A stretch of DNA of 64,000 nucleotides. Source: Escherichia phage ECD7. A program made the translations under genes and the position numbers. A model generated the notes under the pieces. The model saw only the letters and a list, made by a program, of their open reading frames with translations. It did not search any database and had not been told where the DNA came from. The DNA lies in the sequence record NC_041936.1. One strand, given 5' to 3'. Positions 1-64,000 of the stretch are shown here, one piece after another; within the stretch, counting starts at the first letter, position 1, and every line of letters starts with the position of its first letter.

Positions 1-386
1 ATAACGTGATGGGTAAAGCCCGTGTTATTGAAGGGGATAAAGGCGCAGGTGATAAACTTGCTGCACTGATTCGCGCTGGCTGGATTCCTGGCGTTTCATC
101 CCGTGGATTGGGTCGTTTGAAAGACTCAGGTCGCGGATACAATATTGTACAGGAAGGTTTTGTGTTGACGGTTGGTGTTGATGTTGTATGGGGTCCGAGC
201 GCACCAGATGCGTGGGTAACTCCGGTGGTTGAGTCAACGGATAGCGATTCTAGCGCGTCAGACGCACCAGAAAGCGATAAAACCGAAAAAGTGACTAACC
301 CTACAGCCTCACAACAAAACATCGTAGAATCGAATAATAGCGCGTTTATGGCGCTCGCAGAAGCGTTATCTAAACGCTATAAATAA
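1..386 (+). CDS. 21: prohead core protease gp21, C-terminal part (5' end outside window)
   Basis: ORF runs to window edge; motifs VSSRGLG and SAPDAWV resemble T4 gp21 C-terminus; followed by 22 and 23 as in T4. Confidence 0.6.
   Translation, partial: NVMGKARVIEGDKGAGDKLAALIRAGWIPGVSSRGLGRLKDSGRGYNIVQEGFVLTVGVDVVWGPSAPDAWVTPVVESTDSDSSASDAPESDKTEKVTNPTASQQNIVESNNSAFMALAEALSKRYK
378..385 (+). promoter_or_regulatory. T4-type late promoter motif TATAAATA upstream of gene 22
   Basis: exact TATAAATA about 33 nt before the ATG at 418. Confidence 0.5.
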
Positions 387-417
387 TAACGTCGTTATCA
401 ACAAGAAGGTTATAACC

Positions 418-1212
418 ATGCTTAAAGAAATGCTGCTCGAAGAAGCAAAACAGATCACCGTAGACGTTGCTCTCGATGACCTGTTTGAATCCGTCGAACT
501 GTCGCCGGAAGTAAAAGAAAATTTTGGTACTATCTACGCTCAGGCGGTAAAAGCTAATGCTGTTGCACTGGCAGAAAGCCACATTGAAAAAATCGCCGCT
601 AAAGCCGATGAACTGGTAGAATCAAAGGTCGAAGAAGCACGCACCGAGATTGAAACCAAACTGTACGAAGATGCAGATAAATTCCTGAATCACTTAGGCG
701 CTAAATGGCTGGCGGAAAATAAAGAAGCCGTTACCCGTAATATTAAAGCGGATCTGTGCGAATCCCTGATTGGTTCTCTGAAAGATGTTTTCGTTACTCA
801 CAATGTTGTAGTACCGGAAGAATCTGTAGACGTTGTTTCTGAACTTGACGAAGCACTCAAAGAAGAAAAAGAAAAAACCTCCGAACTCTTTGATGCCAAA
901 CTGCAACTTGAAAGCGAAATTCGTGGCATGAAGCGCGAACAAGCGATCAATGAAAGCACTCGTGATCTTTCCGATACTCAGAAAGAAAAAGTAACCGCGC
1001 TGATTGAAGGTCTGGAATATAGCGAAACTTTCGATAAGAAATTAACTGCAATTGTCGAAATGGTTGCTAAGAAAGAAGACAAACCAGCGAAGATTGAAGA
1101 ATCACTAAATACTGATGCCGACAAGCTGAATGTTATTGCAGAAGCTGTCGAAGAATCAGAGAAAAAGGCAACTGTAGATTCCGGCGTATCCCGCTACCTG
1201 AATTTCATCTAA
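418..1212 (+). CDS. 22: prohead core scaffold protein gp22
   Basis: 264 aa acidic coiled-coil-like protein between gp21 and gp23; size and position match T4 gp22. Confidence 0.8.
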   Translation: MLKEMLLEEAKQITVDVALDDLFESVELSPEVKENFGTIYAQAVKANAVALAESHIEKIAAKADELVESKVEEARTEIETKLYEDADKFLNHLGAKWLAENKEAVTRNIKADLCESLIGSLKDVFVTHNVVVPEESVDVVSELDEALKEEKEKTSELFDAKLQLESEIRGMKREQAINESTRDLSDTQKEKVTALIEGLEYSETFDKKLTAIVEMVAKKEDKPAKIEESLNTDADKLNVIAEAVEESEKKATVDSGVSRYLNFI

Positions 1213-1230
1213 TGTAATTCAAATCTACTT

Positions 1231-1238
1231 TATAAATA
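1231..1238 (+). promoter_or_regulatory. T4-type late promoter TATAAATA upstream of gene 23
   Basis: exact TATAAATA 34 nt upstream of the gp23 ATG. Confidence 0.6.
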
Positions 1239-1271
1239 CTTTAGGTTAACAACAAACAAGGTTTAAAGAAC

Positions 1272-2858
1272 ATGAAAACTACCAAAGAACTGATGGAAAA
1301 ATGGTCCCCGCTGCTGGAGAACGAAAAACTGCCGGAAATCGCAACTGCGTCTAAGCAGAAACTGGTTGCTAAAATTCTGGAATCTCAGGAAGCGGATTTT
1401 GCTGTAGACCCGATCTATAAGGATGAAAAAGTTGTTGAAGCATTTGGTGGCTTTATCACCGAAGCAGAAGTTGCTGGCGACCACGGTTATGACGCATCTC
1501 AGATCGCGGCTGGTCAGACTACTGGTGCAATCACCAACGTAGGTCCGGCTGTTATCGGTATGGTTCGCCGTGCTATCCCTAACCTGATCGCATTTGATAT
1601 TTGTGGTGTTCAGCCGATGAGCACTCCGACTAGCCAGATCTTTGCAATCCGTTCTGTATACGGTCCTAACCCGCTGGCATCTCAGGCGAAAGAAGCATTC
1701 CATCCGATGTATGCGCCTGATGTGTTCCATAGCTCTCTGGCTGCTAAAGGTGCAACCACTGGTTCCCCGACTGGTACTCCGTTTGCTAAACTGGAAATCG
1801 GTACTCAGATTGCATCTGGTGATATTGTTCACCACACCTTCGCAGAAACTGGTATTGCATATCTGCAAAACGTTACCGCAGACGCAGTAACCCCTACCAA
1901 AGCAGGTCAAGAAACCGCAGACGAAACTGTTATGAAGCTGATGGAAGAAGGTAAATTGGCTGAAATCGCTTATGGTATGGCTACTTCCATTGCCGAAATT
2001 CAGGAAGGCTTTAACGGTTCCAGCAATAACCCGTGGGCTGAAATGTCAATGCGTATTGACAAACAGGTTGTTGAAGCGAAATCTCGCCAACTGAAAGCCC
2101 GTTACTCTATCGAAGTTGCGCAGGATCTGCGTGCTGTACACGGTATGGATGCTGACGCTGAACTGAATGCTATCCTGGCTAACGAAGTTCTGCTTGAAAT
2201 CAACCGTGAAATCGTTGACGTCATCAACTTTACCGCTCAGGTTGGTAAGACTGGTATGACTCAGACCGTTGGTTCTAAAGCTGGTGTATTTGACCTGCAA
2301 GACCCGATCGATACTCGCGGTGCTCGTTGGGCTGGTGAATCCTTCAAATCTCTGATCTACCAGATCGACAAAGAAGCTGCTGAAATCGCTCGTCAGACTG
2401 GTCGCGGTGCGGGTAACTTTGTTATCGCTTCCCGTAACGTTGTAAACATTCTGGCTTCTGCTGATCAGGGTATCAGTCTTGCTATGCAGGGTGCTGCAAA
2501 AGGTCTGAATACCGACACCACTAAAGCTGTTTTCGCTGGTGTTCTGGCTGGTAAGTACAAAGTGTTCATCGACCAGTATGCTCGTCAAGACTACTTCACC
2601 GTAGGTTACAAAGGCGACAACGAAATGGATGCTGGTATCTACTATGCTCCGTATGTTGCTCTGACTCCGCTGCGTGCAACTGACCCGCAGTCTTTCCACC
2701 CGGTTCTGGGCTTCAAGACTCGCTATGGCATCGGCATTAACCCGTTTGCAGACAGCAAATCCCAGGCACCGTCCGCTCGCATCACCTCCGGTATGTTGAG
2801 CAAAGACAGCGTAGGTAAAAACGCATACTTCCGTCGTGTATGGGTTAAAGGTTGCTAA
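1272..2858 (+). CDS. 23: major capsid protein gp23
   Basis: 528 aa; long colinear similarity to recalled T4 gp23 (e.g. GPAVIGMVRRAIPNLIAFDICGVQPM, DAGIYYAPYVALTPLR, KNAYFRRV). Confidence 0.95.
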   Translation: MKTTKELMEKWSPLLENEKLPEIATASKQKLVAKILESQEADFAVDPIYKDEKVVEAFGGFITEAEVAGDHGYDASQIAAGQTTGAITNVGPAVIGMVRRAIPNLIAFDICGVQPMSTPTSQIFAIRSVYGPNPLASQAKEAFHPMYAPDVFHSSLAAKGATTGSPTGTPFAKLEIGTQIASGDIVHHTFAETGIAYLQNVTADAVTPTKAGQETADETVMKLMEEGKLAEIAYGMATSIAEIQEGFNGSSNNPWAEMSMRIDKQVVEAKSRQLKARYSIEVAQDLRAVHGMDADAELNAILANEVLLEINREIVDVINFTAQVGKTGMTQTVGSKAGVFDLQDPIDTRGARWAGESFKSLIYQIDKEAAEIARQTGRGAGNFVIASRNVVNILASADQGISLAMQGAAKGLNTDTTKAVFAGVLAGKYKVFIDQYARQDYFTVGYKGDNEMDAGIYYAPYVALTPLRATDPQSFHPVLGFKTRYGIGINPFADSKSQAPSARITSGMLSKDSVGKNAYFRRVWVKGC

Positions 2859-2943
2859 TATAAGCCATTCCTGAAAAACTCCGGTCGGGTGCAATACCCG
2901 ACTTATCATAAACCTTATGACAGTGTAAAGTGTTAATTCCAAA

Positions 2944-2973
2944 GGGAAGACTCGAAAGGGTCTTCCCTTTTTG
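2944..2973 (+). terminator. rho-independent terminator after gene 23
   Basis: GGGAAGAC/GTCTTCCC stem followed by TTTTT; a second weaker hairpin lies at 2884-2903. Confidence 0.7.
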
Positions 2974-3356
2974 CGTATTATATCCCGTTATAAATAGGGT
3001 TGCAAGCTATATTCTATTGGGAGCGAAAATAGATACACACAACAAAGACAGGAAGATGCAGAACATCGGGGGTCGCGAGCCTAAATCCGGTGGCTATGAT
3101 ATGTGTAATTGCTTTTGATGCTGGATTTATTAAAACACAACAAACAATTCCACCAATTTTCGTAGTAACTGCATGGCAAAGGACCAATGAATGAAATGAG
3201 CGTTCATGTTGATATTGGGTCGGATAGATTTGGTAGATATACAGATCTGGTGTATGTCGACCTTGTTATGGCATTCCAGCGTGACGCTAGCGGTAATTTT
3301 TGGTTTTGGTACGCTGTTCCCTGAATTAACCCAAAATTCTCCATAAGGAGGAATGC

Positions 3357-3509
3357 ATGAGTAAGAAAGAAAACAGCTATGTTATGACTCGTAAGGAATA
3401 CAACGAATTGATGTTAGCATTAGCTTATGCAATTATTCGTTCTGATCATGCAATTAATCTGGTAAACAAAGTTAACCGTAGCGTTGATAATGTTTCTAGG
3501 AAGAAGTAA
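3357..3509 (+). CDS. small hypothetical protein (50 aa)
   Basis: ATG preceded by AAGGAGG RBS; below the ORF-track size cutoff; followed by a terminator. Confidence 0.35.
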   Translation: MSKKENSYVMTRKEYNELMLALAYAIIRSDHAINLVNKVNRSVDNVSRKK

Positions 3510-3518
3510 GTTTATTTT

Positions 3519-3548
3519 GGAATCCTTCGGATTCCTTTTTCTTTTTTT
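3519..3548 (+). terminator. rho-independent terminator
   Basis: GGAATCC-TTCG-GGATTCC hairpin followed by a T-run. Confidence 0.55.
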
Positions 3549-3549
3549 G

Positions 3550-3557
3550 TATAAATA
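3550..3557 (+). promoter_or_regulatory. T4-type late promoter TATAAATA upstream of gene 24
   Basis: exact TATAAATA 38 nt upstream of the ATG at 3595. Confidence 0.55.
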
Positions 3558-3594
3558 TGATATATCCATTAAGGCAAATACAGGATTCATAAAC

Positions 3595-4836
3595 ATGACT
3601 CATATTTTTACTGAACTGTTGCGGGAATCTACTTCCTCAGTAGCTAACCAGACAGCGCGACCGCAACTATTATCATTAACTCGCGCGGTAAACAACCTGA
3701 TTTTCTCTGATCTGGTAGCAATCCAGCCAACGGATCAACCAGTATCTGCATTGTACGGCCTACGTTATCTTAATCGTGATGGTCAGATGACTTTCCGAAC
3801 TGCTGCGACCTACGGTGGCGCGGCTGGTGATCGCACAGAGATTGAAGAGTTTTCAAAAGAAAAATCTTATGACGAAGGCGCACTGTTCAAATCAGGCGAT
3901 GTTGTATACGAAGTTGTGACCGCTGGTACAGTCGGTGAAGATGCCGAAACTCCAGAATCTGCAATCTTTAAAGGCGTAATGACAAACAAAATTCGTTTCT
4001 ATAGCGATTGTGCATCGGTAGAATACTTTGAAGATAAAAACACCGAAATTTCGTCTACCTCTATGCAGTTTGATAAATGGCAGGTTAATGTAGGTTCCCG
4101 TAAACTGAAAACCTCGTTCACCACTGAATTAATGCAGGATCTTGAGGCAAGCCAAATCAACTCTGAAAACTCTGTAATTGATCTTCTGGCTACTGTTGCT
4201 TCCGAAGAGATCAACAAAGATATTATTCAGAAGTTGATCACTGTATCATCTCGCTATAAAATTAAAGGGATCACCCCTGATGGCGTACTTTCTCTCGTTA
4301 GCGTTCAGGATGCACCAACACAAGCGCGTGAACTTTACCGCTATGCTTGCGAGATGAGCAATCAAATGTTGCGGACTTCCTCCTTTGCTGGTACATACGT
4401 TTTGGCGTCTTCTCGCGTGGTTGGCCTCCTGCAATCTACCGGATGGATGGAAGAAACCGACAATGCTCTAAGCGAAGGTCGTCTACGTTGCGGTCTGGAA
4501 GTGTACGCAGACACGACAACACCTTTCGATTATATGCTCGTTGGTTGTAAGCACATGATCGGTGATATGGAGAGTGTAGGTTCTTTGTTCTACTCCCCAT
4601 ATACAGAAGCCGACGGCGCTGGCGCGTATAAGAGTGTAATTGACCCTAATAGCTTCCAGCATCATGTAGCTATTATGAATCGTTATTCACTCTCTGTCAA
4701 CCCATACACATCAAAAGTTGATCAGGAAGAACACCAGGTCATCAAGGGTGACGATTGGGGTAAAATGGCTGGACGTTCAGAAATGTCCTACATTTTAGGA
4801 ATCGAACTGCCACCGCTTGAGATTGACAACGCTTAA
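3595..4836 (+). CDS. 24: capsid vertex protein gp24
   Basis: 413 aa from Met at 3595; colinear with recalled T4 gp24 (ELLRES..., GITPDG, FYSPYTE, ANPYT); the track ORF begins upstream at 3484. Confidence 0.9.
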   Translation: MTHIFTELLRESTSSVANQTARPQLLSLTRAVNNLIFSDLVAIQPTDQPVSALYGLRYLNRDGQMTFRTAATYGGAAGDRTEIEEFSKEKSYDEGALFKSGDVVYEVVTAGTVGEDAETPESAIFKGVMTNKIRFYSDCASVEYFEDKNTEISSTSMQFDKWQVNVGSRKLKTSFTTELMQDLEASQINSENSVIDLLATVASEEINKDIIQKLITVSSRYKIKGITPDGVLSLVSVQDAPTQARELYRYACEMSNQMLRTSSFAGTYVLASSRVVGLLQSTGWMEETDNALSEGRLRCGLEVYADTTTPFDYMLVGCKHMIGDMESVGSLFYSPYTEADGAGAYKSVIDPNSFQHHVAIMNRYSLSVNPYTSKVDQEEHQVIKGDDWGKMAGRSEMSYILGIELPPLEIDNA

Positions 4837-5424
4837 CTAAATATCTAACCAAGACAAGTCAGATCCGCCCAAGATTTTTTCGACGGCGGATCTATTTTCT
4901 TGATGATATAAGTTAAAACATGGTATCCCATGTCTACGGGCAACATAAACAGCAATTCGAGTTCCTCCCGAAACGATTCCATTAACTTCTTTCGCCCAAA
5001 ATATCACACAATCTACAGGGTCATCAAGTGTCTCACCTAAGACTTGAGCAACATTTCTAGAAAACAGATTTTGCATGTATAACGGTATAGAACGAGGATT
5101 ATCATAAACGTGTTCTAATTCATCCATCGCCAGATTTTTTTGTTCTAAGGTTTGCCATGCAATCACATCATGACCGTTATGCTTGTGGTCATAAAACTTC
5201 CAATTTGGAATGAAAATTTTTCTATAATCTGGATCGTAATACTTCATGAAAGCATTGTCCATACCGTAAGCCCCTCCAGAATGCGCTACAACGCGATTTT
5301 CTGACAATACCCTCCCAATGGTACTAGCCATTATCAAAATGTCGCTAGGCGCTTTTCTAGAGCCGATTAAAGCACATCTACGAAGTGGTTTTACTCCAAA
5401 TAGATCTTGTAACTGGTCAAACAT
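4837..5424 (-). CDS. DprA/Smf-like (SLOG Rossmann-fold) protein
   Basis: 195 aa; IGSRKAPS...VAHSGGAYGMDNA and later SRNVAQVLG...VSGGTRIAVYVARRHG resemble the DprA Rossmann domain; occupies the T4 rnlB slot. Confidence 0.5.
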   Translation of the reverse strand: MFDQLQDLFGVKPLRRCALIGSRKAPSDILIMASTIGRVLSENRVVAHSGGAYGMDNAFMKYYDPDYRKIFIPNWKFYDHKHNGHDVIAWQTLEQKNLAMDELEHVYDNPRSIPLYMQNLFSRNVAQVLGETLDDPVDCVIFWAKEVNGIVSGGTRIAVYVARRHGIPCFNLYHQENRSAVEKILGGSDLSWLDI

Positions 5425-5576
5425 AATATTTCCTCCATAGAAAGCAATATCATACTACAAGTTAATAACAAATACAAGTATCCGCGTAGCGGAAGCGAGC
5501 ACAGCGAGCAATAAAACACTTCCAGTAATTGATTAATAAATGTTCGAAACAAATTTTTATTATTCTATAAGATAAG

Positions 5577-5602
5577 TCTTCGTTTTGATCATAATTTAAT
5601 CA
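5577..5602. repeat. direct repeat copy 1 (TCTTCGTTTTGATCATAATTTAATCA)
   Basis: identical 26-mer recurs at 5726-5751 in a ~410 bp ORF-free AT-rich interval. Confidence 0.8.
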
Positions 5603-5725
5603 TACATGTAAAAACTACACAAAAGGATATCGCTTCGCGAACTCCTACGGAGTATAACATTTGTGTTACAATATGTAGTGATTAATAATTAACCAAAGAT
5701 ACATTTTCTATGTTCTAAAGATCTT

Positions 5726-5751
5726 TCTTCGTTTTGATCATAATTTAATCA
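5726..5751. repeat. direct repeat copy 2 (TCTTCGTTTTGATCATAATTTAATCA)
   Basis: identical to 5577-5602; flanking bases also similar. Confidence 0.8.
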
Positions 5752-5804
5752 AACAGTATTAATATTGTGCACATGTAAACTAAAATTATGTTAATAACAG
5801 ATAC

Positions 5805-5828
5805 AAAAAAGCCGCCCCAAAGGACGGC
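5805..5828 (-). terminator. rho-independent terminator (minus strand)
   Basis: GC hairpin GCCGCCCC..GGACGGC with A-run on plus (U-run on minus), just downstream of the 5838-6275 gene. Confidence 0.55.
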
Positions 5829-5837
5829 TAATGTTAA

Positions 5838-6275
5838 TTATTTGTTGATAACGATCTGATTTCGGCGAATGGTAACATTACTCTTAGAGATGATCAGATC
5901 ATCCGGCACTACGTTAGTTTTGTATGGTTGGAAGCGAACAAGCATCTGATTGCGTTTAGACCCTTCCTTAATCTTGATTTCCATCTGGATATTGTTGCCT
6001 ACGTGAGCAACCGCAATTTCACCTTTATTCTCATAGACCCACTTGCTGGTAACGTCTCCAGCAAAAGCCTTAATAACTTGCAATGCTTCGTCGTATGCGG
6101 TAGAGCTGTGAACTTTCAGAAGGCCAGCCGTAGCAAGACGTGAGCAGGTGATCGCCGGAGATTGCCAAACATCAACATTAATTTGCTCAATCAGAGTAAC
6201 ACCGCCCTGATCAACTGCTTTGAATGCTTCGAACATTGCCTTTTTCATTGCTACGTGGTTTTTACGGAATTTCAT
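5838..6275 (-). CDS. hypothetical protein (145 aa)
   Basis: ORF followed by a terminator; no recognisable motif. Confidence 0.5.
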   Translation of the reverse strand: MKFRKNHVAMKKAMFEAFKAVDQGGVTLIEQINVDVWQSPAITCSRLATAGLLKVHSSTAYDEALQVIKAFAGDVTSKWVYENKGEIAVAHVGNNIQMEIKIKEGSKRNQMLVRFQPYKTNVVPDDLIISKSNVTIRRNQIVINK

Positions 6276-6321
6276 AATTAGTCACCTCTATTGATTAGTT
6301 ATTCAGAATATTAATTACAAA

Positions 6322-6597
6322 TCAGGACATTGCCCGTTTGAATGCGTCCATTATAACAGTGTTATTTGGCATGTCAACACGTTTTTGAACTTTATTTTTA
6401 AATTTTTTGTTGATGTGGTGTTTACGATAAACAACCTTTTCACGGTTGGCGTAAGCCTCGCGTGCGTCTTTTACCATCAACCATGCCTTAGCCGCATCTT
6501 GTCCGCTGATCCCGCCAATCTTCTTAGCAATATCAACAAAATTAAGACCGTGGTCTTCGCGTAGCATGTAAACCATTAACGCTGTTTTCTTGTCCAT
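6322..6597 (-). CDS. hypothetical protein (91 aa), start chosen at internal Met
   Basis: ATG overlaps the stop of the upstream gene (TGATG coupling); the track ORF extends further 5'. Confidence 0.4.
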   Translation of the reverse strand: MDKKTALMVYMLREDHGLNFVDIAKKIGGISGQDAAKAWLMVKDAREAYANREKVVYRKHHINKKFKNKVQKRVDMPNNTVIMDAFKRAMS

Positions 6598-6794
6598 CAC
6601 TTCGCCCCATTGACGATTAACAGGATAGTGATTAGCACCGGAAACTGGATCATGATAGTGCCAATAAACCGGATAAATGCATTTTCTGACTTCCACACAT
6701 GACATGCGACTAGCTGATAGACCATTGTTGAAACCAGAACTAGGATATAAACCGAAAGCGGTGTAACTTCGATTAGTCGGGAAATCTCATTCAT
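6597..6794 (-). CDS. small hydrophobic protein (65 aa)
   Basis: hydrophobic, membrane-like sequence; GAGGTGA RBS upstream of the ATG. Confidence 0.4.
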   Translation of the reverse strand: MNEISRLIEVTPLSVYILVLVSTMVYQLVACHVWKSENAFIRFIGTIMIQFPVLITILLIVNGAK

Positions 6795-6954
6795 ACTTCA
6801 CCTCATACATTCATAAACACAACAACGAATAATACAGTAACAGTTATCAACGCCATTTTCAACCCCATATTCATAATATGTTCTTCGCCTCACTATGGAC
6901 AGTAGCATGTCGATGCGTGCCATTATAGACATCTAAATCGCTCTGTCAAGCACA

Positions 6955-6984
6955 AAAACAAAAAAGCCACCCCGAAGGATGGCT
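6955..6984 (-). terminator. rho-independent terminator downstream of hoc
   Basis: AGCCACCCC-GAAG-GATGGCT hairpin with A-run on plus. Confidence 0.6.
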
Positions 6985-6995
6985 GATAGATTTCA

Positions 6996-8210
6996 TTAAG
7001 CAGGATGCGTTTCACGAATGCGTAGAACTCGCTCTAACGTATCTCGGTCCAGTTTATGTAACTCTTTGGAATGATACATGAAACCATTGCGAGATTCCAT
7101 GCAAGTGCAATCACTATATTTTTCTTCCGCTGCCGCGATTGTCTCCAGATCTTTGGCGTACTTGCTGGTTGAATAAACTTCTCGATCACGCCACTCTAAC
7201 CCAGACTCATTGAATTTAACAATCTCGTCAAATACCCACCATCCAATGTAGATAAATGAAGTTTTGCGCCACGGGATCGGGTGTACGTAACGAAACATTT
7301 TAACAACTTCCATTGAACATTTTCGGCTTGTACTTGCTGCAACTTCTACTGTTTCATCTTCGATCTGTTGATATAGTTTAGCAACACACCAGAATTTGGC
7401 TGTGTCATCGTAAGTAGCACTCTCTTTGAACAGATGACCGTCTGGAGTGATAGAAAATCCTTCCAGTGCTTCGCCGACCTCACTACCGATCAGAGTCGGT
7501 GACATTTGCCCTTCGCGCTGCAAATACCAGTTATATTTGATCGTCAAATTAGGCATACCGCTAGAATCGCCTACAATGTCCTCTGACACAACATAATTAA
7601 GTGATATCTCATTACCTAGTGCCACGGTCTTTGATTCCACCACATCCTGATCTACGTTCATTGTTGCCAGCATTATTTTAGTCGATGCGCTAGCGGCTGA
7701 ATCTTCCGACTCGCCCCACACTTTTACAGTATACACGCCGTTTTTATCTGCTGTAAATTCTTGGATCGTAATATCCTTTTTTGTGTCTATAACGTCATCG
7801 CCCTTACTCCAACTATAATGTAGTTCATAGTTGTCTGCTGGAGTCTTCCCACCAGAAAAATTTACTGTTGCATGTAATTCTACGTCTTTTTGTGATGATA
7901 CGTAGAAATGCTGCGGTTCGGTGATATTTACGATTAATTCAGCTTCTTCCATGAGGAAAACTTCAGATTCTACTGATGTCATCGTATCGGTATCTTGTAC
8001 CGTTACTTTATAGCTACCCGCATTTTCACTTGTTGCGTCTGCTACAGTTAGCGTAGCTGTGCTATTTTCATGCGGTTGGTCGTCTTTTGTCCATGTATAT
8101 GTCAAATTGCTGGGTAATGGTTCGTCACCCGCTACAGTCGCCGTTAAGGTGAAACCATCTCCAGCAAGAAAACATCTTTTGTTAGATTGTATTGATACTG
8201 TGAAAGCCAT
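6996..8210 (-). CDS. hoc: highly immunogenic outer capsid protein Hoc
   Basis: 404 aa; Ig-like N-terminal repeats; C-terminus YVHPIPWRKTSFIYIGWWVFDEI...ESRNGFMYHSKEL matches recalled T4 Hoc capsid-binding domain. Confidence 0.85.
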   Translation of the reverse strand: MAFTVSIQSNKRCFLAGDGFTLTATVAGDEPLPSNLTYTWTKDDQPHENSTATLTVADATSENAGSYKVTVQDTDTMTSVESEVFLMEEAELIVNITEPQHFYVSSQKDVELHATVNFSGGKTPADNYELHYSWSKGDDVIDTKKDITIQEFTADKNGVYTVKVWGESEDSAASASTKIMLATMNVDQDVVESKTVALGNEISLNYVVSEDIVGDSSGMPNLTIKYNWYLQREGQMSPTLIGSEVGEALEGFSITPDGHLFKESATYDDTAKFWCVAKLYQQIEDETVEVAASTSRKCSMEVVKMFRYVHPIPWRKTSFIYIGWWVFDEIVKFNESGLEWRDREVYSTSKYAKDLETIAAAEEKYSDCTCMESRNGFMYHSKELHKLDRDTLERVLRIRETHPA

Positions 8211-8305
8211 ATAAAGCCACTCCCATCGAAAATCCGAATTTAATTAATTGAAATAGTTGATTGTCATCAACCAGATAACCATTGCGAGATTCCAATACAT
8301 GAGTA

Positions 8306-8470
8306 TTAGAATAGTGATGCAACGAGGCCGAAATAATATCGATCTCGTCTGGGTATTTGTTCTGCTATAAAGTCTGCTGTACTAACAACAATCTTTAACA
8401 GAAGTGGATGACCAACGGAGCCATAAACCGGACCTTCTGTTTGATGTAATACATTGATTTTGTTAGACAT
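8306..8470 (-). CDS. small hypothetical protein (54 aa)
   Basis: ATG preceded by GGGAGA RBS; below the ORF-track cutoff. Confidence 0.3.
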   Translation of the reverse strand: MSNKINVLHQTEGPVYGSVGHPLLLKIVVSTADFIAEQIPRRDRYYFGLVASLF

Positions 8471-8549
8471 GTAGTCTCCCTTTTTAATTGCATAACGGAA
8501 CTACAATTAAAATTATAACAAATATTTCACAACTTTTATCACCCAAAAA

Positions 8550-9275
8550 TTACTTGAGTGTGTGGAATTGGCTATGTTTAGTCTCTCGCACCTTGACAGA
8601 CCCATCGCGTTTGATATAATAGATCAGTGACTTGAGGGTGTCGTGTACATACGCGTGCGGGAAACGCTCTGGATACTTCTTCCAATCTGGAGTATTAACG
8701 ATCCAGTCGAAAATCCACCACGGGCAGGAGTAGTAACCACGACCGCCACCGATCAAGCAAATGGTCGGACGGAAGCCAGTAAGATCGCAAAATGAATCAG
8801 TGTCATTTGCTGGGGAACGATGTTCTGCTTCGTCAGAGAAAATGTTTGCTACCGGAGATTCCACTTTAACTTCCGGTGCTTCTTCAACATCTGACTTAAC
8901 TTCTTCGACCACTGGTTCAACTGCTGGAGATTCTTCTTTTGTTTCTTCAATGACGATCTCAGGTTCTTTCATTGCTTCAACCAGAGACGGGTCAACTTCG
9001 TCGAATACCACTTTATCATCTGCGGTGTCTGCTGCCAGAATAAGATCGTTAATACTGGTTCCTTCTGCCGGAGTTTCTTCTTCCATTTCGGAAGCCAGTT
9101 TAGTTAATTCGGTTTCTACGAACTCGATCATGTTCTCTAGTGATAAAGTCTTTTTGACCTTAATATCAAATTGTTTTGCGTAGTCAGCTAATTCTGTTTT
9201 AGCTGTTTTCTGTGCTTCTTTGTCGTCGGACGCCGCAATAGCGCGGAGTTCTTCGAAATATTCTTTATCAAACAT
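8550..9275 (-). CDS. inh: Inh-like protein (candidate prohead protease inhibitor)
   Basis: 241 aa between hoc and uvsW as in T4; acidic low-complexity middle and Cys/Trp-rich C-terminus; assigned by position and size only. Confidence 0.4.
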   Translation of the reverse strand: MFDKEYFEELRAIAASDDKEAQKTAKTELADYAKQFDIKVKKTLSLENMIEFVETELTKLASEMEEETPAEGTSINDLILAADTADDKVVFDEVDPSLVEAMKEPEIVIEETKEESPAVEPVVEEVKSDVEEAPEVKVESPVANIFSDEAEHRSPANDTDSFCDLTGFRPTICLIGGGRGYYSCPWWIFDWIVNTPDWKKYPERFPHAYVHDTLKSLIYYIKRDGSVKVRETKHSQFHTLK

Positions 9276-9301
9276 GTTATTCTCCTGATTGGGGGTGTTT
9301 G

Positions 9302-9309
9302 TATAAATA
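9302..9309 (+). promoter_or_regulatory. T4-type late promoter TATAAATA upstream of uvsW
   Basis: exact TATAAATA 37 nt before the uvsW ATG. Confidence 0.45.
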
Positions 9310-9345
9310 TTTGTATACTGTATTTATTGAGTGAGGCTATTCGCT

Positions 9346-10848
9346 ATGCAAGATATTAAAATTCACTTTCTGAACTATTCCCATGTTCAAATTGAATGTA
9401 GCGATTCAATTTTATTAGAAATGCGAGATTATTTTAGTTTTGAAGTCGAGGGAGCGCGGTTTCAAAAAAGATTTAAGTATGGTGGATGGGATGGGCGTAT
9501 TCGTCTTTTAGATTACAACGGAAAGCTGCCAATCGGCCTAACTAAAACCGTGGGAATCTTCGCTAAAAATATGGGCTATAGCGTATGGGTAGATCCTCGC
9601 TTATTCGAAAAAGAACAAGTTACAGAAGAAGAAATTACAAAATGGTGTAATGACTTAGAATTATATTCCGGTGCTAACAGGATCACCCCGCATTGGTATC
9701 AATCAAAGGCTGTCTTTGAAGGTATTCATCATAAACGCCGTATGTTAGTTTTGCCTACGTCCGCTGGTAAATCTGCGATTGCTTGTATGTTGTCTCGCTG
9801 GTACTTAGAGAACTACGAAGGGAAAGTGTTGATCATCGTTCCTACCACGTCGCTAGTGCTGCAAATGCGTGATGATTTTGTTGATTATCGCCAGTTTCCT
9901 TATGAAGCAATTCATACTATCATGAGCGGTACTAGTAAACACGTAGGTGATCGCCTGATCGTTGTTAGTACGTGGCAATCTGCATGTAAACAACCTCGTG
10001 AGTGGTTCCAGCAATTTGGGATGGTTATTGTTGACGAATGTCACAAAGCCACTGCTAAAAACCTGCTAAACATCGTTACTGATATGGATCATTGCCAATT
10101 TAAGATCGGCATGACTGGTTCCCCTCGTGACGGGAAAGCTAACATGATGCAGTATGTCGGGCTTTTCGGTGACATTTCCAAGATCGTGAGTATTGACCGC
10201 CTGATGGAAGAAGGCCAGGTGACAAAACTGAAAATTAACTGTCTTTTCCTTCGTTATACCGATGAGGAATGTAGCGCGGTTAAGGGTAGAGAATATGCGG
10301 AAGAGATCAAGTATATTACGTCTAACCCACGACGTAATAAGTTTGCTTGTAATTTGGCGCTAAAACTCGCTAAGAAGGGCGAAAACGTATTCCTGATGTT
10401 CCGCAATACTAAGCACGGAAAACTTATGTATGACGCGTTACAGAAGGTACACGACAAGGTTTATTATATTGACGGTGGAGTTAAGACAGAAGAACGTGAT
10501 GAATTTAAGAAATTAGCGGAAGGGGAAACCGGGATCATTTGTGTTGCGTCTTATGGTGTGTTCTCTACTGGTGTTTCAATTAAGAATTTGCACCATGTTA
10601 TTTTCGGTCATCCAGTGAAGGAATCAACTATCGTTCGTCAGAGTATCGGTCGTGCATTGCGTAAACATGGTTCGAAAGACATTGCAACGGTCTGGGATCT
10701 TATAGATCATCTGGCGGTGAAGACAAAGAGCAAGAATGCTAAGAAACAGTTTAGTCACCTTAATTATGCTCTTAAACATGCCCTTGAAAGAATAAAAATT
10801 TACAACACCGACCGATTCGAATATGTCACGAAAACCATCGAGATTTAA
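9346..10848 (+). CDS. uvsW: UvsW DNA/RNA helicase (SF2)
   Basis: 500 aa from ATG at 9346 (the track ORF starts at an upstream GTG); N-terminus DIKIHFLNYSHVQIEC...GWDGRIRLLDY and Walker A PTSAGKS match recalled T4 UvsW. Confidence 0.9.
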   Translation: MQDIKIHFLNYSHVQIECSDSILLEMRDYFSFEVEGARFQKRFKYGGWDGRIRLLDYNGKLPIGLTKTVGIFAKNMGYSVWVDPRLFEKEQVTEEEITKWCNDLELYSGANRITPHWYQSKAVFEGIHHKRRMLVLPTSAGKSAIACMLSRWYLENYEGKVLIIVPTTSLVLQMRDDFVDYRQFPYEAIHTIMSGTSKHVGDRLIVVSTWQSACKQPREWFQQFGMVIVDECHKATAKNLLNIVTDMDHCQFKIGMTGSPRDGKANMMQYVGLFGDISKIVSIDRLMEEGQVTKLKINCLFLRYTDEECSAVKGREYAEEIKYITSNPRRNKFACNLALKLAKKGENVFLMFRNTKHGKLMYDALQKVHDKVYYIDGGVKTEERDEFKKLAEGETGIICVASYGVFSTGVSIKNLHHVIFGHPVKESTIVRQSIGRALRKHGSKDIATVWDLIDHLAVKTKSKNAKKQFSHLNYALKHALERIKIYNTDRFEYVTKTIEI

Positions 10849-10853
10849 TAAAT

Positions 10854-10878
10854 AGGGGCTTTAATGCCCCTTTATTTC
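10854..10878 (+). terminator. putative terminator after uvsW
   Basis: GGGGC-TTTAAT-GCCCC hairpin followed by TTTATTT. Confidence 0.5.
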
Positions 10879-10892
10879 TACGGAGATTAAAA

Positions 10893-11129
10893 ATGATTAG
10901 CTTTAAACGTTTTTTGGTTGAGGCCGCTATTGACGGTTTCATGCGTAAGATTTATTCTTGTAATACTATCGAGGGATTAAATGAACTTGAGGAATATTAT
11001 GAGAAGCGCAAGAAAGAAACAGAATTGAAACCTGCTGATGATATTTCGATCCGTGATGCCATCGCTGGACGCCGTAAGCAATTGGAAGCGGACAACGAGC
11101 CAGAAGAGGAGCCGGAAGAGGATTTTTAA
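10893..11129 (+). CDS. uvsW.1: UvsW.1-like small acidic protein
   Basis: 78 aa ORF directly after uvsW, as in T4. Confidence 0.6.
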   Translation: MISFKRFLVEAAIDGFMRKIYSCNTIEGLNELEEYYEKRKKETELKPADDISIRDAIAGRRKQLEADNEPEEEPEEDF

Positions 11130-11134
11130 GATAT

Positions 11135-11159
11135 AAAAAAGCCCCATCAATGATGGGGC
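11135..11159 (-). terminator. rho-independent terminator (minus strand) downstream of the uvsY cluster
   Basis: GCCCCATCA/TGATGGGGC hairpin with A-run on plus. Confidence 0.55.
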
Positions 11160-11192
11160 AAAATAAACCAATTAAAATCGGTTATCAACAAA

Positions 11193-11369
11193 TTACATTA
11201 ACAGCATTGTTTGCTCTACGAGTTGTTCTTGTTCTTCGCCGTTCGCATCTTCACTAATCGAACGTTCTGTTACTAGCTGTAAGCAGTAGCCAGTGTGAAC
11301 AACGCCGTTTTCTGTCTGGACTGCTAACGCATCCTCGACAGGTTGTTTACAACAAATACAGATTTTCAT
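11193..11369 (-). CDS. small Cys-rich protein (58 aa, MKICICCKQP...)
   Basis: ORF below the track cutoff, directly downstream of uvsY; position matches the T4 uvsY.-1/-2 small genes. Confidence 0.4.
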   Translation of the reverse strand: MKICICCKQPVEDALAVQTENGVVHTGYCLQLVTERSISEDANGEEQEQLVEQTMLLM

Positions 11370-11390
11370 AAAAATTCCTCCTGCATGTAT

Positions 11391-11798
11391 TTAGCGACCA
11401 GATTCCAGCATACGCAATTCTATAGCATTCTTGATCGCAAATCCACGAGATTTAACGATATCAAGTGCGCGACCAGCAAAATCCATTACCATCTGGTAAT
11501 ATGCAATTTTCGTATCAAGCGGTAAGATCTCGTCGTCTGCTGCCATGACAACTTTCAATTCTGATTTCTCATATTCAGCACGACACCAGTCATCACTACG
11601 GTTAGTGTAAAAGTCAAGACGATTTTTCATAGCCTTTTTCTTTTTAGCCTCAAGAGCAATCGTCTCTCTTTTCGCCTCGCTGTAAATCCTTAACCACTTT
11701 GAGTATACTACCGGATTATTCAGCGCCTCCCATTGCAACTTAGTCGCATCGATCTTCATGTCAGCTTCTAATTGTTCTTTCAAATCGTTTAGGTCCAT
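11391..11798 (-). CDS. uvsY: UvsY recombination mediator
   Basis: 135 aa; KLQWEALNNPVVYSKWL...KSRGFAIKN resembles recalled T4 UvsY. Confidence 0.9.
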   Translation of the reverse strand: MDLNDLKEQLEADMKIDATKLQWEALNNPVVYSKWLRIYSEAKRETIALEAKKKKAMKNRLDFYTNRSDDWCRAEYEKSELKVVMAADDEILPLDTKIAYYQMVMDFAGRALDIVKSRGFAIKNAIELRMLESGR

Positions 11799-11845
11799 AA
11801 TATCCCCTTATTCACACTAAGACCTATATCATATCACACACAAAA

Positions 11846-12232
11846 TCACTTTGCAAGTCTTATGCGTAGTTGTTCAAGATCATCTGGGTTATCTATTACT
11901 GAAAAGTAGATTGATACTATGATTGAGTTATCGTCGTACTGCGGAGTTACTTCTACTGTCAGGTTTCGGACCCGTGGTTCATAGTTTCGGATCGCCTCAT
12001 TGATGTTTTTTGATAAGGTATCCACTGTCAGTGGGTTCATGTTCTCAAACAGTGATTTATTGAGATCGCATCCAAACAGTGGATCAAATGGACGAGATCC
12101 CTTGCGAGTAGTCACGATCAGTAGAATAGAATCCTTAACCGCTTTAATCCCTATGTTCTTTTTAACGTCGTTATTCCACGATCTGGATATATTGAGATCC
12201 AAATCAGTATACATCTGATTAATAGTTGCCAT
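11846..12232 (-). CDS. 25: baseplate wedge protein gp25
   Basis: TTRKGSRPFDPLFGCDL...RNYEPR...FSVIDNPDD matches recalled T4 gp25; start set at MATINQ. Confidence 0.9.
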   Translation of the reverse strand: MATINQMYTDLDLNISRSWNNDVKKNIGIKAVKDSILLIVTTRKGSRPFDPLFGCDLNKSLFENMNPLTVDTLSKNINEAIRNYEPRVRNLTVEVTPQYDDNSIIVSIYFSVIDNPDDLEQLRIRLAK

Positions 12233-12240
12233 GTTATACC

Positions 12241-12870
12241 TCAAAGAATTTTAAGGAAACTGGATAGACCTGATAATGAATATACACCAGATTCCCCGCA
12301 TTCGCACTTGATCGGTACTGCCAGCGTGATTTGATTTCTTGTTAGCTCGTCGATCACTTCTTCCACTTTATCCGTGGTAAGCATATCCAGCACGCGGTCA
12401 AAGTCCTGTGCGTTCAGGTCGTCTATATTGAATTGCTGATCGCCGATCACGATATATTCGATACATGCAATTACCATCTGCATAATATCAACATCTTCTG
12501 TAAACTTAGGTTGACGAAATTTTATTTTTACTTGCCCTAAGTCCAGAATATACGGTTCAACTTCTGGTATCTGTGTGCGTGAAACATCAAGAGAGTATAC
12601 TTTCTCTTTATTGCATACACCACACACCCAAGTAGCATCAATTTTCATCTTATTGAGGCTGTGACACCATAAGAGAAGAAAAATATATTCTGCTTCGCAT
12701 TTCTCTAGCTCTAATGCATTGATCCCCGTACATTCATGTATGATCTCTATAACAACCTCTGACAGCTTGCCAGTCTCTTTTGCTGCTACCAGTTTTTGAA
12801 ATTCGCCGAAGGTGAAAGCACGGGCGTGTATCAACTTTTCGCCTAATTGGATCTTGAAAAAGTATTGCAT
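12241..12870 (-). CDS. 26: baseplate hub subunit gp26
   Basis: 209 aa between gp25 and the divergent gene 51, as in T4. Confidence 0.75.
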   Translation of the reverse strand: MQYFFKIQLGEKLIHARAFTFGEFQKLVAAKETGKLSEVVIEIIHECTGINALELEKCEAEYIFLLLWCHSLNKMKIDATWVCGVCNKEKVYSLDVSRTQIPEVEPYILDLGQVKIKFRQPKFTEDVDIMQMVIACIEYIVIGDQQFNIDDLNAQDFDRVLDMLTTDKVEEVIDELTRNQITLAVPIKCECGESGVYSLSGLSSFLKIL

Positions 12871-12912
12871 AATAAAACACCCTTTATAAACACATAGAAT
12901 TATTTAGTATTT

Positions 12913-12920
12913 TATAAATA
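12913..12920 (+). promoter_or_regulatory. T4-type late promoter TATAAATA upstream of gene 51
   Basis: exact TATAAATA 21 nt upstream of the ATG. Confidence 0.5.
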
Positions 12921-12940
12921 CCCGAAAGGGGGATTATACC

Positions 12941-13711
12941 ATGAATATTATCAGAATAAAACTACCGGAAGGTGTGCAGAGATTTAAACCATTCACGGTA
13001 AAAGATTATAGAGATTTCCTTCTGGTGTCAACTGAAATTAAGATGAATCCAGAAGAAGAACAAACGATTCTTGATGAGCTATTAGAAGAAATATATCCAG
13101 AAGTAGATCCGGCATTTCGTGAATATATTTTCCTGAATGTCTTTACTAGTTCAATTGGTAAAACTAAAATACCGCTTTGTTTTACTTGCCCGACTTGCAA
13201 CAAAGAAAGAAAAATGTTGCTTAACTTACAGGTTGAAGCACTAAAACCAATCGTTCTAGAGGCCGCAGGGCTTAAAATAACTTTCCGGTATGTTAAACCA
13301 TCAACCGACTATGCAAAAACGTTTCTGGATGCGATAGAGCGTGTATCTGATGGTATTAATGATTATCTATGGACTGAATTACCGGAAGAAGTTAGAGAAC
13401 AGGTTATCGATTCAATCTCATTTGCTGAATTTGAAGAAGTTGTTAAGCAGATGCACACAATCAAGATCGAACAAAAGATATCTTGTTGTGAAAGTCATGA
13501 CCTGAAATACATAGGTCTTCTTCCATTATTCAAATTGTTGTTGAATCCAGATGAGTTATTCATCTTTTATCGAATAAACCATCTATTGGCAAAATCAAAT
13601 TATTCTATCAGTGATCTTATGGATATGTTACCGGTCGAGAGAAACATTGCACTGACACTGGTCGAGAAAGACGTAAAAGAGGCAAATAATGCAAAGAACG
13701 GGGTTTCCTAA
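12941..13711 (+). CDS. 51: baseplate hub assembly protein gp51
   Basis: 256 aa, first gene of the 51-27-28-29-48-54 array in T4 order. Confidence 0.75.
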   Translation: MNIIRIKLPEGVQRFKPFTVKDYRDFLLVSTEIKMNPEEEQTILDELLEEIYPEVDPAFREYIFLNVFTSSIGKTKIPLCFTCPTCNKERKMLLNLQVEALKPIVLEAAGLKITFRYVKPSTDYAKTFLDAIERVSDGINDYLWTELPEEVREQVIDSISFAEFEEVVKQMHTIKIEQKISCCESHDLKYIGLLPLFKLLLNPDELFIFYRINHLLAKSNYSISDLMDMLPVERNIALTLVEKDVKEANNAKNGVS

Positions 13712-14798
13712 TGTCTCAATAAAACTTTATCAGGATTATGAGGCATTTCTAAATCATCGCTTTATAGAATTGGGTGCTACCTTTGTTACAATGACTCTGC
13801 GTGATTCTATTCGTGGGGTGAACGAAGGATTGTTGCAATTCTATGATAATAAGGCGATGCATACAAAATTAAACGGGAGAGAGATCATTCAGATTTCGCT
13901 ATCAACTGCTAATACAGATGAAGTGTTTAACCGAATCTATGGGATCTCTCATAGTAATGTAACAATTGACCAAAAATCCGACAACATTTTAACATTCCAG
14001 TTAAAGAGCTATCACGAAACACTAAACCTTAAATTTTCCCGCTCATTGACAAATAACGCTGTTAATAACGTAACTAGCATGATTGATGCCATCTATAAGG
14101 AAGTTCCTTTATGGAAACCTACTATAAAGGGTGATAACGTTGTTATTCCTCGTTGTCCGTGGGTTAGTACCATAAATGACTATATGGATTTTGTGAGGGC
14201 ATACGGGCAAAGCGTAGAAACCGAGTCTTTCGTGTATTGCTGGGAAGATTTTGATGGTATAACGATCGCTGGACACGATACAATATTAAAAAATGAGCCA
14301 ATACCAGCTATAATCTGTGAGCCTAGACTCATGGGGCAATTTATTGATATGTCGCCTAATCTGATGGTTTTTAATTTCGAGTGGCAGACTAAGAGCAATG
14401 CTAAAGTTAAAAATTCATTTAGCAATGTGACATACACAACTATTGATTTTGTTACTAAGCAGTATAATAAAATTATTGTTGGTAATGGGGATAATATTGC
14501 ACACTTTGCTCATGGTGGAGCTTATGGTGATTTAACTTATAAGAATGCGTTTTTGGAAGGGTCTAAACTCGCCACAATAGAACAATATGATTCATATGCT
14601 ACCGCCGTGTGTCACGGTAATTTTTCGTTGCGCCCCGGTATGGTTATTCGATTCTTTGATGAGAAGCAACAAGCACGCAATGATTTTATTGTTGACGAAG
14701 TGGTGCATGAAATTAGCCGAGAGCAATCATTAACTCACCTGTATATGATCGGTAACAGCGAAGAATTACAGGAAGTCAAATTTGAAGGTAAGATATAA
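13689..14798 (+). CDS. 27: baseplate hub subunit gp27
   Basis: 369 aa; N-terminus resembles recalled T4 gp27 (PNVSIKLY...MTLRDS...EGLLQFYD). Confidence 0.85.
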   Translation: MQRTGFPNVSIKLYQDYEAFLNHRFIELGATFVTMTLRDSIRGVNEGLLQFYDNKAMHTKLNGREIIQISLSTANTDEVFNRIYGISHSNVTIDQKSDNILTFQLKSYHETLNLKFSRSLTNNAVNNVTSMIDAIYKEVPLWKPTIKGDNVVIPRCPWVSTINDYMDFVRAYGQSVETESFVYCWEDFDGITIAGHDTILKNEPIPAIICEPRLMGQFIDMSPNLMVFNFEWQTKSNAKVKNSFSNVTYTTIDFVTKQYNKIIVGNGDNIAHFAHGGAYGDLTYKNAFLEGSKLATIEQYDSYATAVCHGNFSLRPGMVIRFFDEKQQARNDFIVDEVVHEISREQSLTHLYMIGNSEELQEVKFEGKI

Positions 14799-15316
14799 TG
14801 ACAGAAACTAAACCTATGTTAAAATTTGTTGTTCCTGTAAAAAAATTAGAGATAAACGGGAAACATATCAAGATCCCAAAAATGGGGATTAAGCAACATC
14901 GATTATTAAAAGATGTTCGTAGCTGTGATGAAACATTAAAGATTCTTCTTGATTCAATCTGTCCTGGGTTAAACGCTGCCGAGTCTGAATTGGTTATGCT
15001 TAACCTTTGTGCGTTTAATGGTAAGTGTCTGGAAGAAAAAGACGGTCTTAAGCTGTCTGATGTGTATATTTGTACAGAGACTGAATTTACTTTAAATGGT
15101 AAAGTCTTTAAATTTAAAAATCCAATGTATACTTCTGACCCCATTATCGATGACGCTGATTTCTTGAGTCATCATTATCACGATCCTAGTGTAGACTTCC
15201 ATGATTTCCCAGCTTTTATTATGGATTGGGCTACAGGATTAAGAAAAACTATTGCACTGGATACACCGGAAGGTACTATCTATGGTGGAATTAACATATT
15301 GGATCGCCTATCATGA
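14798..15316 (+). CDS. 28: baseplate distal hub subunit gp28
   Basis: 172 aa, coupled to gp27 and gp29; size and position match T4. Confidence 0.75.
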   Translation: MTETKPMLKFVVPVKKLEINGKHIKIPKMGIKQHRLLKDVRSCDETLKILLDSICPGLNAAESELVMLNLCAFNGKCLEEKDGLKLSDVYICTETEFTLNGKVFKFKNPMYTSDPIIDDADFLSHHYHDPSVDFHDFPAFIMDWATGLRKTIALDTPEGTIYGGINILDRLS

Positions 15317-17046
15317 ATGACGCATTAACATCATTTCGCGGGATGCGCAAGGAAGCGGAAGAAAACCCGATTGATAAACTTAACAAATTAGATAAACTTG
15401 ATTCTATTGATAATTTGCAAGCCGCTACCGAATTGGTGGCGGAGACAGTAGAACAAAAATCTAATGAAGTTGTTGGTGCGGTAGAGGATAACACCGCAGC
15501 CAATGAATTGACGGCAGAAAATACACAATCTACCGCTGGCAATACCAAAAAAACTTATGAAGAATTGCAAAAACTCAATAATTTCTCTTCTCAGATGAAT
15601 GAGAAATTACGTGGTTTTGGTGTTATGATGGAACGTAGATTTGGTGTTGTCAGTAAAATGGCTAGCGGTATTGGTGCGATTGAAGAAGCACTGAAAAAAC
15701 CGGAACAACCGCAAACAATGCCATCACCTCAGCCAGTTTTGCCTACTGTACCGGAACAGCCTAATAATGACAACTATCAAGGTCTTCCAAAGAAAAAACC
15801 AGATGTTGAGGAACGGAAGAAAAAGAACGCCACAGATAAGCGTAATGCCGATTCTATGGAAAATCTTCTTAAAGTTGTTCGTGGAGGATTTAAAGAAACC
15901 ATAGGTATCTCTAATAAGGTCTTAGGGATGTTATTTAAGATCACCTTGACCGCTATGGCAGAAGCCGCAAAATGGGGTGCTATTTTGATGGGTATTGTTT
16001 TTGTCATTGATACCCTGATGGTTCATTTCAGATATTGGAGCGATTTATTCGAGACAAAATTCAGTGAATTTATGGATAAAGCCGGAGAATGGGCTGGACC
16101 AATTAGTGATATTCTAACAACTATTCGTCAAGTTCGAGATTATTGGTCTAAAGGCGAATATGGAGAGTTAATTAAATCTCTTGTTATGGGTATTGGTGAT
16201 GCATTCTATAAAACCTTTATCCAACTTGATCGAATTATCACTACTGGTATTGCTAAAATTCTTCGCATGATCCCTGGTATGGGTGATTATGCCGATAAGT
16301 TAGAATACGGTGCTTTAAAGTCTGCTGTCGCTCAAGGCTATACGCCAAATGAAAGAGAACTCGAATTAATGGATAAGGTCGAGTCTGAACATGAAGAAGA
16401 CAAATATGGAGAGCGTACTGGTTGGACCGGAAAAGCCCGTGATATTGGCGAAGCTATTGGGGATTCTATTAAGGATAAAGTTAACGAAGGTCTTGTTAGT
16501 CTGGGCTGGCGAGATCAAAAGGATGTTGACGCAGAGAAACGACAAGAAGAATTAAAACGCGGGGAATATAAGTCTGTTTCTGCTGAACAACGATCTGCTA
16601 GTCGTAAACTTAGAATTAAAAGCGAGGGCGCGATCAATAATATTAATGAAGTTATGGAGAATTTGAGCGGTGACTATGACAAAGAAAGAATGGGAGAGTT
16701 GAAAAAGGATATTGATGTTTACCGTGAGCAAGTTCAAGATCCTACATTAGTTGAAAGTGATCGTTCTCAGTTAGAGCGTCTTATTGAAAAATTTGATGAG
16801 ATGTATGCTGATAAAACTAAGGGTGCGGTTCCAGCTAATCCTGTTCCTGCAACTGAAACGGAAACAGCAAAACAAGCGGAACGTACTGAACAAATGCAGA
16901 AACAAGCTGCAATCCAGCAACAAACGACAAATCAGACCTCAAACGTAAATAATACACAAATTGTAACAAACAATAGAACTGTTAAACAGGGTGCACCAAC
17001 AACTAGAATTGATGCCCCCGGTACAATTAATATGGGGAACTTTTAA
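15313..17046 (+). CDS. 29: baseplate hub / tail length determinator gp29
   Basis: 577 aa, size and position match T4 gp29. Confidence 0.8.
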   Translation: MNDALTSFRGMRKEAEENPIDKLNKLDKLDSIDNLQAATELVAETVEQKSNEVVGAVEDNTAANELTAENTQSTAGNTKKTYEELQKLNNFSSQMNEKLRGFGVMMERRFGVVSKMASGIGAIEEALKKPEQPQTMPSPQPVLPTVPEQPNNDNYQGLPKKKPDVEERKKKNATDKRNADSMENLLKVVRGGFKETIGISNKVLGMLFKITLTAMAEAAKWGAILMGIVFVIDTLMVHFRYWSDLFETKFSEFMDKAGEWAGPISDILTTIRQVRDYWSKGEYGELIKSLVMGIGDAFYKTFIQLDRIITTGIAKILRMIPGMGDYADKLEYGALKSAVAQGYTPNERELELMDKVESEHEEDKYGERTGWTGKARDIGEAIGDSIKDKVNEGLVSLGWRDQKDVDAEKRQEELKRGEYKSVSAEQRSASRKLRIKSEGAINNINEVMENLSGDYDKERMGELKKDIDVYREQVQDPTLVESDRSQLERLIEKFDEMYADKTKGAVPANPVPATETETAKQAERTEQMQKQAAIQQQTTNQTSNVNNTQIVTNNRTVKQGAPTTRIDAPGTINMGNF

Positions 17047-18104
17047 TGAAAATTAGTGTTATCAATGATGCCGTTGATAGCTTTAAAGCGGGGGTTAAAA
17101 CCTCCGCTGGTTTTACCTCAAAAAATAAAGGGAAAACATTAACCGCTCAATTCCCCGCTGAACGTGCTAGCGGTAATGATGCTAGCGGTTATTATATCAA
17201 CGACTTATATAATAATGGTCTGTTATTCACTGCATACGATTATACATCTCGTACTACTGGATCGTTGCGTGATTTCAGGAAAAAGAAAAATGTTGCTAGC
17301 GGTTTTGGCGGTAGCGTTAATATCGCTGGTTTTGATTTAAATTTGGGAGGGAGAAATGCTGCATTTGACCGCGAGGCAATTGCTAATATTCTTCTTCCTC
17401 GTAGTCAATCTGACGTTGACGCTGCTAGCCATAAGTTTAATGATGTTGGTGAATCTGTCATTTCTCGCGGCGGTGGTACTTTAGGCGGTGCTCTTTCTAA
17501 TATGGCATCTACTGCCGTTTTTGGTGGTATCGAAAGTATTACTGGTGGATACCTTGCCGATCACGGTGAACAGATTTATAATACTGCGCGAAGCATGTAT
17601 GCTGGTGCTGACGCACGAACTAAAAACTACGTATGGCATTTAACCCCACGTAGTATTGAAGACCTTCGCAATATTCTGATCATATACGAAACGTTTTTAG
17701 AATTGTCTTATGGATCTAGTGGTATTTCCAGCACCGCAAAAGAATTAAAAGCGGAAGTTGATGCGTGGTATAAAAATACACTATTGAGAAAATCCACCCC
17801 AGAGGAAGCGAAGAGAAATGATACTCTGTTTGAAGGGATCACCGATTTTCTATCAAACGCAATTACTGTATCTAACCCGACAATATGGATGATCTCTAAC
17901 TTCGGTAAGCGTACATCGTTTGAAGGGCGTAGCGATGCATTTGGTCCCGCTCAGATCTCAAGTGTACGTCTGGACAAGTCGCCGGATGGTAAGTTTAATG
18001 GCCTTGCTATTTCTCCTAACTTGCCGAGTACCTTTGTTCTGGAAGTATCATTTAGAGAGATCTTGACACTTTCCCGTGGTACTATATTTGGGAGTGCGGT
18101 ATAA
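17046..18104 (+). CDS. 48: baseplate tail tube cap gp48
   Basis: 352 aa, position and size as T4 gp48. Confidence 0.8.
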   Translation: MKISVINDAVDSFKAGVKTSAGFTSKNKGKTLTAQFPAERASGNDASGYYINDLYNNGLLFTAYDYTSRTTGSLRDFRKKKNVASGFGGSVNIAGFDLNLGGRNAAFDREAIANILLPRSQSDVDAASHKFNDVGESVISRGGGTLGGALSNMASTAVFGGIESITGGYLADHGEQIYNTARSMYAGADARTKNYVWHLTPRSIEDLRNILIIYETFLELSYGSSGISSTAKELKAEVDAWYKNTLLRKSTPEEAKRNDTLFEGITDFLSNAITVSNPTIWMISNFGKRTSFEGRSDAFGPAQISSVRLDKSPDGKFNGLAISPNLPSTFVLEVSFREILTLSRGTIFGSAV

Positions 18105-19036
18105 TGTTTGATTTAAATGATTTTAACGAACAAGCCGCTAACCTTGACTTTCAGCGATCCAACTTATTCAGCGTGGCATTTGCCACCACTCCAAGTAATA
18201 AGACACAAGCGATCCTAGAAAGTATGGGCGGTGCGGTATATGATATTATACCAAATGCATTAAATGACTATTTCGGGATTACTCGTGGTGATTATACTGA
18301 CGCATTAACAAATCTTGCTGTACAGGGTGTTAGGCGTGCTGTTGATTCATCCGGTGTCAAAAAGTATCTTTTAGGTGCAATGTCATCCCGCGTAGTTCAA
18401 TCTCTTCTGGGGCAATTTGATGTTGGTACATATGCGCTTGACTGGTTCAATATGGCATATAAGACAAGCGGTCTTCTGGTGTATGCTGTTAAGGTTCCAG
18501 AAAACAGATTGAATTATGAAATGGACCGTAACCACAATGCACCAAACATTCGAATTACCGGACGTGATTTTGATCCGCTTGTGTTGAGCTTTAGAATGGA
18601 CTCTAGCGCATCAAACTATAGAGCAATGCAAGATTGGGTTAACTCAGTAGAAGACCCCGTCACAGGGCTTCGTGCGCTTCCTGTTGACGTTGAAGCGGAT
18701 ATTCAGGTCAACTTACATAACCGAATGGGAGTCCCTCACACGATCATGATGTTTAATGGTTGTGTTCCTGTTGGTGTGAGTGCACCGGAATTAACCTATG
18801 AAAACAACAACGAAATTACAACATTCGATGTTACTTTTGCGTATAGGACTATGCAAACTGGTGCTGTAGGAGAGCAAGCCGCGCGAGAATGGATTGAGGA
18901 TAAGGCAATAAACGCAATAACAAACACTTTCGGCAATAATTTACTTGATAGTGGGTTATCTGCTGCTGGTAATGCTTTATCGCGTCTAAATGGCGTTGGT
19001 GGGCGTGTGGTGAATACTGTCACCAACTGGTTCTAA
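18104..19036 (+). CDS. 54: baseplate tail tube initiator gp54
   Basis: 310 aa, position and size as T4 gp54. Confidence 0.8.
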   Translation: MFDLNDFNEQAANLDFQRSNLFSVAFATTPSNKTQAILESMGGAVYDIIPNALNDYFGITRGDYTDALTNLAVQGVRRAVDSSGVKKYLLGAMSSRVVQSLLGQFDVGTYALDWFNMAYKTSGLLVYAVKVPENRLNYEMDRNHNAPNIRITGRDFDPLVLSFRMDSSASNYRAMQDWVNSVEDPVTGLRALPVDVEADIQVNLHNRMGVPHTIMMFNGCVPVGVSAPELTYENNNEITTFDVTFAYRTMQTGAVGEQAAREWIEDKAINAITNTFGNNLLDSGLSAAGNALSRLNGVGGRVVNTVTNWF

Positions 19037-19043
19037 TAAGCGA

Positions 19044-19076
19044 AAGGCGGGGATAATCCCCGCCTTTTTATTTTGC
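19044..19076 (+). terminator. rho-independent terminator after gene 54
   Basis: AAAGGCGGGGA/TCCCCGCCTTT hairpin followed by a T-run. Confidence 0.65.
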
Positions 19077-19553
19077 TAAATCATTGCAATATTTTAGTGC
19101 CTTAGTTTGAAATTCTGCGCTGTTAAGTTCTTCATAACGGTCATAATCACCGTTTAATGCTGCCTTTCTTGCTTCTTGCTCTATCTGCATGTCAGACATG
19201 ATAATACAGCGATCCCGCGCTTTCATCTTCTCAAGTTGTATAGACTCTTCTTTCTGCTTGCGCAATTCTTCTTGACGCTTCTTTTCTTCTTGTGCTTTCT
19301 CTTCCCGCGCTTCTTTGATTGCATCCTTGAACATCTGCGTTTGTGGTGCTAAACCAACTTTAACGCGATCCACGTCTCGACGTTCCATTTTAGAAATAAA
19401 GCATGATTCGATCTGATCATCACTTGCATATGCTGCTTTACATTCACGAAGCAAGAAAACCGGATCTGATTTAGCATTCATCATAGCTTCCATGTTGGCA
19501 CAACCAGTAAGCATGAATGCAGCCGCAAGACCAATCAGTTTAATCATTTTCAT
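19068..19553 (-). CDS. putative lipoprotein (161 aa)
   Basis: signal peptide with lipobox LTGC; charged coiled-coil middle; translationally coupled to the upstream ADP-ribosyltransferase. Confidence 0.6.
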   Translation of the reverse strand: MKMIKLIGLAAAFMLTGCANMEAMMNAKSDPVFLLRECKAAYASDDQIESCFISKMERRDVDRVKVGLAPQTQMFKDAIKEAREEKAQEEKKRQEELRKQKEESIQLEKMKARDRCIIMSDMQIEQEARKAALNGDYDRYEELNSAEFQTKALKYCNDLAK

Positions 19554-20374
19554 TTAGTCACCTCACCGAAAATTGTAAATTGTCTACGATTCTCATCGCC
19601 GAAAGATTCTACTACGTCGTTTACCTTGACGCAAGTCCCGCGCGGTAAAATTACTTCACATTCGCAAGGGTTCCATGCAATTGACCCAACAACAAAACCT
19701 TTATGATCTTTTACGTCAATTACCCATGATACATTACAAGAATGTTGCATCTTTCCGGTCATTGATTCATATCGATTCTCGCAATAAAGGCTAGTGCTGT
19801 TTGATAGCCATCCTCCAAAGATGATTGGTGTCATGCTGGTTGACACAAAGTTTTTAAAGGTAAATTCCTTATCTTCAATAATACGCTCTATTGTCTGAAT
19901 GTCAAGATGTTGACCGCGATAAAGAGTACCGTTTAACTTTTCGGTTTTATCCATGACACAATCCATCAAATCAACAATCTCTGATATCTCATCGGTCATG
20001 TCTTCTTCCCCTAAGAGAGCACCATTTACCCATTCGTATTGTTCGGACACATAATCACAGATTGCATTATATTCTGCTGGGGTTATGTTGTTATGTTTGT
20101 AATGTTTGAATACATTATCTCCAAAGTCTTCGGAGTGTACTTCATACATCACATTAATGATTTTCTTGACAAATCCATAATCTTGTGTCTCACGCTCAAG
20201 GAAGCGGATAACCTTCACATAATCATCAAAGTTAATCTGATCGCTGATCATCTCAGTGATCATGTAACCATTAATCCCCTCAATGTCATATGTTTCGATG
20301 TAATTATCCATACGTTCCATCATTGATTCGCGTGATTCTTCTGAAAGACGAAAATCCTGTAATTTCTTGAACAT
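19550..20374 (-). CDS. ADP-ribosyltransferase (Alt/Mod-like, 274 aa)
   Basis: R-S-E triad: LYRG, FVSTS, CECE; same motifs as the Alt C-terminus (ILYRG, YVSTS, KECE). Confidence 0.7.
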   Translation of the reverse strand: MFKKLQDFRLSEESRESMMERMDNYIETYDIEGINGYMITEMISDQINFDDYVKVIRFLERETQDYGFVKKIINVMYEVHSEDFGDNVFKHYKHNNITPAEYNAICDYVSEQYEWVNGALLGEEDMTDEISEIVDLMDCVMDKTEKLNGTLYRGQHLDIQTIERIIEDKEFTFKNFVSTSMTPIIFGGWLSNSTSLYCENRYESMTGKMQHSCNVSWVIDVKDHKGFVVGSIAWNPCECEVILPRGTCVKVNDVVESFGDENRRQFTIFGEVTK

Positions 20375-20390
20375 TTTAAACCTCCCATAT

Positions 20391-20428
20391 AACAGAAAAC
20401 GGGGCTAGTATAAAACTAGTCCCCGTTT
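20391..20428 (-). terminator. stem-loop, putative terminator downstream of alt
   Basis: AACGGGGCTAGT/ACTAGTCCCCGTT hairpin with a U-rich tail on minus. Confidence 0.45.
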
Positions 20429-20452
20429 GAGTCAACCATTATTTCTTAAAAA

Positions 20453-22504
20453 TTACATTTTAAATTTATCTGGCATTGCGTCTACAGATACCAGATCAGC
20501 GATAAGCTGACGTAGAGTTGCCTTATCTGCTTTCTTACGTTCGGTTTTAGCTTCGCTAATGAAGCTGGAGAAAGACAGGTCAGAAGCAGGTTTAACAACA
20601 CCCTCACGGATGAATGCATCACCGTCCGCGATCATCTCACCAGATTCTTGTAATGCTGCCAGTTCACTTTTGTTCATAATATGTGCCTCAATGTAATAAG
20701 TTTCTTGTGAATCCGTCGATGCCGTAGCACGAGTTACCGTATCAAAGGATAACACAACACCGCGAGGAAGTAAAATCTCGCATTCTTTGTAAGCAAATGC
20801 TTTGTTACCTACTGGCAATACAGGGATGTTTTCCGCGCCAGCGATAGAGAAAGCAACATTAGCGCCACCTTCACCGCGAGAGCCAGCCATAGAATCAACA
20901 CCAGCAACGGCACTAGCCACGTTTGCATTCCAGCCACCAAAAATATTAGGCGCAAGGGAAGTGCTCACATAGTTTTTAAAGTAAAACGCTTTTTGCTTAC
21001 GTGCAGTTTCCCACATTTGCGACCGGAAGTCCATACCACGATACAGAATAGTACCCGGATCAAGTTTAACACCATAGTTAGAGAAGGCATTATCCAGTGC
21101 ATCGCACATCTTGACCAATTCTTCTGGATCTGCGATTCCCTCAAACTCTTCCAGCTTGCGATCAGTTAGGAAGTTGTTCATATTGATGTATGCTGCATCG
21201 GCATATTCGCTCAACACAAAACCTTCCGCGCCCGGCAGATCAAGATCAATATCTGCCATCATTTCACCCATGTTGCTAGCAATTGCTTCAAACATACCGG
21301 ACGCAACATTACGAAGGGCATCGGTTTTAATCTGGGTGATATGACTACGCAGCATTTCAGCTTTTACATCTGCTGGCATAGACTGGTCTACTCGATCCAT
21401 TGCCAGGGCGGTGATCTTGTTTTCGAATACTTCCTCGCTCATGATTTCTTTTAAGCGTTTGATTGAGGCTGCGATAACTTCCGCAGACAACGGATCATAT
21501 TGATCCTGAACTTTTACCAGTTCGCTTACTGCGTATTTTGCATCGGCTTCGCTTTCAAAAATAGTACGCATGAAACCATAGCGAGTGATAATATCACTTG
21601 TCCAGTCATTCAGAGAACGGGCGGTTGAACGTTCTAAGGCTTGACGGTCAATCAGAGTATTAAACTGTTTCTTAGGTTCGGCTTCGGTGATATCTTCTTC
21701 CGGTTTAAGATTAATTTTTTCTGGATGATTCACGTAGTCGCTGTTATAGGTCGCTTGAGTTTTCAGCATTTCTTCTTTAGTCAAACGAGATTTAGCCGCT
21801 ACGCGTTGTTCTGCTTCCGCGTTTCGTTCTTCTTCTGACACAAGACTAGCCGCATACGCCTCATCTTTAGTCAGAGATTCACCAGTAGCCTTAGATACCC
21901 AGCGATCACCTAAATCACTTTCTACTTTAGTGAACAAGGATTCATCAAGTTTAATCCCTTTAATCTTATCAATCGCCATCCCGCGACGTTTGACAACAAC
22001 TAAAGCGATCTTTTTGCTGGTCATTACTTCCTGCTGGAATACTTCAAACTTCGGTGTACGACGCACCAAACGCTCTATAACGCGCTTAACCAGTTCGGTC
22101 TTACCTTTCATGCGGGATACGTTAAAACGGAACATAACAGCGTCTAATTGCGCTTTACGGGCTGTTTCCATAACCACATCAAAAGCACTTGCCATAACTG
22201 CAATCGGGTTATCACCTAGACCATTTTTAAGCTGTACAATACGACCGCTTTTGTTCATTTCACACAGTACAACGTGTGCGGTCTTGTCACCCATACGAAT
22301 AATTTTAGGTGTTTTGTTGGTGAAGTTGCAAAGACGGACAATCACATCTTTATCGCGTGTCTGTACTGCAAAAAGCTGTTTAGGATTCTGCTTAGGCTTT
22401 AAGCATTGTACCGGAGCAATACTGCCAAAGTTTTCTTCCTCTTCCGTCAACAGCCATTTCTCGAAAGATTCAATCATTAGATCGTCGATTTCTAAGTTAA
22501 ACAT
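20453..22504 (-). CDS. alt: Alt ADP-ribosyltransferase (packaged internal head protein)
   Basis: 683 aa (T4 Alt is 682); C-terminal ART motifs; position after gene 54 as in T4. Confidence 0.85.
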   Translation of the reverse strand: MFNLEIDDLMIESFEKWLLTEEEENFGSIAPVQCLKPKQNPKQLFAVQTRDKDVIVRLCNFTNKTPKIIRMGDKTAHVVLCEMNKSGRIVQLKNGLGDNPIAVMASAFDVVMETARKAQLDAVMFRFNVSRMKGKTELVKRVIERLVRRTPKFEVFQQEVMTSKKIALVVVKRRGMAIDKIKGIKLDESLFTKVESDLGDRWVSKATGESLTKDEAYAASLVSEEERNAEAEQRVAAKSRLTKEEMLKTQATYNSDYVNHPEKINLKPEEDITEAEPKKQFNTLIDRQALERSTARSLNDWTSDIITRYGFMRTIFESEADAKYAVSELVKVQDQYDPLSAEVIAASIKRLKEIMSEEVFENKITALAMDRVDQSMPADVKAEMLRSHITQIKTDALRNVASGMFEAIASNMGEMMADIDLDLPGAEGFVLSEYADAAYINMNNFLTDRKLEEFEGIADPEELVKMCDALDNAFSNYGVKLDPGTILYRGMDFRSQMWETARKQKAFYFKNYVSTSLAPNIFGGWNANVASAVAGVDSMAGSRGEGGANVAFSIAGAENIPVLPVGNKAFAYKECEILLPRGVVLSFDTVTRATASTDSQETYYIEAHIMNKSELAALQESGEMIADGDAFIREGVVKPASDLSFSSFISEAKTERKKADKATLRQLIADLVSVDAMPDKFKM

Positions 22505-22545
22505 TTTATATCCTCTAGTTGATAACCTATAAACCTATATTTATG

Positions 22546-22570
22546 AAAAAGGGGCTTAACGCCCCCTTTT
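22546..22570 (-). terminator. symmetric GC hairpin terminator
   Basis: AAAAGGGGC-TTAA-CGCCCCCTTTT. Confidence 0.55.
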
Positions 22571-22571
22571 A

Positions 22572-22784
22572 TTATAATGCACCATCAAGCAATTGCTCTA
22601 AGGTGTATCCTGAATAGTCTTTTTCAATCAGGATATATTTTCCTACTCGTTTAATCCAACCGCGCATTTCAACGTATTCTGCGTAGTTGATGGTGCGAGT
22701 TGTTCCATCTTCCAGTAATGCAGTACCGATTTCGTTGATGCGGTCATAAGTTACGTCGGTAATGATGATTTCGATGTTAGCCAT
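22572..22784 (-). CDS. small hypothetical protein (70 aa, MANIEIII...)
   Basis: start set at the internal Met downstream of its own promoter; the track ORF runs into the promoter. Confidence 0.4.
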   Translation of the reverse strand: MANIEIIITDVTYDRINEIGTALLEDGTTRTINYAEYVEMRGWIKRVGKYILIEKDYSGYTLEQLLDGAL

Positions 22785-22820
22785 TTGATACTCATTAGTA
22801 GTTCGTTTCGGTATGTGTGC

Positions 22821-22849
22821 ATTATAGGGGATCACCGATCCCTTGTCAA
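22821..22849 (-). promoter_or_regulatory. sigma70-like early promoter with palindromic spacer (PeSL-type)
   Basis: minus strand TTGACA - 17 nt GGGGATC..GATCCCC spacer - TATAAT. Confidence 0.6.
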
Positions 22850-22857
22850 CAACTTTT

Positions 22858-23376
22858 TTAGTTATTTTTTAATTGCTCATCTTGCAATAGGGCAATCACA
22901 TGCTGGCGATGTTCTTCCGATTGAGGCACACCGAAAAAGTTTGTTTTGTAGAAATACTCTAATCGGTCTTCTCGTGTGCTCTCTTCCATCATGATCGCGG
23001 GTAGTCCGAGATTTCGGAAACGTCGCTTTTCTGCTGGCGTAAAATCACTGTAATACAGCATATAATCATCATTACCAGCAATGCTAAACTCATCCTTCAT
23101 GAAAGAGAATATTGCGTTTAAACGCTGTTTACCGTCCACGATTTCGATTTCATAGCGAGAGCCATCATCAATCTTAGCCATTGCGATAGCACCAACCGGA
23201 AAATCATTAATCAGGTTTTCGATAAACATACGTTTGTTTTCTGTGTCCCATACCAAAGGACGCTGATAATCTGGGTTCATGTTGATATAGCCATCTTCTA
23301 ACCATGCTTCGTAAACAGAGATGACAAAGTTTTTAGTATTGGTATAGTAACGGCGTTTAGGCGTTAAACGGTTCAT
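22858..23376 (-). CDS. DUF262 (ParB-like / GmrSD N-terminal domain) protein
   Basis: DYQRPLVW and IVDGKQRL motifs typical of DUF262; start at internal Met with AGGAG RBS. Confidence 0.55.
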   Translation of the reverse strand: MNRLTPKRRYYTNTKNFVISVYEAWLEDGYINMNPDYQRPLVWDTENKRMFIENLINDFPVGAIAMAKIDDGSRYEIEIVDGKQRLNAIFSFMKDEFSIAGNDDYMLYYSDFTPAEKRRFRNLGLPAIMMEESTREDRLEYFYKTNFFGVPQSEEHRQHVIALLQDEQLKNN

Positions 23377-23377
23377 A

Positions 23378-23707
23378 TTATAGTCTCCTGAATGGATCAT
23401 CACGTAAATCAATATCTTTTAAGAACTCATCCCATGAATGGCGGATATTGTTCTTAATTCTCCAGATAAGCGCAGGGATTGAACGCTCTCCCATCTGGAA
23501 GTAAGGATCATATGATCCGTATGCCCAATATGCTACTACAATTCCACAATCAGCGCAATAGTATTCTATTTCACTTGCTGGCGACCAAAGTCCATCAATA
23601 TGATCAGTGATCTTGCTTTCGATGTTATGGCTATGACAATCAGGGCAACGGATGCAATGACCTTGTTTATCGTAATTTGACGTTAGAGAATACTTAAACA
23701 ATCTCAT
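23378..23707 (-). CDS. zinc-ribbon protein (109 aa)
   Basis: CxxC...CxxC (CIRCPDC ... CADCG); TAATG coupling to the methyltransferase-like gene. Confidence 0.5.
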   Translation of the reverse strand: MRLFKYSLTSNYDKQGHCIRCPDCHSHNIESKITDHIDGLWSPASEIEYYCADCGIVVAYWAYGSYDPYFQMGERSIPALIWRIKNNIRHSWDEFLKDIDLRDDPFRRL

Positions 23708-24423
23708 TATAGATCCTTATTGGCTTCAAATACTGCCTTTGCGAATCCTCGCGGCGTAAGTGACCTGATAGTCTTTGTTCTGGTTCCTTTCCCGCCTAGC
23801 TTAGAATGCTGTTTGCTGTACCCTTTATTAATCTGCAACGGTTTCTTTTCTGGCATTATAAAGCCTTGTCCGGTCCATAAGCAAGTCTTTTTCGGGTACA
23901 TATCACGGGCGGCAATATACTCAGGAAACGTAGGATGCTTATCATCTTCCGGCAAATAACCGCCATATTCCCACGGATGGAACATGTAATCAGGCTTACG
24001 CCACATACTAGAGATAACGCTTACAGGATTCTCTATCATATAGGGAACTCCTAGCCATTCACCCAAATAAGCGGTTATTTTAGCTGCCCGTACATCATGA
24101 ACTTGAATCAATGGTCCTTGTTCTCGTTTCTTTCGTTCAAAGTGTGCAGCGCCACTAACAGCTAAATTGGTGCACGGTGGGAATGCAAATATAATATCCG
24201 GTTTCCCCCATTCAAGGTCCATTGCTCTTTCCAGCCAGTTCAAATCAATCCAGGTGTTTACATAGGTAATGTTTGGATGTTCAAATCTGGTATTATACTT
24301 TTTGTATGTACCGTGGTCGGCGTCATCCGCATTAAAGCAGACTACCTTATGACCTGCTTTAGCCCATTCTAGCCCCATTATCCCCGATCCGTCAAAGTTG
24401 CAGAATATTAATTTTTGTTTCAT
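23707..24423 (-). CDS. cytosine-5 methyltransferase-like protein (238 aa)
   Basis: N-terminal FxGxG (FCNFDGSGIMG), catalytic-type FPPC, and ENP motif in the order of C5-MTase motifs I, IV, VI; short for a DNA MTase. Confidence 0.45.
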   Translation of the reverse strand: MKQKLIFCNFDGSGIMGLEWAKAGHKVVCFNADDADHGTYKKYNTRFEHPNITYVNTWIDLNWLERAMDLEWGKPDIIFAFPPCTNLAVSGAAHFERKKREQGPLIQVHDVRAAKITAYLGEWLGVPYMIENPVSVISSMWRKPDYMFHPWEYGGYLPEDDKHPTFPEYIAARDMYPKKTCLWTGQGFIMPEKKPLQINKGYSKQHSKLGGKGTRTKTIRSLTPRGFAKAVFEANKDL

Positions 24424-24665
24424 ATACGACCCTTTAACCCAGCACAGATTTTAGTCGGTTCTTTACCGTGCCACATTAAGTAAAGTCCGTTAGTGCGGCC
24501 TTGTTTTGTATATGATTCTTTTCTGATCTTCTTATAGTATCGTGCTTCCTCAGCCGATTGTTTAGAATGCCGATCATAAAGGAAGAGGAACAAAGGCCAA
24601 CCATTAGCGGCCTTAATGCAGTTATTAAGAAATTCCTTATTGCGTTTAATTAATTTTCTTTTCAC
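24420..24665 (-). CDS. small basic hypothetical protein (81 aa)
   Basis: ATGA-coupled within the operon. Confidence 0.45.
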   Translation of the reverse strand: MKRKLIKRNKEFLNNCIKAANGWPLFLFLYDRHSKQSAEEARYYKKIRKESYTKQGRTNGLYLMWHGKEPTKICAGLKGRI

Positions 24666-24913
24666 GCTGCCCCCATTGGTTTGATAGTAACAGAATCTAA
24701 AAGACCTTTGTTAGCCAGTTCGCGGCAAGTTTTCAGATCCGTAACTTCCCAGCCAGCCGCAATCAGGTTATCAATGAGGCTGTTAGCAACTTCCTCGCTC
24801 ATGAAAGAGCACTGTTTGCCGATGGTGTAGCGCACACGCTGTAATTTCAGTTTACGGAAGCCTTTAACGTTCAGGTCTTTAGCGATTTTCTTTGCGGTTT
24901 CGATGTTAGCCAT
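24662..24913 (-). CDS. small hypothetical protein (83 aa)
   Basis: first ORF behind the promoter at 24954-24982. Confidence 0.5.
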   Translation of the reverse strand: MANIETAKKIAKDLNVKGFRKLKLQRVRYTIGKQCSFMSEEVANSLIDNLIAAGWEVTDLKTCRELANKGLLDSVTIKPMGAA

Positions 24914-24953
24914 TGTTTGATTCTCCTAAGTGGTATCTCGTCTTGATGGTTGT

Positions 24954-24982
24954 ATTGTAGGGGAGTTATCCTCCCCTGTCAA
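24954..24982 (-). promoter_or_regulatory. sigma70-like early promoter with palindromic spacer
   Basis: minus TTGACA - 17 nt (GGGGAGGATAACTCCCC) - TACAAT. Confidence 0.55.
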
Positions 24983-24996
24983 CACTTTTTATAAAA

Positions 24997-25164
24997 TTAT
25001 TTGTTAATTTCTGGTGCGTTGCTCGGATAGTAACCTTCTTTAACGCCCAGGTATTTCGCAACCATCCCTACAATCTTCTGTGCTACTACAATGTCAAATT
25101 TCAGATAATCTTCGCCGTGGGTTTCAATGATATATGCTTCACATGCTGCTTTAGTCTCGAACAT
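24997..25164 (-). CDS. small protein (55 aa), paralog of 28255-28422
   Basis: MFETKAACEAYIIETHGEDYLKFDIVVAQKI...; 50/55 residues identical to the second copy. Confidence 0.5.
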   Translation of the reverse strand: MFETKAACEAYIIETHGEDYLKFDIVVAQKIVGMVAKYLGVKEGYYPSNAPEINK

Positions 25165-25197
25165 TTTGATTCTCCTATTTCGTTTCGGTATGGGTGT

Positions 25198-25227
25198 ATT
25201 ATAGGGGATCTCCCGATCCCCGTCAAC
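25198..25227 (-). promoter_or_regulatory. sigma70-like early promoter with palindromic spacer
   Basis: minus TTGACG - GGGATCGGGAGATCCCC - TATAAT. Confidence 0.6.
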
Positions 25228-25240
25228 AACTTTTTTAAAA

Positions 25241-25522
25241 TTATTCGTGATTAGTTTCGATGTTGTGCATTTTGCACCAGTTCAGCCAATCGCCCAGATC
25301 TTGATAGTTGATGCTTTTATCTGCTGCCATCGTTTTTGTCTTGATACCCATATGTGCGTTATGAGTAAGCATTTTTACAGTGAACTCAATTTTATCGCCT
25401 TTAGCTTTAACATCAACCAGTTTGGTCCACTGGCTACCAGCGCCGCGAATGTTCATGCCAACGATGTTTCCGATGTATGCTTCTTTGTTTTTCAGGATTT
25501 CGGTTGCTTTGATGAATTTCAT
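25241..25522 (-). CDS. small hypothetical protein (93 aa)
   Basis: ORF with its own promoter. Confidence 0.5.
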   Translation of the reverse strand: MKFIKATEILKNKEAYIGNIVGMNIRGAGSQWTKLVDVKAKGDKIEFTVKMLTHNAHMGIKTKTMAADKSINYQDLGDWLNWCKMHNIETNHE

Positions 25523-25555
25523 TTTTGATTCTCCAGTTCGTTTCGGTATGGGTGT

Positions 25556-25584
25556 ATTATGCTATGTTCTTACTTTGGTGTCAA
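25556..25584 (-). promoter_or_regulatory. sigma70-like early promoter (no palindrome)
   Basis: minus TTGACA - 17 nt - CATAAT. Confidence 0.5.
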
Positions 25585-25591
25585 CAACTTT

Positions 25592-25861
25592 TTAGATATT
25601 TTCAGAAATAAATTTTAAAACTTGACGTAAATGTTTCTCATCTTTGATAGTCGCCGGAAGTTCTTCTTTTACTTCCTGTGCAAGATAGATATTTCCGTTC
25701 CAAGTGAAAGATCCGTCTTCGTTTACGCGATAGCTGAACATCCACTCGCAATCATTTTCGATTTCATATACACACAGAAGGGTGTAATCGTTAAAGCTAT
25801 TGATTTCAAGGTCGAAGCCGTGACGTTTTGCAAAGTTGGTAGTGGTTTTAGTCAGTGCCAT
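25592..25861 (-). CDS. small hypothetical protein (89 aa)
   Basis: ORF with its own promoter. Confidence 0.5.
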   Translation of the reverse strand: MALTKTTTNFAKRHGFDLEINSFNDYTLLCVYEIENDCEWMFSYRVNEDGSFTWNGNIYLAQEVKEELPATIKDEKHLRQVLKFISENI

Positions 25862-25901
25862 TGTTTGATTCTCCTAAGTGGTATCTAGTTTCGATGGGTG
25901 T

Positions 25902-25930
25902 ATTATGCTATACACAGGATCTGGTGTCAA
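25902..25930 (-). promoter_or_regulatory. sigma70-like early promoter
   Basis: minus TTGACA - 17 nt - CATAAT. Confidence 0.5.
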
Positions 25931-25954
25931 TGCCTTTTTTAAAATTTTATGCAA

Positions 25955-25980
25955 TAAAAAAGCCGACGCTATGGTCGGCT
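25955..25980 (-). terminator. rho-independent terminator
   Basis: AGCCGAC/GTCGGCT hairpin with A-run on plus. Confidence 0.55.
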
Positions 25981-25987
25981 AATAAAA

Positions 25988-26296
25988 TCATTTAGACAAA
26001 TAATCATTCTGTGCAATCCGGTCGGCGTATGCTGGTGTTATGTCAATCGCCAGCACTTTAACGCGTGCTTTCTTGCGACCTGGGTTTTCTCGTAACCAGT
26101 GCTCATGACCGTGAATATTTTTATACTGCGATGCTTCTTCGAAGGTACGGATCGGACCTGGGTAATCAGCGTAAAGGATCTCTAGATCTTCGGTGATGTA
26201 AAAATATACATCGTAATTGCTGTTCTCTAGCTTAAGCAGAGACTTTCGGAACATTGGGAGATTTTCGCGGGTAAATTCAAAGATATTATCTTTCAT
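25988..26296 (-). CDS. HxHW-family small protein, member 1 (102 aa)
   Basis: YDVYFYITEDLEI...HGHEHWL...KVLAIDI; shares the family motif with five paralogs. Confidence 0.55.
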   Translation of the reverse strand: MKDNIFEFTRENLPMFRKSLLKLENSNYDVYFYITEDLEILYADYPGPIRTFEEASQYKNIHGHEHWLRENPGRKKARVKVLAIDITPAYADRIAQNDYLSK

Positions 26297-26319
26297 AGTA
26301 TTATCCTCAATAGTTGGAT

Positions 26320-26340
26320 GAAAAGGGGCGTTAACGCCCC
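26320..26340 (-). terminator. GC hairpin (terminator or attenuator)
   Basis: GGGGCG-TTAA-CGCCCC between two same-strand genes. Confidence 0.4.
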
Positions 26341-26346
26341 CATATA

Positions 26347-26634
26347 TTAAAACAGTCCTTCCTGTACACCGTAGTAGAGTTCGTCGCTGATAATTTCATT
26401 AATGCGACGGTGTGCATATTCCTGATTTGCGAAGTTGTCAGCAAGTTCTACTTTAGTTTCGCCGTCATGAGTCCATTTAGTGATAACTTTACCATCTGCA
26501 AATTTGAAGTTGAACTCTTTAGCTACTGCATCGCGTACCAGACGTGCAAACTTATTGTTGCGGATTGCATTGTCGGTTTCGTGTGCAGCGTGAGCAAATT
26601 TGTTAACTTTCAGAGTGATAGTGATGTATGCCAT
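26347..26634 (-). CDS. small hypothetical protein (95 aa), paralog of 29640-29951
   Basis: shared segment AKEFNxK. Confidence 0.5.
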   Translation of the reverse strand: MAYITITLKVNKFAHAAHETDNAIRNNKFARLVRDAVAKEFNFKFADGKVITKWTHDGETKVELADNFANQEYAHRRINEIISDELYYGVQEGLF

Positions 26635-26680
26635 AATTTGATTCTCCTAGTTAGAAAGTGTATCTCGTTTCGATGGGGAT

Positions 26681-26709
26681 ATTATGCTATACCCCCGATC
26701 TGGTGTCAA
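26681..26709 (-). promoter_or_regulatory. sigma70-like early promoter
   Basis: minus TTGACA - 17 nt - CATAAT. Confidence 0.5.
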
Positions 26710-26715
26710 CACTTT

Positions 26716-26994
26716 TTATAAAATAATTTTTTGATATTTTTCTATGATGTTCGTGTAAGTCACATCAACCGCTAGCACCGTTGCTTCGAATCCACCGTTT
26801 AGCCAATGGCTATGATCATGGTCGTGAAAGAAACCTAGTCCAGTACGAAGACCTTCTTTATATTCTGCGCGTACATTCAGTTTGTCGTCGATAAACAGAT
26901 AAAACCATGAATTTTTACTAGGATTGATGATACAACCTTTCAGATTAGGGAGAATATCACGACTAAGAATAAATTTATCACCTACTTTGAACAT
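26716..26994 (-). CDS. HxHW-family small protein, member 2
   Basis: WFYLFIDDKLNV...HDHDHSHWL...VLAVDV; start set at ATG with RBS (the track start is GTG). Confidence 0.55.
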   Translation of the reverse strand: MFKVGDKFILSRDILPNLKGCIINPSKNSWFYLFIDDKLNVRAEYKEGLRTGLGFFHDHDHSHWLNGGFEATVLAVDVTYTNIIEKYQKIIL

Positions 26995-26998
26995 AATA

Positions 26999-27319
26999 TT
27001 AGTCCTCACTTATAAGGTCAAACCAATTGTTTTTCGCATAATGCTTAATGCGTGCTTGATCTGCTTCCGCTGGTGATAGATTCCATGCAACCACTACAAC
27101 TTCTGACGCATCGTCATCAGTTTCTGATACCCAATGATTGTGATTCATACAGTTATTTGCTATCGAGTGAGCAAATGATTTCATCACTGGAGACGTATAA
27201 TCATAGTAACGGATTTTCAGATTTTCATCAACATACAAATAGATCGTATAAGGTTTATATTCAGTAACCAGTAACAGACAGTTACGCAATTCTGGGAAAA
27301 TCTTTTTAGTTAATTTCAT
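26999..27319 (-). CDS. HxHW-family small protein, member 3 (106 aa)
   Basis: YTIYLYVDENLKI...NHNHWV...VVVAWNL. Confidence 0.5.
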   Translation of the reverse strand: MKLTKKIFPELRNCLLLVTEYKPYTIYLYVDENLKIRYYDYTSPVMKSFAHSIANNCMNHNHWVSETDDDASEVVVVAWNLSPAEADQARIKHYAKNNWFDLISED

Positions 27320-27521
27320 ATTCTAGTTCTCCGTAATACACAGTAATCCATTTTTCTTCATACTTTGTATCTTTCCAGCACACAACCCCGTTTACTGTGC
27401 AATCTTTGGAATTGACGAATGATTCATATTGTTCTGCATCTTCCATCATTTCATGAGCGGTCTTTTCATCGAATATATCGCAGATCGCTTTATATGCTCG
27501 ATAATCTTTAAATTTGCTCAT
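27306..27521 (-). CDS. small protein MSKFKDY..., tandem paralog a
   Basis: N-terminus MSKFKDYRAY shared with the adjacent gene. Confidence 0.45.
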   Translation of the reverse strand: MSKFKDYRAYKAICDIFDEKTAHEMMEDAEQYESFVNSKDCTVNGVVCWKDTKYEEKWITVYYGELEYEIN

Positions 27522-27523
27522 AA

Positions 27524-27733
27524 TTAACACCACTCAAGAGTTTTTGAAAACACATCTATCCATTGTTGAGTATATGCGGTTTCTTTCCATGATACAATAC
27601 CAGTCGAATAATGGTTTTTGTTTCCAGAAAAGGACGGGCATTTTGATGCATCTTCCATCATCTTTTCGGCGAACTCTGGTGCGTATACTCGCAAGATCTG
27701 TTGATATGCTTTGTAGTCTTTAAATTTGCTCAT
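27524..27733 (-). CDS. small protein MSKFKDY..., tandem paralog b (69 aa)
   Basis: N-terminus MSKFKDYKAY; W...W.....W pattern shared. Confidence 0.45.
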   Translation of the reverse strand: MSKFKDYKAYQQILRVYAPEFAEKMMEDASKCPSFSGNKNHYSTGIVSWKETAYTQQWIDVFSKTLEWC

Positions 27734-27998
27734 AATCGTTAACTACCTTATCAGCTTCTTTTATTGTTTTTACATCAACTGCGATAATACGTAAAGGTTC
27801 GTCGAAGGTCCACCAATGATCGTGAATATCAGCTTGTGATTTATCACCAAAGGAATCACGAATATCATTTTTACATTTATAGCTAATGTGACCGTTATAG
27901 TCAACATAAAGGTAATTATCGAAAATCGGCGTTTTTAAGATCATACCGAAAAATCTTTCTTTGTGTGTCTTATCCAGCGTTGCAGTAATTCGCATCAT
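27720..27998 (-). CDS. HxHW-family small protein, member 4 (92 aa)
   Basis: NYLYVDYNGHI...HDHWW...IIAVDV. Confidence 0.55.
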   Translation of the reverse strand: MMRITATLDKTHKERFFGMILKTPIFDNYLYVDYNGHISYKCKNDIRDSFGDKSQADIHDHWWTFDEPLRIIAVDVKTIKEADKVVNDYEQI

Positions 27999-28010
27999 AA
28001 TATATTCCTC

Positions 28011-28190
28011 TTAGAAAGGGATGGTCATTTCTTGAGCTTGTACATTCTCGTTAGGATTAAACTTCATCCAACCGATATTGTCTACCAGCATATACACATT
28101 TTTATCATATCCTACGTGAGTAGTCAACACTAAATGTGCTTTACCTTCAACGATGATTTCCATGTACTTCTGAACTTCGATAGCTTTCAT
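28011..28190 (-). CDS. small hypothetical protein (59 aa)
   Basis: ATG with GGAGA RBS; below the track cutoff. Confidence 0.35.
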   Translation of the reverse strand: MKAIEVQKYMEIIVEGKAHLVLTTHVGYDKNVYMLVDNIGWMKFNPNENVQAQEMTIPF

Positions 28191-28222
28191 TTTGATTCTC
28201 CGTTTGTTGTCTTGATGGGAGT

Positions 28223-28251
28223 ATCTTACTACTCCCTTTAATCATTGTCAA
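28223..28251 (-). promoter_or_regulatory. promoter-like element with conserved stem-loop (weak -10 TAAGAT)
   Basis: minus TTGACA - 17 nt - TAAGAT overlapping the GGGAGTAGTAAGATACTCCC palindrome; 30 bp identical to 63911-63940. Confidence 0.4.
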
Positions 28252-28254
28252 CGA

Positions 28255-28422
28255 TTATTTGTTAATTTCCGGTGCGTTGCTTGGATAGTAACCTTCTTTA
28301 ACACCCAGATATTTTGCAACCATTCCGGTGATCTTCTGTGCCACTACGATATCGAATTTCAGGTAGTCTTCACCGTGGGTTGCTACAATGTATGCTTCGC
28401 ATTCTGCTTTAGTCTGGAACAT
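28255..28422 (-). CDS. small protein (55 aa), paralog of 24997-25164
   Basis: MFQTKAECEAYIVATHGEDYLKFDIVVAQKI... Confidence 0.5.
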   Translation of the reverse strand: MFQTKAECEAYIVATHGEDYLKFDIVVAQKITGMVAKYLGVKEGYYPSNAPEINK

Positions 28423-28455
28423 TTTGATTCTCCTTTATCTCGTTGGTATGTGTGC

Positions 28456-28484
28456 ATTATAGGGGATCACCGATCCCCTGTCAA
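28456..28484 (-). promoter_or_regulatory. sigma70-like early promoter with palindromic spacer
   Basis: minus TTGACA - GGGGATCGGTGATCCCC - TATAAT. Confidence 0.6.
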
Positions 28485-28489
28485 CAACT

Positions 28490-28783
28490 TTATAATGCTT
28501 TATATGCGTATTTCATAAATTTGTCTGCCACTTCATTGGCATGTTCAGATTCTACGCCTGATTCGAGAACAATAGCTAGGTCGGTTTCGTCATTCCCGCC
28601 GTACCAATGATTTGATGTTCGATTTTTTTCAATTGGAAATTGGTCACTTTTATCTGTGCGACAAAATACATCTAAATGCTCGTCGATGTAAAAGATCCAA
28701 TCTTCATAAAGAATAACGGTATTAGCCAGATTTTTATTGCCTTCAACGAAAGGTTCGGCTACAAACAAATTAGTATGTTCCAT
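28490..28783 (-). CDS. HxHW-family small protein, member 5
   Basis: WIFYIDEHLDV...SNHWY...LAIVLE; start at internal Met with GAGGA RBS. Confidence 0.45.
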   Translation of the reverse strand: MEHTNLFVAEPFVEGNKNLANTVILYEDWIFYIDEHLDVFCRTDKSDQFPIEKNRTSNHWYGGNDETDLAIVLESGVESEHANEVADKFMKYAYKAL

Positions 28784-28799
28784 AGTAATTTCCTCAAAA

Positions 28800-28991
28800 T
28801 TATACAGCTTCGTAAACTTCCCAATGTCCAACACCAGCACGCTTAACGAAAAGGTTTTCTTTGATGTTATTCATAAACGTCTGGATGGATTTAATGCGGT
28901 TTGAAGGTTTCCATTCTTCGTTGGCATTGCGTCGATACATCATAACATTACCAGTTCGCTTATATTCAGCAACCATTTTAAGACCACACAT
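28800..28991 (-). CDS. small hypothetical protein (63 aa)
   Basis: ORF in the early cluster. Confidence 0.4.
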   Translation of the reverse strand: MCGLKMVAEYKRTGNVMMYRRNANEEWKPSNRIKSIQTFMNNIKENLFVKRAGVGHWEVYEAV

Positions 28992-29048
28992 AATATTATC
29001 CTCAATTTGCGGGAGAGTATTACCCCTCCCAATGATTGTTATGTTATA

Positions 29049-29369
29049 TCACACAAAATGGCGTGTCAATGCTTCTTTTGCGGTTCCGCTAAGACTTTCG
29101 ATCTCGCCTGGCATAACATCAACCGCCAGAACTTCTACAACATCCTCGGACCCTAACCAGTGAGTATGGCCTTTGTAGAACTTGATAACCAGACTACCTT
29201 CCTCGTCCCATTTAACGCTATCGCTAGCCCACCACACATCACCGTCGATAAAGTTGATGTAAAGCACACTACGCAACATTGAATTAATTACTTTCAATAC
29301 TGCGCCTTTCATCTCTTCCACGGTATGGTCTTCCATTTTGAAGACCATACCTACCTGAACTTTTGCCAT
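29049..29369 (-). CDS. HxHW-family small protein, member 6 (106 aa)
   Basis: VLYINFIDGDV...GHTHWL...VLAVDV. Confidence 0.55.
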   Translation of the reverse strand: MAKVQVGMVFKMEDHTVEEMKGAVLKVINSMLRSVLYINFIDGDVWWASDSVKWDEEGSLVIKFYKGHTHWLGSEDVVEVLAVDVMPGEIESLSGTAKEALTRHFV

Positions 29370-29386
29370 TTAGTCACCTCTCTTTA

Positions 29387-29566
29387 TTACATAACAATCA
29401 CGCCAGCCGTTGAAAGTTGATGTTTCAACTGAGCATTTTCTGCTACCGTCAAATCAATGATTTCTTGTGACGCTGCAATCATATATCCATTGGTGATATT
29501 GTTTTGCATCAGTTCAATGGTTTCTTCGTTGTAGCGGATTTTAGCGATGATTTCGTTGAAGTTCAT
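29387..29566 (-). CDS. small hypothetical protein (59 aa)
   Basis: ATG with GGAGAATC RBS-like context; below the track cutoff. Confidence 0.35.
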   Translation of the reverse strand: MNFNEIIAKIRYNEETIELMQNNITNGYMIAASQEIIDLTVAENAQLKHQLSTAGVIVM

Positions 29567-29600
29567 GATTGATTCTCCTAGTTCGTTTCGGTATGTGTGT

Positions 29601-29630
29601 AGTATAGGGGATCTCCCGATCCCCTGTCAA
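29601..29630 (-). promoter_or_regulatory. sigma70-like early promoter with palindromic spacer
   Basis: minus TTGACA - GGGGATCGGGAGATCCCC - TATACT. Confidence 0.55.
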
Positions 29631-29639
29631 CAACTTTTT

Positions 29640-29951
29640 TTAAAGTTTTTCCATGATAACGGTCATAATTACATCTTCTGCGCGAGCGGTCAGATTATCA
29701 GCGTCAGCATGTGGGCGGTTGGTTGTTACAGAGATAACACCGTTGCGCACTGGTTTGATATTGATATCAAGATGATCCGCGAAACGTTCGCCAGTTACAG
29801 AATGAATTTTGGTGTTAAATTCTTTTGCCAGTGCCTTGCGAACTTCACGAATCAGGGTAGCGTTTTTCAGTTGGTTCTCCGCGCTCATGGTCTTCTGGGT
29901 GTTCATGGTTCCGTCGAAGTCAATCATTGGCAGCGTTACGATGTATTTCAT
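29640..29951 (-). CDS. small hypothetical protein (103 aa), paralog of 26347-26634
   Basis: shared AKEFNTK segment. Confidence 0.5.
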   Translation of the reverse strand: MKYIVTLPMIDFDGTMNTQKTMSAENQLKNATLIREVRKALAKEFNTKIHSVTGERFADHLDINIKPVRNGVISVTTNRPHADADNLTARAEDVIMTVIMEKL

Positions 29952-29996
29952 TTTTGATTCTCCGTTTAAGAAAGTGTGTTTCGTTTTGATGTGTGT

Positions 29997-30025
29997 AGTA
30001 TAGGGGATACGTGATCCCCTGTCAA
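29997..30025 (-). promoter_or_regulatory. sigma70-like early promoter with palindromic spacer
   Basis: minus TTGACA - GGGGATCACGTATCCCC - TATACT. Confidence 0.55.
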
Positions 30026-30038
30026 CAACTTTTTTGAA

Positions 30039-30515
30039 TTATTTTTCTTGATGCTCGCGCTCGTACTTTTCGAAATAAAATTCTACTGGCTGGTCATGAA
30101 TTGACAGCAAGCCAAAGCGTTTAGCCGCTCGCAATCCCATATTGCGCTGAATGTACTTCTGGAAGTTCTCGCGTATACACTTACGCCAGTATTCTAAGCC
30201 CATACAGCTTTTATAAAGATTGCATTGTACACACGCCGGATTCATGTTATCAAGTATATCATGTTCCGGTTTATGCATTCCTACAACCTTATACTTCCAC
30301 GACCCATCATCATTACGGGCAATTCGTCCATTTTCATCATAGACTACCTTTGAGCGTCGCAATACTGGTTTGATATGGTCTGCGTGCCAGCGATCCCCTA
30401 GTTCCTCGCCACAATAGGCACAACGCCCACCGTATTTCATTTTCAGGATCTGGCGTTGCTCTTTCTTTGACAATTTTTTAGGTTTAGGGGCTTTCGCCCC
30501 TTCATTATCACACAT
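30039..30515 (-). CDS. HNH endonuclease (158 aa)
   Basis: CAYCGEELGDRWHADHIKP ... CVQCNLYK HNH zinc-finger nuclease motif; overlaps the 3' end of ligase by 8 nt. Confidence 0.65.
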   Translation of the reverse strand: MCDNEGAKAPKPKKLSKKEQRQILKMKYGGRCAYCGEELGDRWHADHIKPVLRRSKVVYDENGRIARNDDGSWKYKVVGMHKPEHDILDNMNPACVQCNLYKSCMGLEYWRKCIRENFQKYIQRNMGLRAAKRFGLLSIHDQPVEFYFEKYEREHQEK

Positions 30516-32010
30516 CGAATACCTCTTTTACTGTATTTGCAGTGGTCTTGTCGTAGCGAATACGTTTGATGATTGGGAGAAATAAAGAGAACTCCGGTTC
30601 ATCTTCTTTACGTGATTTGCTGCGGATATACCCGTTGCATGTCATCTCAATGACTTTTCCAATCAGGTTATGACGGTCAGTCCATAACATTTCTCGGTCG
30701 AGTTCATTTCGACGATCGAACGGAATTACACGTTCAGTACCATCATCACCTTTTTCGGTTGTAGTGTCGGTTAATCCCGATCCGGTGTTAGTCATCATTC
30801 GTCCGCACGCACTACGGACAGTAAAACCGCCTACCTTATTGGGGTCTTTACTATGCGGATATACATCAACAATTTCCGCGTCGAAGTCAATCACTTCTTT
30901 AAATTTAACCTGATCTTTACTACGGCGATCTTCAAATACACCATGTAAATTTTTAAGGATAATACCTTCTAAGCCCATGTTTACATAGCGATGATATACT
31001 TCGCGAGCTTCATCGATATTGTTAACTACAGTGTTTTCGATTATCTGAACACGAGGATCGTTAAGTTCTTCAACAATCTGTTTTAGCTCTTCGAATCGAT
31101 CTTTATATTGCTTCGTTGCTTTCTCGTTTCCGTAATACACATCACGGTCGATAACATCCCAGACAGTGTAAACAATACATTGGGCTTCTTCTTTTGGAAT
31201 AGTTCCTTTCAGTGATTTGTTGAGGATACCATTTCCGGTCTGACGATCTGCAACAACGGATTCTTTCACCGCTTCCGCTACTGGCGTTAATGGCATTTCC
31301 TCTTCTTCAAATATCCATGACAGAGTACCATCATAAACGCTCTCAACGAAGTTCTGCGCTGGTGTTTGCGAAAGGGTAGGCATATATACCAATTCGCCAT
31401 CTAGAACAATTCCACGGCCTCGTAGACTCTCTAAAACCGCAAACAAATCATCAAGCCCTTGATAGGTATTACCTGAACGGGTATAGATTGCTAATGTTTC
31501 CCCGTCAATATCAGCCATACCACGAGCGCCATCGCTTTTAAGTTGTGCATACGCCGGATATTTGATATTGGCAATGGTCTTATCAGAACATGACGATGCA
31601 AGGTGGCACGGCTGCTGGGGGATCAGTTTCTTCCATACCTTGTTTGCAGTGGTAGCGGAACAACCGCATTCCAGGTCACGATTCAGGACCATCATTGCAA
31701 CTTTAGCATCATCTTCTGACAAGCAAGTCAGAGTATCGGTAACTAGCTGTAATGCTGCATTACCAGTTACTTGACGTGTGGCAAGTTTATTTTTAAAGAC
31801 TTGTAATGCACCGGATAAAGACAATACAGACGAATAGCGCGATGGTTTATCGTATTTCTTTACGCCAAACGTAACCTGTTTGCAATATGCCAGATAAAAG
31901 CATTCTTTCAGTGTTTCATTGCTTGCAGATTCTTTCAGGATCTTTTCTTTCAGCGATGTTTTGTCTGTTGCTGCAAGCTGATTAATGATATTAAGAATTG
32001 ACATTTTCAC
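30508..32010 (-). CDS. 30: ATP-dependent DNA ligase gp30
   Basis: 500 aa; GLEGIILKN, KGTIPKEEAQC, FKEVIDFDAEIVDVYPH colinear with recalled T4 DNA ligase. Confidence 0.9.
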   Translation of the reverse strand: MKMSILNIINQLAATDKTSLKEKILKESASNETLKECFYLAYCKQVTFGVKKYDKPSRYSSVLSLSGALQVFKNKLATRQVTGNAALQLVTDTLTCLSEDDAKVAMMVLNRDLECGCSATTANKVWKKLIPQQPCHLASSCSDKTIANIKYPAYAQLKSDGARGMADIDGETLAIYTRSGNTYQGLDDLFAVLESLRGRGIVLDGELVYMPTLSQTPAQNFVESVYDGTLSWIFEEEEMPLTPVAEAVKESVVADRQTGNGILNKSLKGTIPKEEAQCIVYTVWDVIDRDVYYGNEKATKQYKDRFEELKQIVEELNDPRVQIIENTVVNNIDEAREVYHRYVNMGLEGIILKNLHGVFEDRRSKDQVKFKEVIDFDAEIVDVYPHSKDPNKVGGFTVRSACGRMMTNTGSGLTDTTTEKGDDGTERVIPFDRRNELDREMLWTDRHNLIGKVIEMTCNGYIRSKSRKEDEPEFSLFLPIIKRIRYDKTTANTVKEVFDV

Positions 32011-32470
32011 CTCGTTTTGTTAAACGTTCACGAATATCATTGAGGATACTACAAAATTCTGATTCGGTCAATATGGTCTTTAACGGATCAGTTCCACCTA
32101 TACTATGACGTAATTTCTTATTTCCGGTAGCGAGTAATGCTTTACAAAATTCTGGGTTATTCCGTGCCATCGTAACAAATGCCAGGTGCACCAGTCTGTA
32201 ATAATGCTCACTCATTCGATGAATCGGGCGACCCTGAAAATATAGCATGTGATTCTCAATCTTTTCAGTCCTTCCGGTTCTTTTTGCCTTGCCACCGTGC
32301 ATCAAAAAGATTTCTCTTTGCTTTTCTGGATTCTTGAATCTTAATCCCTGTAAAAATCCTTCTGTGCTGTTAATATCGCAACCAAATAGACGGAATGGTC
32401 TTTTATTGAAGTTGCTCAATTCACCCGATGGATAAGGTCCACCCGCATAGATATCAATTTCAGAAGTCAT
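31991..32470 (-). CDS. NADAR (YbiA/DUF1768)-like protein
   Basis: ELSNFNKRPFRLFGCDINSTEGFLQGLRF and ALLATGNKKL resemble NADAR-family signatures. Confidence 0.5.
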   Translation of the reverse strand: MTSEIDIYAGGPYPSGELSNFNKRPFRLFGCDINSTEGFLQGLRFKNPEKQREIFLMHGGKAKRTGRTEKIENHMLYFQGRPIHRMSEHYYRLVHLAFVTMARNNPEFCKALLATGNKKLRHSIGGTDPLKTILTESEFCSILNDIRERLTKRGENVNS

Positions 32471-32624
32471 TGAAACTAATCTCGCTAATCATAGAGAACG
32501 GATCATAATCGTCATGAGGAATATCGATAGTAATCGAATGAGGATTTACCCATACACCAAACTGGTCTTCTTCGGTGAATACTTCGGTATGGATTTCTTG
32601 GATGTTTACATTCATAGTTTTCAT
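32460..32624 (-). CDS. small hypothetical protein (54 aa)
   Basis: ORF below the track cutoff, overlapping the NADAR gene start. Confidence 0.3.
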   Translation of the reverse strand: MKTMNVNIQEIHTEVFTEEDQFGVWVNPHSITIDIPHDDYDPFSMISEISFNDF

Positions 32625-32706
32625 AATAAAAATTCCTTAATAATCAATAACTTACAAAATCATATAGCCAAAATATAGCGGGATTATTACCCGCCGTTTA
32701 AAATCA

Positions 32707-33030
32707 TTAACCGTAAACTACCACAATATTCTGTTTGTGCGTTACAGTCCATTTCAGGTCGATCTCTTCTTCCTTCTTAACGCCGTTAATAACGTCTGGA
32801 TGAGGAACTTTATTAAGTTTCCCATGAGGAAGCAATACAGTCTTGCCCAGCAATTCTTTATCAACGTTATCACCGATATCAATAATCTTACCGACTAAAG
32901 GAATCTCTCCCATAGTTCGTTTTTGCTCGATGATAATACCAAAATCGCTCTTTACTTCGGTCCCTGCGCTTTCCGCTTTAGCTTCAATGATCACATAGTC
33001 ACCAAGTGCTTTAGGAGTTTTAACGGTCAT
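32707..33030 (-). CDS. 31: co-chaperonin GroES analogue gp31
   Basis: 107 aa; GDYVIIEA...IIIEQKRTMGEIP...KVPHPDV pattern parallels recalled T4 gp31. Confidence 0.75.
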   Translation of the reverse strand: MTVKTPKALGDYVIIEAKAESAGTEVKSDFGIIIEQKRTMGEIPLVGKIIDIGDNVDKELLGKTVLLPHGKLNKVPHPDVINGVKKEEEIDLKWTVTHKQNIVVVYG

Positions 33031-33066
33031 AATTTTCTTACCTCTTCAATTCATCTCAATAGTAAA

Positions 33067-33684
33067 TTATTTATATTTCGCGACCTTTGGATTTCGCCGC
33101 AGACCGGAATGTATTTGCGCTATACAACAATAAGAAACATTAAACATATCAGCTATAATTTGCTTCTTAACTTTTCCTTTAAGCCGCATTATTTCTTCGA
33201 CTTGCGCATTTGTCAGTTTTGCCCGTGAGTGGTTTTCACCGACATTGTTATTGAGTCCAGTTCTAAATGAATGTCTCATATTTTCTAGTAAGGTTACTAT
33301 TTCTAGATTCCACACATAATTGCAGGTTTTTACACCATTGATGTGATTAACCTCAAGTCCGGTAACGTCTCCTAGAAATGCATTTGCTACAAGTCGATGT
33401 ATCTTTTCGGCTTTAACTGAGATTTTACCATTGTCTTTTTGTTTTGACAATGTTGAATAATAATATCCATATCGGTCTAAAATTGGTTTTATTATTTTAC
33501 CAGCCCGTTTTTGTTTTACGAGCTTAATATTACCGGGAGAAACTTCTCTATAAAATTCGATACTTCGGTCAATAGATCTCAATCTACCATAATTAGAGAT
33601 TTCATACCACGGATAACCTACAGCTTGTCTCCATTCTTCCGGCGCTGGTAATACGATATTATCATCTTTTGTTTCCATTGTCAA
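33067..33684 (-). CDS. HNH homing endonuclease (NUMOD4 + HNH_3 type)
   Basis: WYEISNYGRLRS and EVNHINGVK...NLE motifs; freestanding between 31 and cd. Confidence 0.65.
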   Translation of the reverse strand: MTMETKDDNIVLPAPEEWRQAVGYPWYEISNYGRLRSIDRSIEFYREVSPGNIKLVKQKRAGKIIKPILDRYGYYYSTLSKQKDNGKISVKAEKIHRLVANAFLGDVTGLEVNHINGVKTCNYVWNLEIVTLLENMRHSFRTGLNNNVGENHSRAKLTNAQVEEIMRLKGKVKKQIIADMFNVSYCCIAQIHSGLRRNPKVAKYK

Positions 33685-34007
33685 CTGCCACCGTAAATTT
33701 CAACGATCTGCGCTGGAGTCAGCCCGTCTACATTAATCAGACTATCAAGCCCAATACTACGGAAACCTTCAACTGCAATTTCATATACTGGCAAAGATGT
33801 TTCTGATTCTTTACGCGGTTTTTCAACATTAGGAACTAACCACTTTTCGTATGTTTCGAAAGGCATCAGTGCCGGATCTCGCGTAGCGATCATATCTCGG
33901 ACAGTACCATCTTTCTTAGTAAACTGCAAAGAGTGAGTACCGACAGAAAACATTTTCTTTAGTGCTTCACGAAGTGCGATATTATCAATTTGTTCAGTCA
34001 TTATCAA
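33681..34007 (-). CDS. hypothetical protein (108 aa)
   Basis: ORF coupled to the cd operon. Confidence 0.45.
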   Translation of the reverse strand: MIMTEQIDNIALREALKKMFSVGTHSLQFTKKDGTVRDMIATRDPALMPFETYEKWLVPNVEKPRKESETSLPVYEIAVEGFRSIGLDSLINVDGLTPAQIVEIYGGS

Positions 34008-34500
34008 TACCCTTCAAATCAGTCAATAATGCTTTTGGAATACGCGTAACCGTAATGTCGGCTTTATCCAAAATATCAGCCCAATCACACCCACCATTTC
34101 GATCATATGTGTCGCAATAGTATAGATGTTTAATTCCACTGTTTGCAATTGCTTTAGCGCAATCTGGACACGGTGAAGCAGTACACCACATACTAGCGCC
34201 TTCAATCGATACACCGCTACGGGCAGCAAACAAAATAGCATTTAATTCAGCATGGATCTCGTTTTTCTGTGACCATGCACTATGTTCTGGTCGTTTTTCT
34301 GGGATCATTTTGCCGTCATCATCCAGCCAACCGCTTTTATGTGCATGACAGCTACAATTTACTTGCCCTGCTGGAGTGCCGTTAAATCCAGTAGAAATGA
34401 TTCGCCCGTCTTTTTCGATCAGTGCGCCTACCTTCCACGAAACGCATTTAGAGTTCTTTGCGATTAGATAGGCGATCTGCATGTAAGTTTGTGACAACAT
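33994..34500 (-). CDS. cd: dCMP deaminase
   Basis: HAELNAI ... PCPDC zinc-binding deaminase motifs; 168 aa. Confidence 0.85.
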   Translation of the reverse strand: MLSQTYMQIAYLIAKNSKCVSWKVGALIEKDGRIISTGFNGTPAGQVNCSCHAHKSGWLDDDGKMIPEKRPEHSAWSQKNEIHAELNAILFAARSGVSIEGASMWCTASPCPDCAKAIANSGIKHLYYCDTYDRNGGCDWADILDKADITVTRIPKALLTDLKGIDND

Positions 34501-34521
34501 AATATAATCCTCACATATTAA

Positions 34522-34725
34522 TTAACCGTATACGCGAAAGTATTCTACCGATCCGTCACTATACTGTTTTACATTGAATGTATTCACACCATGATCATTG
34601 CTCATAATGACATATACACTGCGACGCTCATCACCAAACGGGTTAACTGGTGCGGGTTCAATTTCAACATTAAAACCACGTTTAGCAAGTGCTTCGCCTA
34701 ATTGCTTGAGTTTATCGGTAAACAT
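34522..34725 (-). CDS. small hypothetical protein (67 aa)
   Basis: ORF between pseT and cd. Confidence 0.4.
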   Translation of the reverse strand: MFTDKLKQLGEALAKRGFNVEIEPAPVNPFGDERRSVYVIMSNDHGVNTFNVKQYSDGSVEYFRVYG

Positions 34726-35624
34726 TAAAAGTCTCCGTAGTTAACCTGAAAACATTCTACACCAATTGAGCGGTACATGTCAACCACTTGATCACGGTCA
34801 TCTACTGCCAAAACAACATGATAACGCGGTGCAATTTCAGAGAAGAAAATCTCTTTCTTTACTTCATGATCAGGACGACGATCATTAGTTTCACGTTGAA
34901 AGTGATCACTAGGTTCGATACCTTGTTCACGCAACCATTGCAGAGTATCTTCTTCGCAAACATCCTCACGTCCTGAGCATGTAATGATACGATAACCATT
35001 ATCACGATACAGTTTAAGCATTTCGATCACTTGCGGACGCGGTTTATCTTCTTTGACCTTTGTCCAGTCAAACGGATGACGACCGCCCTTATCCGCTAAT
35101 GTCCCATCAATATCAAAGATCACTGCCTTTGGCAGCATGGTATTCGGTTTGTATACTTCTTGACCCATATATTCCTGCATCAGATAAAATTGGTTACGCA
35201 AATGAGATAGCGGAATTGCTTTCTCTCCGCGATAGAAATTACGTTTCTTTAGTGTCTCAAATGATTCATTGAACACTTGCTCAGTATACACCGCGTTAAA
35301 TTCTTTTGCAAGTTCTTTATAGAATACACGATGTTTTTCTTTCAGGTTAGTATCAGAGATAATGATACTTAATCCGCGTGATAGAGTCTCGCGAGCAATC
35401 ATTCTCTGAATAGACTCTACCAGCTTTTCTTTTTCCTTAGTATACTTGTATTTCAAAAGTGAGTCAACACCAAACAACATAAGACGAAGATCATCACGAT
35501 TCACATTACGATAATTACTAAACCGTTTACATGTTTCCATAGCCCATGTAGTTTTACCGGACCCAGAACAACCAACGGTTAAAATCACTTCACATTTCGG
35601 CATTATTTCTCCTTCGGTTTGCAC
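34725..35624 (-). CDS. pseT: polynucleotide 5'-kinase / 3'-phosphatase
   Basis: Walker A GCSGSGKTT; HAD-type DIDGTL; C-terminus VECFQV..GDF colinear with recalled T4 Pnk. Confidence 0.9.
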   Translation of the reverse strand: MQTEGEIMPKCEVILTVGCSGSGKTTWAMETCKRFSNYRNVNRDDLRLMLFGVDSLLKYKYTKEKEKLVESIQRMIARETLSRGLSIIISDTNLKEKHRVFYKELAKEFNAVYTEQVFNESFETLKKRNFYRGEKAIPLSHLRNQFYLMQEYMGQEVYKPNTMLPKAVIFDIDGTLADKGGRHPFDWTKVKEDKPRPQVIEMLKLYRDNGYRIITCSGREDVCEEDTLQWLREQGIEPSDHFQRETNDRRPDHEVKKEIFFSEIAPRYHVVLAVDDRDQVVDMYRSIGVECFQVNYGDF

Positions 35625-36055
35625 CGTTCCTCATTAAGTTCTTTGCGATAATAACACATGATCAACTTACTTTCAAGTGTATATCTCTTAATATCCGCAA
35701 GCCAGACTCTGAATTTTTGGGAGTCCTCCCACGACATAGAAACTCTAGGTTTACCGTCTATTGTATCCACTTTCAGGTCAATGTCAACTTTTTCTATTGG
35801 TGCTGGTAGTGGAGGATGTAATTTCGGTTCCTGTGAATAATGGTCCATTGTACACGAAGAAAGAGCAAATACAATAGGTACAGCGAAGACATGGATTATG
35901 GCGGTCTGAAAATTCTTATGTGCTTTCTTAAACATCCAGTGTATCACGAAAATTGAAAACACCATCAGGATAATAATGCTTGCACCTATCCCCAGATAAT
36001 CAACCAGATTAAAATTGCTTATCTGCTCTTGCGTAGGCAATATTTCTATGCTCAT
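35603..36055 (-). CDS. membrane protein (150 aa)
   Basis: N-terminal transmembrane helix. Confidence 0.45.
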   Translation of the reverse strand: MSIEILPTQEQISNFNLVDYLGIGASIIILMVFSIFVIHWMFKKAHKNFQTAIIHVFAVPIVFALSSCTMDHYSQEPKLHPPLPAPIEKVDIDLKVDTIDGKPRVSMSWEDSQKFRVWLADIKRYTLESKLIMCYYRKELNEERCKPKEK

Positions 36056-36375
36056 TTAGTAGCCTCCTTTAATTCTTCGGTAAACTCCTTAAATGAATCA
36101 TTAAGCTGTTTCTCTACCAACTTGGGTTTTTGTGCTACTACATAGCCTCGTGTAGCGTCTTTCATTGCTTTGTTTTGTTCTTCTGCAAACTTAGTTCTTA
36201 TTCCGTACATCTCCTTTTGTAGTGAGTCTACAACCTTCATCTTTTCATCTGTCTTTTTCTTATACTCTGTAAATTCCTGATTCAGTCGATCTACCTCCTT
36301 TTTATTTTCCCACCACATATTGCCACCTACCCCCAGCAACACAGATATGATAACAATGTATATCAGCTTTGACAT
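36052..36375 (-). CDS. membrane-anchored coiled-coil protein
   Basis: start set at MSKLIYIV; the track ORF N-terminus overlaps the terminator. Confidence 0.4.
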   Translation of the reverse strand: MSKLIYIVIISVLLGVGGNMWWENKKEVDRLNQEFTEYKKKTDEKMKVVDSLQKEMYGIRTKFAEEQNKAMKDATRGYVVAQKPKLVEKQLNDSFKEFTEELKEATK

Positions 36376-36389
36376 ATTACCCCCAACGA

Positions 36390-36413
36390 CAAAAGGCGGG
36401 GAACTAGCCCCGC
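36390..36413 (-). terminator. rho-independent terminator downstream of rnlA
   Basis: GCGGGG/CCCCGC hairpin with A-run on plus. Confidence 0.55.
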
Positions 36414-36419
36414 TTATTA

Positions 36420-37589
36420 TTACCAATCAATCTTATCAGCCGGAATCAGTTTCTTATAATTCCGTAGATAGTAAGTTTTCATTGAAGCCAGAATACGGTC
36501 ATAATCAAGACCATCAAATGCAATCATCAGACACATGAAAATATATGATTGTGCATCACCATGTTTACGTGATTCGATAGTCGCATTGGATGCATATGTC
36601 TTTCTGTCTTCTCCCGCGTGTGCGTTATAAAATTCTGTTGCTGTCGTAAAGGCATTGCGAAGAATGGACCTGAATGCTTCCTCGAATAGCTCGATTCGTT
36701 CCAGTGCTTCCGGTTCGCCTTCATATGCAGCACGCAAATCATCGGTTTCGCTTTCTACGACATAGTAGATCAGGTTATTAGGAAACATCGATGTGTTTTT
36801 AATGTTATGCACACCAATATACCATTCACTCTTCACCTTGAACATTTGACCGTCTTTAGTGCGTGCAACAATTCCTTCGATACCTTCTGCGGTCCGAACT
36901 TCATCAAGAATATTGCTAAAACGCGCTGAATCAACCTGTAACGCATTTACCAGATGAGGACGTAGGATTGCGTCAGAAAATAGCATTTGATGCGGTACGT
37001 ACTCTCCTGTGACGTTATGGCGTACATTCAGAAGTGTTAGCGACGGTTCAGAATATTCTACAACAATTCGGTTGCTGGGTGCTGTATATTCAAAGTTGAA
37101 AGTATAATCAGATCCAATATCGGCGATCTTAGCGCGTAGATCCGCATACTTCTCTGAATACAGAAGACCGTTTGCTCTCTCTGCCTGGCTTGAGTACAAG
37201 GCCGCTTTAGACTTCAACTGAACATAGCCGTTATCAATGTATGTGCTTACTAGACTACCGTCCATTTTGTCCATGACCATTTCCACATCTTCCGGCTTAA
37301 AGCGAGCGCGATCATTCTCACCTAAATTAAAAAACTTCTCCATAGGACGAGATGCAATGCGGACAGGTCGGTCTTTATCATCGATTTCAAACATGATCCC
37401 GCGACACTCTAACGCATCTGGTTTATTCCACATTTCCGGTTTGCTCAAGTACAGATAACTAAAAATGCGCATACGGGTTTGCATCGCCGTAATTTCATCT
37501 TTGTAATAGAACGTATCAGATCCGTCACATAGTGTCATCAGATTTTTGAACAATGCTAAAACTTTTTTGTTGTTTTCTTTTGTTGACAT
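36420..37589 (-). CDS. rnlA: RNA ligase 1
   Basis: adenylylation motif KMDGSLVS; LECRGIMFE...PVRIASRPMEKFFNL colinear with recalled T4 RnlA. Confidence 0.9.
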   Translation of the reverse strand: MSTKENNKKVLALFKNLMTLCDGSDTFYYKDEITAMQTRMRIFSYLYLSKPEMWNKPDALECRGIMFEIDDKDRPVRIASRPMEKFFNLGENDRARFKPEDVEMVMDKMDGSLVSTYIDNGYVQLKSKAALYSSQAERANGLLYSEKYADLRAKIADIGSDYTFNFEYTAPSNRIVVEYSEPSLTLLNVRHNVTGEYVPHQMLFSDAILRPHLVNALQVDSARFSNILDEVRTAEGIEGIVARTKDGQMFKVKSEWYIGVHNIKNTSMFPNNLIYYVVESETDDLRAAYEGEPEALERIELFEEAFRSILRNAFTTATEFYNAHAGEDRKTYASNATIESRKHGDAQSYIFMCLMIAFDGLDYDRILASMKTYYLRNYKKLIPADKIDW

Positions 37590-37986
37590 AATTTGTGTTC
37601 CACTCTGGTTTAAATTTGGTGATCAAAACAGGTTCTTCGATATCGGCAGTGCTTATAATATCCTTACCTGTTGGATTTTCTATGTACAACTCAAAGCACT
37701 GGCGGTAATAGAATGTTACTGTCTTCCCTTCCTCTAGCGCCTTATGAATATTCTTACTCTTGCGAGTATCCGCCGTTGGTGTCTGTCTGTTAATGCTAGT
37801 CCGGTAATAATTGATCCGCTTTCTGAGATTAACAGTCTGACCAATGTATACCAGTTCATCATCAACCGCAATAGCGTAAAGAACATTTAAACGGTTCTTC
37901 TGAGGCGGTAGAATCACATCACCATCTTTACACTCTAAACATGAATATTTAACGAATCCATAGTTTTCTATTAGCTCATTAATCAT
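37525..37986 (-). CDS. denA: endonuclease II (GIY-YIG)
   Basis: VLYAIAVDDELVYIGQTVNLRKRINYYRT nearly identical to recalled T4 DenA; C-terminal extension overlaps the rnlA start. Confidence 0.85.
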   Translation of the reverse strand: MINELIENYGFVKYSCLECKDGDVILPPQKNRLNVLYAIAVDDELVYIGQTVNLRKRINYYRTSINRQTPTADTRKSKNIHKALEEGKTVTFYYRQCFELYIENPTGKDIISTADIEEPVLITKFKPEWNTNYVNKRKQQKSFSIVQKSDDTM

Positions 37987-38003
37987 TATCCTTTCCTCAC
38001 GTC

Positions 38004-38030
38004 ACAACAAAGGCGGGATTTCTCCCGCCC
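38004..38030 (-). terminator. rho-independent terminator
   Basis: GGCGGGA/TCCCGCC hairpin with A-rich run on plus. Confidence 0.5.
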
Positions 38031-38036
38031 ACCTTA

Positions 38037-38435
38037 TTAACTTTCCAGAATATCGCGAGCTTCGTTACGCTCCTTGATGATTTTCAGGACAAATTCCAGT
38101 TTTTCTTTGTTCAGTGTTCCGTTTTCCATTGCTTCTTTGACGGTAAACACTCCGCCACCTTGCCCGTATACAGTGACAGTGATTTCACCTAACATCGTGG
38201 TATGAAAACCGCCAATTTTCGGTGATTCGAACGAAACAATCACCTCGCGGACAGTATTACCGTCGTTGATTTCTGAGAGGGTAATGTCGTTTTTGTAGGC
38301 GGTTGCCTTAACCATACGGATCAGCATAGTCTGATCTGGGGAGATGGTCATTTTGTCCATTGCATGTTGCAATGCAGCGTAACCGAAAACTTTAACGAAG
38401 TCCAGAACGTCTTTGCGAGTTTGAAATTTAATCAT
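38037..38435 (-). CDS. hypothetical protein (132 aa)
   Basis: ORF behind a palindromic promoter-like element. Confidence 0.5.
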   Translation of the reverse strand: MIKFQTRKDVLDFVKVFGYAALQHAMDKMTISPDQTMLIRMVKATAYKNDITLSEINDGNTVREVIVSFESPKIGGFHTTMLGEITVTVYGQGGGVFTVKEAMENGTLNKEKLEFVLKIIKERNEARDILES

Positions 38436-38476
38436 CTTGATACTCCTTAGTAAGTTAGTTTCGTTTCGATGGGGGT

Positions 38477-38505
38477 ATATTACTACCCCCGTTCCATGCT
38501 GTCAA
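38477..38505 (-). promoter_or_regulatory. promoter-like element with stem-loop
   Basis: minus TTGACA then GGGGGTAGTAATATACCCCC palindrome; -10 approximate. Confidence 0.4.
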
Positions 38506-38724
38506 CTACTTTTTAATGACAAGTTCGAATTTTGCTACCTTGCGTCCTCGTTTATTGAAAGCAACCCACGGACGGGTTTCAATGTAGAACAATTCTTCAC
38601 CAATAATGAATACTGGCTGATTGTAAAGGCGACCCATCAGGTCACGCTGGCGAATGGTAGTAGATTCGTATACTTCGCCTACTACAAAGTGTTTGCTGAT
38701 AGAGTCGGTGCAGATAAATTTCAT
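38506..38724 (-). CDS. small hypothetical protein (72 aa)
   Basis: ORF behind the promoter at 38758-38786. Confidence 0.45.
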   Translation of the reverse strand: MKFICTDSISKHFVVGEVYESTTIRQRDLMGRLYNQPVFIIGEELFYIETRPWVAFNKRGRKVAKFELVIKK

Positions 38725-38757
38725 TTTGATTCTCCTTTGTTTCGTTTCGATGGGAGT

Positions 38758-38786
38758 ATCTTACTACCCCCGTTATTCAGTGTCAA
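38758..38786 (-). promoter_or_regulatory. promoter-like element with conserved stem-loop
   Basis: minus TTGACA - 17 nt - TAAGAT within a GGGGGTAGTAAGATACTCCC-type palindrome. Confidence 0.4.
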
Positions 38787-38794
38787 CTACTTTT

Positions 38795-39013
38795 TTACTT
38801 GTTGTATTCATTCCACCATTGGGTGAGCTTATCAATTATTTTTGTGTTTCTATCCAACTTATCCCACCGTTTTCGAGGGTTTATCAACCGGAATAGGTAA
38901 GGTGTACTTGTTAAGTGGACTCGGTCAATATAGTGATTGATGTACTGTTTTTCGATTCTAAGTTTCATCTTTTTACGATGAAAATATGCAATAACTTGTT
39001 CTTCTGTTTCCAT
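38795..39013 (-). CDS. small hypothetical protein (72 aa)
   Basis: ORF behind the promoter at 39038-39066. Confidence 0.45.
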   Translation of the reverse strand: METEEQVIAYFHRKKMKLRIEKQYINHYIDRVHLTSTPYLFRLINPRKRWDKLDRNTKIIDKLTQWWNEYNK

Positions 39014-39037
39014 ATGTTCCTCCGTTTCGATGTGCGT

Positions 39038-39066
39038 ATTATGCTATGGCAAGATCCGATTGTCAA
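39038..39066 (-). promoter_or_regulatory. sigma70-like early promoter
   Basis: minus TTGACA - 17 nt - CATAAT. Confidence 0.5.
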
Positions 39067-39075
39067 CGCCCAATA

Positions 39076-39102
39076 ACAAAAAAGTCGCCACTATGGGCGA
39101 CT
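39076..39102 (-). terminator. rho-independent terminator
   Basis: AGTCGCC/GGCGACT hairpin with A-run on plus. Confidence 0.55.
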
Positions 39103-39113
39103 TTGAACAAACA

Positions 39114-39590
39114 TTAATCATGACCGTGATTGGCAATGTCCGCGCGTGTCTTATCTTTGTGATTTCCTACGTCAAAGACACGATAGCCGTTTTCTCTAAG
39201 AACTTTAATCACTTCTGGGTTATCCTCAAAGACTCCGACAACTTCATCTTTATCAAAGGATTTAATTACCTCTAATTTGATGTGATAGTCTTTACGGGAA
39301 TCATTGCGACCTCTCATAAAGATTTTATCGAAACACACATCATTAGCGATCAGCCATTCCACCGTTTCTATGTAAGCATGTGAACTTCGTCCGGTGAGGA
39401 TGTAAATCAAATGCCCGTTGTCGGAAAGAGCATTAATAACACGGATTACATCGTAAATGGGGGAATCTCCCCCACATGCCTTGTTATATTCGATCCATGA
39501 CTCGACTTTATCAAGATTTTCGGTTGGCATCTTTGCTAGTCGATGTGTTGGATCTGTGATCGTAAAATCTAAATCGACAAAATATATCAT
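39114..39590 (-). CDS. HAD-superfamily phosphatase-like protein
   Basis: N-terminal DLDFTIT (DxDxT) HAD motif; coupled downstream of nrdB. Confidence 0.45.
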   Translation of the reverse strand: MIYFVDLDFTITDPTHRLAKMPTENLDKVESWIEYNKACGGDSPIYDVIRVINALSDNGHLIYILTGRSSHAYIETVEWLIANDVCFDKIFMRGRNDSRKDYHIKLEVIKSFDKDEVVGVFEDNPEVIKVLRENGYRVFDVGNHKDKTRADIANHGHD

Positions 39591-40747
39591 AGATATTTCC
39601 CGAATCGGTTGTAGTCATCGTCTGTTAAATCGGTATTAACCTGAGATACCAGATACATAATCTCTACTTCTTGCGCCGCGTTTTGAACTTCGTCAGAGTT
39701 TAACCACTTACGCATCCACGGTAAAGGATGACGACGAACACTAAACGGGCTTTTCAGTCCGGCAGCACGCATACGGGAATCTGCCAGGTATTCTACATAG
39801 GTTTTCAGAATTTCCGGTGACAGGTTAGGAATTGCCCCCATTGCGAATAAGTGGTCTACCCATTCTTTTTCTTGCTCGACAACATCCAGAAAGATTTTCG
39901 TTGCTTCGTCTTCAAGTTCTTCCGCAATCTGTTTCCACTCATCACCGTCAGCCCCCGTTTGCCATTGACGAATAATGTATTGTGTGCCTTTTAAGTGAAG
40001 TTGTTCATCACGCGCAATAAATTTCATGATCTTCGCGTTACCTTCAAGTAAACCACGTTCGGCAAAGCTGAAAGTACATGCAAAGGAAACATAGAAACGG
40101 ATTGCTTCCAGTGCATTAACGCAGTGTGCACACAGATAAATCGAAGCCATCAGATCTCGTTTTGTATCTTCAAAAAATCTTCTTGCATCATCTAATGCTG
40201 TCTGGTCGTCTCGTTCTTCCCAATAGCGGAGATCTTCTTTTGCATTCTCATACTTACGAATCCAATAAAGAACATCGTCATAGTATTGCCCGATAGATTC
40301 CGCTCGCTTCATGATAGCAGGGTTATCGATGATCTGGTCAAACTCACTAGCCGGATCAATAAAACAGTTACGCATAATGTGAGTATAACTGCGGCTATGA
40401 ATTGTCTCGCTGAATGTCCATGTTTGCAACCATGTATCGAGAGTCGGATCAGATACAATTGGACCAAATGCTGCGGACGGTGCGCGACCTTGAATAGAAT
40501 CAAGCAATGTCTGATACTTCAAGTTTTCTGTAAAGAAACGTTTTTCAACATCGCCCATATTCAGATATTGAATGCGGTCGGTTGCAAGTGAAATCTCTTC
40601 TGGACGCCAGAAAAATGACAATTGCTTTTCGATCAGTTCTTCAAATACTTGATGACGCTGAATATCATAGCGAGCGATACCCAACCCACTACCCAGAAAC
40701 ATCGGTTCGTTCATAATATCAACATGTTCGCGGTTAAATACGCTCAT
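39587..40747 (-). CDS. nrdB: ribonucleotide reductase small subunit
   Basis: 386 aa (T4 NrdB about 388); diiron-ligand style E..H pattern; position after nrdA; no intron-sized interruption. Confidence 0.85.
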   Translation of the reverse strand: MSVFNREHVDIMNEPMFLGSGLGIARYDIQRHQVFEELIEKQLSFFWRPEEISLATDRIQYLNMGDVEKRFFTENLKYQTLLDSIQGRAPSAAFGPIVSDPTLDTWLQTWTFSETIHSRSYTHIMRNCFIDPASEFDQIIDNPAIMKRAESIGQYYDDVLYWIRKYENAKEDLRYWEERDDQTALDDARRFFEDTKRDLMASIYLCAHCVNALEAIRFYVSFACTFSFAERGLLEGNAKIMKFIARDEQLHLKGTQYIIRQWQTGADGDEWKQIAEELEDEATKIFLDVVEQEKEWVDHLFAMGAIPNLSPEILKTYVEYLADSRMRAAGLKSPFSVRRHPLPWMRKWLNSDEVQNAAQEVEIMYLVSQVNTDLTDDDYNRFGKYL

Positions 40748-40762
40748 TAATTCACCTCACTA

Positions 40763-40930
40763 TCACTTTTTAACACAAAAGAACTTAGTATTTCTGTTTA
40801 TTTCGATATCCTGTTGCAACTCCTGCACGGCTTCAAAACAACTTTGATGTGATGAAAACTCTACGCTGGTAACAGTTCCTTTATTATATGACCCGACACT
40901 AACGGAAAGCAATAACCATAATGTAGCCAT
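40763..40930 (-). CDS. small protein MATLWLL... (55 aa), tandem paralog
   Basis: shares MAT(L/V)WLL...SS(V/I)EF...Q.C...F.C with the adjacent ORF; TAATG coupling. Confidence 0.4.
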   Translation of the reverse strand: MATLWLLLSVSVGSYNKGTVTSVEFSSHQSCFEAVQELQQDIEINRNTKFFCVKK

Positions 40931-41103
40931 TAGTTCACCTTCTGCTTTTCAATGCAATACAGATTCATAAAGCGTTTATTGTCTTCGCGTATAATCTCGC
41001 GAGCTTTAACGCAATCCTGCTTTGTTGCAAATTCAATGCTTGACATATTTCCGTAATTATACATTGAATTGCTTATTGCAATCAATAACCATACAGTAGC
41101 CAT
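40930..41103 (-). CDS. small protein MATVWLL... (57 aa), tandem paralog
   Basis: see paralog; hydrophobic N-terminus. Confidence 0.4.
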   Translation of the reverse strand: MATVWLLIAISNSMYNYGNMSSIEFATKQDCVKAREIIREDNKRFMNLYCIEKQKVN

Positions 41104-41270
41104 TATCCGACAACCTCAAAACATTTATCATCAGGAAGAATAGCCCATTCTACGCCGTATTCATCCTTAACGTAGTAGCAAGTCCCATCATGTCGAGCAT
41201 CATATTCATCACCGACAACAAAGCTATCAGCTAGTTCAAAATCTACAGCAACACATTTTAATTTGGTCAT
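41103..41270 (-). CDS. small hypothetical protein (55 aa)
   Basis: start at internal Met downstream of the promoter at 41303-41330. Confidence 0.4.
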   Translation of the reverse strand: MTKLKCVAVDFELADSFVVGDEYDARHDGTCYYVKDEYGVEWAILPDDKCFEVVG

Positions 41271-41302
41271 AATAAAATCCTCACTTGTTTTTGATGGTTG
41301 TA

Positions 41303-41330
41303 TTATAGCGGGGATTTCTCCCCGCGTCAA
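41303..41330 (-). promoter_or_regulatory. sigma70-like promoter with palindromic spacer
   Basis: minus TTGACG - GCGGGGAGAAATCCCCGC - TATAAT. Confidence 0.55.
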
Positions 41331-41338
41331 CACTTATT

Positions 41339-43582
41339 TTACAGCTTGCAAGATGAGCACTCGCTAGCGTCTTCCGTACCATCAGCACCATCACGCACGT
41401 TAGCGTAATACAGTGTCTTGAGGCCGTAATATTGAGCAAACAACATATCATCTAATACATCAGCAATATCGACTTTACCAGTCTTATAAGTGCTTGGATC
41501 GTAGGATGTGTTGGAACTAATCGCCTGATCTACAAACTTCTGCATGATCGCTGCCAGTGTCAGATAAGGCTTGTTACCTTTCTTGATCAGTGTCCAAAGC
41601 AGGTCAATAACATCAGCATTATTCTCTACGTTCGGAATAACCTGATTAAATTGCCCTTCTTTCGATCCTTTAACCGATACAATCCCGCGAGGCGGTTCAA
41701 TACCGTTTGTGCTGTTAGACACCTGAGAGGACGACTCACAAGGCATCAGCGCCGAAAGCGTACTGTTACGAATGCCATATTTTTTCAGGTCTTCGCGAAG
41801 TTCTTCCCAATCCATCTCATACACAGGATCAACCAGTTCATCTACTGTCTTTTTGTACCAGTCGATAGGCAGTTCACCGCGACCATAACGTGTTTCGTGC
41901 ATCAGTTCGCAAGCACCCTTCTCTTTAGCCAGTTGTACACTAGCCTTAATCAGAGCATATTGCAAGCGTTCAAACGTTTTATGCGTAAACTCGTTAGCGT
42001 CTTCATATGTGAAGAAATTATCCGCCAGATATGATGCAAAGTTAGTCACACCAACACCCAGAGAGCGACGTTTTTTGGCTGTCAGAGCTTGTTCTACAGG
42101 ATAATCCTGGTAATCTAACAGGTTGTCAAGTGCACGCACCATAACCATAGCAATGCGTTCTACTTCTTCCATATTTTCGATATCAAAGTTTCCTAAAACA
42201 TATGCTGCCAAAGTACATAGGCTGATCTCTGAATCATCACGACCCATCGGTTTTGTTGGCAGAGCAATTTCACAACACAGGTTAGATTGTTTAATCGGTG
42301 CTACATTACGAATAAACGCCCCGTGATTGTTCATGTTGTCTGTGAACGCTGGATAGATTCGACCAGTGTTAAAACGTTCAATTGCCACCGCTAAAAACAG
42401 GTCTTCGGCTTTAACACGAGTTTTACGAACACTCGGATCTTTTTCCAGTTTTTCGTAAAGCTGGCGGAAACCTTCCTCATCTCGGAAGTACAGATCCCAC
42501 AACAAGCCACCTGCAACATCTGGACTAAACAGAGTAATGTAATCCCGTTTGAGGAATCGCTCTACCATCAGGTTATTAATCTGTACGCCGTAATCAAGAT
42601 GACGAATGCGGTTATCTTCTACCCCTTTGTTGTTCTTCAACACAATCAGACTTTCAAACTCTAAATGCCACATTGGGTAATAGAGAGTCGCCGCCCCGCC
42701 ACGAATACCGCCTTGTGAACATGACTTAACGGCAGTCTGAAAATGTTTCCAGAATGGGATAACGCCAGTATGACGAACTTCACCATGCCCGATCTTAGAT
42801 CCTTCCGCACGAATCATGCCAGCGTTGATACCGATGCCAGCACGCTTGCTAATATACTTGATGATTGCATTTGCGGTTTCATTAATACCCTGCAATGAAT
42901 CATCAGATTCGATCACCACACACGAACTAAATTGGCGTGTTGGGGTACGCACACCAGCCATAATCGGAGTAGGCAGAGAAATTTGCTTATTAGCAACAGC
43001 ATTATAAAAATCAATCACATGTTCAAGTCGATTTTCTGTCTCTTCTTGATGTAAGCACATACCGATCAGCATATACGCAAATTGCGGTGTTTCAATGATT
43101 TTCTTAGTGCTGCGATCCTGAACAAGATATTTCTCTTTTAACTGCATCGCACCAGCATAGGTCATTTTAAAATCAAGTTTATGGTCGATGAATTTCTCCA
43201 GATATTCCACTTCTTCACGGGAATACTTTTGCAGAATTTCGCGATCATATTTTCCGGTTGCAATATTACGCTCAATATGGCTATAAAAATCAATAGGTTG
43301 GAATTGACCGTATACTGATTTACGAAGCGCGAACATTGCAAGGTTACTTGCTACATATTGATAATCAGGTGTTTCTACAGTAATGTTATCTGCGGCGACC
43401 TTAATCAATACTTTCTGGATATCATTGGTAGACATACCTTCTGTCAGAAGTGGTTCAACCATATCAAATAATTCATATGGGTCAACGTTATGACCTTCGG
43501 CTGCCGCTTCCAGAATTTTCATTACTTTTTCTTTTTCAAACGGAACAGTCAGACCGGAAGACTTAACAACATTTTTAATCAT
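41339..43582 (-). CDS. nrdA: ribonucleotide reductase large subunit
   Basis: 747 aa; ATP-cone N-terminus; catalytic region NLCCEIALP; C-terminal CSSCKL-type redox tail. Confidence 0.9.
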   Translation of the reverse strand: MIKNVVKSSGLTVPFEKEKVMKILEAAAEGHNVDPYELFDMVEPLLTEGMSTNDIQKVLIKVAADNITVETPDYQYVASNLAMFALRKSVYGQFQPIDFYSHIERNIATGKYDREILQKYSREEVEYLEKFIDHKLDFKMTYAGAMQLKEKYLVQDRSTKKIIETPQFAYMLIGMCLHQEETENRLEHVIDFYNAVANKQISLPTPIMAGVRTPTRQFSSCVVIESDDSLQGINETANAIIKYISKRAGIGINAGMIRAEGSKIGHGEVRHTGVIPFWKHFQTAVKSCSQGGIRGGAATLYYPMWHLEFESLIVLKNNKGVEDNRIRHLDYGVQINNLMVERFLKRDYITLFSPDVAGGLLWDLYFRDEEGFRQLYEKLEKDPSVRKTRVKAEDLFLAVAIERFNTGRIYPAFTDNMNNHGAFIRNVAPIKQSNLCCEIALPTKPMGRDDSEISLCTLAAYVLGNFDIENMEEVERIAMVMVRALDNLLDYQDYPVEQALTAKKRRSLGVGVTNFASYLADNFFTYEDANEFTHKTFERLQYALIKASVQLAKEKGACELMHETRYGRGELPIDWYKKTVDELVDPVYEMDWEELREDLKKYGIRNSTLSALMPCESSSQVSNSTNGIEPPRGIVSVKGSKEGQFNQVIPNVENNADVIDLLWTLIKKGNKPYLTLAAIMQKFVDQAISSNTSYDPSTYKTGKVDIADVLDDMLFAQYYGLKTLYYANVRDGADGTEDASECSSCKL

Positions 43583-43649
43583 ATTACCTCACTTCATATT
43601 TTAGCAGGAACAAGTTTATCCTCCATAACGGGGCTTTCGCCCCCTTTGT

Positions 43650-44882
43650 TTATACTGCCATTTGAGCGGTGATCGCTGGATGGCTTTGATAGTTGTGAAT
43701 TTTAAAGTCTTTCGGAGTCTTTGTCAATACCTCATCTAAAGATTTAAATTCCGGCAACTCAATTGTTGGTTTATCAAACGGAACACGGTTTAACTGTTCC
43801 ATAACTTGATCAAAATGGTTTTTGTAAATGTGAGTATCTCCGCCGGAGAAAATCAGTTCACCAACTTCAAGGTCGCACATTTTCGCTATGATGTGAGTTA
43901 ACAGCGCATAGCTGGCGACGTTAAAGGGCAAGCCCAAAAAGCTGTCTACGCTTCTCTGAAACCACATGCAAGATAGTTTACCTTCATTGACGTAGAATTG
44001 CACGAAAGGATGACATACACCTAATACAGCATTATGTGTTCCTTGTACGTTCCATGAGTCAATAATGATCCGGCGATCCGTTGGATTGTTTTTAATTTGT
44101 TCAATCACGTTTTGTAACTGGTCTTCCCAAATCTTCGGGCGATAGACATATTCTTCATCGTCTTTAGTGCTCGATGTGTCTACGTCCATACTAGCAAAGA
44201 TCGTGGTATCTGGTGCTAAAATATCCCCACCCAGATAATCACTATCAAGCAGATAACCGAAATAACCATCATCTACCCATTCCTGGAATCCCCACAAGCA
44301 ATATGCATCATTAACAAAATTAGATTGAGTCTTCCAGTGGTCTGCTACTAAGAATAGATTATATTCAGAATCAAACTCTTCATAACGCATACCACGCCAG
44401 ATAGCACATAAACGGTCTTCTGTTTCATTGGTTGGCGTAAAGTCTTCTACCCACGGGTGCTTAAATGTATGTGTATATTTGCTCTTAACGCGCTTAATTT
44501 TGACTTCCCCGTGTGGATGAATCGGTTTGCGTCGCCACGCCATACCATACATATTGCCAACATTATAGCCGTTGAATCGTAGCGGATTCTTTTCTTTCAT
44601 ATCAAGACAGTTGCCGCGCCAAATGTCGAAGGCTTCTTCGTCAAACCGACCGCGTGTAATTTCCTGTAAGCGACGGCGGTCAAGTGATCCCTCCATAAAC
44701 CATAGCAACTCGCCAATTACAGAGGCTGTAGCCATCTTTTTAGTGGTCAGTAATGGGAAACCCTTGCTTAAATCAATTCGCATCTCTGCGCCGAATTTAG
44801 AGAGCGTACCTACCCCCGTGCGGTCTTCACGAGGCCAGCCATTATCAAGAACATCACGCAACAGTTTCAAATATTCTTTCAT
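43650..44882 (-). CDS. td: thymidylate synthase with large internal insertion
   Basis: DRTGVGT, LLWF, RRIIIDSWN, VCHPF, QRSVDSFLGLPFNVASYALLTH and C-terminus PKDF..NY.SHP....MAV match TS/T4 Td; about 120 extra residues between MAWRRK and DQLQN. Confidence 0.85.
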   Translation of the reverse strand: MKEYLKLLRDVLDNGWPREDRTGVGTLSKFGAEMRIDLSKGFPLLTTKKMATASVIGELLWFMEGSLDRRRLQEITRGRFDEEAFDIWRGNCLDMKEKNPLRFNGYNVGNMYGMAWRRKPIHPHGEVKIKRVKSKYTHTFKHPWVEDFTPTNETEDRLCAIWRGMRYEEFDSEYNLFLVADHWKTQSNFVNDAYCLWGFQEWVDDGYFGYLLDSDYLGGDILAPDTTIFASMDVDTSSTKDDEEYVYRPKIWEDQLQNVIEQIKNNPTDRRIIIDSWNVQGTHNAVLGVCHPFVQFYVNEGKLSCMWFQRSVDSFLGLPFNVASYALLTHIIAKMCDLEVGELIFSGGDTHIYKNHFDQVMEQLNRVPFDKPTIELPEFKSLDEVLTKTPKDFKIHNYQSHPAITAQMAV

Positions 44883-45123
44883 CCCACATCACCTTTTTCT
44901 TGTTGATTGCTTTCTTACGCAGTTTTGCTACTGTCTCGTCAATATTGATAAAGACAACGCCCGGATCGAATACAGTAACAGGTCTTGAAATATCGCTATT
45001 TTCCTGTACTGGAAGCCATGATGCTTTAGCTTCATCATAGAGATATTGTAAACCGTAATAATCTACGGCTACTGCGTAGTTTTCACTGGTAGCCGTCCAT
45101 AATTGAATAATACCGACTTTCAT
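44854..45123 (-). CDS. hypothetical protein (89 aa)
   Basis: ORF between frd and td; start at internal Met. Confidence 0.4.
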   Translation of the reverse strand: MKVGIIQLWTATSENYAVAVDYYGLQYLYDEAKASWLPVQENSDISRPVTVFDPGVVFINIDETVAKLRKKAINKKKVMWDERIFETVA

Positions 45124-45216
45124 TATTGTTCCCGTCCGCAATGTAAACACCGACTACCAGCAAACATCAAAGATTCACCACAATGTTTGCACTCATAATC
45201 TGTCAGAATTTTCATG

Positions 45217-45798
45217 TTACGCCTTCTTACGTTCTAAAATTTGTTCGCTGATCAGGTAATTATCAAGGAAGTAATTATGTTCTTCTTTTGTTGCAAAGTC
45301 AAAATATAATTCCTGAATCATTTCCTTAGAGATACCAACATCATATTCAAATGGATCGTTGACCCCTGAACGTTGAACATACGTTAACACAATACGGTCC
45401 GCAAAGTCAACTGCTTTTTCAATCAGGGAAGGTCCACCGATAACACTTACCAAACCTTGCGTTTTCTCCAGGACTTTTAACAGATCCTTTAATTCGTCAT
45501 CATTAGTAATTGCGGTATACACATCTGGTTGGTCGCCGTTTTTTGTTTTCGGTTCTGGCTTGCTGGTATCGGTGCTAACAACCACATTCAAACGTCCCCA
45601 AAGTGCTTTAGGCAGACTTTCAAAGGTGTTACGTCCCATTACTACCGCAGCAAAATCAACATCGCCAATAGTGCGGATTTTAAAGTTTTCCATATCCTTT
45701 TTGATTGGACGATCCCACGGTAAACCGCCTTTAAAACCAAACGCCCAATTTTCATCTGACATTTTAGTGTTGCCAATCGCAAATACACATTGAATCAT
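45217..45798 (-). CDS. frd: dihydrofolate reductase
   Basis: FGFKGGLPW...MGRNTFESLP DHFR-like N-terminal motifs; position upstream of td as in T4. Confidence 0.8.
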   Translation of the reverse strand: MIQCVFAIGNTKMSDENWAFGFKGGLPWDRPIKKDMENFKIRTIGDVDFAAVVMGRNTFESLPKALWGRLNVVVSTDTSKPEPKTKNGDQPDVYTAITNDDELKDLLKVLEKTQGLVSVIGGPSLIEKAVDFADRIVLTYVQRSGVNDPFEYDVGISKEMIQELYFDFATKEEHNYFLDNYLISEQILERKKA

Positions 45799-45812
45799 AA
45801 TATAATCTCCTA

Positions 45813-46142
45813 TCAAATCAGTTTGAAATAGTTGTCTTGCACGTTTTCTTCTGTGATTGCCGTTTTAAATTCTTGACCGTTATCCGGTGTTATGACATAG
45901 CGGTCTGAATAATCACGCCATCTTTTCAGCATACTGACGCCAACATTAACACCATTTTCCCAGAAACGGAAGGTAATCATTTTTGTTTCATATCGGTAAT
46001 CACTTTGAATCAAGCTACCATCACCGCGACGTGATTCATAAACCGTAATACATTCACGGTTAGCGGCTTTAAGGCATTCTTCAATAGTGCCACACGAGAC
46101 AATTTCTGTTGAGTCATCTACGATTTGTTCTACAGTCCACAT
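45813..46142 (-). CDS. hypothetical protein (109 aa)
   Basis: ORF behind the promoter at 46174-46201. Confidence 0.45.
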   Translation of the reverse strand: MWTVEQIVDDSTEIVSCGTIEECLKAANRECITVYESRRGDGSLIQSDYRYETKMITFRFWENGVNVGVSMLKRWRDYSDRYVITPDNGQEFKTAITEENVQDNYFKLI

Positions 46143-46173
46143 AATATAATTCTCTCTTCGTTTCGATGTTTGT

Positions 46174-46201
46174 ATTATACATCATCTGTATTCGGTGTCA
46201 A
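46174..46201 (-). promoter_or_regulatory. sigma70-like promoter
   Basis: minus TTGACA - 16 nt - TATAAT. Confidence 0.5.
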
Positions 46202-46527
46202 CCTTTTTGTTCCATGAAAAGCGGTGCTGTTTCTTCTTTCAGTTTAATAACTAGCGCGGAAACTTCATCAAGAAAATCTTTTTCCATATGAGCAAGCATT
46301 GATTTAGAATCTTTGATGACTTTCAAAGAATATTCACTTAGATTTCCTTTTCCTAACAATAATGCAGGATACACACTATGTGGGATCTCGATTTCATGAT
46401 ATTCGCTCATAGTATAATATTTGTGAATTTTTAAATCTATATTTCTTCGTTGTACGTCTACATCAGCAATGACATACAGAAGTTCAATTTTATCACTTTT
46501 CTGGGAAAGGGTAGCATTCAAAAACAT
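46198..46527 (-). CDS. hypothetical protein (109 aa)
   Basis: ORF behind the promoter at 46557-46584. Confidence 0.45.
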   Translation of the reverse strand: MFLNATLSQKSDKIELLYVIADVDVQRRNIDLKIHKYYTMSEYHEIEIPHSVYPALLLGKGNLSEYSLKVIKDSKSMLAHMEKDFLDEVSALVIKLKEETAPLFMEQKG

Positions 46528-46556
46528 TGTTAATCCTCCGTTGTTTCGATGCTTGT

Positions 46557-46584
46557 ATTATACAACCTCATCTCAGCATGTCAA
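46557..46584 (-). promoter_or_regulatory. sigma70-like promoter
   Basis: minus TTGACA - 16 nt - TATAAT. Confidence 0.5.
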
Positions 46585-46610
46585 CACCTTTTTCATAAAA
46601 TTTTAGGCAA

Positions 46611-46636
46611 TAAAAAAGCCTCCCCGAAGGGAGGCT
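46611..46636 (-). terminator. rho-independent terminator downstream of gene 32
   Basis: AGCCTCCC-TTCG-GGGAGGCT hairpin followed by a U-run on minus. Confidence 0.7.
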
Positions 46637-46646
46637 GTAAAATTCA

Positions 46647-47593
46647 TTACATCGCTAACAGAGAGTCCAGGTCATCCAGATCAGAAGCGGAGGAAGTACC
46701 GCCACCCAGGTCCAGAGATGCCATCAGATCATCAGCGGAAGAATCTGACGCTGTGCTAGTTGCGGTAGTACCAGCGTCGAATGCATTCATCTGTGCATCG
46801 AAATCATCAAGCTGGCTGTTAATCGCTGCCGCAGCACCAGAAGCCGCAGTACCAGCTACCAGCTTACGCCTTTAACTTTCTTAAATTTAGCATCCAGTTC
46901 CTCGAAAGATTTAAACTGGTCTTTTGCTACGATAACATCAATATCTACCATGTTTTCGAACAGATATTTCTGGAATGCTTCATCTTCGATGTTCGGAATC
47001 GCTGATTGCTGCATGAAACGTGAATCATCGTAGTTCAGGAATTTATCTACTTTCTTAGCTTTCAGAAGGAAGTTAGCGCCTTCGAACGGACATACGATGT
47101 TTACAGGTTTTTCGCCCAATTCCGTGTTTACGTTGCTCATTGCCAGAATCTTGTCATAAATTTTCTTACCGAAGCGGAATTTAAATACTTTACCTTCGTT
47201 TTCCGGCGCTTTCGGATCTTTCATGACCAGAATGTTTGCGAAGTAAGAAGATTTACGCTTAACATCTTGATATTCTTTATTGTTGGTGTTGTACAGGTCA
47301 TTTTCGCTAATGTATTTGCACACAGGGCAAGAATCAAAATCACCGTGGGTGCTAGGGCAGTTTTCCCAATAATACTTACCATTTACTTTGAAAGAATGGT
47401 TTACAAGGTTGATGATCGGTAAACCGTCTTCGGTGCGTGCCGGAAGAAAACGAATCACCGCTTCACCGTTACCCGCCGCGTCAGTTTTAATCTTCCACTC
47501 TTTCGGATCTTCTTTGGAGAAGCCGTTGCTACCTTTCAGTGCTGCCAGTTGAGCTTGCAGTTTGGAAGAATCTTGACGACGAAAAATGTTCAT
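46647..47593 (-). CDS. 32: ssDNA-binding protein gp32; reading frame interrupted near 46856-46871 (apparent frameshift)
   Basis: N-terminal/core part (47593-46856) matches recalled T4 gp32 ([53 protein letters not shown]); the acidic C-terminal tail is encoded in the -1 frame down to 46647; start placed at the second Met with AAAGAGG RBS. Confidence 0.8.
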
Positions 47594-47635
47594 AATTATA
47601 CCTCTTTTATACATTAACTATTAATTTGCTAGATT

Positions 47636-47663
47636 ATTATACAGATTTAAATTTACTTGTCAA
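47636..47663 (-). promoter_or_regulatory. sigma70-like promoter upstream of gene 32
   Basis: minus TTGACA - 16 nt - TATAAT, overlapping the 3' end of gene 59. Confidence 0.5.
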
Positions 47664-48340
47664 CTATTTGTTTCGGCTTTTAATTGAGATATTTCTTTAC
47701 ACTCTTTAACTACTTTAACAAATAATGCTCTTGCTTTTGCGGCGTCAATAACAAGTAGTTTCTTGTACGCCTTCATTTTAACACTATAAGTTTGCCAAAT
47801 CAAGTCTTTGGCTACCTTGTCGTGTTCGTCGATTATATTTAGAAAGCTATCTAACAACATAAACGACTCAAACGATATAATCCGATTTTGCAGTAGTTTA
47901 AAAATACCGCTTGTTTCGGTTGCGGGATTATATGTAATTAGCTCTTTAAGAGTAACCCCGCGTTTCTCTGAGAAGTATACCAGACTTTTAATGTCATCGT
48001 CAAATCGTGTTGCAGCATCAGTGATCTTACCGATATACTCCATGTAAAATCCGTATGCGTCAACATCAGTGATTTCACCTACCCATGCATCGGTATTAGC
48101 TACCAGATTGCTTAGGAATAGGAAGTATAATTCTCTTAGATTGTACTTTTCCGCTAATTTTGCGAAATAATACTTATCTCTGCGTTTATTGAATGCGGCA
48201 TCAGACAACCGCATCCTCCAATTGTATTTTACGCAATCATAACGCCCGTTCATGTGAGCTTTCATCATGCAATATAACATATACACAGATTTAGCATTAA
48301 TTCGCATATCTGGATCTGGAGGAAGACGGTTTCTGATCAT
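47660..48340 (-). CDS. 59: helicase loader gp59
   Basis: 226 aa; KSVYMLYCMMKAHMNGRYDCVKYNWRMRLSDAAFNKRRDKYYF colinear with recalled T4 gp59. Confidence 0.85.
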   Translation of the reverse strand: MIRNRLPPDPDMRINAKSVYMLYCMMKAHMNGRYDCVKYNWRMRLSDAAFNKRRDKYYFAKLAEKYNLRELYFLFLSNLVANTDAWVGEITDVDAYGFYMEYIGKITDAATRFDDDIKSLVYFSEKRGVTLKELITYNPATETSGIFKLLQNRIISFESFMLLDSFLNIIDEHDKVAKDLIWQTYSVKMKAYKKLLVIDAAKARALFVKVVKECKEISQLKAETNS

Positions 48341-48349
48341 ACATACCCC

Positions 48350-48619
48350 TTAAATATCGAGAGTGTTGGTCGGTTCGTCGATCACTCCCTTCCTGAGCGT
48401 TCTATTTACTATACATTCTTGTGTGATCTTGTCAATAATGGACACAGGAATATACTTCTGATAGTGACCATATTCGATAGAGTTTTCCTCTACAAACTGC
48501 GTTGTCGCTTCAAGATAAGTCAATCCCTCTTCAACAACCAGTTTTTCGATTGCAAGACCGTTTGCTGTTTTGTTCGCGGCTTTTACCGCATGTTCATTAA
48601 GCATTGAACACCCGATCAT
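48350..48619 (-). CDS. 33: late transcription accessory protein gp33
   Basis: LTYLEATTQFVEENSI resembles recalled T4 gp33; position between 59 and dsbA. Confidence 0.7.
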   Translation of the reverse strand: MIGCSMLNEHAVKAANKTANGLAIEKLVVEEGLTYLEATTQFVEENSIEYGHYQKYIPVSIIDKITQECIVNRTLRKGVIDEPTNTLDI

Positions 48620-48872
48620 AGAGTTCTACCGCTTCGTCGCGTTCTGCTTCGAAGGTTTCGCGCTGTTGCTGGTGATACAGTTTAAACAGAATGCCCCACA
48701 TTTTACCATCTACGCCTAATTCTTCTTTAGCACGCTGCTTGATCTCTTTGATCTTATCGCCATATGCTTCTTGAATGGTTTTCTGATCGCTGGCTTCTTT
48801 AATCAGTTGTGCCAGGGTATTTCCGTGCACTGCTTCGTCGAATACTACTTTTTCTTTTTTCTGTTCAGTCAT
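48597..48872 (-). CDS. dsbA: dsDNA-binding protein DsbA
   Basis: VFDEAVHG..LAQLIKEASD ... ELGVDGKM ... ETFEAE..E.VELYD parallels recalled T4 DsbA. Confidence 0.75.
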   Translation of the reverse strand: MTEQKKEKVVFDEAVHGNTLAQLIKEASDQKTIQEAYGDKIKEIKQRAKEELGVDGKMWGILFKLYHQQQRETFEAERDEAVELYDRVFNA

Positions 48873-48876
48873 AATA

Positions 48877-49482
48877 TTAACCCTCTTTCGTCATTAATTG
48901 AAAACCACGTTCAGCTTTTGAGATTTCGCTAGGACGTAAATCGTCACCCACATATTCTAGCATCATTTCTCGGATAATGTCAAGTGCTTTTTCATCACCT
49001 GATTTTAACTCGAACTCAAGTTCATAATGAGCAGTGTCGCCCATTCCTTCGCCTACTTTGCCATAATAGAAAGTGTCTTTGCACATTTCCACTATACCGC
49101 AACCCAGATCTAGAGTCAATGACTTGCGATATGTCATTACTTGCATTATTGTAGTGATATAGTCTGAGTTTACCCCTAGACTATCAATAAAATGGACGAA
49201 CTCATCCCAATTTGAAAATGTCATTTCCTCGCGGTTGAATAGTCCAGATTCATTATCACCCATTTTGACCATGATCTCTGATTTTCTACAGTCAAGTCGT
49301 GCATAAATTCCTTTTTGACGTAGCGCATGGTCTTCGGTATCATAATAAAATTCGTGTTTTAATATGTTATCTCGGTCTACGATATTATAACCGTCATACA
49401 TTGCTACCCACAAATCACAGATGGTTTCGACGCCAATTTGTGAGTGTGCATAGTATTTTAATTCAAGTTCTTTCATAGTCAA
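48877..49482 (-). CDS. CYTH-like (triphosphate tunnel metalloenzyme / class IV adenylate cyclase-like) protein
   Basis: N-terminal ExExK (KELELKY) and C-terminal acidic strand YELEFELK typical of the CYTH fold; 201 aa; no gene recalled at this position in T4. Confidence 0.45.
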   Translation of the reverse strand: MTMKELELKYYAHSQIGVETICDLWVAMYDGYNIVDRDNILKHEFYYDTEDHALRQKGIYARLDCRKSEIMVKMGDNESGLFNREEMTFSNWDEFVHFIDSLGVNSDYITTIMQVMTYRKSLTLDLGCGIVEMCKDTFYYGKVGEGMGDTAHYELEFELKSGDEKALDIIREMMLEYVGDDLRPSEISKAERGFQLMTKEG

Positions 49483-49485
49483 CCC

Positions 49486-50433
49486 TTAGAACTCACCAAT
49501 TTTCTGCAACATTTTAACTAACGCATTTGTTACAAAATAATTATAAATTTTACCGCGTGGTGCTGGTTTAGATTTCTCCCATGCCAACAAAATTTCATAT
49601 TCGATGTTATCAGGAATAAATTCAAAATCAATAAGTTCGCGGTTTTCGTCAAAGCGTCGTGCTTCTTCCTCTGTCATCAAAGACTTTGGATCTTCGGCAT
49701 CGAAAATTTGCTCTAACCATTTGGTTGCAATTGGTTTAGCTCGTTCCCCTTCCAGTCGTGAGATAATGAAATCACTACGGCACTTGATAGAAGCTACACC
49801 GTCTTTTGCGTCACCCTTAACACATTTTACCATAAGGTCTTTGTAAGGGCTACCATATTTGCATTTCTTCCATGCTTTCTGTACTGGCGCCCACTGTTTC
49901 ACATTTTTGTATTTGTGCAACTGTGTGTAGTCACCATCGCCGGAGTTGATTAGCACCTGGCGACCTTCTACAGAAAACTTTTTAGTTAACACAGCTATTA
50001 TATCATCCGCTTCAACTTTGTCAACCTTAATAACGTGATAAGGCATATTCTCTTTAAACTCTTCGGTGATCTTATTGATCGCAGCAAAGATCATCTCCCA
50101 ATCACGCGGATCTGCGTCTCGTTTTTCCTTACGGTTGCGTTTATAGTAAGGGGCGATATCACGTCGCCAGTAACCTTTGCTTGAATCAAAAGCAAGTACC
50201 GTAATAGGGTATTGCTCTTTGAATTTTGTCATATTATAACGCATGGTGTCAAGAATAAGATGACGGATCATGCCTTCATTAATAGGATCTTCCGGTTTAA
50301 AGGTATGCGAGATAGTAGCAATCATAAGCTGCGACATATCAATCAAATGCACACCCTCCGGCAGTTTATCTTCTGGATCATCGAAGAAATCATTAAGTGT
50401 AGCGGTAGTTTTTGTAAACGGGTTATACGTCAT
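49486..50433 (-). CDS. rnh: RNase H / FEN-type 5'-3' exonuclease
   Basis: GYWRRD, YYKRNR, EADDIIAVL, GDGDYTQLHKYKNVKQW colinear with recalled T4 RNase H. Confidence 0.9.
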   Translation of the reverse strand: MTYNPFTKTTATLNDFFDDPEDKLPEGVHLIDMSQLMIATISHTFKPEDPINEGMIRHLILDTMRYNMTKFKEQYPITVLAFDSSKGYWRRDIAPYYKRNRKEKRDADPRDWEMIFAAINKITEEFKENMPYHVIKVDKVEADDIIAVLTKKFSVEGRQVLINSGDGDYTQLHKYKNVKQWAPVQKAWKKCKYGSPYKDLMVKCVKGDAKDGVASIKCRSDFIISRLEGERAKPIATKWLEQIFDAEDPKSLMTEEEARRFDENRELIDFEFIPDNIEYEILLAWEKSKPAPRGKIYNYFVTNALVKMLQKIGEF

Positions 50434-50435
50434 AA

Positions 50436-50621
50436 TTAAGTTCTCTCCACTCTCACAACAACATATTCGCCAAACGAGTTAGATACTTCACGATCATACC
50501 CATATTTCTCCATAACTCGCAGAATTGCATTGTTTAATTCGGCGCGGAAATAATTGTAATCCTTATCAGGGATTCTGTCAACTACCCATTTTGCACCTTC
50601 TGACAAATCAACTTTAACCAT
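50436..50621 (-). CDS. small hypothetical protein (61 aa)
   Basis: ORF immediately upstream of rnh. Confidence 0.4.
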   Translation of the reverse strand: MVKVDLSEGAKWVVDRIPDKDYNYFRAELNNAILRVMEKYGYDREVSNSFGEYVVVRVERT

Positions 50622-50659
50622 AATATATCATCCTCTTTTGTTTCTATCAAGCCTCATTT

Positions 50660-50667
50660 TATAAATA
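50660..50667 (+). promoter_or_regulatory. T4-type late promoter TATAAATA upstream of gene 34
   Basis: exact TATAAATA 29 nt upstream of the ATG. Confidence 0.55.
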
Positions 50668-50695
50668 TGAACATACTATAAAAGGAGACCCAATA

Positions 50696-53600
50696 ATGGC
50701 AGATTTTTCTCAACATTTCAAGGCCACATTTGGCTTTGACGCTGGTAATGAAAAGGTCGTCAATGTAGCATTGGCTGATAAGAATGTCAACACCGATGCG
50801 GTCAACGTTGAATTTTTCAATTACCATAATGGTATTACTCAGTATGACACAACTCGCGGTTATGATCAATACGGAACTACAATCTATCAAAACCGTCCGT
50901 ATTATGCAAAAGAAGATATCACAAAGCCAGCAGGTGATTTTGACCCGACTAAATGGCAAGCACTGCGCACGGACCCACGTTGGGATTATATTGCAGCAAC
51001 TTCCGGTGATACTCCTTTACAGTCTGGTGATTATATCGCAGCAGATGGTCAATTTGCAAACTTGACTTTCTCTATGCCAACTAAACCAGCAGAGGGAGAC
51101 ACTATAACAGTAAAAGATATCGGTGGCAAGTGTGGTGTTAACGAATTATCGTTCTTGAGTTCAGGACATGAGTTTTACCATAACGGTAATGTGTATAACC
51201 GAAAATGGTATTGCACTACCCCGTATGCAATGAACTATTTCATCTTTGTTCGTAATCGTTGGCATGTTTATCAGACAGGAACAGAGCCACGCGGGGTGTA
51301 CGCACAGCCAGCGATTGATGCTATTCAAATGCAGAATGGTGATCAGGTCTTTCGTCGTAGTTCGTTGGGTAATATTACCTTAGTGCTTCCTAAGTTTGCC
51401 AACAATGGCGACATGATCCAGACTACAGACCTTGACGGATTAACCGCAACCAACCACGTTACGGTTAAAGTTCATGAGCACGCAGAAGAACAATCAATTG
51501 GCACGTCCGGTCTAAAAGAGATTATCGGTAAGCGTAGCGGTCATGGTGTATTCATCTTTGACAAGACGGAAAACTTATGGCGTTTGTGGGATGGTGATCA
51601 GTCTGTTCGTCTTAAACCGATCATCGATGACACTCGCTTGCAACCTAATAGCTATGTTGCCGTATTTGGTGATCGTGATGTTACTCTGACGCTGCCGACC
51701 AATGTCGAGCCGGGTGATCGTATTCAAGTTTCTATGCAGTATATGCACGGAAACCAGACTTGCCGAATCATTACCTCAGAAGAGGATACAAAAATCCTTA
51801 TGCAGAAAAACATGGTTCAGTTTCCTAAGCGTAGCGAGTACCCATTCAATGGGACCGATACATGGACGGGAGTTTCTGAATTGTCTTTCAACGCTGCAAA
51901 TGATTATGTACCTTATCTGGAGTTCTCTTATTCAGAAGGTGATGATGGTAAGAAATACTGGTTGGTGGCACATGCTCACCCGATTGTAGAACGAGTAGAT
52001 CCGACTCGTAAAGACCGTGTTGGTGTAATTGCACTGGCTACCCAGACTGAAACGAATAAAAACCATGAAGAGAATCCTAGCGACGAAGTTGCAGTAACAC
52101 CAAAAATGCTGGCTAATAAAACCGCCAACGAAACTCGACGCGGTATTGCTCGAATTGCAACTCAAGCGGAAACGCATCAAGATACTGGTTCCAACTTCCT
52201 GGATGATGTTATCGTTACGCCTAAAAAGTTAAATGACTGTGTTGCTACCGAAGCCCGTCGTGGTGTGATGGAAATTGCAACCCAGCACGAAACCAATGAA
52301 GGTTTAGACGATACCCGCGCTATTACTCCTAAGAAATTAGAAGAACGTCGCGCTTCCGAAGATCTCGCTGGTATTGCTGAAATTGTTCAGGTTGGCGGTA
52401 GTGCTGCCGCTCGACGTGGCGAAGCTGGTACAGGGATCTATAACATCAACGACCATGCTAAAATTGTTACGCCAAAAAACATCAACGAGGTCAAGGCGAC
52501 CGAAACTTCCCGTGGTGTTGGCTATCTGGCAACTGACGCGGAAGTGCAAGGGGCTACAGAATCAACCCCGCAAGATGCTTTACTAATCACGACTCGCACG
52601 CTAACGAAACGTACTGCTACCGAATCGCGCACTGGTATCGCTGAAATTGCAACACAGGAAGAAACAAACTTAGGTCAAAGTGATAACCATATCATCACGC
52701 CTAAAAAGCTGCATACTCGCCGCGCAACGGAAACTTTACACGGTTTAGCAGAAATTGCAACTCAGCCGGAATTTGACGCAGGTCTTGACGATGCTCGCAT
52801 TTCTACCCCATTGAAGATTAAAACCTTCTTTGAGAATGCACAGCGTTTGAAAGTAGATCCGACTCAGGGGCTTAACCTTACTGGTGATTTGTGGCAAGGT
52901 ATCATGATCCGCGGTCTGGACGCAACCGAAGACACAAAAGGTGTCGCTAAAGTTGCTACTACTCAGCTTACGGATGCTGGTCAAGATGATACTACAATCA
53001 TCACGCCTAAAAAGCTGCAAGGCAAAAAGGCCACAGAAGGTAAAGAAGGTATTATCCGAGTTGGTACTCAAGCCGAAACCGTGGCTGGTACACTGGCTAA
53101 TGTAGCAATTTCTCCGAAGAACTTCAAATATGTTGTTCAGACAGAGGATACATGGAAAGCAACCGAAGCGCGTCGTGGTTTCTTGAAAGTTGCCACTCAG
53201 GAAAACTGTTTTGTTGGTGATAATCTGCAAGGTTCTACTCAAGAACTAGGAAACTACCAGCATGACGGAATTGCTGTTACCCCGAAAGGATTAAACTACG
53301 CACTTGCTAATTTCTTACCTAAGATGGCAACCGCTCAGAATAGTTTGAAATTAGGTAACGTAGAGGCCGCTAAATGGGCGCGTAGAGACATTGACCAGAC
53401 CATAGAGAGCAATTACACGTTTAATAAAAACGTTAACGTGAAGGGCGATTTAGAGTGCTTAAAATCAGGTTCCTTTGAAACTCTGTATGTGACTAAGAAC
53501 TCTACTGATGATCCGAGTAATGGTCATCTGGTGTTGGGTGAGCGTGGAGTTGACGGTCACACCGGAATTACTCTGCATGGCACAACCGCATCGGAAGGCA

Positions 53601-54436
53601 TGAAAAACTCCTGGTCTATTATCGTTGGTGGTACTGGAACGGCGCAAGCAGTTAATAGTGGCGCTATCGCTTTCGGTCAAATCAATGATGGTGGAGTCGT
53701 CGAGCATTACGCCTTTGCTATGGAACACACTGGCGACGCGACAGCATATAGAAACTTAATGGCAGGTCGTAACCTGTATGCAAAACAAGGCGGTTTATAC
53801 ATTGTTGACCTGTCTAATCCGGCAATGACTCGTTCCTCAGATGGTATGCTGAATATCGGTCACGGTGGAAGTGTTAACATCAAGGCAGGTCATCAAACGT
53901 TAACTACAGAGATCGCCGGACAGAAATATCAGATCGTACACGCAGGAAACGCCGACGAAGTTCTTAACCGTCGGTTTGTTAAGAATGCTGGCGATACAAT
54001 GGTCGGTAAGCTGACTATGGATAATGCGCCTATTGTTTCTGTTAAGCATGAAGCTAGCGCGGCAACCGCTCCGGCAATCGGTAACATCGGTTTCTGGAAT
54101 ATGCGAGTTACTACCCAGAACATCAAAGAAACTTATCCAGAGAAGAAAAACGGTACTCTGATGCAATGGGGTACTGACGCGGACGGGCTTACCCAGCTTT
54201 GGTCCCCTGATGGTACTCATAAACATTATATCCGTTCCGGTACTGGTGGTCAATGGACCGCATGGGGTGAAATTTACACCAAACAGAATAAGCCTACCGC
54301 TCAGGAAATCGGGGCAGTTGTTGCAGAAGGTGGTTTAATGAACTCTATGACGGTTCGTGATTGGATCAAAGTTGGTAATGTTAAAATCATCGCCAATAAT
54401 CTGACTCGTACCGTAGACTTTATCTGGGAAGACTAA
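50696..54436 (+). CDS. 34: long tail fibre proximal subunit gp34
   Basis: 1246 aa; GDTITVKDIGGKCGVNEL, FPKRSEYP, RRGIARIATQAET, ISTPLKIKT and C-terminus NVKIIANNLTRTVDFIWED colinear with recalled T4 gp34. Confidence 0.9.
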   Translation: MADFSQHFKATFGFDAGNEKVVNVALADKNVNTDAVNVEFFNYHNGITQYDTTRGYDQYGTTIYQNRPYYAKEDITKPAGDFDPTKWQALRTDPRWDYIAATSGDTPLQSGDYIAADGQFANLTFSMPTKPAEGDTITVKDIGGKCGVNELSFLSSGHEFYHNGNVYNRKWYCTTPYAMNYFIFVRNRWHVYQTGTEPRGVYAQPAIDAIQMQNGDQVFRRSSLGNITLVLPKFANNGDMIQTTDLDGLTATNHVTVKVHEHAEEQSIGTSGLKEIIGKRSGHGVFIFDKTENLWRLWDGDQSVRLKPIIDDTRLQPNSYVAVFGDRDVTLTLPTNVEPGDRIQVSMQYMHGNQTCRIITSEEDTKILMQKNMVQFPKRSEYPFNGTDTWTGVSELSFNAANDYVPYLEFSYSEGDDGKKYWLVAHAHPIVERVDPTRKDRVGVIALATQTETNKNHEENPSDEVAVTPKMLANKTANETRRGIARIATQAETHQDTGSNFLDDVIVTPKKLNDCVATEARRGVMEIATQHETNEGLDDTRAITPKKLEERRASEDLAGIAEIVQVGGSAAARRGEAGTGIYNINDHAKIVTPKNINEVKATETSRGVGYLATDAEVQGATESTPQDALLITTRTLTKRTATESRTGIAEIATQEETNLGQSDNHIITPKKLHTRRATETLHGLAEIATQPEFDAGLDDARISTPLKIKTFFENAQRLKVDPTQGLNLTGDLWQGIMIRGLDATEDTKGVAKVATTQLTDAGQDDTTIITPKKLQGKKATEGKEGIIRVGTQAETVAGTLANVAISPKNFKYVVQTEDTWKATEARRGFLKVATQENCFVGDNLQGSTQELGNYQHDGIAVTPKGLNYALANFLPKMATAQNSLKLGNVEAAKWARRDIDQTIESNYTFNKNVNVKGDLECLKSGSFETLYVTKNSTDDPSNGHLVLGERGVDGHTGITLHGTTASEGMKNSWSIIVGGTGTAQAVNSGAIAFGQINDGGVVEHYAFAMEHTGDATAYRNLMAGRNLYAKQGGLYIVDLSNPAMTRSSDGMLNIGHGGSVNIKAGHQTLTTEIAGQKYQIVHAGNADEVLNRRFVKNAGDTMVGKLTMDNAPIVSVKHEASAATAPAIGNIGFWNMRVTTQNIKETYPEKKNGTLMQWGTDADGLTQLWSPDGTHKHYIRSGTGGQWTAWGEIYTKQNKPTAQEIGAVVAEGGLMNSMTVRDWIKVGNVKIIANNLTRTVDFIWED

Positions 54437-54468
54437 TTAAAGGGGGCGAAAGCCCCTATGGGGTTATT

Positions 54469-55608
54469 ATGACACAAGATATAGAATTACGCAATACTGG
54501 AATTAGGTTTGCGCATTTCGACGAAGACTCTGCGACATTTACCAGCATTTCAGAAAATAACTCTGTGATGTATAAGCTGGAAGTGCGCGGATCTAATGCG
54601 GATTCTACCAAACCAGCAAGGATTAGATTTAATGGAGTGGAGATCGTTGGCACTGGCTATGAAAATGGCCTAAATTTTAAAGTTCTTACTCCAACTGGAC
54701 AACTACACGAAGAAAAGGTATTCTATGGTCGCGGTGCTGTTTTGGCAATGCGTGATTATCTTTCTTTGCTGAAAGGTGACTATATCATTGCGATGGCAAC
54801 GCATGGAGAATTGTTTGCAGATCCGATAAGTGATGATGTATTTTCTAAGCTGGGATCTGTATCATTCCCGAATCACATTTTGTTACAGCAAATGCCTCGT
54901 GTATCATATGCAGCAATTTATTCTACTAAAATGGGTAAAATTGTGTGCGAAGGTATGCAAGCGACCCACGGGGAAGGACAAGATTCATCTATACAAATTG
55001 AGAAAGTCTATGATACTATAGATGATCTTGCTATAACAGGAACACCACAACGATTTTTAGATTATCCGGTTGAGTATGTTAGCGAAGATGCCGAACATTT
55101 CGAGCTAATACAATGGCCTCACGATGAGATCAGCGCCCCACTTGAGGATTTTAACATAAAGGCAGGTGACAAACTATCAATATCCTTTGAATTGTTCCGT
55201 GATAGTGCCGCAGCCGCAGCCAACGTAACAGCGCGTTTCTATCACAACTACTTCACCGATGGACAATATCAAACTGGTGTTCGATACAATGCCAGCAAAA
55301 AAGACCAATGGGAAAAGTTTGAAGCCGTCTATACCGTACCGGAAGGAGTTGATAGTGTAGTAACTGGTTGTATCAGATATCCAACCAACTCAAGTGAAGG
55401 TATTGTTAAAATTAGAAACATACTAATAACGCCGATCAGTGGAGTCGTCAAAACTACTGGTCCTACTTCATTTGGTGTTAATGGTGTTAGAACAACTCAT
55501 ATTCAGGATAACGGTGATTTTACTAACCCTGTAATGAGTCTTCTTAAACTGCCTAGAGATAATAAACACATCACATCCAACAACTTTAAAGAGTTCGATG
55601 TTGATTAA
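54469..55608 (+). CDS. 35: long tail fibre hinge connector gp35
   Basis: 379 aa directly after gp34 (T4 gp35 is 372 aa). Confidence 0.7.
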   Translation: MTQDIELRNTGIRFAHFDEDSATFTSISENNSVMYKLEVRGSNADSTKPARIRFNGVEIVGTGYENGLNFKVLTPTGQLHEEKVFYGRGAVLAMRDYLSLLKGDYIIAMATHGELFADPISDDVFSKLGSVSFPNHILLQQMPRVSYAAIYSTKMGKIVCEGMQATHGEGQDSSIQIEKVYDTIDDLAITGTPQRFLDYPVEYVSEDAEHFELIQWPHDEISAPLEDFNIKAGDKLSISFELFRDSAAAAANVTARFYHNYFTDGQYQTGVRYNASKKDQWEKFEAVYTVPEGVDSVVTGCIRYPTNSSEGIVKIRNILITPISGVVKTTGPTSFGVNGVRTTHIQDNGDFTNPVMSLLKLPRDNKHITSNNFKEFDVD

Positions 55609-55619
55609 CATTTTTAACA

Positions 55620-55650
55620 AGCCGATCCTCGTGGTCGGCTTTATTTTTAT
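55620..55650 (+). terminator. rho-independent terminator after gene 35
   Basis: GCCGATC..GGTCGGC hairpin followed by a T-run. Confidence 0.6.
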
Positions 55651-55769
55651 ACAGTTGGTTAAATTATAACCAAAACGAAGAAAGATCTTTAGAATATAGA
55701 AAAGTTTGTTTCGGTTAAAAATTAGTCAGTGCCTACGGCACGTCGCGAAGCGATATTTTGTTAACATTC

Positions 55770-55777
55770 TATAAATA
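55770..55777 (+). promoter_or_regulatory. T4-type late promoter TATAAATA upstream of gene 36
   Basis: exact TATAAATA 34 nt upstream of the ATG. Confidence 0.55.
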
Positions 55778-55810
55778 CTCGGAACTATAACTAATTTTTG
55801 AGGTTACTTT

Positions 55811-57301
55811 ATGGCAGATTTGAAATATGGATCTACTGTAGGTGGATCTCCCATTTGGACGCAAGGAAACTTGACGATCCAGCCAGCGGGGGATCAGCTT
55901 TTCTACAAAGGTCATAAAATCTATACCGCTTTTGATAGACCTTCGGCTACCGATTTTGATGCTGTTAGTGCATCCGAAGGTGGAACATTTCAAAAGCAAG
56001 TTCATTTCGAGGAAGGTTTAAGCGTAGGTAGCGCATCGGCTGGAGAAACCAAAAAGAATGGTATCTTTAAAGGTCAGAGTGACGCTGCTAATTTTGACGG
56101 CGTAAGCTGGGGTTTGCATTCATGGAAGTCAATCGGCTTTGTTAATGCCCGTGATGGCGTTATTATGGCGTATATTGACACCACAACGGGCGAATTTAAG
56201 TCTAAAGGGACTATCGAAGGGACAACCATTAAAGACACAGGTCAACGCGTCTATAGCCCTGTTAATAAACCAACGAATAATGATTTAGATTTGGTGTCTC
56301 GTCGCGGTGATACTCTCACAGGAACATATAATTTAAACACTGTCACTGTTAAACTATCGGTTGATTCGAAATTAATTGCAAGGGAACGTGATTTAATTAA
56401 TTTTGATGCGACTAAGATCTATTATGGTAACGTTCTTGATACGTTGGTCTTCCGAAGTAAAGATGAGCCTACCATTTTTGTTAATGGCAAAGAAGGTCGT
56501 TTTTATCACACCAACAATAAACCAACTAAAGCCGATGTTGGACTAGGAAATGTCACCAATGATGCACAGGTTAAACGTGCTGGTGATATTATGGAAGGTA
56601 ACTTGCAAGCGCCTAGAATGTTGGCGACAAACGATCCTGCTGGTCCTAATGAATTGGTTCGTTTGAGCTACTTTGAGAGAAAATCAATGGTAGCAAATCC
56701 AACCATCATAGGAAACGTTGATTGGAACACTCTTATTAATCGCGGTATCTATCGTGTGGAAAATGCTGGGTCGGGTACTAATAAACCGTCTGATAGCTAT
56801 TATAACGGCGTTTTGATGGTATATCGCCCAGAAGATGCGGTCGGCACTCGTCGAATTGTTCAGGTGTATTATCCTGAATCTATTGACCATCCGATGTGCT
56901 GGCGTTCTTGTTCTAATGAATCATGGACTGCATGGAACTATGTAGATCACCGTAAATTAGCCGATATTCGCTATGTTAACGTAACTGGCGATACCATGAC
57001 AGGACCGTTAACTGTTCCGGCTGCAAACGGTGTTAGAACGGCTAAAACTAACTATAACGGGGATAACTGTTATGCGGCGTTAAGCGGTGCTGATGGTACT
57101 GCTATGATTCACCGCATTAGTGATATTAAAGGGACCGAAAAGCTGGGGATCACCCACGACTCAAAGGTCGTGTTTTTCCGTTCTAGAAACAATACTCAAA
57201 CCGTGGACCGCTATCAGCTTTATCATGAAGGCAATAAGCCTACTCCGGCTGATGTTGGAGCGGTTCCACTTAATGCGGTGATTGATTTTGGTACTTTCTA
57301 A
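55811..57301 (+). CDS. 36: long tail fibre distal-half subunit gp36 (enlarged)
   Basis: 496 aa; repeated NKPT..D(V/L)G fibre motifs; position between 35 and 37. Confidence 0.65.
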   Translation: MADLKYGSTVGGSPIWTQGNLTIQPAGDQLFYKGHKIYTAFDRPSATDFDAVSASEGGTFQKQVHFEEGLSVGSASAGETKKNGIFKGQSDAANFDGVSWGLHSWKSIGFVNARDGVIMAYIDTTTGEFKSKGTIEGTTIKDTGQRVYSPVNKPTNNDLDLVSRRGDTLTGTYNLNTVTVKLSVDSKLIARERDLINFDATKIYYGNVLDTLVFRSKDEPTIFVNGKEGRFYHTNNKPTKADVGLGNVTNDAQVKRAGDIMEGNLQAPRMLATNDPAGPNELVRLSYFERKSMVANPTIIGNVDWNTLINRGIYRVENAGSGTNKPSDSYYNGVLMVYRPEDAVGTRRIVQVYYPESIDHPMCWRSCSNESWTAWNYVDHRKLADIRYVNVTGDTMTGPLTVPAANGVRTAKTNYNGDNCYAALSGADGTAMIHRISDIKGTEKLGITHDSKVVFFRSRNNTQTVDRYQLYHEGNKPTPADVGAVPLNAVIDFGTF

Positions 57302-57305
57302 TTTT

Positions 57306-57330
57306 AGCGGGGATTATCTCCCCGCTTTTC
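57306..57330 (+). terminator. rho-independent terminator after gene 36
   Basis: AGCGGGGA/TCCCCGCT hairpin followed by TTTT. Confidence 0.6.
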
Positions 57331-57371
57331 TAAATAATATTATTCTAATAACCGTTTAAGGATTTTATAAA

Positions 57372-60314
57372 ATGGCAGATTTAAGCAGAATCCAATTTAA
57401 ACGCACTAGCACTAAAGGTCGTAAACCTGATGCTAGTACGATGAATCCGGGGGAATTGGCAATCAACCTTGCGGATCAATATCTTCTTACTAAAAATGAT
57501 TCCGGTGCTATTATCAATTTAAGTTGTCCTCCGGTGTATGACCGCGATGTTACAATGGCGGGTAAGGTTAAAGGTAATAATTATATCTTAAGTAAAACCG
57601 CCAACTATTTGGAAGACCAGACAGCGAGAGATCTTAACTACTTTGGCGCTTTCTGTACCAATGGTCTTGATGGTCTTCTCGAACTCACGCTAAACGTTCC
57701 TCACTCTTCCGGTGTCCAACATGGTCGAGGATTTACTTTCCAGTATGGGCACACTGGATCGCGCGTAGAAACTTATGGATATAATGCACAAGGACAAAAA
57801 GCATTTAGCTATAAAATGTATCACGAAGGTGATAAACCAACTCCAGGAGAATTGAACGTTTATAGCAAACAAGAAGTTGACCGTATGTTTGTTAAAACCG
57901 TTAAACTTGCTACAGTTCCTGTTGATATAGTTGACGGTTATTTTAAATTAGCGACTGCGATGATTCCGCAAAACGGTCGTAGCGTATTTTTCCGTATTCA
58001 TGGTGGTAACGGATATAACGTTACTGCATACGATCAAGTTGATATTGTAGAAATTGTTATTCGCAGTGGAAATAATCGTCCTAAAGGTGTTAACGTTATT
58101 GCATACCGCCGAAATACAAACAAAGCATTTGATGTTTTGGCTGTTAATACTTCTGGTGATAACTATGATATCTACGTGAAATATCAGCGTTACACTGATA
58201 ACGTTATTGTTGAATTTGGTAAAAGTGTTGATGTTGATCTGGTAGTCCATGACGTTCCAGATTTTGTTGTTGATCGTCCTGTTGGCGATAATGTTATTGG
58301 CGGTCGCGCGGTAACTCTTTTCAACACCGAAAACAAACGAGGTGTGTTGAGTTTTGACGACAACACACAAAATAGTTATGATATTGTTCACTTGAGTAAT
58401 GATAGGGGTACTGGACGGAAATATATTCGTAAATTCCGTAGCAACTATAACGAAATGATCTGGCATGAGACGGTTCAAGGTTCTACTTATCGACTCGCCA
58501 CGGGTAGTACAGATGCCCAGGAGATTCTATCCGTTGAATCTAGTAGCTCTATTGCTGGGACTCATAAAGGTAATATTCTTTCTGGTCGAATGATGTTGGG
58601 TGGCGGTAGTAATGTTATTACCTTGCGGCGTCCTGCTGGTCAATCCAACCATATTACGTTTCAAGATAATCGGACTGGATCTATTACCCGTCAAGGGTGG
58701 ATCGGTTATGGTAATGCTGATACTAACGTTTTTGAATGGTATAGTGATGTAGGTGGTACTTCTATTCGTCACCACATCGACGGACAGATCGAACTTGCAA
58801 CCGGTAACACAAAACGAGTTTATACTAACGCTCAATTCATCTCAATGAATAGCAACGCCTACCGTATGCTATACGGTAATTATGGTGCATTCTGGCGTAA
58901 TGACGGCGTTAAAGTTTATCTTCTTTCTACTGCCGAAAATGATAAATTGGGTGGATGGAATAGCTATCGTCCATTCATTTATGATTTAACTTCCGGTAAC
59001 GTTCAATTAGGCGGTGATGGTAACGAAGATGCATTAACGTTAGAACTTGCTTCTCGTGCCGCTCGCTTTAGTAATGACGTTTACATTAAGAAAGGGCATT
59101 TGACTTTCGACGCTGGGCGCTCTGGATCTCGCGATTACTTCCGGTTTAACCATTGGGGTGATAGCAATAATGCCCGTGATAACATTCTATATCTAGAAGA
59201 CAGTAAAGGTCGACATTTTAGCACCGAGCGTAATATGGCAACGGGTGCATTAAAAGCCGACTTCTTAGGCGATCTTGAAGTTGGTGGTAAGTTGACATGG
59301 GGTAAAAATACAGCTACATCTAGCTTTAATATTCGTGCATGGGGTAGTGATTCTCGTAAGCAAGTATTAGAATGCGCGGATGAAAGTGGTTGGCATTGGT
59401 ATACCCAACGTGCTGGCGGTCCAGGTACTGAATTAATCGATTTTGCCATTAATGGTACTGTTAAGCCTAAAGCAATTCACACTGGCGGTAATATTACCCT
59501 GAACGGTCCTGATATTGAGTTTAAACGCGCTGGCAATAAGCACATCTGGTTTAGAGATCCAGACGGTTTAGAGTTAGGCTTGATGTACTGCGATGATGCT
59601 GGTGCTATTCGATTCCGTGGTCAGAAACAAGCCCAAGCGTGGAAATTTGCAGATAAAATGATCCAGTTGGAATCTGGTACTGTAACCGGTGGCGGTAATG
59701 GCCTGATTCGTGGTGAAGTTGCTGGCGGTAGTTGGGCTAGCTGGCGTGACCGTGCTGCTGGCCTTATGGTTGGGTGTCCTCAATCCACCAACTCGGCACA
59801 TAACGTATGGAAAGCGACGCATTGGGGTAAATATCACATTGCAGCAATGGCTGTACATGTTCCTGATGGTACTATTACCAATGCTTTAGCTCGCCTAAAC
59901 GTTCATGACGCCAACTTTGACTTTAGCGCATCCGGTGACTTGTCGGCAGGTCGTAACGGTTCGTTTAACGATGTGTATATTCGTTCTGATGCTCGCCTTA
60001 AAATCAATAAGGAAGAGTATAAGGAGAATGCCACCGATAAAGTTAATCGCTTGACGGTATACACCTATGACAAGGTTAAATCTTTAACCGACCGTACTGT
60101 CATTGCTCATGAAGTTGGTATTATTGCTCAGGATCTTGAAAAAGAATTGCCGGAAGCCGTAACAACTTCTAAGATCGGCGACCCAGATAATCCAGAAGAG
60201 ATCTTAACAATTTCTAACTCTGCTGTCAACGCTCTTTTAATTAAGGCGTTTCAGGAAATGAGCAAAGAATTGAAAGCCGTTAAAGCTGAACTAGCAGAAC
60301 TTAAAAAGAATTAA
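57372..60314 (+). CDS. 37: long tail fibre distal subunit gp37 with C-terminal intramolecular chaperone domain
   Basis: 980 aa; N-terminal MADL and fibre repeat motifs; C-terminal domain begins at SDARLK. Confidence 0.75.
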   Translation: MADLSRIQFKRTSTKGRKPDASTMNPGELAINLADQYLLTKNDSGAIINLSCPPVYDRDVTMAGKVKGNNYILSKTANYLEDQTARDLNYFGAFCTNGLDGLLELTLNVPHSSGVQHGRGFTFQYGHTGSRVETYGYNAQGQKAFSYKMYHEGDKPTPGELNVYSKQEVDRMFVKTVKLATVPVDIVDGYFKLATAMIPQNGRSVFFRIHGGNGYNVTAYDQVDIVEIVIRSGNNRPKGVNVIAYRRNTNKAFDVLAVNTSGDNYDIYVKYQRYTDNVIVEFGKSVDVDLVVHDVPDFVVDRPVGDNVIGGRAVTLFNTENKRGVLSFDDNTQNSYDIVHLSNDRGTGRKYIRKFRSNYNEMIWHETVQGSTYRLATGSTDAQEILSVESSSSIAGTHKGNILSGRMMLGGGSNVITLRRPAGQSNHITFQDNRTGSITRQGWIGYGNADTNVFEWYSDVGGTSIRHHIDGQIELATGNTKRVYTNAQFISMNSNAYRMLYGNYGAFWRNDGVKVYLLSTAENDKLGGWNSYRPFIYDLTSGNVQLGGDGNEDALTLELASRAARFSNDVYIKKGHLTFDAGRSGSRDYFRFNHWGDSNNARDNILYLEDSKGRHFSTERNMATGALKADFLGDLEVGGKLTWGKNTATSSFNIRAWGSDSRKQVLECADESGWHWYTQRAGGPGTELIDFAINGTVKPKAIHTGGNITLNGPDIEFKRAGNKHIWFRDPDGLELGLMYCDDAGAIRFRGQKQAQAWKFADKMIQLESGTVTGGGNGLIRGEVAGGSWASWRDRAAGLMVGCPQSTNSAHNVWKATHWGKYHIAAMAVHVPDGTITNALARLNVHDANFDFSASGDLSAGRNGSFNDVYIRSDARLKINKEEYKENATDKVNRLTVYTYDKVKSLTDRTVIAHEVGIIAQDLEKELPEAVTTSKIGDPDNPEEILTISNSAVNALLIKAFQEMSKELKAVKAELAELKKN
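59985..60311 (+). other. intramolecular chaperone (peptidase S74-like) autoproteolytic domain at the gp37 C-terminus
   Basis: SDARLKINKE ... VGIIAQDLEKELPEAV ... LLIKAFQEM ... coiled-coil tail; pattern recalled from endosialidase/T5 fibre chaperone domains. Confidence 0.6.
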
Positions 60315-60356
60315 GGAAAATTCCCAGGGAAGGGAAACTACTAAGGAGAAACGGCT

Positions 60357-60596
60357 GTGGTCTATAATATCATCATTGGTGCTTTGTCTAATTTCGGAAT
60401 GAAATTATTGTCAAAGTTAATTAGTGAAAAGATGCTCACTAAAATTTTCTTCTACTGCGCTCGTCGTCTTGCGGCTTATACCAATACGCCAATTGATGAT
60501 CGTTTTGTGGAAGAACTTTATAAGGAGTTTAATAAAGATCAGTCAGAAGATAGTAACGAGCAAGATAAACCTAGTGATAGTCAAGTACCTAAATAA
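60357..60596 (+). CDS. small hypothetical protein (79 aa, GTG start) in the gp38 slot
   Basis: AAGGAG RBS upstream of GTG; hydrophobic N-terminus, acidic C-terminus; not gp38-like. Confidence 0.4.
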   Translation: MVYNIIIGALSNFGMKLLSKLISEKMLTKIFFYCARRLAAYTNTPIDDRFVEELYKEFNKDQSEDSNEQDKPSDSQVPK

Positions 60597-60629
60597 GAGT
60601 ACACTGTCATAGTTATCTTAGGGCATTAT

Positions 60630-61286
60630 ATGCAAGTTTCTGAAAAAGAGAAAGACTTTGCTATCTCAAATGTCCTGCGCGCTATTTTCACAACTAAAAG
60701 CACGGAGTTGCTCGTACTTCGTGTTTTTGCTGCCGTCGTGTTGTCCATATTGGCATTTGTCGTTTATAGTAAAAACGAGTTATTTGCGCTTTATAAAGAG
60801 ACTCGTTATGAGACTTATGCTCACATTCTCCAGGTAGAGAAAGACCGCAATTTTGATAATGCAGCACAGGAGCAGTTACAGATAGTTCATGTGTCGGCTG
60901 ATGCCGATTTTTCTGCTGTTTTTAGTTTTCGTCCGAAAAACCTAAACTATTTTGTTGATTTGGTGGCATATGAAGGAAAGCTACCGCACACAATCGATGA
61001 AAAAAATTTAGGCGGATTCCCTATCAATAAAACGAGTGAAGAATATCGTAGGCATCTTTTAGGTAAATCATATTTTACCGATAAAGATTTCCAGTATATT
61101 CCATCAAGAGAAAAGAAATTAGAGAATATCGATATAGGTTTCATGTATTCTTGTCCTATATTCAATCTCGATAATGTCTATTCTGGTAGTATCGCCATTT
61201 CATGGAAGAATAAACCGGATATTGACATTGAGAATTTAGATACTCTTTGCAATCAATCTGCCAGAATCCTCGGAAGGATTAGATAA
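60630..61286 (+). CDS. t: holin T
   Basis: 218 aa; YETY, LQIVHVSADADFSAVFSFRPKNLNYFVDLVAYEGKLP, YSCPIFNLDNVYSG, ARILGR colinear with recalled T4 holin. Confidence 0.9.
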   Translation: MQVSEKEKDFAISNVLRAIFTTKSTELLVLRVFAAVVLSILAFVVYSKNELFALYKETRYETYAHILQVEKDRNFDNAAQEQLQIVHVSADADFSAVFSFRPKNLNYFVDLVAYEGKLPHTIDEKNLGGFPINKTSEEYRRHLLGKSYFTDKDFQYIPSREKKLENIDIGFMYSCPIFNLDNVYSGSIAISWKNKPDIDIENLDTLCNQSARILGRIR

Positions 61287-61292
61287 CTTAAA

Positions 61293-61323
61293 GGGGAAGC
61301 CTTTCGGCCTCCCCTTCTTTTTA
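61293..61323 (+). terminator. rho-independent terminator after t
   Basis: GGGGAAGCC-TTTC-GGCCTCCCC hairpin followed by a T-run. Confidence 0.6.
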
Positions 61324-61569
61324 TTGGCGCATAGAAGCCCCTGAATCACATTTTGACGCTGTATGATGAAAACAGGTAGCGTACCAGTCATCGGCTTGTT
61401 TGTCTTCGTCAGAAAACGCGTAATTGCGTTGTATGCCGTTTTCTACTTTGACCAGTGCAATAGCTGTTTCTGGAAGATCAATCAATCGGACAAAATCGCC
61501 ATCTTCCCATTCTACACGAGCAATATCATAACCCATCTCAAAGTATACAATCGCTTGTTCTAATTTCAT
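61321..61569 (-). CDS. hypothetical protein (82 aa)
   Basis: ORF in the coupled minus-strand array. Confidence 0.4.
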   Translation of the reverse strand: MKLEQAIVYFEMGYDIARVEWEDGDFVRLIDLPETAIALVKVENGIQRNYAFSDEDKQADDWYATCFHHTASKCDSGASMRQ

Positions 61570-61898
61570 TCTGGAAACTTCCCGTAAATGTTCTCTGCCA
61601 ACATACGCGCATCGCTAATGATATCTTTCATGCTATGACCGTAGTGTTCAGCCATTGAGTTGACACAATCAACAAAGAAATTATAACGGCGACGGTTTAA
61701 GATTTCTTCTCTGCTATAGTTTTCATATTTGACGGTCGAGTGTGCTTTCTCGATTGCCTTGATTGCTATATTGACTTCATTGATAATGGTTTTAGCATTG
61801 TATGCGCCACGACGGATCAGGATATTTGTCAATTCTCTTGCAATATCTTGCAATTCTTCATATTCATGTTCAAACATAATCAACCTCTCAAAATACAA
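61566..61898 (-). CDS. hypothetical protein (110 aa)
   Basis: ORF in the coupled minus-strand array. Confidence 0.45.
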   Translation of the reverse strand: MYFERLIMFEHEYEELQDIARELTNILIRRGAYNAKTIINEVNIAIKAIEKAHSTVKYENYSREEILNRRRYNFFVDCVNSMAEHYGHSMKDIISDARMLAENIYGKFPE

Positions 61899-61901
61899 TC
61901 C

Positions 61902-62246
61902 TTACAGATGAAAACCTGTTACGATCACCGCATCGATCTTACCGCTAGGAATAAACGGTTCGCCCTCTTTTATTTCAACTTTGAATTGATGCCATTTCGC
62001 TAATACTTCTTCCGGTACACCCAGCGATTCGGCGTCTGCTTTAGTTTCATCCATAATCCAACTAGGCTGCATGAGAGCATAGTTTACATAGTCCATTTCT
62101 GGGGTCATGTCATCAATGTTAATATATTTGCAGTTGACGCGTTTCAGAATTTCAAATTCTTTATTGTCAACCTGTACCATGTATAATTCAGTAGTTTCTG
62201 GAATCAGTTCCCACACAATCAGTACATTTTTCATAGTTCGCCTCAC
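61902..62246 (-). CDS. hypothetical protein (114 aa)
   Basis: ORF in the coupled minus-strand array. Confidence 0.45.
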   Translation of the reverse strand: MRRTMKNVLIVWELIPETTELYMVQVDNKEFEILKRVNCKYINIDDMTPEMDYVNYALMQPSWIMDETKADAESLGVPEEVLAKWHQFKVEIKEGEPFIPSGKIDAVIVTGFHL

Positions 62247-62611
62247 TTAACAAACATTTTCTTTAATGCTTTCAGGATCGTTGCTTCCGGCGCTTCTTCC
62301 GGTGGAGGAAGCAATTCTACCACTTCCTCTTCCAACTCGATATAGTCTACCAGATATTCTACATAGAATGCAAGTGCTTCCATGAAATTAAATGCTACAT
62401 CCGATTCACCACAAGCGCCTACATGCATTGTATAAACATCACTGCGATCAAGTTTGTGGATGCTTCCCAGATAGTTTCGGTTATACCAGACTTCCCACAC
62501 TTTCAGCTTTCCGGTTTTGGTTGCTGTTTTATAATCGGTTTCGTAATGATGCAATTGACGTTGCAAATCATTGATAATAACACATTTTTCGTAATTGTTT
62601 TGAATTTCCAT
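62243..62611 (-). CDS. hypothetical protein (122 aa)
   Basis: ORF in the coupled minus-strand array. Confidence 0.45.
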   Translation of the reverse strand: MEIQNNYEKCVIINDLQRQLHHYETDYKTATKTGKLKVWEVWYNRNYLGSIHKLDRSDVYTMHVGACGESDVAFNFMEALAFYVEYLVDYIELEEEVVELLPPPEEAPEATILKALKKMFVK

Positions 62612-62621
62612 GATGTAATCC

Positions 62622-62813
62622 TCACTTATCGTTAAGAAGTTCTAAAACTTTCTGTCGTACTTTGTCAATATTAGTTGATTCAAAAACTGTACGGTATCCC
62701 CAGCTTTGACCGTATGAGCGGTTGCAATCTCCATATCCCCATTGTTCAACCTGGTAGTATTCAAGGAATGGATGCTGCCGAACTATGATACCATCGCGAT
62801 TAAAAATTACCAT
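62622..62813 (-). CDS. small hypothetical protein (63 aa)
   Basis: ORF in the minus-strand array. Confidence 0.4.
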   Translation of the reverse strand: MVIFNRDGIIVRQHPFLEYYQVEQWGYGDCNRSYGQSWGYRTVFESTNIDKVRQKVLELLNDK

Positions 62814-62836
62814 AATATAATCCTCACGTCAACAAC

Positions 62837-63124
62837 TTATTTTCGGTTGTGGTCACGATATGTTTTAAAATATCCCTCGTACCACGGTAAAATATCTGGA
62901 TTTTTACCACTATACAGACTTTTAACCATCATGTCAATAAGGCCATCTGGTGTTTGATAGTTTCCAGCTTTTATAAGCTCTCTGATTAAAATCTCTCTGT
63001 ATATGTCTTTCGGATCTTCGTAATCAACTTGTATTGTGGTTGTGGTCTCATTCAATTTTGTTTCTGGAGTATCTCGCATTGCATCCCACCAATCTTTTGT
63101 GACCTTAATGTTATTGAATTGCAT
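62837..63124 (-). CDS. hypothetical protein (95 aa)
   Basis: ORF in the minus-strand array. Confidence 0.45.
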   Translation of the reverse strand: MQFNNIKVTKDWWDAMRDTPETKLNETTTTIQVDYEDPKDIYREILIRELIKAGNYQTPDGLIDMMVKSLYSGKNPDILPWYEGYFKTYRDHNRK

Positions 63125-63135
63125 AATTTAACCTC

Positions 63136-63894
63136 TTACTTGCAAACGTATTGATCTACATCAATTGCGCCACCGAATGTGGGATGACGTTTTTCAAATC
63201 GAATAGTTCCGTCGTTTGGTTCGAAAACGGAGTATTCATATAGATCTTTCTTGCCAACATTCTTATAAAACCCACCTTTAGTCATAACGGTTTCTTGTAC
63301 GTTTGCTTTGTGTACGTTGTATTCGTCAATGTATACAAAATCAACCATCTTCCCATTTTTAATGGTTACTTTAAGATCTCCTGGCTGGTTTCCATATTTT
63401 GCATACAGTGGAGCCTCTTTAATTTTTGTGGAAATTCCATCTTTCATACTCCACTCATAACGAACGGTGCATTGATAGGTAAAAGTTTCGACCTTCGGTT
63501 CTTCTACCACTTTTGCTTCCTGTTTCGGTTGTTCTTCTTCAACCTTCGCAGAAGTCTCTGAATCTCTCTCTGACTCGGTTTCTTCTTTAGGTAATACATT
63601 CATCAAGTTTTGGATTTGAGCGTTATATACAACCTCCAGTGGCTGAATCTGCCCGATATTGATCATTGTATCACGAACAGTTTTATTCCAGTTGCGTTGC
63701 TCTTGTTTAAGAGACGGATCAATCTTAACAGCCTTAACATATACCTCATGAAGTTTCGAATCCAGTGCGGAGATTGACTCATTAGCACAAATAAACTTCT
63801 CTGATTTGGTAGTGGCTTTAGCGCAATCAAAGGACGCAGCATTAGCACCGAAAGCAGTAGCGGAAAGAACGATAGCAGCGATAATGTTTTTCAT
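63136..63894 (-). CDS. secreted DUF1311 (LprI-like) domain protein
   Basis: signal peptide MKNIIAAIVLSATAFGANA; FDCAKATTKSEKFIC...LDSKLHEVY resembles the DUF1311 N-terminal signature. Confidence 0.5.
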   Translation of the reverse strand: MKNIIAAIVLSATAFGANAASFDCAKATTKSEKFICANESISALDSKLHEVYVKAVKIDPSLKQEQRNWNKTVRDTMINIGQIQPLEVVYNAQIQNLMNVLPKEETESERDSETSAKVEEEQPKQEAKVVEEPKVETFTYQCTVRYEWSMKDGISTKIKEAPLYAKYGNQPGDLKVTIKNGKMVDFVYIDEYNVHKANVQETVMTKGGFYKNVGKKDLYEYSVFEPNDGTIRFEKRHPTFGGAIDVDQYVCK

Positions 63895-63928
63895 AATATA
63901 TTCCTCAATGTTTTGTCTTGATGGGAGT

Positions 63929-63957
63929 ATCTTACTACTCCCTTAATCCGGTGTCAA
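63929..63957 (-). promoter_or_regulatory. promoter-like element with conserved stem-loop (TTGACA / TAAGAT)
   Basis: 30 bp identical to the element at 28206-28236. Confidence 0.4.
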
Positions 63958-64000
63958 CTACTTTTTAAATTTCTTCTACAGTAAAGTCTTCAATGTTGTT

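What the first reader, a model, noticed from the sequence alone, without database searches (positions are those of the whole stretch)
30039..30515. Freestanding HNH endonuclease overlapping the 3' end of DNA ligase
A 158 aa HNH protein overlaps the ligase stop by 8 nt. Together with the second HNH homing endonuclease at 33067-33684, it marks this interval as a hotspot for selfish-element insertion. The flanking host genes (30, 31, cd) may carry the corresponding cleavage sites.
Basis: partly seen in the sequence, partly recalled or inferred. Interest (0 to 1): 0.4.

Follow-up and report, generated by a model that had tools for sequence, protein, structure and literature searches.

The report
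Fixed HNH nuclease gene after ligase
The ORF is a real, intact HNH nuclease gene already annotated in RB49-like (Krischvirus) phages, but it is a fixed, strongly conserved gene of the whole genus rather than a wandering selfish element; only the second HNH gene nearby behaves like a mobile homing endonuclease.

Summary
On the minus strand, 30039..30515 encodes a 158-aa protein whose ATG overlaps the stop of DNA ligase (gene 30) by 8 nt. A Shine-Dalgarno AAGAGG lies 6 nt upstream.

The window is a Krischvirus (RB49-like T4-type phage) and the ORF is RB49 ORF212, listed as a putative mobile HNH element since 2006. Its catalytic set is intact: Cys4 zinc site, D46-H47, N90, C95xxC98-N99. An AlphaFold model (pLDDT 93) matches Cas9-HNH, McrA and the GVE2/Gme phage HNH nickases.

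The "selfish element" reading is only partly supported.
- HNH1 is full length in all 57 Krischvirus records, always fused to the ligase end.
- A metagenomic relative keeps the same synteny (ligase 71%, HNH 70% identity).
- Its pN/pS is 0.026, against 0.031 for ligase.

Elsewhere the family is a mobile cassette, with empty sites in Sashavirus-like phages.

The second HNH (33067..33678, NUMOD4+HNH_3) does behave as a homing endonuclease:
- present in 10 of 57 records and frameshifted in two;
- a clean ~620-nt insertion;
- a linked 76-82%-identity tract in gene 31.

Other local variation is PeSL cassette shuffling. Ordinary and already known; interest is low.

The parts
30039..30515 (-). HNH1 CDS, 158 aa (= RB49 ORF212 / RB49p212). 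Layout: disordered basic N-tail (residues 1-17), helix 18-28, Cys4-zinc His-Me finger core (C32xxC35, D46-H47, N90, C95xxC98-N99) carrying a ~35-aa beta-hairpin insertion (residues ~54-88), and a C-terminal helical domain (107-156) ending in the conserved FYFEK motif.
30508..32010 (-). Gene 30, ATP-dependent DNA ligase. The mechanical ORF starts at GTG 32010; RB49 annotation uses the ATG 6 nt downstream at 32004. Its last 8 nt overlap the HNH1 start.
30508..30527 (-). Translational-coupling junction: SD AAGAGG (30527-30522), HNH1 ATG (30515-30513) and ligase stop TGA (30510-30508). It is identical in all 11 Krischvirus loci compared.
30486..30501 (-). Stem-loop AGGGGC-GAAA-GCCCCU inside HNH1 codons 5-10. 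It lies within a 24-nt segment that the ~70%-diverged lineage L023 lacks.
29952..30038 (-). PeSL-type intergenic cassette ending the ligase-HNH1 unit: TTGACA (30025-30020), stem-loop GGGGATCACGTATCCCC (30019-30003), TATACT (30002-29997), then the SD and ATG of ORF210.
   Evidence: annotated promoter in GEC-3S; PMC2839356
33067..33678 (-). HNH2 CDS (NUMOD4 + HNH_3), about 203 aa from ATG 33678. The mechanical ORF starts at TTG 33684 (205 aa).
33074..33693 (-). The ~620-nt HNH2 insertion relative to HNH2-free Krischvirus genomes, lying between gene 31.1 and gene 31. It changes the 31.1 end from EIY* to EIYGGS*, and its 3' end regenerates the TATAAATA box.
33068..33075 (-). T4-type late-promoter box TATAAATA upstream of gene 31. 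In HNH2-free genomes the same box overlaps the 31.1 stop codon.
32802..33050 (-). Divergent tract (5' leader plus first ~230 nt of gene 31) linked to HNH2. It is 76-90% identical to HNH2-free genomes but 98-100% identical to HNH2-bearing ones. Gene 31 carries 27-40 nt differences (37-40 in most) but only 4-5 aa changes.

Best explanation
HNH1 is an intact, co-expressed gene for a small stand-alone HNH (His-Me finger) DNA endonuclease, identical in kind to RB49 ORF212.

Shown by the analyses:
- It belongs to a family of ~110-220-aa single-domain phage and prophage proteins (PHROG 2118).
- All metal-, zinc- and base-activating residues are invariant.
- In other phage groups the family behaves as a mobile gene cassette.
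- In the Krischvirus lineage it sits at one fixed place, fused by an 8-nt overlap to the end of gene 30. No sigma70-like promoter match was found between the 30.3/ligase boundary and its ATG, and a PeSL stem-loop/promoter follows it.
- It is present and full length in every sequenced member, and in a ~70%-diverged relative.
- It evolves under purifying selection as strong as that on ligase.

Inferred:
- It was captured once by the ancestor of this lineage, probably as a freestanding homing-type HNH gene from a siphophage-type replication module.
- It is now a selectively maintained (domesticated or at least beneficial) nuclease, not an element that is currently homing.
- It is made in early infection from the ORF215-30.3-30 transcript by translational coupling to ligase.
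- Chemistry, by analogy with Cas9-HNH (D839/H840/N863): H47 activates water, D46 and N99 hold one Mg2+/Mn2+, N90 braces the hairpin and Cys4 binds Zn2+. The product would be nicks or double-strand breaks with 3'-OH and 5'-phosphate ends, as for the Gme and GVE2 HNH nickases.
- Its target is unknown. The most likely candidates are DNA of co-infecting related phages (exclusion), or a site or structure in phage or host DNA.
For: - ORF, overlap and SD.
- Pfam HNH above cut-off and PHROG 2118 at 8e-55.
- Invariant C32/C35/D46/H47/N90/C95/C98/N99 in 64 homologues.
- 57 of 57 Krischvirus records hold a single-piece hit at 97.5-100% aa identity and 99-100% coverage, always under or next to 'DNA ligase'.
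- Identical junction in 11 loci.
- pN/pS is 0.026 for HNH1, 0.031 for ligase and 0.046 for gp30.3; 30 of 34 variable HNH1 sites are third codon positions.
- Metagenome contigs L023/L024 show ligase 71% and HNH 70% identity, the same order and a TAATG overlap.
- T4-like phages with 41-44% identical ligase lack it.
- Family mobility elsewhere: PJ16 and Bas82 have an empty or replaced site where Solent/Sasha/Sergei carry the gene. The 37P2 copy is 95% nt identical in unrelated Klebsiella phages with unmatched flanks.
- Family size: 157 clusters at E<=1e-30, almost all single-domain proteins of 110-220 aa.
Against: - No biochemical or genetic data exist for this protein or any close homologue; the literature only lists it as a putative HEG (PMC1524935, PMC2993671).
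- Purifying selection and universality are also compatible with a homing endonuclease that swept the genus and is kept intact by recurrent inter-phage competition.
- The sampled Krischvirus isolates are very close (about 96-98% nt), so '57 of 57' is fewer independent observations than it sounds. About six records are GenBank/RefSeq duplicates.
- GC3 of HNH1 (44%) is still above that of its neighbours (31-38%), hinting at foreign origin.
- The Pfam hit is split, with no single domain stretch passing on its own, because of the ~35-aa insertion.
Confidence: 0.6

Rival explanations
1. HNH1 is, a still-active selfish freestanding homing endonuclease. It cuts the ligase-proximal region of HNH1-free relatives and is copied in by recombinational repair. 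On this view it simply reached fixation in the sampled genus.
For: - The family is sporadic and cassette-like in other phages.
- A Morganella T4-like phage carries a 49%-identical copy at a different locus.
- Placement at the very end of a conserved gene, with overlapping stop and start, is typical of T4 seg/mob genes (established knowledge).
- The literature files it among putative HEGs.
- Its GC3 differs from that of its neighbours.
Against: - No empty site was found in 57 records, one IMG/VR contig or the metagenome scan.
- The ligase-HNH pair is retained at ~70% divergence, and both genes have diverged equally.
- pN/pS is 0.026, equal to ligase.
- No decayed copies exist, whereas 2 of 10 HNH2 copies are frameshifted.
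- No divergent flanking tract like the one beside HNH2 was seen.
Confidence: 0.25
2. HNH1 is a packaging cofactor of the HK97 gp74 / GVE2 HNH type, stimulating terminase cutting.
For: - Structural similarity to the GVE2 and Gme HNH nickases.
- In phage Bas77 a 42%-identical homologue lies about 0.8 kb upstream of the large terminase gene.
Against: - In Krischvirus it sits in the early ligase operon, far from genes 16/17.
- T4-type terminase gp17 has its own nuclease and packages by headful (established knowledge).
- Most homologues examined lie in replication or recombination modules: next to polymerase/helicase, primase/ParB, RecT or methyltransferases.
Confidence: 0.05
3. HNH1 is an endonuclease VII-like junction-resolving enzyme. 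It has the same size, the same Cys4 + DH...CxxCN layout, and weak hits to 'endonuclease VII' PHROGs.
For: PHROG 1035 and 2914 ('endonuclease VII') hit at E=1e-09 and 6e-07. The length is 158 aa against 157 aa for gp49.
Against: - RB49 has a bona fide gene 49 with the Endonuclease_7 and dimerisation Pfam domains.
- HNH1 matches neither domain.
- BLASTP between HNH1 and RB49 gp49 gives E=0.008 over 33 residues only.
Confidence: 0.03

Closest known systems
RB49 ORF212c / RB49p212 and its orthologues (phi1p212, EpJSE_00219, BN201_0214), annotated 'HNH endonuclease'
   Same: 97.5-100% aa identity, the same position and the same 8-nt overlap with gene 30. Listed as a putative mobile HNH element in PMC1524935 and counted as 'other HNH' in Table 5 of PMC2993671.
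   Different: Nothing substantive. This window's copy has the 158-aa ...EHQEK C-terminus of the ORF211-free variants; RB49 has the 157-aa ...ENKE form.
Small phage HNH nicking endonucleases with solved structures: Gme HNH (4H9D) and GVE2 HNH (5H0O)
   Different: No detectable sequence match to any PDB chain (best E=0.19). HNH1 carries a ~35-aa hairpin insertion and a conserved ~50-aa C-terminal helical domain with the FYFEK motif. Its last metal ligand is Asn (DH-N-N), not His. It is not next to terminase.
T4-type freestanding homing endonucleases (Mob / I-HmuI-like HNH_3, Seg GIY-YIG)
   Same: HNH2 fits this class: NUMOD4+HNH_3 domains, sporadic distribution, decayed copies, intergenic insertion and a linked divergent flank. 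HNH1 shares only the 'freestanding nuclease gene tucked behind a conserved gene' layout.
   Different: HNH1 is in a different HNH subfamily (PF01844, not PF13392) and has no NUMOD, IENR1 or AP2 DNA-binding module. It is fixed, and it is under strong purifying selection.
T4 endonuclease VII (gp49)
   Same: The same superfamily motif pattern (CxxC ... DH ... CxxCN) and nearly the same length.

Membership tests
HNH / His-Me finger endonuclease (Pfam PF01844) | Profile match above the curated cut-off | tested here: met
   27.0 bits against a cut-off of 21.4 for the whole protein. The hit is split by a ~35-aa insertion, so only residues 32-53 align as one stretch. The precomputed Pfam label PF01844 also appears on most homologues.
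HNH / His-Me finger endonuclease (Pfam PF01844) | Catalytic His (general base), preceding Asp, structural Asn, terminal His/Asn metal ligand and two CxxC zinc ligand pairs | tested here: met
HNH / His-Me finger endonuclease (Pfam PF01844) | Divalent-metal-dependent DNA cleavage | not testable with these tools
   Needs purified protein.
Homing endonuclease gene (functional class) | Sporadic presence or absence among close relatives at a fixed site | tested here: not met
   HNH1 is present in 57 of 57 Krischvirus records and in one IMG/VR contig, and the synteny is kept at ~70% divergence. By contrast this feature is met for HNH2 (10 of 57) and for HNH1-family members in Sashavirus/Nonanavirus.
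Homing endonuclease gene (functional class) | Flanking co-conversion or divergent tract linked to the element | tested here: not met
   Ligase shows a similar overall identity (96.7-98.7%) to every genome compared, with no element-linked class of alleles; its identity profile along the gene was not computed. No comparison with an empty site is possible. The feature is met for HNH2: gene 31 is 76-82% identical in a tract starting beside the insertion.
Homing endonuclease gene (functional class) | Degeneration of copies after fixation (the HEG life cycle) | tested here: not met
   All 57 copies are single-piece and full length, with pN/pS 0.026. HNH2 is frameshifted in G37-3 and FL20.
Homing endonuclease gene (functional class) | Cleaves the cognate element-free allele and is copied in by repair | not testable with these tools
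   Needs cleavage assays and phage crosses.
Endonuclease VII (gp49) family | Pfam Endonuclease_7 (PF02945) plus the dimerisation domain (PF09124) | tested here: not met
   HNH1 hits neither domain. RB49 gp49 hits both. Pairwise BLASTP gives E=0.008 over 33 residues.
Terminase-associated HNH (HK97 gp74 type) | Gene adjacent to the terminase, portal or cos region | tested here: not met
   It lies between ligase and the hyperplastic ORFan region. Only 1 of about 10 examined homologue contexts (Bas77) is near a terminase.

The most novel reading that the evidence does not exclude
HNH1 is a domesticated nuclease that serves the phage, and specifically the 'helper protein' that Arbiol et al. (PMC2839356) speculated might act on the conserved GGGG...CCCC stem-loops of PeSL cassettes. 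By nicking them it would start the recombination that shuffles ORFan cassettes and makes PeSL mini-circles. Circumstantial points: it is universal in the genus where PeSLs were described. It sits exactly at the border between the conserved ligase module and the PeSL-rich hyperplastic region, where three different downstream arrangements occur among 12 genomes. Its own 5' end carries a PeSL-like GGGGC-GAAA-GCCCC hairpin on a 24-nt insertion. Nothing tested here supports a direct link.
Probability: 0.04. Interest if true: 0.6.

Novelty: already known. Interest (0 to 1): 0.17.

Why it matters
It matters little for the gene as such. It has been annotated as an HNH endonuclease in RB49, phi1, JSE and dozens of other Krischvirus genomes, and has been listed as a putative mobile element since 2006.

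The modest added value is the contrast within about 3 kb between two HNH genes. One shows every population signature of a homing endonuclease: sporadic distribution, decaying copies and a linked divergent flank in gene 31. The other, from a family that is mobile elsewhere, has become a fixed gene conserved as strongly as ligase.

This makes ORF212 a reasonable candidate for studying domestication of a selfish nuclease in a T4-type phage. It also cautions against labelling every freestanding phage HNH ORF a homing endonuclease.

Tried and rejected
1. Endonuclease VII substitute: rejected. RB49 has a true gene 49, and HNH1 lacks the Endonuclease_7 domains.
2. Link to a phage methyltransferase (an R-M-like pair). 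The Solent homologue lies 2 genes from a phrog_757 MTase, and the window has a 62%-identical MTase at 23707-24423. However, that MTase is absent from all other homologue loci held. Rejected as a general association.
3. Search for an empty site.
   - blastn and tblastn of the phage collection found none.
   - IMG/VR with the ligase gave one close contig, HNH1-positive, and four distant ones without it.
   - The metagenome pattern scan on the ligase 3' end gave two contigs. One is HNH1-positive; the other is cut 31 nt from the match and therefore uninformative.
4. Sequence search of the PDB: nothing better than E=0.19.
5. NCBIfam gave only a sub-threshold retron-HNH hit. PADLOC gave only weak generic HNH hits (PtuB, Cas9). 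There is no defence-system assignment.
6. Own promoter: the scan found no sigma70-like site between 32043 and the HNH1 ATG and no TATAAATA in the ligase gene. The total number of promoter-like matches in the region equals the shuffle expectation.
7. The hairpin just after the start codon has z = -2.4 only. It is suggestive but not demonstrated to be regulatory.

Full report
**1. What is in the sequence**

The ORF lies on the minus strand at 30039..30515 and encodes 158 aa. Its ATG (30515-30513) lies inside the last codons of the 500-aa ORF 30508..32010, whose stop TGA is at 30510-30508. The two reading frames therefore share 8 nt. A Shine-Dalgarno AAGAGG (30527-30522) lies 6 nt upstream of the ATG, inside the ligase coding end.

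The upstream ORF is an ATP-dependent DNA ligase: Pfam DNA_ligase_A_M at 3e-22 and PHROG 114 at 3e-141, and it aligns with T4 ligase 6DT1 up to ...ANT..VF.

**2. Where the window comes from**

The interval 29000-33800 is 96-98% identical to 57 records of the genus Krischvirus (RB49, phi1, JSE, GEC-3S, KFS-EC and others), which are T4-type Straboviridae. Along the minus strand the gene order is: pseT, cd.2, cd, 31.1, [HNH2], 31, ORF215, 30.3, 30, HNH1, then a string of small ORFans.

HNH1 is RB49p212 / RB49ORF212c, annotated 'HNH endonuclease' in RefSeq.
- Nolan et al. 2006 list RB49ORF212c under 'putative mobile DNA elements' with a Pfam HNH hit (PMC1524935).
- Petrov et al. 2010, Table 5, count one 'other HNH' putative HEG in RB49 and in phi-1 (PMC2993671).

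**3. Is it an intact HNH nuclease?**

The evidence says yes.
- Pfam HNH (PF01844) scores 27.0 bits against a cut-off of 21.4. The match is split because ~35 residues are inserted between the two halves of the motif.
- PHROG 2118 'HNH endonuclease' gives 8e-55 over residues 4-157.
- A search of 5.8 billion proteins gave 180 relatives, mostly 120-140 aa and 35-50% identical.
- In an alignment of 64 of them the invariant residues include C32, C35, D46, H47, N90, C95, C98 and N99. Also invariant are R21, R53, K102, R111 and a C-terminal F146-x-F148-E149.

This is the Cys4-zinc, DH...N...CxxC-N form of the His-Me finger.

AlphaFold2 run with this alignment gives mean pLDDT 93 and pTM 0.81. Structure matches are:
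- Foldseek: the top hit is the Gme HNH nickase 4H9D.
- Plain sequence search of the PDB finds nothing significant.

A profile search of 1.84 billion representatives finds 157 clusters at E<=1e-30 and 1539 at E<=1e-10. Nearly all are stand-alone proteins of 110-220 aa.

**4. Is it a sporadic selfish element here?**

It is not.
- tblastn finds it in 57 records at 97.5-100% identity. Every hit is a single piece covering 99-100% of the query and lies under or beside 'DNA ligase'.
- A blastn of ligase end + HNH1 + downstream finds the same 57 Krischvirus records and no record with a ligase end but no HNH1.
- The junction sequence is identical in the 11 Krischvirus loci compared.

Across the window plus 10 fetched genomes, pooled Nei-Gojobori values are as follows.

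| Gene | pS | pN | pN/pS |
|---|---|---|---|
| HNH1 | 0.092 | 0.0024 | 0.026 |
| Ligase (gene 30) | - | - | 0.031 |
| gp30.3 | - | - | 0.046 |

In HNH1, 30 of 34 variable sites are third codon positions.

Two short metagenome contigs (L023, L024) carry a 70%-identical HNH1 directly after a ligase that is 71% identical over 246 residues. The stop and start overlap (TAATG), and a hairpin plus promoter follows. The pair has therefore been inherited together while both genes diverged equally.

T4-like contigs whose ligase is 41-44% identical have no HNH1 homologue near it. Among Straboviridae in the phage collection, only a Morganella phage has a copy (49% identity), and at a different locus. The simplest history is a single capture at the end of gene 30 in the ancestor of the Krischvirus lineage, followed by retention under selection.

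**5. The family is mobile elsewhere**

Homologues sit in replication or recombination modules of 32-62-kb phages and prophage-like elements:
- between DNA polymerase and helicase (eiAU);
- near a recombinase (Bcep176);
- beside a nucleotide kinase (37P2);
- between a GTP-binding-domain ORF and ParB (Solent);
- after an N6/N4 methyltransferase next to an integrase;
- near RecT;
- once about 0.8 kb upstream of a terminase (Bas77).

Several copies overlap the stop of the preceding gene by 1-4 nt.

Two observations show mobility.
- In Sashavirus/Nonanavirus phages, Solent, Sasha and Sergei carry the gene. PJ16 (94-96% identical flanks) has an empty 72-nt spacer at the site, and Bas82 has a different 231-nt ORF there.
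- The 37P2 copy occurs at 95% nt identity in unrelated Klebsiella phages and at 85% in coliphage HK225, with no matching flanks.

An ancestral homing or cassette life style is therefore plausible. It simply is not what the gene is doing in the sampled Krischvirus population.

**6.

HNH2 (33067..33678 from the ATG) has NUMOD4 and HNH_3 domains and hits a PADLOC 'homing endonuclease' model.
- It occurs in 10 of the 57 records and is broken into two pieces in G37-3 and FL20.
- Other Krischvirus genomes carry ~35%-identical paralogues at other loci.

Alignment of four HNH2-bearing and seven HNH2-free genomes defines the insertion:
- HNH2-free genomes read GAAATTTA^TAAATAATTCATC...
- HNH2-bearing genomes read GAAATTTA[CGGTGGCAG ... 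~620 nt ... CGCGAAATA]TAAATAATTTAC...

The insert spans window ~33074-33693. It lengthens gene 31.1 by three codons (EIY* becomes EIYGGS*). Its own 3' end rebuilds the T4-type late box TATAAATA (33068-33075) that overlaps the 31.1 stop in HNH2-free genomes.

Immediately downstream, the leader and first ~230 nt of gene 31 (about 33050-32802) are only 76-90% identical between HNH2-bearing and HNH2-free genomes. The background is 96-100%, and among HNH2-bearing genomes the tract is 98-100% identical. Gene 31 carries 27-40 nt differences (37-40 in most HNH2-free genomes) but only 4-5 amino-acid changes. JK32 is recombinant within the tract.

This is the classical picture of a HEG that arrived with, or selected for, a divergent cleavage-resistant flank. 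Gene 31 is therefore the likely home of the HNH2 target, which is inference. cd and 31.1 show no such tract.

HNH2 has 35% GC (GC3 26%) against 40.7% for the window. HNH1 has 43.6% GC (GC3 44%).

**7. The 'hotspot' idea**

Downstream of HNH1 three arrangements occur among 12 genomes:
- PeSL + ORF210 (this window, phi1, GEC-3S);
- ORF211 + ORF210 (RB49, JSE, E26, G37-3, KMB43, KFS-EC);
- PeSL + ORF209 (JK32, Makalu_002, the IMG/VR contig).

The ORF211 boundary falls inside the last 16 nt of HNH1, giving 157-aa ...ENKE versus 158-aa ...EHQEK ends. In the ORF211 form, the HNH1 end supplies ORF211's AAGGAG ribosome-binding site.

The intergenic 29952-30038 has TTGACA (30025-30020), the stem-loop GGGGATCACGTATCCCC, and TATACT (30002-29997). 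This is a 'promoter-early stem-loop' (PeSL) as defined experimentally for RB49/phi1. Recombination between PeSLs explains exactly these ORFan indels, including ORF211 and ORF210 (PMC2839356).

The interval is thus variable, but only the HNH2 polymorphism is attributable to a homing endonuclease.

**8. How HNH1 most likely works**

Shown:
- It has an intact active site and zinc site.
- It is fused to the ligase cistron with a good ribosome-binding site.
- The scan finds no sigma70-like or late-box match between 32043 and its ATG.
- A PeSL stem-loop lies directly downstream.

Inferred:
- It is transcribed early with ORF215-30.3-30 and translated by coupling to ligase.
- H47 acts as general base. 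D46 and N99 bind one Mg2+/Mn2+, by analogy with Cas9 D839/H840/N863. N90 braces the beta-hairpin and Cys4 binds Zn2+.
- It nicks or cuts DNA, leaving 3'-OH and 5'-P ends, like the Gme and GVE2 enzymes.
- The conserved basic residues (R21, R53, K102, R111, R129) and the C-terminal helical domain provide DNA binding or dimerisation.

The target and the benefit to the phage are unknown. I favour a maintained function, either exclusion of co-infecting relatives or a role in phage DNA transactions, over ongoing homing. I put this at about 0.6 against 0.25.

**9. Rivals tested**

- Endo VII substitute: rejected. RB49 has gene 49 with both Endonuclease_7 domains, and HNH1 has neither.
- Packaging HNH: unlikely, given the gene's location and T4-type packaging.
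- Methyltransferase partner: not general.
- Defence or NCBIfam models: only sub-threshold generic HNH hits.

**10. Verdict**

This is a correct observation of a known, annotated gene. It is wrong, or at least unsupported, in treating HNH1 as a sporadic insertion with definable boundaries. Novelty: already known. Interest: low.

Noticed in passing
window 33068-33693 (-): The HNH2 insertion sits inside the TATAAATA late-promoter box that overlaps the 31.1 stop codon in HNH2-free genomes. The 3' end of the insert (...GAAATA) regenerates the box, so gene 31 keeps a late-promoter motif about 45 nt upstream of its ATG.
   Followed up: partly
window 32802-33050 (-), gene 31 5' part: A tract of 76-90% identity to HNH2-free Krischvirus genomes against a 96-100% background, almost all synonymous (27-40 nt, 4-5 aa differences in gene 31). 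It is 98-100% identical among HNH2-bearing genomes, and JK32 is recombinant inside it. This is a likely co-conversion tract or resistance allele for HNH2.
   Followed up: yes
L011 (phage G37-3) 1840-2444; phage FL20 (H229): HNH2 is frameshifted into two ORFs in G37-3 and matches in two pieces in FL20. These look like decaying copies of the mobile endonuclease.
   Followed up: partly
window 30486-30509 (-): A 24-nt segment (codons 3-10 of HNH1, DNEGAKAP) is absent from the ~70%-diverged lineage L023. It forms a GGGGC-GAAA-GCCCC hairpin 11 nt after the ATG (z = -2.4) and resembles PeSL GGGG...CCCC stems. It might damp translation of the nuclease.
   Followed up: partly
window 29952-30038 (-) and 29601-29630 (-): PeSL-type cassettes: TTGACA, 17-18 nt, TATACT. 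The first has a GGGG..CCCC stem-loop between the hexamers, whose loop sequence differs between genomes while the stem is kept.
   Followed up: partly
window 30039-30054 (-); L003 5462-5826: The boundary of the ORF211 indel (an RB49-type gene with a hydrophobic N-terminus, MFFLFIYILFVFLVGMYA...) lies in the last 16 nt of HNH1. ORF211-bearing genomes have a 157-aa HNH1 ending ENKE, whose AAGGAG doubles as ORF211's ribosome-binding site.
   Followed up: partly
window 23707-24423 (-): A 238-aa ORF hits phrog_757 'DNA methyltransferase' (E=8e-91) and is 62% identical to the Sashavirus Solent 'C-5 cytosine methylase'. It has no Pfam hit.
   Followed up: partly
window 22858-23412 (-) and 20453-22504 (-): A 184-aa ORF carries a GmrSD_N (DUF262/ParB-like) domain (6e-20). 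A 683-aa ORF carries an ADP-ribosyltransferase exoenzyme domain (2e-09).
   Followed up: no
window 32304-32353 (-), gene 30.3: A 50-nt block of gene 30.3 is only 82-88% identical to all ten other Krischvirus genomes, while the flanks are 94-100%. This appears to be a window-specific variant patch.
   Followed up: no
window 32004-32010 (-): The mechanical ligase ORF starts at GTG 32010. Annotated orthologues (1497 nt) start at the ATG 6 nt downstream.
   Followed up: no
L021 (Klebsiella phage 37P2) 2486-2866: This HNH1-family gene is 95% nt identical in unrelated Klebsiella phages (RCIP0114, Kp4882-1 and others) and 85% identical in coliphage HK225, with no flank similarity. This is gene-sized horizontal transfer.
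   Followed up: partly

Follow-up and report, generated by a model that had tools for sequence, protein, structure and literature searches.

The 159-amino-acid open reading frame (ORF) beside the DNA ligase gene of Escherichia phage ECD7 (NC_041936.1), at positions 31991..32470 on the minus strand, is, to judge from its T4 counterpart, probably adfN, that is, an orphan antitoxin-like N-glycosidase that would remove DarT1-type guanine ADP-ribosylation from phage DNA, its in vivo role included. All positions refer to the window, meaning the whole 64,000-nucleotide stretch of ECD7 DNA that was analyzed. Sequence comparison identifies this ORF as the orthologue of T4 gene 30.3 in Krischvirus, and it would encode a phage-type NADAR ADP-ribosylglycohydrolase. 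Because the T4 gp30.3 family was reported to be active in vitro in 2024 and to be the anti-DarTG1 factor of T4 in 2025, the NADAR and anti-DarT finding is already known, and the only place left for new biology is a natural Lys-to-Arg variant at a mutationally characterized position. Orthology, the fold, conserved active-site positions, an intact C-terminus and purifying selection were all observed for ECD7 adfN itself.

The ORF starts with an ATG at 32470 and ends with a TAA at 31991-31993. A preliminary description of this DNA had placed it on the 5′ side of ligase gene 30 and quoted a NADAR/YbiA-like signature from it. The ORF proved real, lying on the same (minus) strand as the ligase gene and overlapping its start, and all motifs of the signature were found, namely LSNF at residues 18-21, STEGFLQGLRF at 35-45 and ALLATG at 111-116, the dots in the quoted signature being approximate spacings only. 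A chance ORF is excluded by an E value of 1.5e-39 to the Pfam family PF08010, by homologues in 1508 phage records and by a pN/pS of 0.045. ECD7 is a coliphage of T4 type, RB49-like and placed in the genus Krischvirus; its region is 97.7% identical to that of vB_EcoM_G2494 (2.1 kb compared), and the ECD7 protein is 100% identical in phage MIZ4.

Membership of the ORF in PF08010 ("Bacteriophage protein GP30.3") is a near certainty. The match, at 135.4 bits (cutoff 36), was full length, with residues 13-148 aligned to profile positions 2-138 of 138. Furthermore, the ORF matched phrog_652 (E=1.7e-45) and was 39% identical to T4 gp30.3 across 151 residues, end to end (E=5e-31). The family was represented by 987 sequences at 50% identity in a metagenome-scale library, and its many hosts include those of Acinetobacter, Aeromonas, Vibrio and Rhizobium phages. 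Domain fusions were considered as a functional clue and discarded as uninformative, the partners being mostly unannotated apart from one Metallophos and one LRR domain. No NCBIfam model matched the adfN ORF, its 54-aa neighbor or the two ADP-ribosyltransferases (ARTs) of the window.

The Pfam NADAR profile PF08719, which covers the YbiA/BC4488 families, scored 16.3 bits (E=0.012), short of its cutoff of 35.1, so the ORF is related to PF08719 at the fold or superfamily level only. In spite of this sub-threshold score, fold searches found nothing except NADARs. The AlphaFold2 model of the ORF (pLDDT 94.2, pTM 0.89) matched NADAR structures only, with Foldseek E values of 2.9e-6 for 2b3w and 7e-4 for 8bau and above 3 for all others, and family profile searches reached E=7e-4 with YbiA and E=0.36 with PnNADAR. 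The model has the helical core with small flanking beta-sheets of the NADAR (YbiA) fold and no extra domains. At the fold level, the predicted structure is thus an unambiguous NADAR. The top match of a single-sequence phmmer search in the PDB, 7vhv (a D-alanyl carrier protein ligase, E=4.3e-4), was rejected as a chance hit, because it aligned a helical stretch with an unrelated C-terminal subdomain and was absent from both fold searches, and because the profiles found only YbiA and PnNADAR.

The neighboring gene at 30508..32004 (minus strand), taken for gene 30 in the preliminary description, is indeed an ATP-dependent DNA ligase gene; it matched PF01068 (E=3.4e-22) and is named DNA ligase in G2494 and FL37. 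Its ATG at 32004 is preceded by a GAGGTG Shine-Dalgarno sequence, both lying within the last adfN codons, and the adfN TAA falls 11-14 nt inside the ligase ORF. At the other end, the stop of a 54-aa ORF (32460..32624, minus strand; phrog_15277, E=2.7e-41), called gp31.-1 in RB49, shares an 11-nt overlap with the adfN start, and these two genes are probably translationally coupled. The 54-aa ORF was also considered as a homologue of T4 30.4 and rejected, having no similarity to it. A pattern scan located a terminator-like hairpin (32677..32695, minus strand) after gene 31 and upstream of the run of gp31.-1, adfN, ligase and HNH genes, and a terminator is annotated in G2494. Between this hairpin and the 54-aa ORF, a scan for sigma-70 promoters yielded no convincing one, nothing exceeding the shuffled expectation. 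adfN sits in a tightly packed, operon-like run.

The gene order in ECD7 is 30, adfN, gp31.-1, 31, (HNH), 31.1, cd and pseT, which equals the T4 order minus 30.1, 30.2 and 30.4-30.9/rIII, plus two inserted HNH endonuclease genes. Since the slot between genes 30 and 31 is kept, adfN is also the positional orthologue of T4 30.3, and it abuts the ligase gene directly because 30.1 and 30.2 are absent. The same arrangement occurs in Acinetobacter phage AB-Navy97, whose homologue is one gene away from the ligase gene. A general functional coupling with the ligase was ruled out, as T4 has two genes between 30.3 and the ligase gene, the homologue of Aeromonas phage Riv-10 lies inside a tRNA cluster rather than beside a ligase gene, and that of Rhizobium phage RL2RES lies beside DNA helicase and endonuclease V genes instead. 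The adjacency of adfN and the ligase gene is therefore inherited synteny, not conserved functional coupling.

For ECD7, we infer the substrate and the anti-DarTG1 role from experiments on the T4 protein. Earlier bioinformatic studies had flagged a phage branch of the NADAR superfamily (via Schuller et al. 2023, PMC11543638), and T4 gp30.3 was subsequently renamed AdfN, for anti-DarT factor NADAR (Johannesman et al., Nat Commun 2025, PMC11825919). According to that study, purified T4 AdfN cleans DNA modified by DarT1 of its ADP-ribose in vitro, T4 needs adfN against DarT1 during infection, and ectopic adfN-T4 gives RB69, whose own adfN allele is defective through a frameshift, its plaques back on DarTG1 hosts. 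The protein targets guanosine adducts and has no effect on the thymidine-modifying DarTG2, and two-hybrid testing showed no binding to DarT1. The E36A mutant was inactive in vitro and rescued only partly in vivo, K43A also gave only partial rescue, and a C-terminal truncation likewise weakened rescue in vivo (PMC11825919). Independently, T4 NADAR was found to act in vitro on guanosine-ADP-ribosylated (G-ADPr) DNA and RNA, though in uninfected cells it did not serve as an antitoxin (Cihlova et al., Toxins 2024, PMC11125620). Moreover, 30.3 transposon insertions were lost only with DarTG1 present (HIDEN-SEQ preprint 10.1101/2025.11.20.689424). Within PF08010, guanosine-ADP-ribose glycohydrolase activity on DNA has been demonstrated for the T4 protein alone, and protection from DarTG1 for the T4 and T2 alleles; a literature search combining DarTG and Krischvirus found no paper. 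T4 AdfN is fully effective only in T-even infection (PMC11825919), which suggests a possible need for a phage helper factor and counts against a straight transfer of the T4 result to Krischvirus. The 39% identity to the tested T4 enzyme is likewise a point against full transfer of the T4 function. The anti-DarT counter-defense proposed in the preliminary description, together with its NADAR reading, nevertheless appears well founded, given the orthology to T4 AdfN and the published activity of that enzyme.

In characterized NADARs, a Glu contacts the distal ribose (E43 in PnNADAR, E88 in E. coli C7 and E36 in T4; PMC11543638, PMC11825919), a Lys seven residues after this Glu binds the phosphates (K50, K95 and K43, respectively), and the last-strand residue is Glu in YbiA-type, Asp in DarG1 and His in phage NADARs (PMC11125620, PMC11543638). 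In ECD7, the predicted catalytic glutamate is E37 (codon GAA, 32360..32362, minus strand), which lines up with the Glu of YbiA and PnNADAR and is shared by 157 of 162 family representatives. The signature His of phage NADARs is H122 (codon CAT, 32105..32107, minus strand), found in 158 of the 162, which replaces the Glu of the YbiA family and the Asp of the DarG1 family and directly follows a predicted strand at residues 119-121. Both residues were invariant in two alignments. The third position, aligned to the phosphate-binding Lys of YbiA and PnNADAR, is occupied by R44 (codon AGA, 32339..32341, minus strand); across the 162 family sequences it is Lys in 148, Arg in 9 (~6%) and another residue or a gap in 5. 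Conservation of the NADAR catalytic residues, which had been proposed as a check, was thus confirmed for E37 and H122; at the phosphate-binding position, R44 is basic like Lys without being Lys. The AlphaFold2 model also predicted, with high pLDDT, an intact C-terminal alpha-helix at residues 136-157 (32000..32065, minus strand), and the ORF extends 7 residues past the C-terminus of T4 gp30.3. Loss of the last 15 residues, as in RB69 or a truncated T4 allele, leads to reduced activity (PMC11825919). We consider the enzyme likely to be catalytically competent.

The following course of events would fit these observations. Host DarT1 of a DarTG1 system would ADP-ribosylate guanosines in the replicating phage DNA, and AdfN, a minimal, core-only N-glycosidase of NADAR fold, would bind the ADP-ribose on the DNA, with E37 contacting the distal ribose, R44 standing in for the phosphate-binding Lys and H122 for the catalytic Glu or Asp. 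The bond between the ribose and guanine N2 would then be cleaved, restoring unmodified DNA so that replication may continue.

The closest known system, T4 gp30.3/AdfN, shares with the ECD7 protein the PF08010 family with end-to-end similarity, the core-only NADAR fold, the Glu and the His, the intact C-terminal helix and the genomic slot between genes 30 and 31. The two differ in K43 of T4 versus R44 of ECD7, in the seven extra C-terminal residues of the latter and in the upstream neighbor, which is 30.4 in T4 and the unrelated 54-aa ORF in ECD7. The DarG1 antitoxins used for comparison were those of E. coli C7 and Geobacter/Trichlorobacter lovleyi, with PDB 8bat (Schuller et al., Mol Cell 2023, PMC11543638). 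Their NADARs are encoded beside DarT1 and have an N-terminal extension and a catalytic Asp (D171), whereas ECD7 adfN is an orphan without a DarT1 partner, its neighbors being the ligase gene, the 54-aa ORF, gp31 and HNH endonuclease genes, and its product is core only, with His at that position. YbiA (PDB 2b3w) and the Phytophthora NADAR with ADP-ribose (PDB 8bau) are 18-22% identical to the ECD7 protein and have Glu where it has H122; YbiA, unlike ECD7 adfN, is a housekeeping N-glycosidase of riboflavin intermediates. Two further phage NADARs, AdfN-Bas32 (T5-like) and AdfN-Bas60 (Vequintavirinae), counter DarTG1 by guanosine-specific de-ADP-ribosylation (PMC11825919), but they belong to other, independently acquired NADAR clades and work without the T-even context, while the ECD7 ORF is of the T4-type clade. 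The same strategy of an orphan antitoxin-like hydrolase clearing ADP-ribose from phage DNA is followed by T4 Tk.4, or AdfM, which is anti-DarTG2 (10.1101/2025.11.20.689424); AdfM, however, has an unrelated macrodomain fold and acts on the thymidine adduct, and the ECD7 window holds no copy of it.

Among the positions mutated in the T4 enzyme, R44 is, on alignment, the one departure of the ECD7 protein. The equivalent exchange K95R in the NADAR of E. coli C7 DarG1 kept guanine-ADPr hydrolysis in vitro and lost in vivo rescue from DarT1 (PMC11543638), so ECD7 adfN naturally carries a change that disables in vivo rescue there. This finding, together with the partial rescue by T4 K43A (PMC11825919), would favor an attenuated allele, in which the R44 enzyme is too inefficient to protect and R44 Krischviruses are DarTG1-sensitive or reliant on other factors. 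Site 44 is also polymorphic, since the near-identical Krischvirus allele P0171 carries K44; this K44 lies within a patch of 11 substitutions that looks recombinant from its sequence. Against attenuation, comparison with the FL37 allele gave 18 synonymous and 3 nonsynonymous differences (pN/pS ~0.045), which places adfN under strong purifying selection, and a decaying gene would be expected to gain frameshifts, as in RB69. Furthermore, R44 is the majority state in Krischvirus, occurring in 8 of the 9 alleles sampled, with K44 in 1, and also in FL37, and Arg at this position arose independently in at least 5 other, more distant lineages, all of which keep E37 and H122. The recurrence of Arg and the strong purifying selection speak for a phage enzyme that tolerates Arg, and we consider an attenuated allele unlikely. 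That the Lys-to-Arg change is functionally meaningful in any way, be it through a retuned efficiency or adduct specificity or through DarTG1 sensitivity of R44 phages, seems doubtful, if slightly less so.

It is similarly improbable that adfN encodes an active NADAR glycohydrolase whose main substrate is something other than DarT1-modified DNA, such as guanosine-ADP-ribosylated RNA, adducts of other, possibly undiscovered, base-directed ART toxins or soluble ADP-ribose derivatives. T4 NADAR does remove G-ADPr from RNA (PMC11125620), Johannesman et al. speculate on further defenses that ADP-ribosylate DNA or RNA (PMC11825919), and homologues occur in phages of many hosts. However, DarTG1 counter-defense, seen by two independent approaches, is the sole phenotype that the family is known to have in vivo; T4 NADAR is weaker on RNA than C7 NADAR, and NADARs were inactive on phosphate-end RNA adducts. 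As to other bases, none of the phage AdfN proteins was effective against DarTG2, which modifies thymidine (PMC11825919), and phage NADAR is absent from the listed C-ADPr-reversing enzymes. A soluble derivative, a possibility raised from Iyer et al. 2022, is without support for the T4-type clade. A regulator of the phage's own ADP-ribosylation, also suggested in the preliminary description, finds no support and is far less probable still. The two ART genes that had been noted in the window are both present, match PF03496 and are Alt-like, one being the full-length Alt orthologue (20453..22504) and the other a 274-aa paralogue of the Alt catalytic domain (19550..20374). They are the only ARTs in the window and lie ~10 kb from adfN, and the order alt, 30, 30.3 is kept in T4 and AB-Navy97, which would favor a reversal or tuning of their activity by adfN. 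Both, however, showed the Alt-type R / S-T-S / E-x-E motifs in alignments. The full-length ART is 27% identical to T4 Alt over its whole length (E=2e-61), and T4 Alt, annotated as an RNA polymerase ADP-ribosyltransferase, is specific for protein arginine. NADAR activity, by contrast, is documented only on nucleobase N-glycosidic adducts; targeted searches within the text of the papers documenting it found no activity on protein substrates. In addition, the homologues of Riv-10 and RL2RES are not near any ART. A non-catalytic role, in which adfN would act as an ADP-ribose-binding or defense-protein-binding inhibitor, is equally hard to credit. Another phage NADAR-like protein, described in 2024 as countering Retron-Eco1, reportedly works without enzymatic activity. 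Such a binding role is without support for the T4-type clade, and the near-invariance of E37 and H122 is what one would expect of a catalyst; T4 AdfN, for its part, showed no DarT1 binding in the two-hybrid assay, and its E36A mutant was inactive (PMC11825919).

The removal of guanine ADP-ribosylation from phage DNA by AdfN makes this family a textbook-in-the-making case of a lytic phage with an orphan antitoxin-like enzyme that undoes a host DNA modification. ECD7 adds no new biology to it unless the R44 variant behaves unlike the T4 enzyme; if it made its carriers DarTG1-sensitive, residue 44 alone would naturally set the range of DarT-armed hosts open to RB49-like phages, and R44 would be the natural counterpart of the separation-of-function mutant K95R of DarG1. 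Recognizing adfN annotates a "hypothetical protein" in ~58 Krischvirus genomes, and its identity predicts DarTG1 resistance of Krischviruses, which is relevant to the choice of therapy phages against DarTG1-carrying E. coli.

Immediately upstream of adfN, the gp30.3 gene of ECD7, lies a 54-aa ORF (32460..32624, minus strand; phrog_15277). It is named gp31.-1 in RB49, and its 3′ end, including the stop codon, shares 11 nt with the start of adfN. In T4, the equivalent slot is filled by 30.4, to which the 54-aa ORF is unrelated. Given that a T-even helper factor is thought to be necessary for T4 AdfN, the small conserved neighbors of adfN might merit attention. The locus is also flanked on both sides by HNH-type endonuclease genes on the minus strand: one (30039..30515, PF01844) overlaps the 3′ end of the ligase gene, and the other, of the homing-endonuclease type with NUMOD4 and HNH_3 domains (33067..33684), is inserted between genes 31 and 31.1. 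Relative to T4, these two endonuclease genes are probably mobile insertions.

P0171, a Krischvirus gp30.3 allele on Logan/ENA contigs of up to 171.7 kb, differs little from the protein encoded in the window. It has K44, at the ADP-ribose phosphate-binding position, and 11 substitutions clustered between residues 44 and 76. This pattern suggests that the phosphate-binding position of P0171 lies inside a recombinant patch.

The transferase region, likewise on the minus strand, contains a full-length Alt orthologue (683 aa, 20453..22504) followed by a short paralogue comprising the Alt catalytic domain only (274 aa, 19550..20374). The R, STS, and ExE motifs of the short paralogue are intact. Since T4 carries only degenerate alt.-1/-2 fragments at the same place, the short paralogue may be a functional extra transferase. 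Just upstream of alt, a 184-aa ORF (22858..23412, minus strand) matches PF03235, the DUF262 domain found at the N-terminus of GmrSD (E=5.9e-20), which is unusual for a phage because this domain normally belongs to a type IV restriction enzyme against modified DNA.

Some family representatives (P0020, P0024, P0044, P0053, P0062, and P0086) carry the gp30.3-type NADAR domain in fused form, including as tandem NADAR duplicates with the Glu lost from one copy, or joined to a calcineurin-like phosphoesterase, a BspA-type LRR, or some 320 aa of unannotated N-terminal sequence. Outside Straboviridae, the homologue in Rhizobium phage RL2RES (record L006, 3001..3453) has an ATP-dependent DNA helicase immediately downstream and endonuclease V nearby. 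These DNA-repair surroundings are consistent with a DNA-directed role.

What the first reader, a model, noticed from the sequence alone, without database searches (positions are those of the whole stretch)
33067..33684. HNH homing endonuclease (NUMOD4/HNH_3 type) between gene 31 and cd
A 205 aa ORF has WYEISNYGRL and EVNHINGVK motifs typical of phage homing endonucleases. It is inserted as a separate gene between conserved T4 genes, consistent with a mobile intronless homing element.
Basis: partly seen in the sequence, partly recalled or inferred. Interest (0 to 1): 0.4.

Follow-up and report, generated by a model that had tools for sequence, protein, structure and literature searches.

The report
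Free-standing HNH homing endonuclease gene
This is an ordinary selfish "homing" nuclease gene, present in only some RB49-like coliphages, wedged between two conserved genes and always accompanied by a foreign-looking patch of the neighbouring essential gene 31, which probably marks its cutting target.

Summary
A 203-aa ORF lies at 33067-33678 on the minus strand; the ATG at 33678 is a likelier start than the TTG at 33684. It passes the Pfam cut-offs for NUMOD4 and HNH_3. Its only relative in the PDB, by sequence and by predicted fold, is the nicking homing endonuclease I-HmuI.

The window is a Krischvirus (RB49-like). The gene lies between 31.1 and 31, not next to cd. It is a 620-bp insert (33076-33695), present in 10 of 59 related phage records and cleanly absent from the rest.

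The insert sits just upstream of the last Lys-stop codons of 31.1. It therefore keeps the TATAAATA late-promoter-like box in front of gene 31.

All 16 endonuclease-carrying genomes examined also carry the same 250-bp tract (32815-33064; gene 31 codons 19-72 plus the spacer). This tract is about 15% diverged from endonuclease-free phages, mostly at synonymous sites. The flanks differ by about 2% and do not group carriers together.

This is the footprint expected of "intronless homing" with co-conversion. It points to a target inside gene 31. Cleavage and homing themselves are inferred, not shown.

Two carrier copies are frameshifted. Identical proteins are already deposited as "HNH homing endonuclease". 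Verdict: a new member of a known kind, of modest interest.

The parts
33067..33678 (-). Homing endonuclease CDS, 203 aa. It has an N-terminal NUMOD4 beta-sheet domain (about aa 14-92), an HNH_3 beta-beta-alpha-metal nuclease motif (aa 92-140; N111 H112 N124 N133) and a C-terminal three-helix HTH-like domain (aa 157-191).
33076..33695 (.). The 620-bp insert, present in HEG+ phages and absent in HEG- phages. The junction has a 2-bp 'TA' ambiguity. The empty site reads TTATTTATA^AATTTCGACG on the + strand.
   Evidence: Alignment of 10 HEG+ and 10 HEG- loci.
33068..33075 (-). TATAAATA box, which matches the T4-type late-promoter consensus. It is formed by the Tyr-Lys-stop codons that end 31.1 in empty-site phages and end the endonuclease gene here. 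It lies 37 nt upstream of the gene 31 ATG and is kept intact by the insertion.
   Evidence: it is the only such box on the minus strand in 30-37 kb. Promoter function is inferred from the consensus only.
33681..34001 (-). Gene 31.1 (WYL_2 / SH3 beta-barrel). Its C-terminus is changed from ...VEIYK* to ...VEIYGGS* by the insert. Its TGA stop lies 2 nt before the endonuclease ATG.
32815..33064 (.). HEG-linked divergent ('foreign') tract. It covers gene 31 codons about 19-72 (32815-32974) and the 31.1/31 spacer (33037-33064, including a 5-nt deletion), separated by 62 conserved bp. The tract has about 36 fixed or near-fixed substitutions against HEG- phages. It is the proposed co-conversion tract and the likely location of the target site.
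32707..33030 (-). Gene 31 (GroES-like co-chaperonin for head assembly), the downstream neighbour and proposed target gene.
   Evidence: T4 gp31 structure 1G31, E = 1.1e-11.
33994..34500 (-). It is not adjacent to the insert.

Best explanation
This is a free-standing, I-HmuI-like HNH homing endonuclease gene (HEG) resident in a Krischvirus (RB49-like T4-type) genome.

Shown:
- The protein has the NUMOD4 + HNH_3 + C-terminal helix-turn-helix architecture, with the catalytic His and Asn residues intact.
- The gene is a 620-bp insert with a clean presence/absence polymorphism.
- The insert sits between the Tyr codon and the Lys-stop of gene 31.1. The TATAAATA box in front of essential gene 31 is therefore preserved, and 31.1 merely gains a GGS tail.
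- Every carrier examined also has an identical 250-bp tract in the 5' half of gene 31 and the spacer. This tract is about 15% diverged from non-carriers, mostly at synonymous sites.
- Sequence outside the tract is about 2% diverged and shows no carrier/non-carrier structure.

Inferred:
- The gene has no promoter of its own. It is read from the cd-31.1 transcript and translated at a low level by coupling to the 31.1 stop.
- In a mixed infection the enzyme nicks (as I-HmuI, MobA and MobE do) or cuts the endonuclease-free allele at a site inside gene 31, roughly 55-250 bp from the insertion point.
- Recombination-dependent repair from the carrier genome then copies the resistant gene 31 patch and the endonuclease gene together. 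This is 'intronless homing' with co-conversion and marker exclusion.
- The patch itself was imported from an unsampled, more distant phage when the element first arrived.
For: Domains: Pfam NUMOD4 2.2e-11 and HNH_3 8e-9, both above gathering score. PHROG 59 HNH endonuclease 1.6e-35.

Fold and active site:
- The only PDB sequence hit is I-HmuI 1U3E.
- The AlphaFold model (pLDDT 78) has 1U3E as its only significant Foldseek hit (E = 6.8e-7, 195 aligned columns).
- N111, H112, N124 and N133 are invariant in the subfamily alignment.

Polymorphism and linkage:
- 10 records carry the gene and 49 do not.
- The junction is exact and identical in all 20 aligned loci.
- Between-group divergence is 0.156 and 0.097 in the two 200-bp bins covering 32755-33145. 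Elsewhere it is about 0.02, with within-group divergence 0.01-0.03.
- The tract has 27 synonymous and 5 non-synonymous codon differences.
- Six further carrier genomes from public assemblies have the full tract with 0 differences, giving 16 of 16 linkage.
- In both flanks the nearest neighbour of many carriers is a non-carrier; for the window it is Brandy.

Selection: phiS differs by about 18 synonymous and 3 non-synonymous changes, which indicates purifying selection.

Exclusions: no intron and no terminal repeats.

Mechanistic precedent (PMC2988022):
- Free-standing T4 endonucleases cleave hundreds of bp or more from their insertion site.
- They depend on co-conversion for inheritance.
- They are often promoter-less cassettes with coupled or overlapping starts.
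- The HNH members MobA, MobE and I-HmuI nick one strand.
Against: - No cleavage, nicking or inheritance data exist for this protein, and the target site is only bracketed, not mapped.
- The perfect linkage could in principle reflect a single import event followed by ordinary homologous recombination, which is very frequent in T4-type phages.
- All carriers share the same outer tract boundary (32815). That fits one ancestral event better than many independent homing events with variable tracts. However, DNA left of 32815 is identical in all phages, so longer conversion tracts would be invisible.
- Diversity within the tract and the HEG among carriers is only slightly lower than in the flanks, so a recent sweep is not demonstrated.
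- The residue before the catalytic His is Asn rather than the Asp of I-HmuI. It is, however, invariant in this subfamily.
- The Shine-Dalgarno match (GGTGG) is weak.
- Two of the carrier copies are frameshifted.
- No donor lineage for the tract was found.
Confidence: 0.75

Rival explanations
1. Relic or passenger. The gene is a homing-endonuclease homologue that arrived once with its 250-bp flank by recombination from a distant phage. It is no longer, or only weakly, active. Its patchy distribution is produced by ordinary high-frequency homologous recombination among co-infecting Krischviruses, not by endonuclease-driven homing.
For: - All carriers share a single tract boundary at 32815.
- Two copies are frameshifted: FL20 at codon 106 and G37-3 at codon 118.
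- Non-carrier recombinants hold part of the tract: JK32 to 32862 and UPWr_E1 to 32907. This shows that plain crossovers occur inside it.
- Within-carrier diversity is not markedly reduced.
Against: - The ORF is under strong purifying selection, with about 18 synonymous and 3 non-synonymous changes in phiS.
- The catalytic motif is intact and invariant.
- No carrier has lost any part of the tract (0 of 16), although reciprocal crossover products should exist if the linkage were neutral.
- The exact protein is widespread, in 67 blocks of public assemblies.
Confidence: 0.15
2. This is not a selfish homing element. It is a cassette gene moved by another route, such as the PeSL promoter/stem-loop shuffling described for RB49 and phi1 or a 'moron'-type insertion. 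It encodes a nuclease or DNA-binding protein that serves the phage, for example by excluding competitors, attacking host DNA or regulating genes.
For: - PeSL-mediated cassette shuffling is documented in exactly this phage group (PMC2839356).
- HNH_3/NUMOD4 proteins have a DNA-binding HTH that could act as a regulator.
- A sigma-70-like TTGACA-17-TAATAT lies at the 5' junction.
Against: - No PeSL anatomy is present. There is no intergenic early promoter plus G/C stem-loop on either side. The gene abuts 31.1 with a 2-nt gap and is followed by a 36-nt spacer without a hairpin.
- The locus is in a conserved core block, not a hyperplastic ORFan region.
- The junction promoter-like site would start transcription inside the ORF.
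- The linked foreign tract in the neighbouring gene is what homing with co-conversion predicts. Cassette shuffling does not predict it.
- Competitor exclusion is itself part of the homing model.
Confidence: 0.07
3. The endonuclease is encoded in an intron or intein, or is a transposable element.
For: Many NUMOD4/HNH_3 enzymes, including I-HmuI, I-HmuII and I-TevIII, are encoded in group I introns (PMC2988022).
Against: - No Rfam family, including group I introns, matches 32000-35000 even at E <= 1.
- The insert lies between two separately translated ORFs.
- There are no terminal inverted or direct repeats beyond chance.
- The empty site shows a simple 620-bp indel.
Confidence: 0.01

Closest known systems
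I-HmuI (Bacillus phage SPO1 intron-encoded HNH nicking endonuclease; PDB 1U3E)
   Same: It is the only solved structure matched by sequence (E = 0.0015) and by predicted fold (Foldseek E = 6.8e-7 over 195 columns). The order of parts is the same: N-terminal beta-sheet DNA-binding region (NUMOD4), HNH beta-beta-alpha-metal motif, then helices and a C-terminal HTH. The His/Asn/Asn positions are conserved.
   Different: Identity is only about 21%. This gene is free-standing rather than intron-encoded. Asn replaces Asp before the catalytic His. The proposed target is in a neighbouring gene at a distance rather than at the insertion site. Nicking has not been tested.
T4 free-standing HNH endonucleases MobA-MobE, especially MobE between nrdA and nrdB
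   Same: The lifestyle matches: a promoter-less HNH gene in an intergenic position of a T4-type core gene block. Its start abuts the upstream stop codon, the downstream essential gene keeps its own promoter, and the target is expected in the adjacent conserved gene. [quoted passage not shown]
   Different: There is no detectable sequence similarity to T4 MobE (BLASTP E = 0.94). The locus differs: T4 has 31-31.1-31.2-cd with no endonuclease there. The DNA-binding domains differ (NUMOD4/HTH).
T4 SegF and SegG 'intronless homing' systems (GIY-YIG)
   Same: The population-genetic footprint matches. The cleavage site lies in a neighbouring conserved gene hundreds of bp from the endonuclease gene. 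Co-conversion of the intervening sequence is obligatory, which leads to marker exclusion and localized high divergence next to the endonuclease gene (PMC2988022).
   Different: The nuclease family differs (GIY-YIG double-strand cutters versus HNH). Here co-conversion is inferred from natural variation only.
Identical or near-identical deposited proteins in Krischvirus genomes (e.g. E26 QHB48812.1 and ELT4 UNY41536.1 'HNH homing endonuclease'; KFS-EC, PHB13, G2494, pEJ01, phiS)
   Same: Identity is 98-100% and the 31.1-HEG-31 context is the same.
   Different: None at the sequence level. Those records carry annotation only. No paper found here describes the locus, the linked gene 31 tract or any activity.

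Membership tests
Pfam HNH_3 (PF13392) / NUMOD4 (PF07463) endonucleases | Scores above the curated gathering thresholds for both domains | tested here: met
   NUMOD4 scores 44.2 bits against 23.4. HNH_3 scores 35.4 bits against 24.8.
HNH (beta-beta-alpha-metal) nucleases | Conserved general-base His and the Asn/Asn(His) metal-site residues | tested here: met
   H112, N124 and N133 align to the I-HmuI H/N/N positions and are invariant in 11 subfamily members. The residue before His is Asn, not Asp. The residue roles are recalled from the I-HmuI literature and were not tested.
I-HmuI-like architecture | An extended multi-domain fold: N-terminal beta-sheet domain, HNH motif and C-terminal HTH | tested here: met
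   The model has pLDDT 78 and the matching secondary-structure order. 1U3E is the only hit with E < 0.001, over 195 columns with TM 0.44-0.50. The high rmsd reflects flexible domains.
Homing endonuclease gene (functional definition) | Presence/absence polymorphism at one fixed site in otherwise collinear relatives | tested here: met
   10 of 59 records carry the gene. The junction is identical and the empty site is clean. The context is the same in 67 assembly blocks.
Homing endonuclease gene (functional definition) | Flanking-marker co-conversion linked to the element | tested here: met
   A 250-bp tract about 15% diverged is in complete linkage with the gene (16 of 16), and the flanks are unstructured. 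This is a footprint; the process itself is inferred.
Homing endonuclease gene (functional definition) | Site-specific nicking or cleavage of the element-free allele and resistance of the carrier allele | not testable with these tools
   This needs the protein and DNA substrates.
Homing endonuclease gene (functional definition) | Super-Mendelian inheritance in mixed infections | not testable with these tools
   This needs phage crosses.
T4 Mob family (MobE orthologue) | Sequence homology to T4 MobE | tested here: not met
   BLASTP E = 0.94. The resemblance is in lifestyle only.
Group I intron-encoded endonuclease | An enclosing group I intron | tested here: not met
   No Rfam hit at E <= 1 in 32000-35000.
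PeSL cassette (RB49/phi1 modular shuffling) | Flanking intergenic early promoter plus G/C-rich stem-loop motifs | tested here: not met
   No hairpin or intergenic space at either junction. The only terminator-like hairpin, at 32677-32695, is downstream of gene 31; it is also annotated at the same position in the one empty-site phage whose record lists terminators (G2248).

The most novel reading that the evidence does not exclude
The endonuclease may not only be selfish. It may act as a drive for a functionally distinct allele of the essential co-chaperonin gp31. The obligatorily co-converted patch changes five gp31 residues (D29/F30, D54/N55 and L72, versus S/M, E/T and M). Two of these lie immediately next to the 'GIII' tripeptide, which aligns with the GroEL-binding mobile-loop 'GLII' of T4 gp31. 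Homing would then spread a variant with altered GroEL or host compatibility and exclude the competitor's gene 31 in mixed infections.
Probability: 0.1. Interest if true: 0.5.

Novelty: new member of a known kind. Interest (0 to 1): 0.27.

Why it matters
The finding adds a clean natural example of intronless homing by an I-HmuI-type HNH enzyme in the RB49 group. T4 has no endonuclease at this locus (31.1/31). It also yields a concrete, testable prediction of the target: gene 31, within about 250 bp of the insert. The insert is placed so that both the upstream ORF and the TATAAATA box in front of the downstream essential gene are preserved.

For annotation, it explains a local spike of divergence inside gene 31 that could otherwise be read as selection or assembly error. 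For the wider field it is confirmatory rather than surprising, because free-standing HNH endonucleases and their co-conversion footprints are well established in T4-type phages.

Tried and rejected
1. Donor of the foreign gene 31 tract. Sensitive blastn of 32800-33066 against 50,697 phage records found only Krischvirus alleles. A tract-specific 22-mer gave no exact match in IMG/VR or the JGI metagenome contigs. The donor remains unknown.

2. Closer relatives of the protein. The 5.8-billion-protein search gave only its own 98% cluster and then relatives at 44% identity or less. IMG/VR gave one 32% relative. tblastn against phages gave a next-best hit of 39%. No source lineage was identified.

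3. RNA hairpin occluding the start codon, as in some T4 endonuclease genes. The fold of 33640-33740 is no better than shuffles (z = 0.19). Rejected.

4. Intron or ribozyme. No Rfam hit. Rejected.

5. Transposon-like ends or target-site duplication. Only short chance repeats were found. The apparent similarity of the two C-termini (VAKYK* and VEIYK*) is explained by the insert reusing the old Tyr-Lys-stop region. Rejected.

6. Paralogues in the window. tblastn of the protein against the 64-kb window found none.

7. Orthology to T4 MobE. None.

8. A recent selective sweep. Within-carrier diversity in the tract and the gene is only marginally below the flanks, so this is not claimed.

9. Literature. 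No paper found describes this locus.

Full report
**1. Observation**

The window has an ORF at 33067-33684 on the minus strand, 205 aa from a mechanical TTG start. Reading the sequence, the upstream gene ends with TGA at 33683-33681. An ATG follows two bases later at 33678, giving a 203-aa protein. This is the 612-nt CDS annotated in every related GenBank record.

**2. What the protein is**

- Pfam finds NUMOD4 (aa 14-77, 44.2 bits against a cut-off of 23.4) and HNH_3 (aa 92-135, 35.4 bits against 24.8).
- PHROGs places it in phrog_59 'HNH endonuclease' at 1.6e-35.
- The only solved structure matched by sequence is the SPO1 intron endonuclease I-HmuI (1U3E, E = 0.0015).
- An AlphaFold model built on an 11-sequence alignment has mean pLDDT 78 and pTM 0.63. 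It shows an N-terminal all-beta region, a beta-beta-alpha HNH core and three C-terminal helices.
- Foldseek against the PDB returns 1U3E as the only hit below E = 0.001 (6.8e-7, 195 aligned columns, TM 0.44-0.50). Weak hits to helix-turn-helix regulators cover the C-terminus.
- In the subfamily alignment, the motif VNHINGxK..N...NLE..T..EN is invariant (N111, H112, N114, N120, N124, N133).
- H112, N124 and N133 align with the His/Asn/Asn of I-HmuI. The residue before the His is Asn here and throughout the subfamily, where I-HmuI has Asp.
- There is no detectable similarity to T4 MobE.

**3. Genomic setting**

The window is a Krischvirus (RB49-like, Straboviridae). A 25-kb stretch is 96% identical to PHB13, ELT4, RB49 and others.

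The order on the minus strand is pseT - cd.2 - cd (33994-34500) - 31.1 (WYL_2; 33681-34001) - endonuclease - 31 (32707-33030; homologous to T4 gp31, PDB 1G31, E = 1.1e-11) - two small ORFs - 30.3 - DNA ligase. The gene therefore sits between 31.1 and 31, one gene away from cd. T4 itself has 31 - 31.1 - 31.2 - cd with no endonuclease.

**4. Presence/absence polymorphism**

Megablast of 32400-34600 found 59 phage records. Ten of them (nine distinct phages) cover 100% of the query and carry the gene. The other 49 match in two pieces covering 71% and lack it.

I aligned the window plus nine carriers with ten non-carriers over about 8 kb. The empty site reads TTATTTATA^AATTTCGACG on the + strand. 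Carriers have 620 extra bp (33076-33695) at that point, with a 2-bp 'TA' ambiguity.

In gene orientation, the non-carrier 31.1 ends ...GTC GAA ATT TAT AAA TAA (VEIYK*). In carriers, 31.1 ends ...ATT TAC GGT GGC AGT TGA (VEIYGGS*), and the endonuclease ends ...GCG AAA TAT AAA TAA. So the element sits just upstream of the old Lys-stop and reuses it.

That TAT AAA TA sequence is a perfect TATAAATA, the T4-type late-promoter consensus (established knowledge). It lies 37 nt upstream of the gene 31 ATG and is the only such box on the minus strand between 30 and 37 kb. The insertion therefore neither destroys 31.1 nor displaces this putative promoter of an essential gene.

This resembles what is described for T4 free-standing endonucleases. 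Those are often promoter-less cassettes whose starts abut or overlap the upstream stop, with downstream promoters retained (PMC2988022).

Further checks:
- I found no RNA hairpin over the start region (z = 0.19).
- No Rfam family, including group I introns, matches.
- There are no terminal repeats.
- PeSL-type flanking promoter/stem-loop motifs, known from RB49 and phi1, are absent (PMC2839356).

**5. A linked foreign patch in gene 31**

Sliding-window divergence shows between-group divergence of 0.156 for 32755-32954 and 0.097 for 32955-33145. Within-group values there are 0.01-0.03. Everywhere else in the 8 kb, between-group equals within-group at about 0.02.

Site by site, the differences run from 32815 to 33064 in two blocks:
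- gene 31 codons about 19-72 (32815-32974);
- the 31.1/31 spacer (33037-33064, with a 5-nt deletion).

These blocks are separated by a conserved 62 bp covering the ribosome-binding site and the first codons. In the 115 bp to the left (32700-32814) there are no carrier/non-carrier differences and only a handful of singleton SNPs. To the right of the insert, in 31.1, there is no clear excess.

Against RB49, the gene 31 part has 27 synonymous and 5 non-synonymous codon differences. It is therefore an allele from a substantially diverged lineage, not in-situ mutation.

Six further carrier genomes recovered from public assemblies all have the whole tract with zero differences. Linkage is 16 of 16.

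Outside the tract, carriers are not a clade. The window's nearest neighbour on both sides is the non-carrier Brandy, and most other carriers also have non-carriers among their closest relatives.

Two non-carriers are mosaics with carrier-type sequence only at the far end of the tract: JK32 for 32815-32862 and UPWr_E1 for 32815-32907. This shows that crossovers happen inside the tract. The reciprocal class, a carrier with a non-carrier-type far end, was not seen.

No donor for the tract was found in the phage collection, IMG/VR or the JGI metagenomes.

**6. State of the gene across carriers**

phiS, the most diverged intact copy, has about 18 synonymous and 3 non-synonymous differences. By my own rough estimate this puts dN/dS near 0.05, which implies selection for an intact protein.

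FL20 has a +1 frameshift at codon 106, before the catalytic His. G37-3 has a -1 frameshift at codon 118 and another at codon 202. Both are annotated as split ORFs. Sequencing error cannot be excluded. Occasional decay is nevertheless what the homing-endonuclease life cycle predicts.

**7. Mechanism**

*Shown:* the domain architecture, the intact motif, the insert and its exact junction, the preserved TATAAATA box, the linked foreign tract, and the lack of carrier/non-carrier structure in the flanks.

*Inferred from precedent:*
- The review of T4 mobile elements (PMC2988022) states that free-standing endonucleases cleave hundreds to thousands of bp from their own gene. Resection and repair must then run through to the gene, producing co-conversion. 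It also states that the HNH members MobA, MobE and I-HmuI/II nick one strand.
- I therefore propose that in mixed infection the enzyme nicks or cuts the non-carrier gene 31 within the region corresponding to 32815-32975.
- The carrier allele is resistant because of its many substitutions.
- Recombination-dependent repair copies the patch and the gene together.

Expression by read-through from cd-31.1 and translational coupling is also inferred. It rests on the 2-nt gap after TGA and a weak GGTGG 9 nt upstream of the ATG.

**8. Rivals**

- A relic spread only by ordinary recombination is the main alternative. The single shared tract boundary and the two frameshifted copies favour it. Purifying selection and the absence of carriers with truncated tracts argue against it.
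- Cassette shuffling or a domesticated function, and intron or transposon origins, are not supported.

**9. Comparison with the known, and novelty**

The protein is a member of the NUMOD4/HNH_3, I-HmuI-like class. In lifestyle it matches the T4 Mob/Seg free-standing endonucleases, but it is not an orthologue of MobE.

Identical proteins are already in GenBank labelled 'HNH homing endonuclease' (E26, ELT4) or 'hypothetical protein'. I found no paper on this locus.

It is a new, uncharacterized member of a well-known kind. The gene 31 footprint is a tidy but expected signature. Interest is modest.

Noticed in passing
window 30039-30515 (-): A second, unrelated HNH-type ORF (158 aa, with CxxC...HxDH...CxxCN motifs). 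It lies immediately downstream of the DNA ligase gene and overlaps its end. It is annotated as 'HNH endonuclease' in RB49 (RB49p212). It is present in all carrier and non-carrier loci examined, so it is not polymorphic like the finding.
   Followed up: partly
window 29400-29960: A hypervariable stretch. Pairwise divergence is 0.14-0.39 even within groups, and different small-ORF sets are annotated in different Krischviruses. It looks like one of the ORFan/PeSL 'hyperplastic' regions described for RB49 and phi1.
   Followed up: no
window 33684-33656 (-): A sigma-70-like promoter match, TTGACA-17-TAATAT (10 of 12, with TG), lies exactly at the 5' junction of the insert. The TTGACA overlaps the 31.1 stop. 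It would start transcription inside the endonuclease ORF, near codon 10. It may be chance: 13 sites were found against 7.1 +/- 2.1 expected in the region.
   Followed up: no
window 32941-32946 (gp31 codons 29-30) and the other gp31 changes at codons 54, 55 and 72: The endonuclease-linked gene 31 allele changes five amino acids. D29/F30 (S/M in non-carriers) lie directly before 'GIII', which aligns with 'GLII' of T4 gp31. From memory, that is the GroEL-binding mobile loop. A functional consequence is possible.
   Followed up: partly
L009 (phage ELT4) 4281-4585, equivalent to window 33681-34001: In this carrier phage the neighbouring gene 31.1 is split and truncated (annotated as two CDS; the translation stops after about 41 aa). 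This suggests 31.1 is dispensable, or that the record contains a sequencing error.
   Followed up: no
L007 (phage G37-3), equivalent to window 33073: A single-base deletion in G37-3 alters the TATAAATA box in front of gene 31, in addition to the frameshift in its endonuclease gene. It is either a sequencing artefact or decay of the locus.
   Followed up: no
window 32677-32695 (-): A terminator-like G/C hairpin followed by a T-run lies just downstream of gene 31. It is also annotated as a terminator in G2494, G37-3 and G2248. The HEG-31 pair is therefore probably the end of a transcription unit.
   Followed up: no
window about 36052-36426 (pseT.3 / spanin-like ORF) and related loci: A length polymorphism of the ORF downstream of pseT.2 (88 versus 107 aa products, with different intergenic length) varies among Krischviruses independently of the endonuclease.
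   Followed up: no
L023 (T4) 7517-7580 (-): The T4 31.1/31 spacer lacks a TATAAATA box. It has a TTTGCTTCA (MotA-box-like) sequence at the end of 31.1. Gene 31 promoter arrangements therefore appear to differ between T4 and the RB49 group.
   Followed up: no
Other Krischvirus genomes (e.g. TB34 98215-98748, Cognac 11068-11601, KMB43, Whisky): A paralogous NUMOD4/HNH_3 endonuclease, about 36% identical to this one, sits at a different locus in several non-carrier Krischviruses. This is a second, independently polymorphic homing endonuclease of the same family.
   Followed up: no
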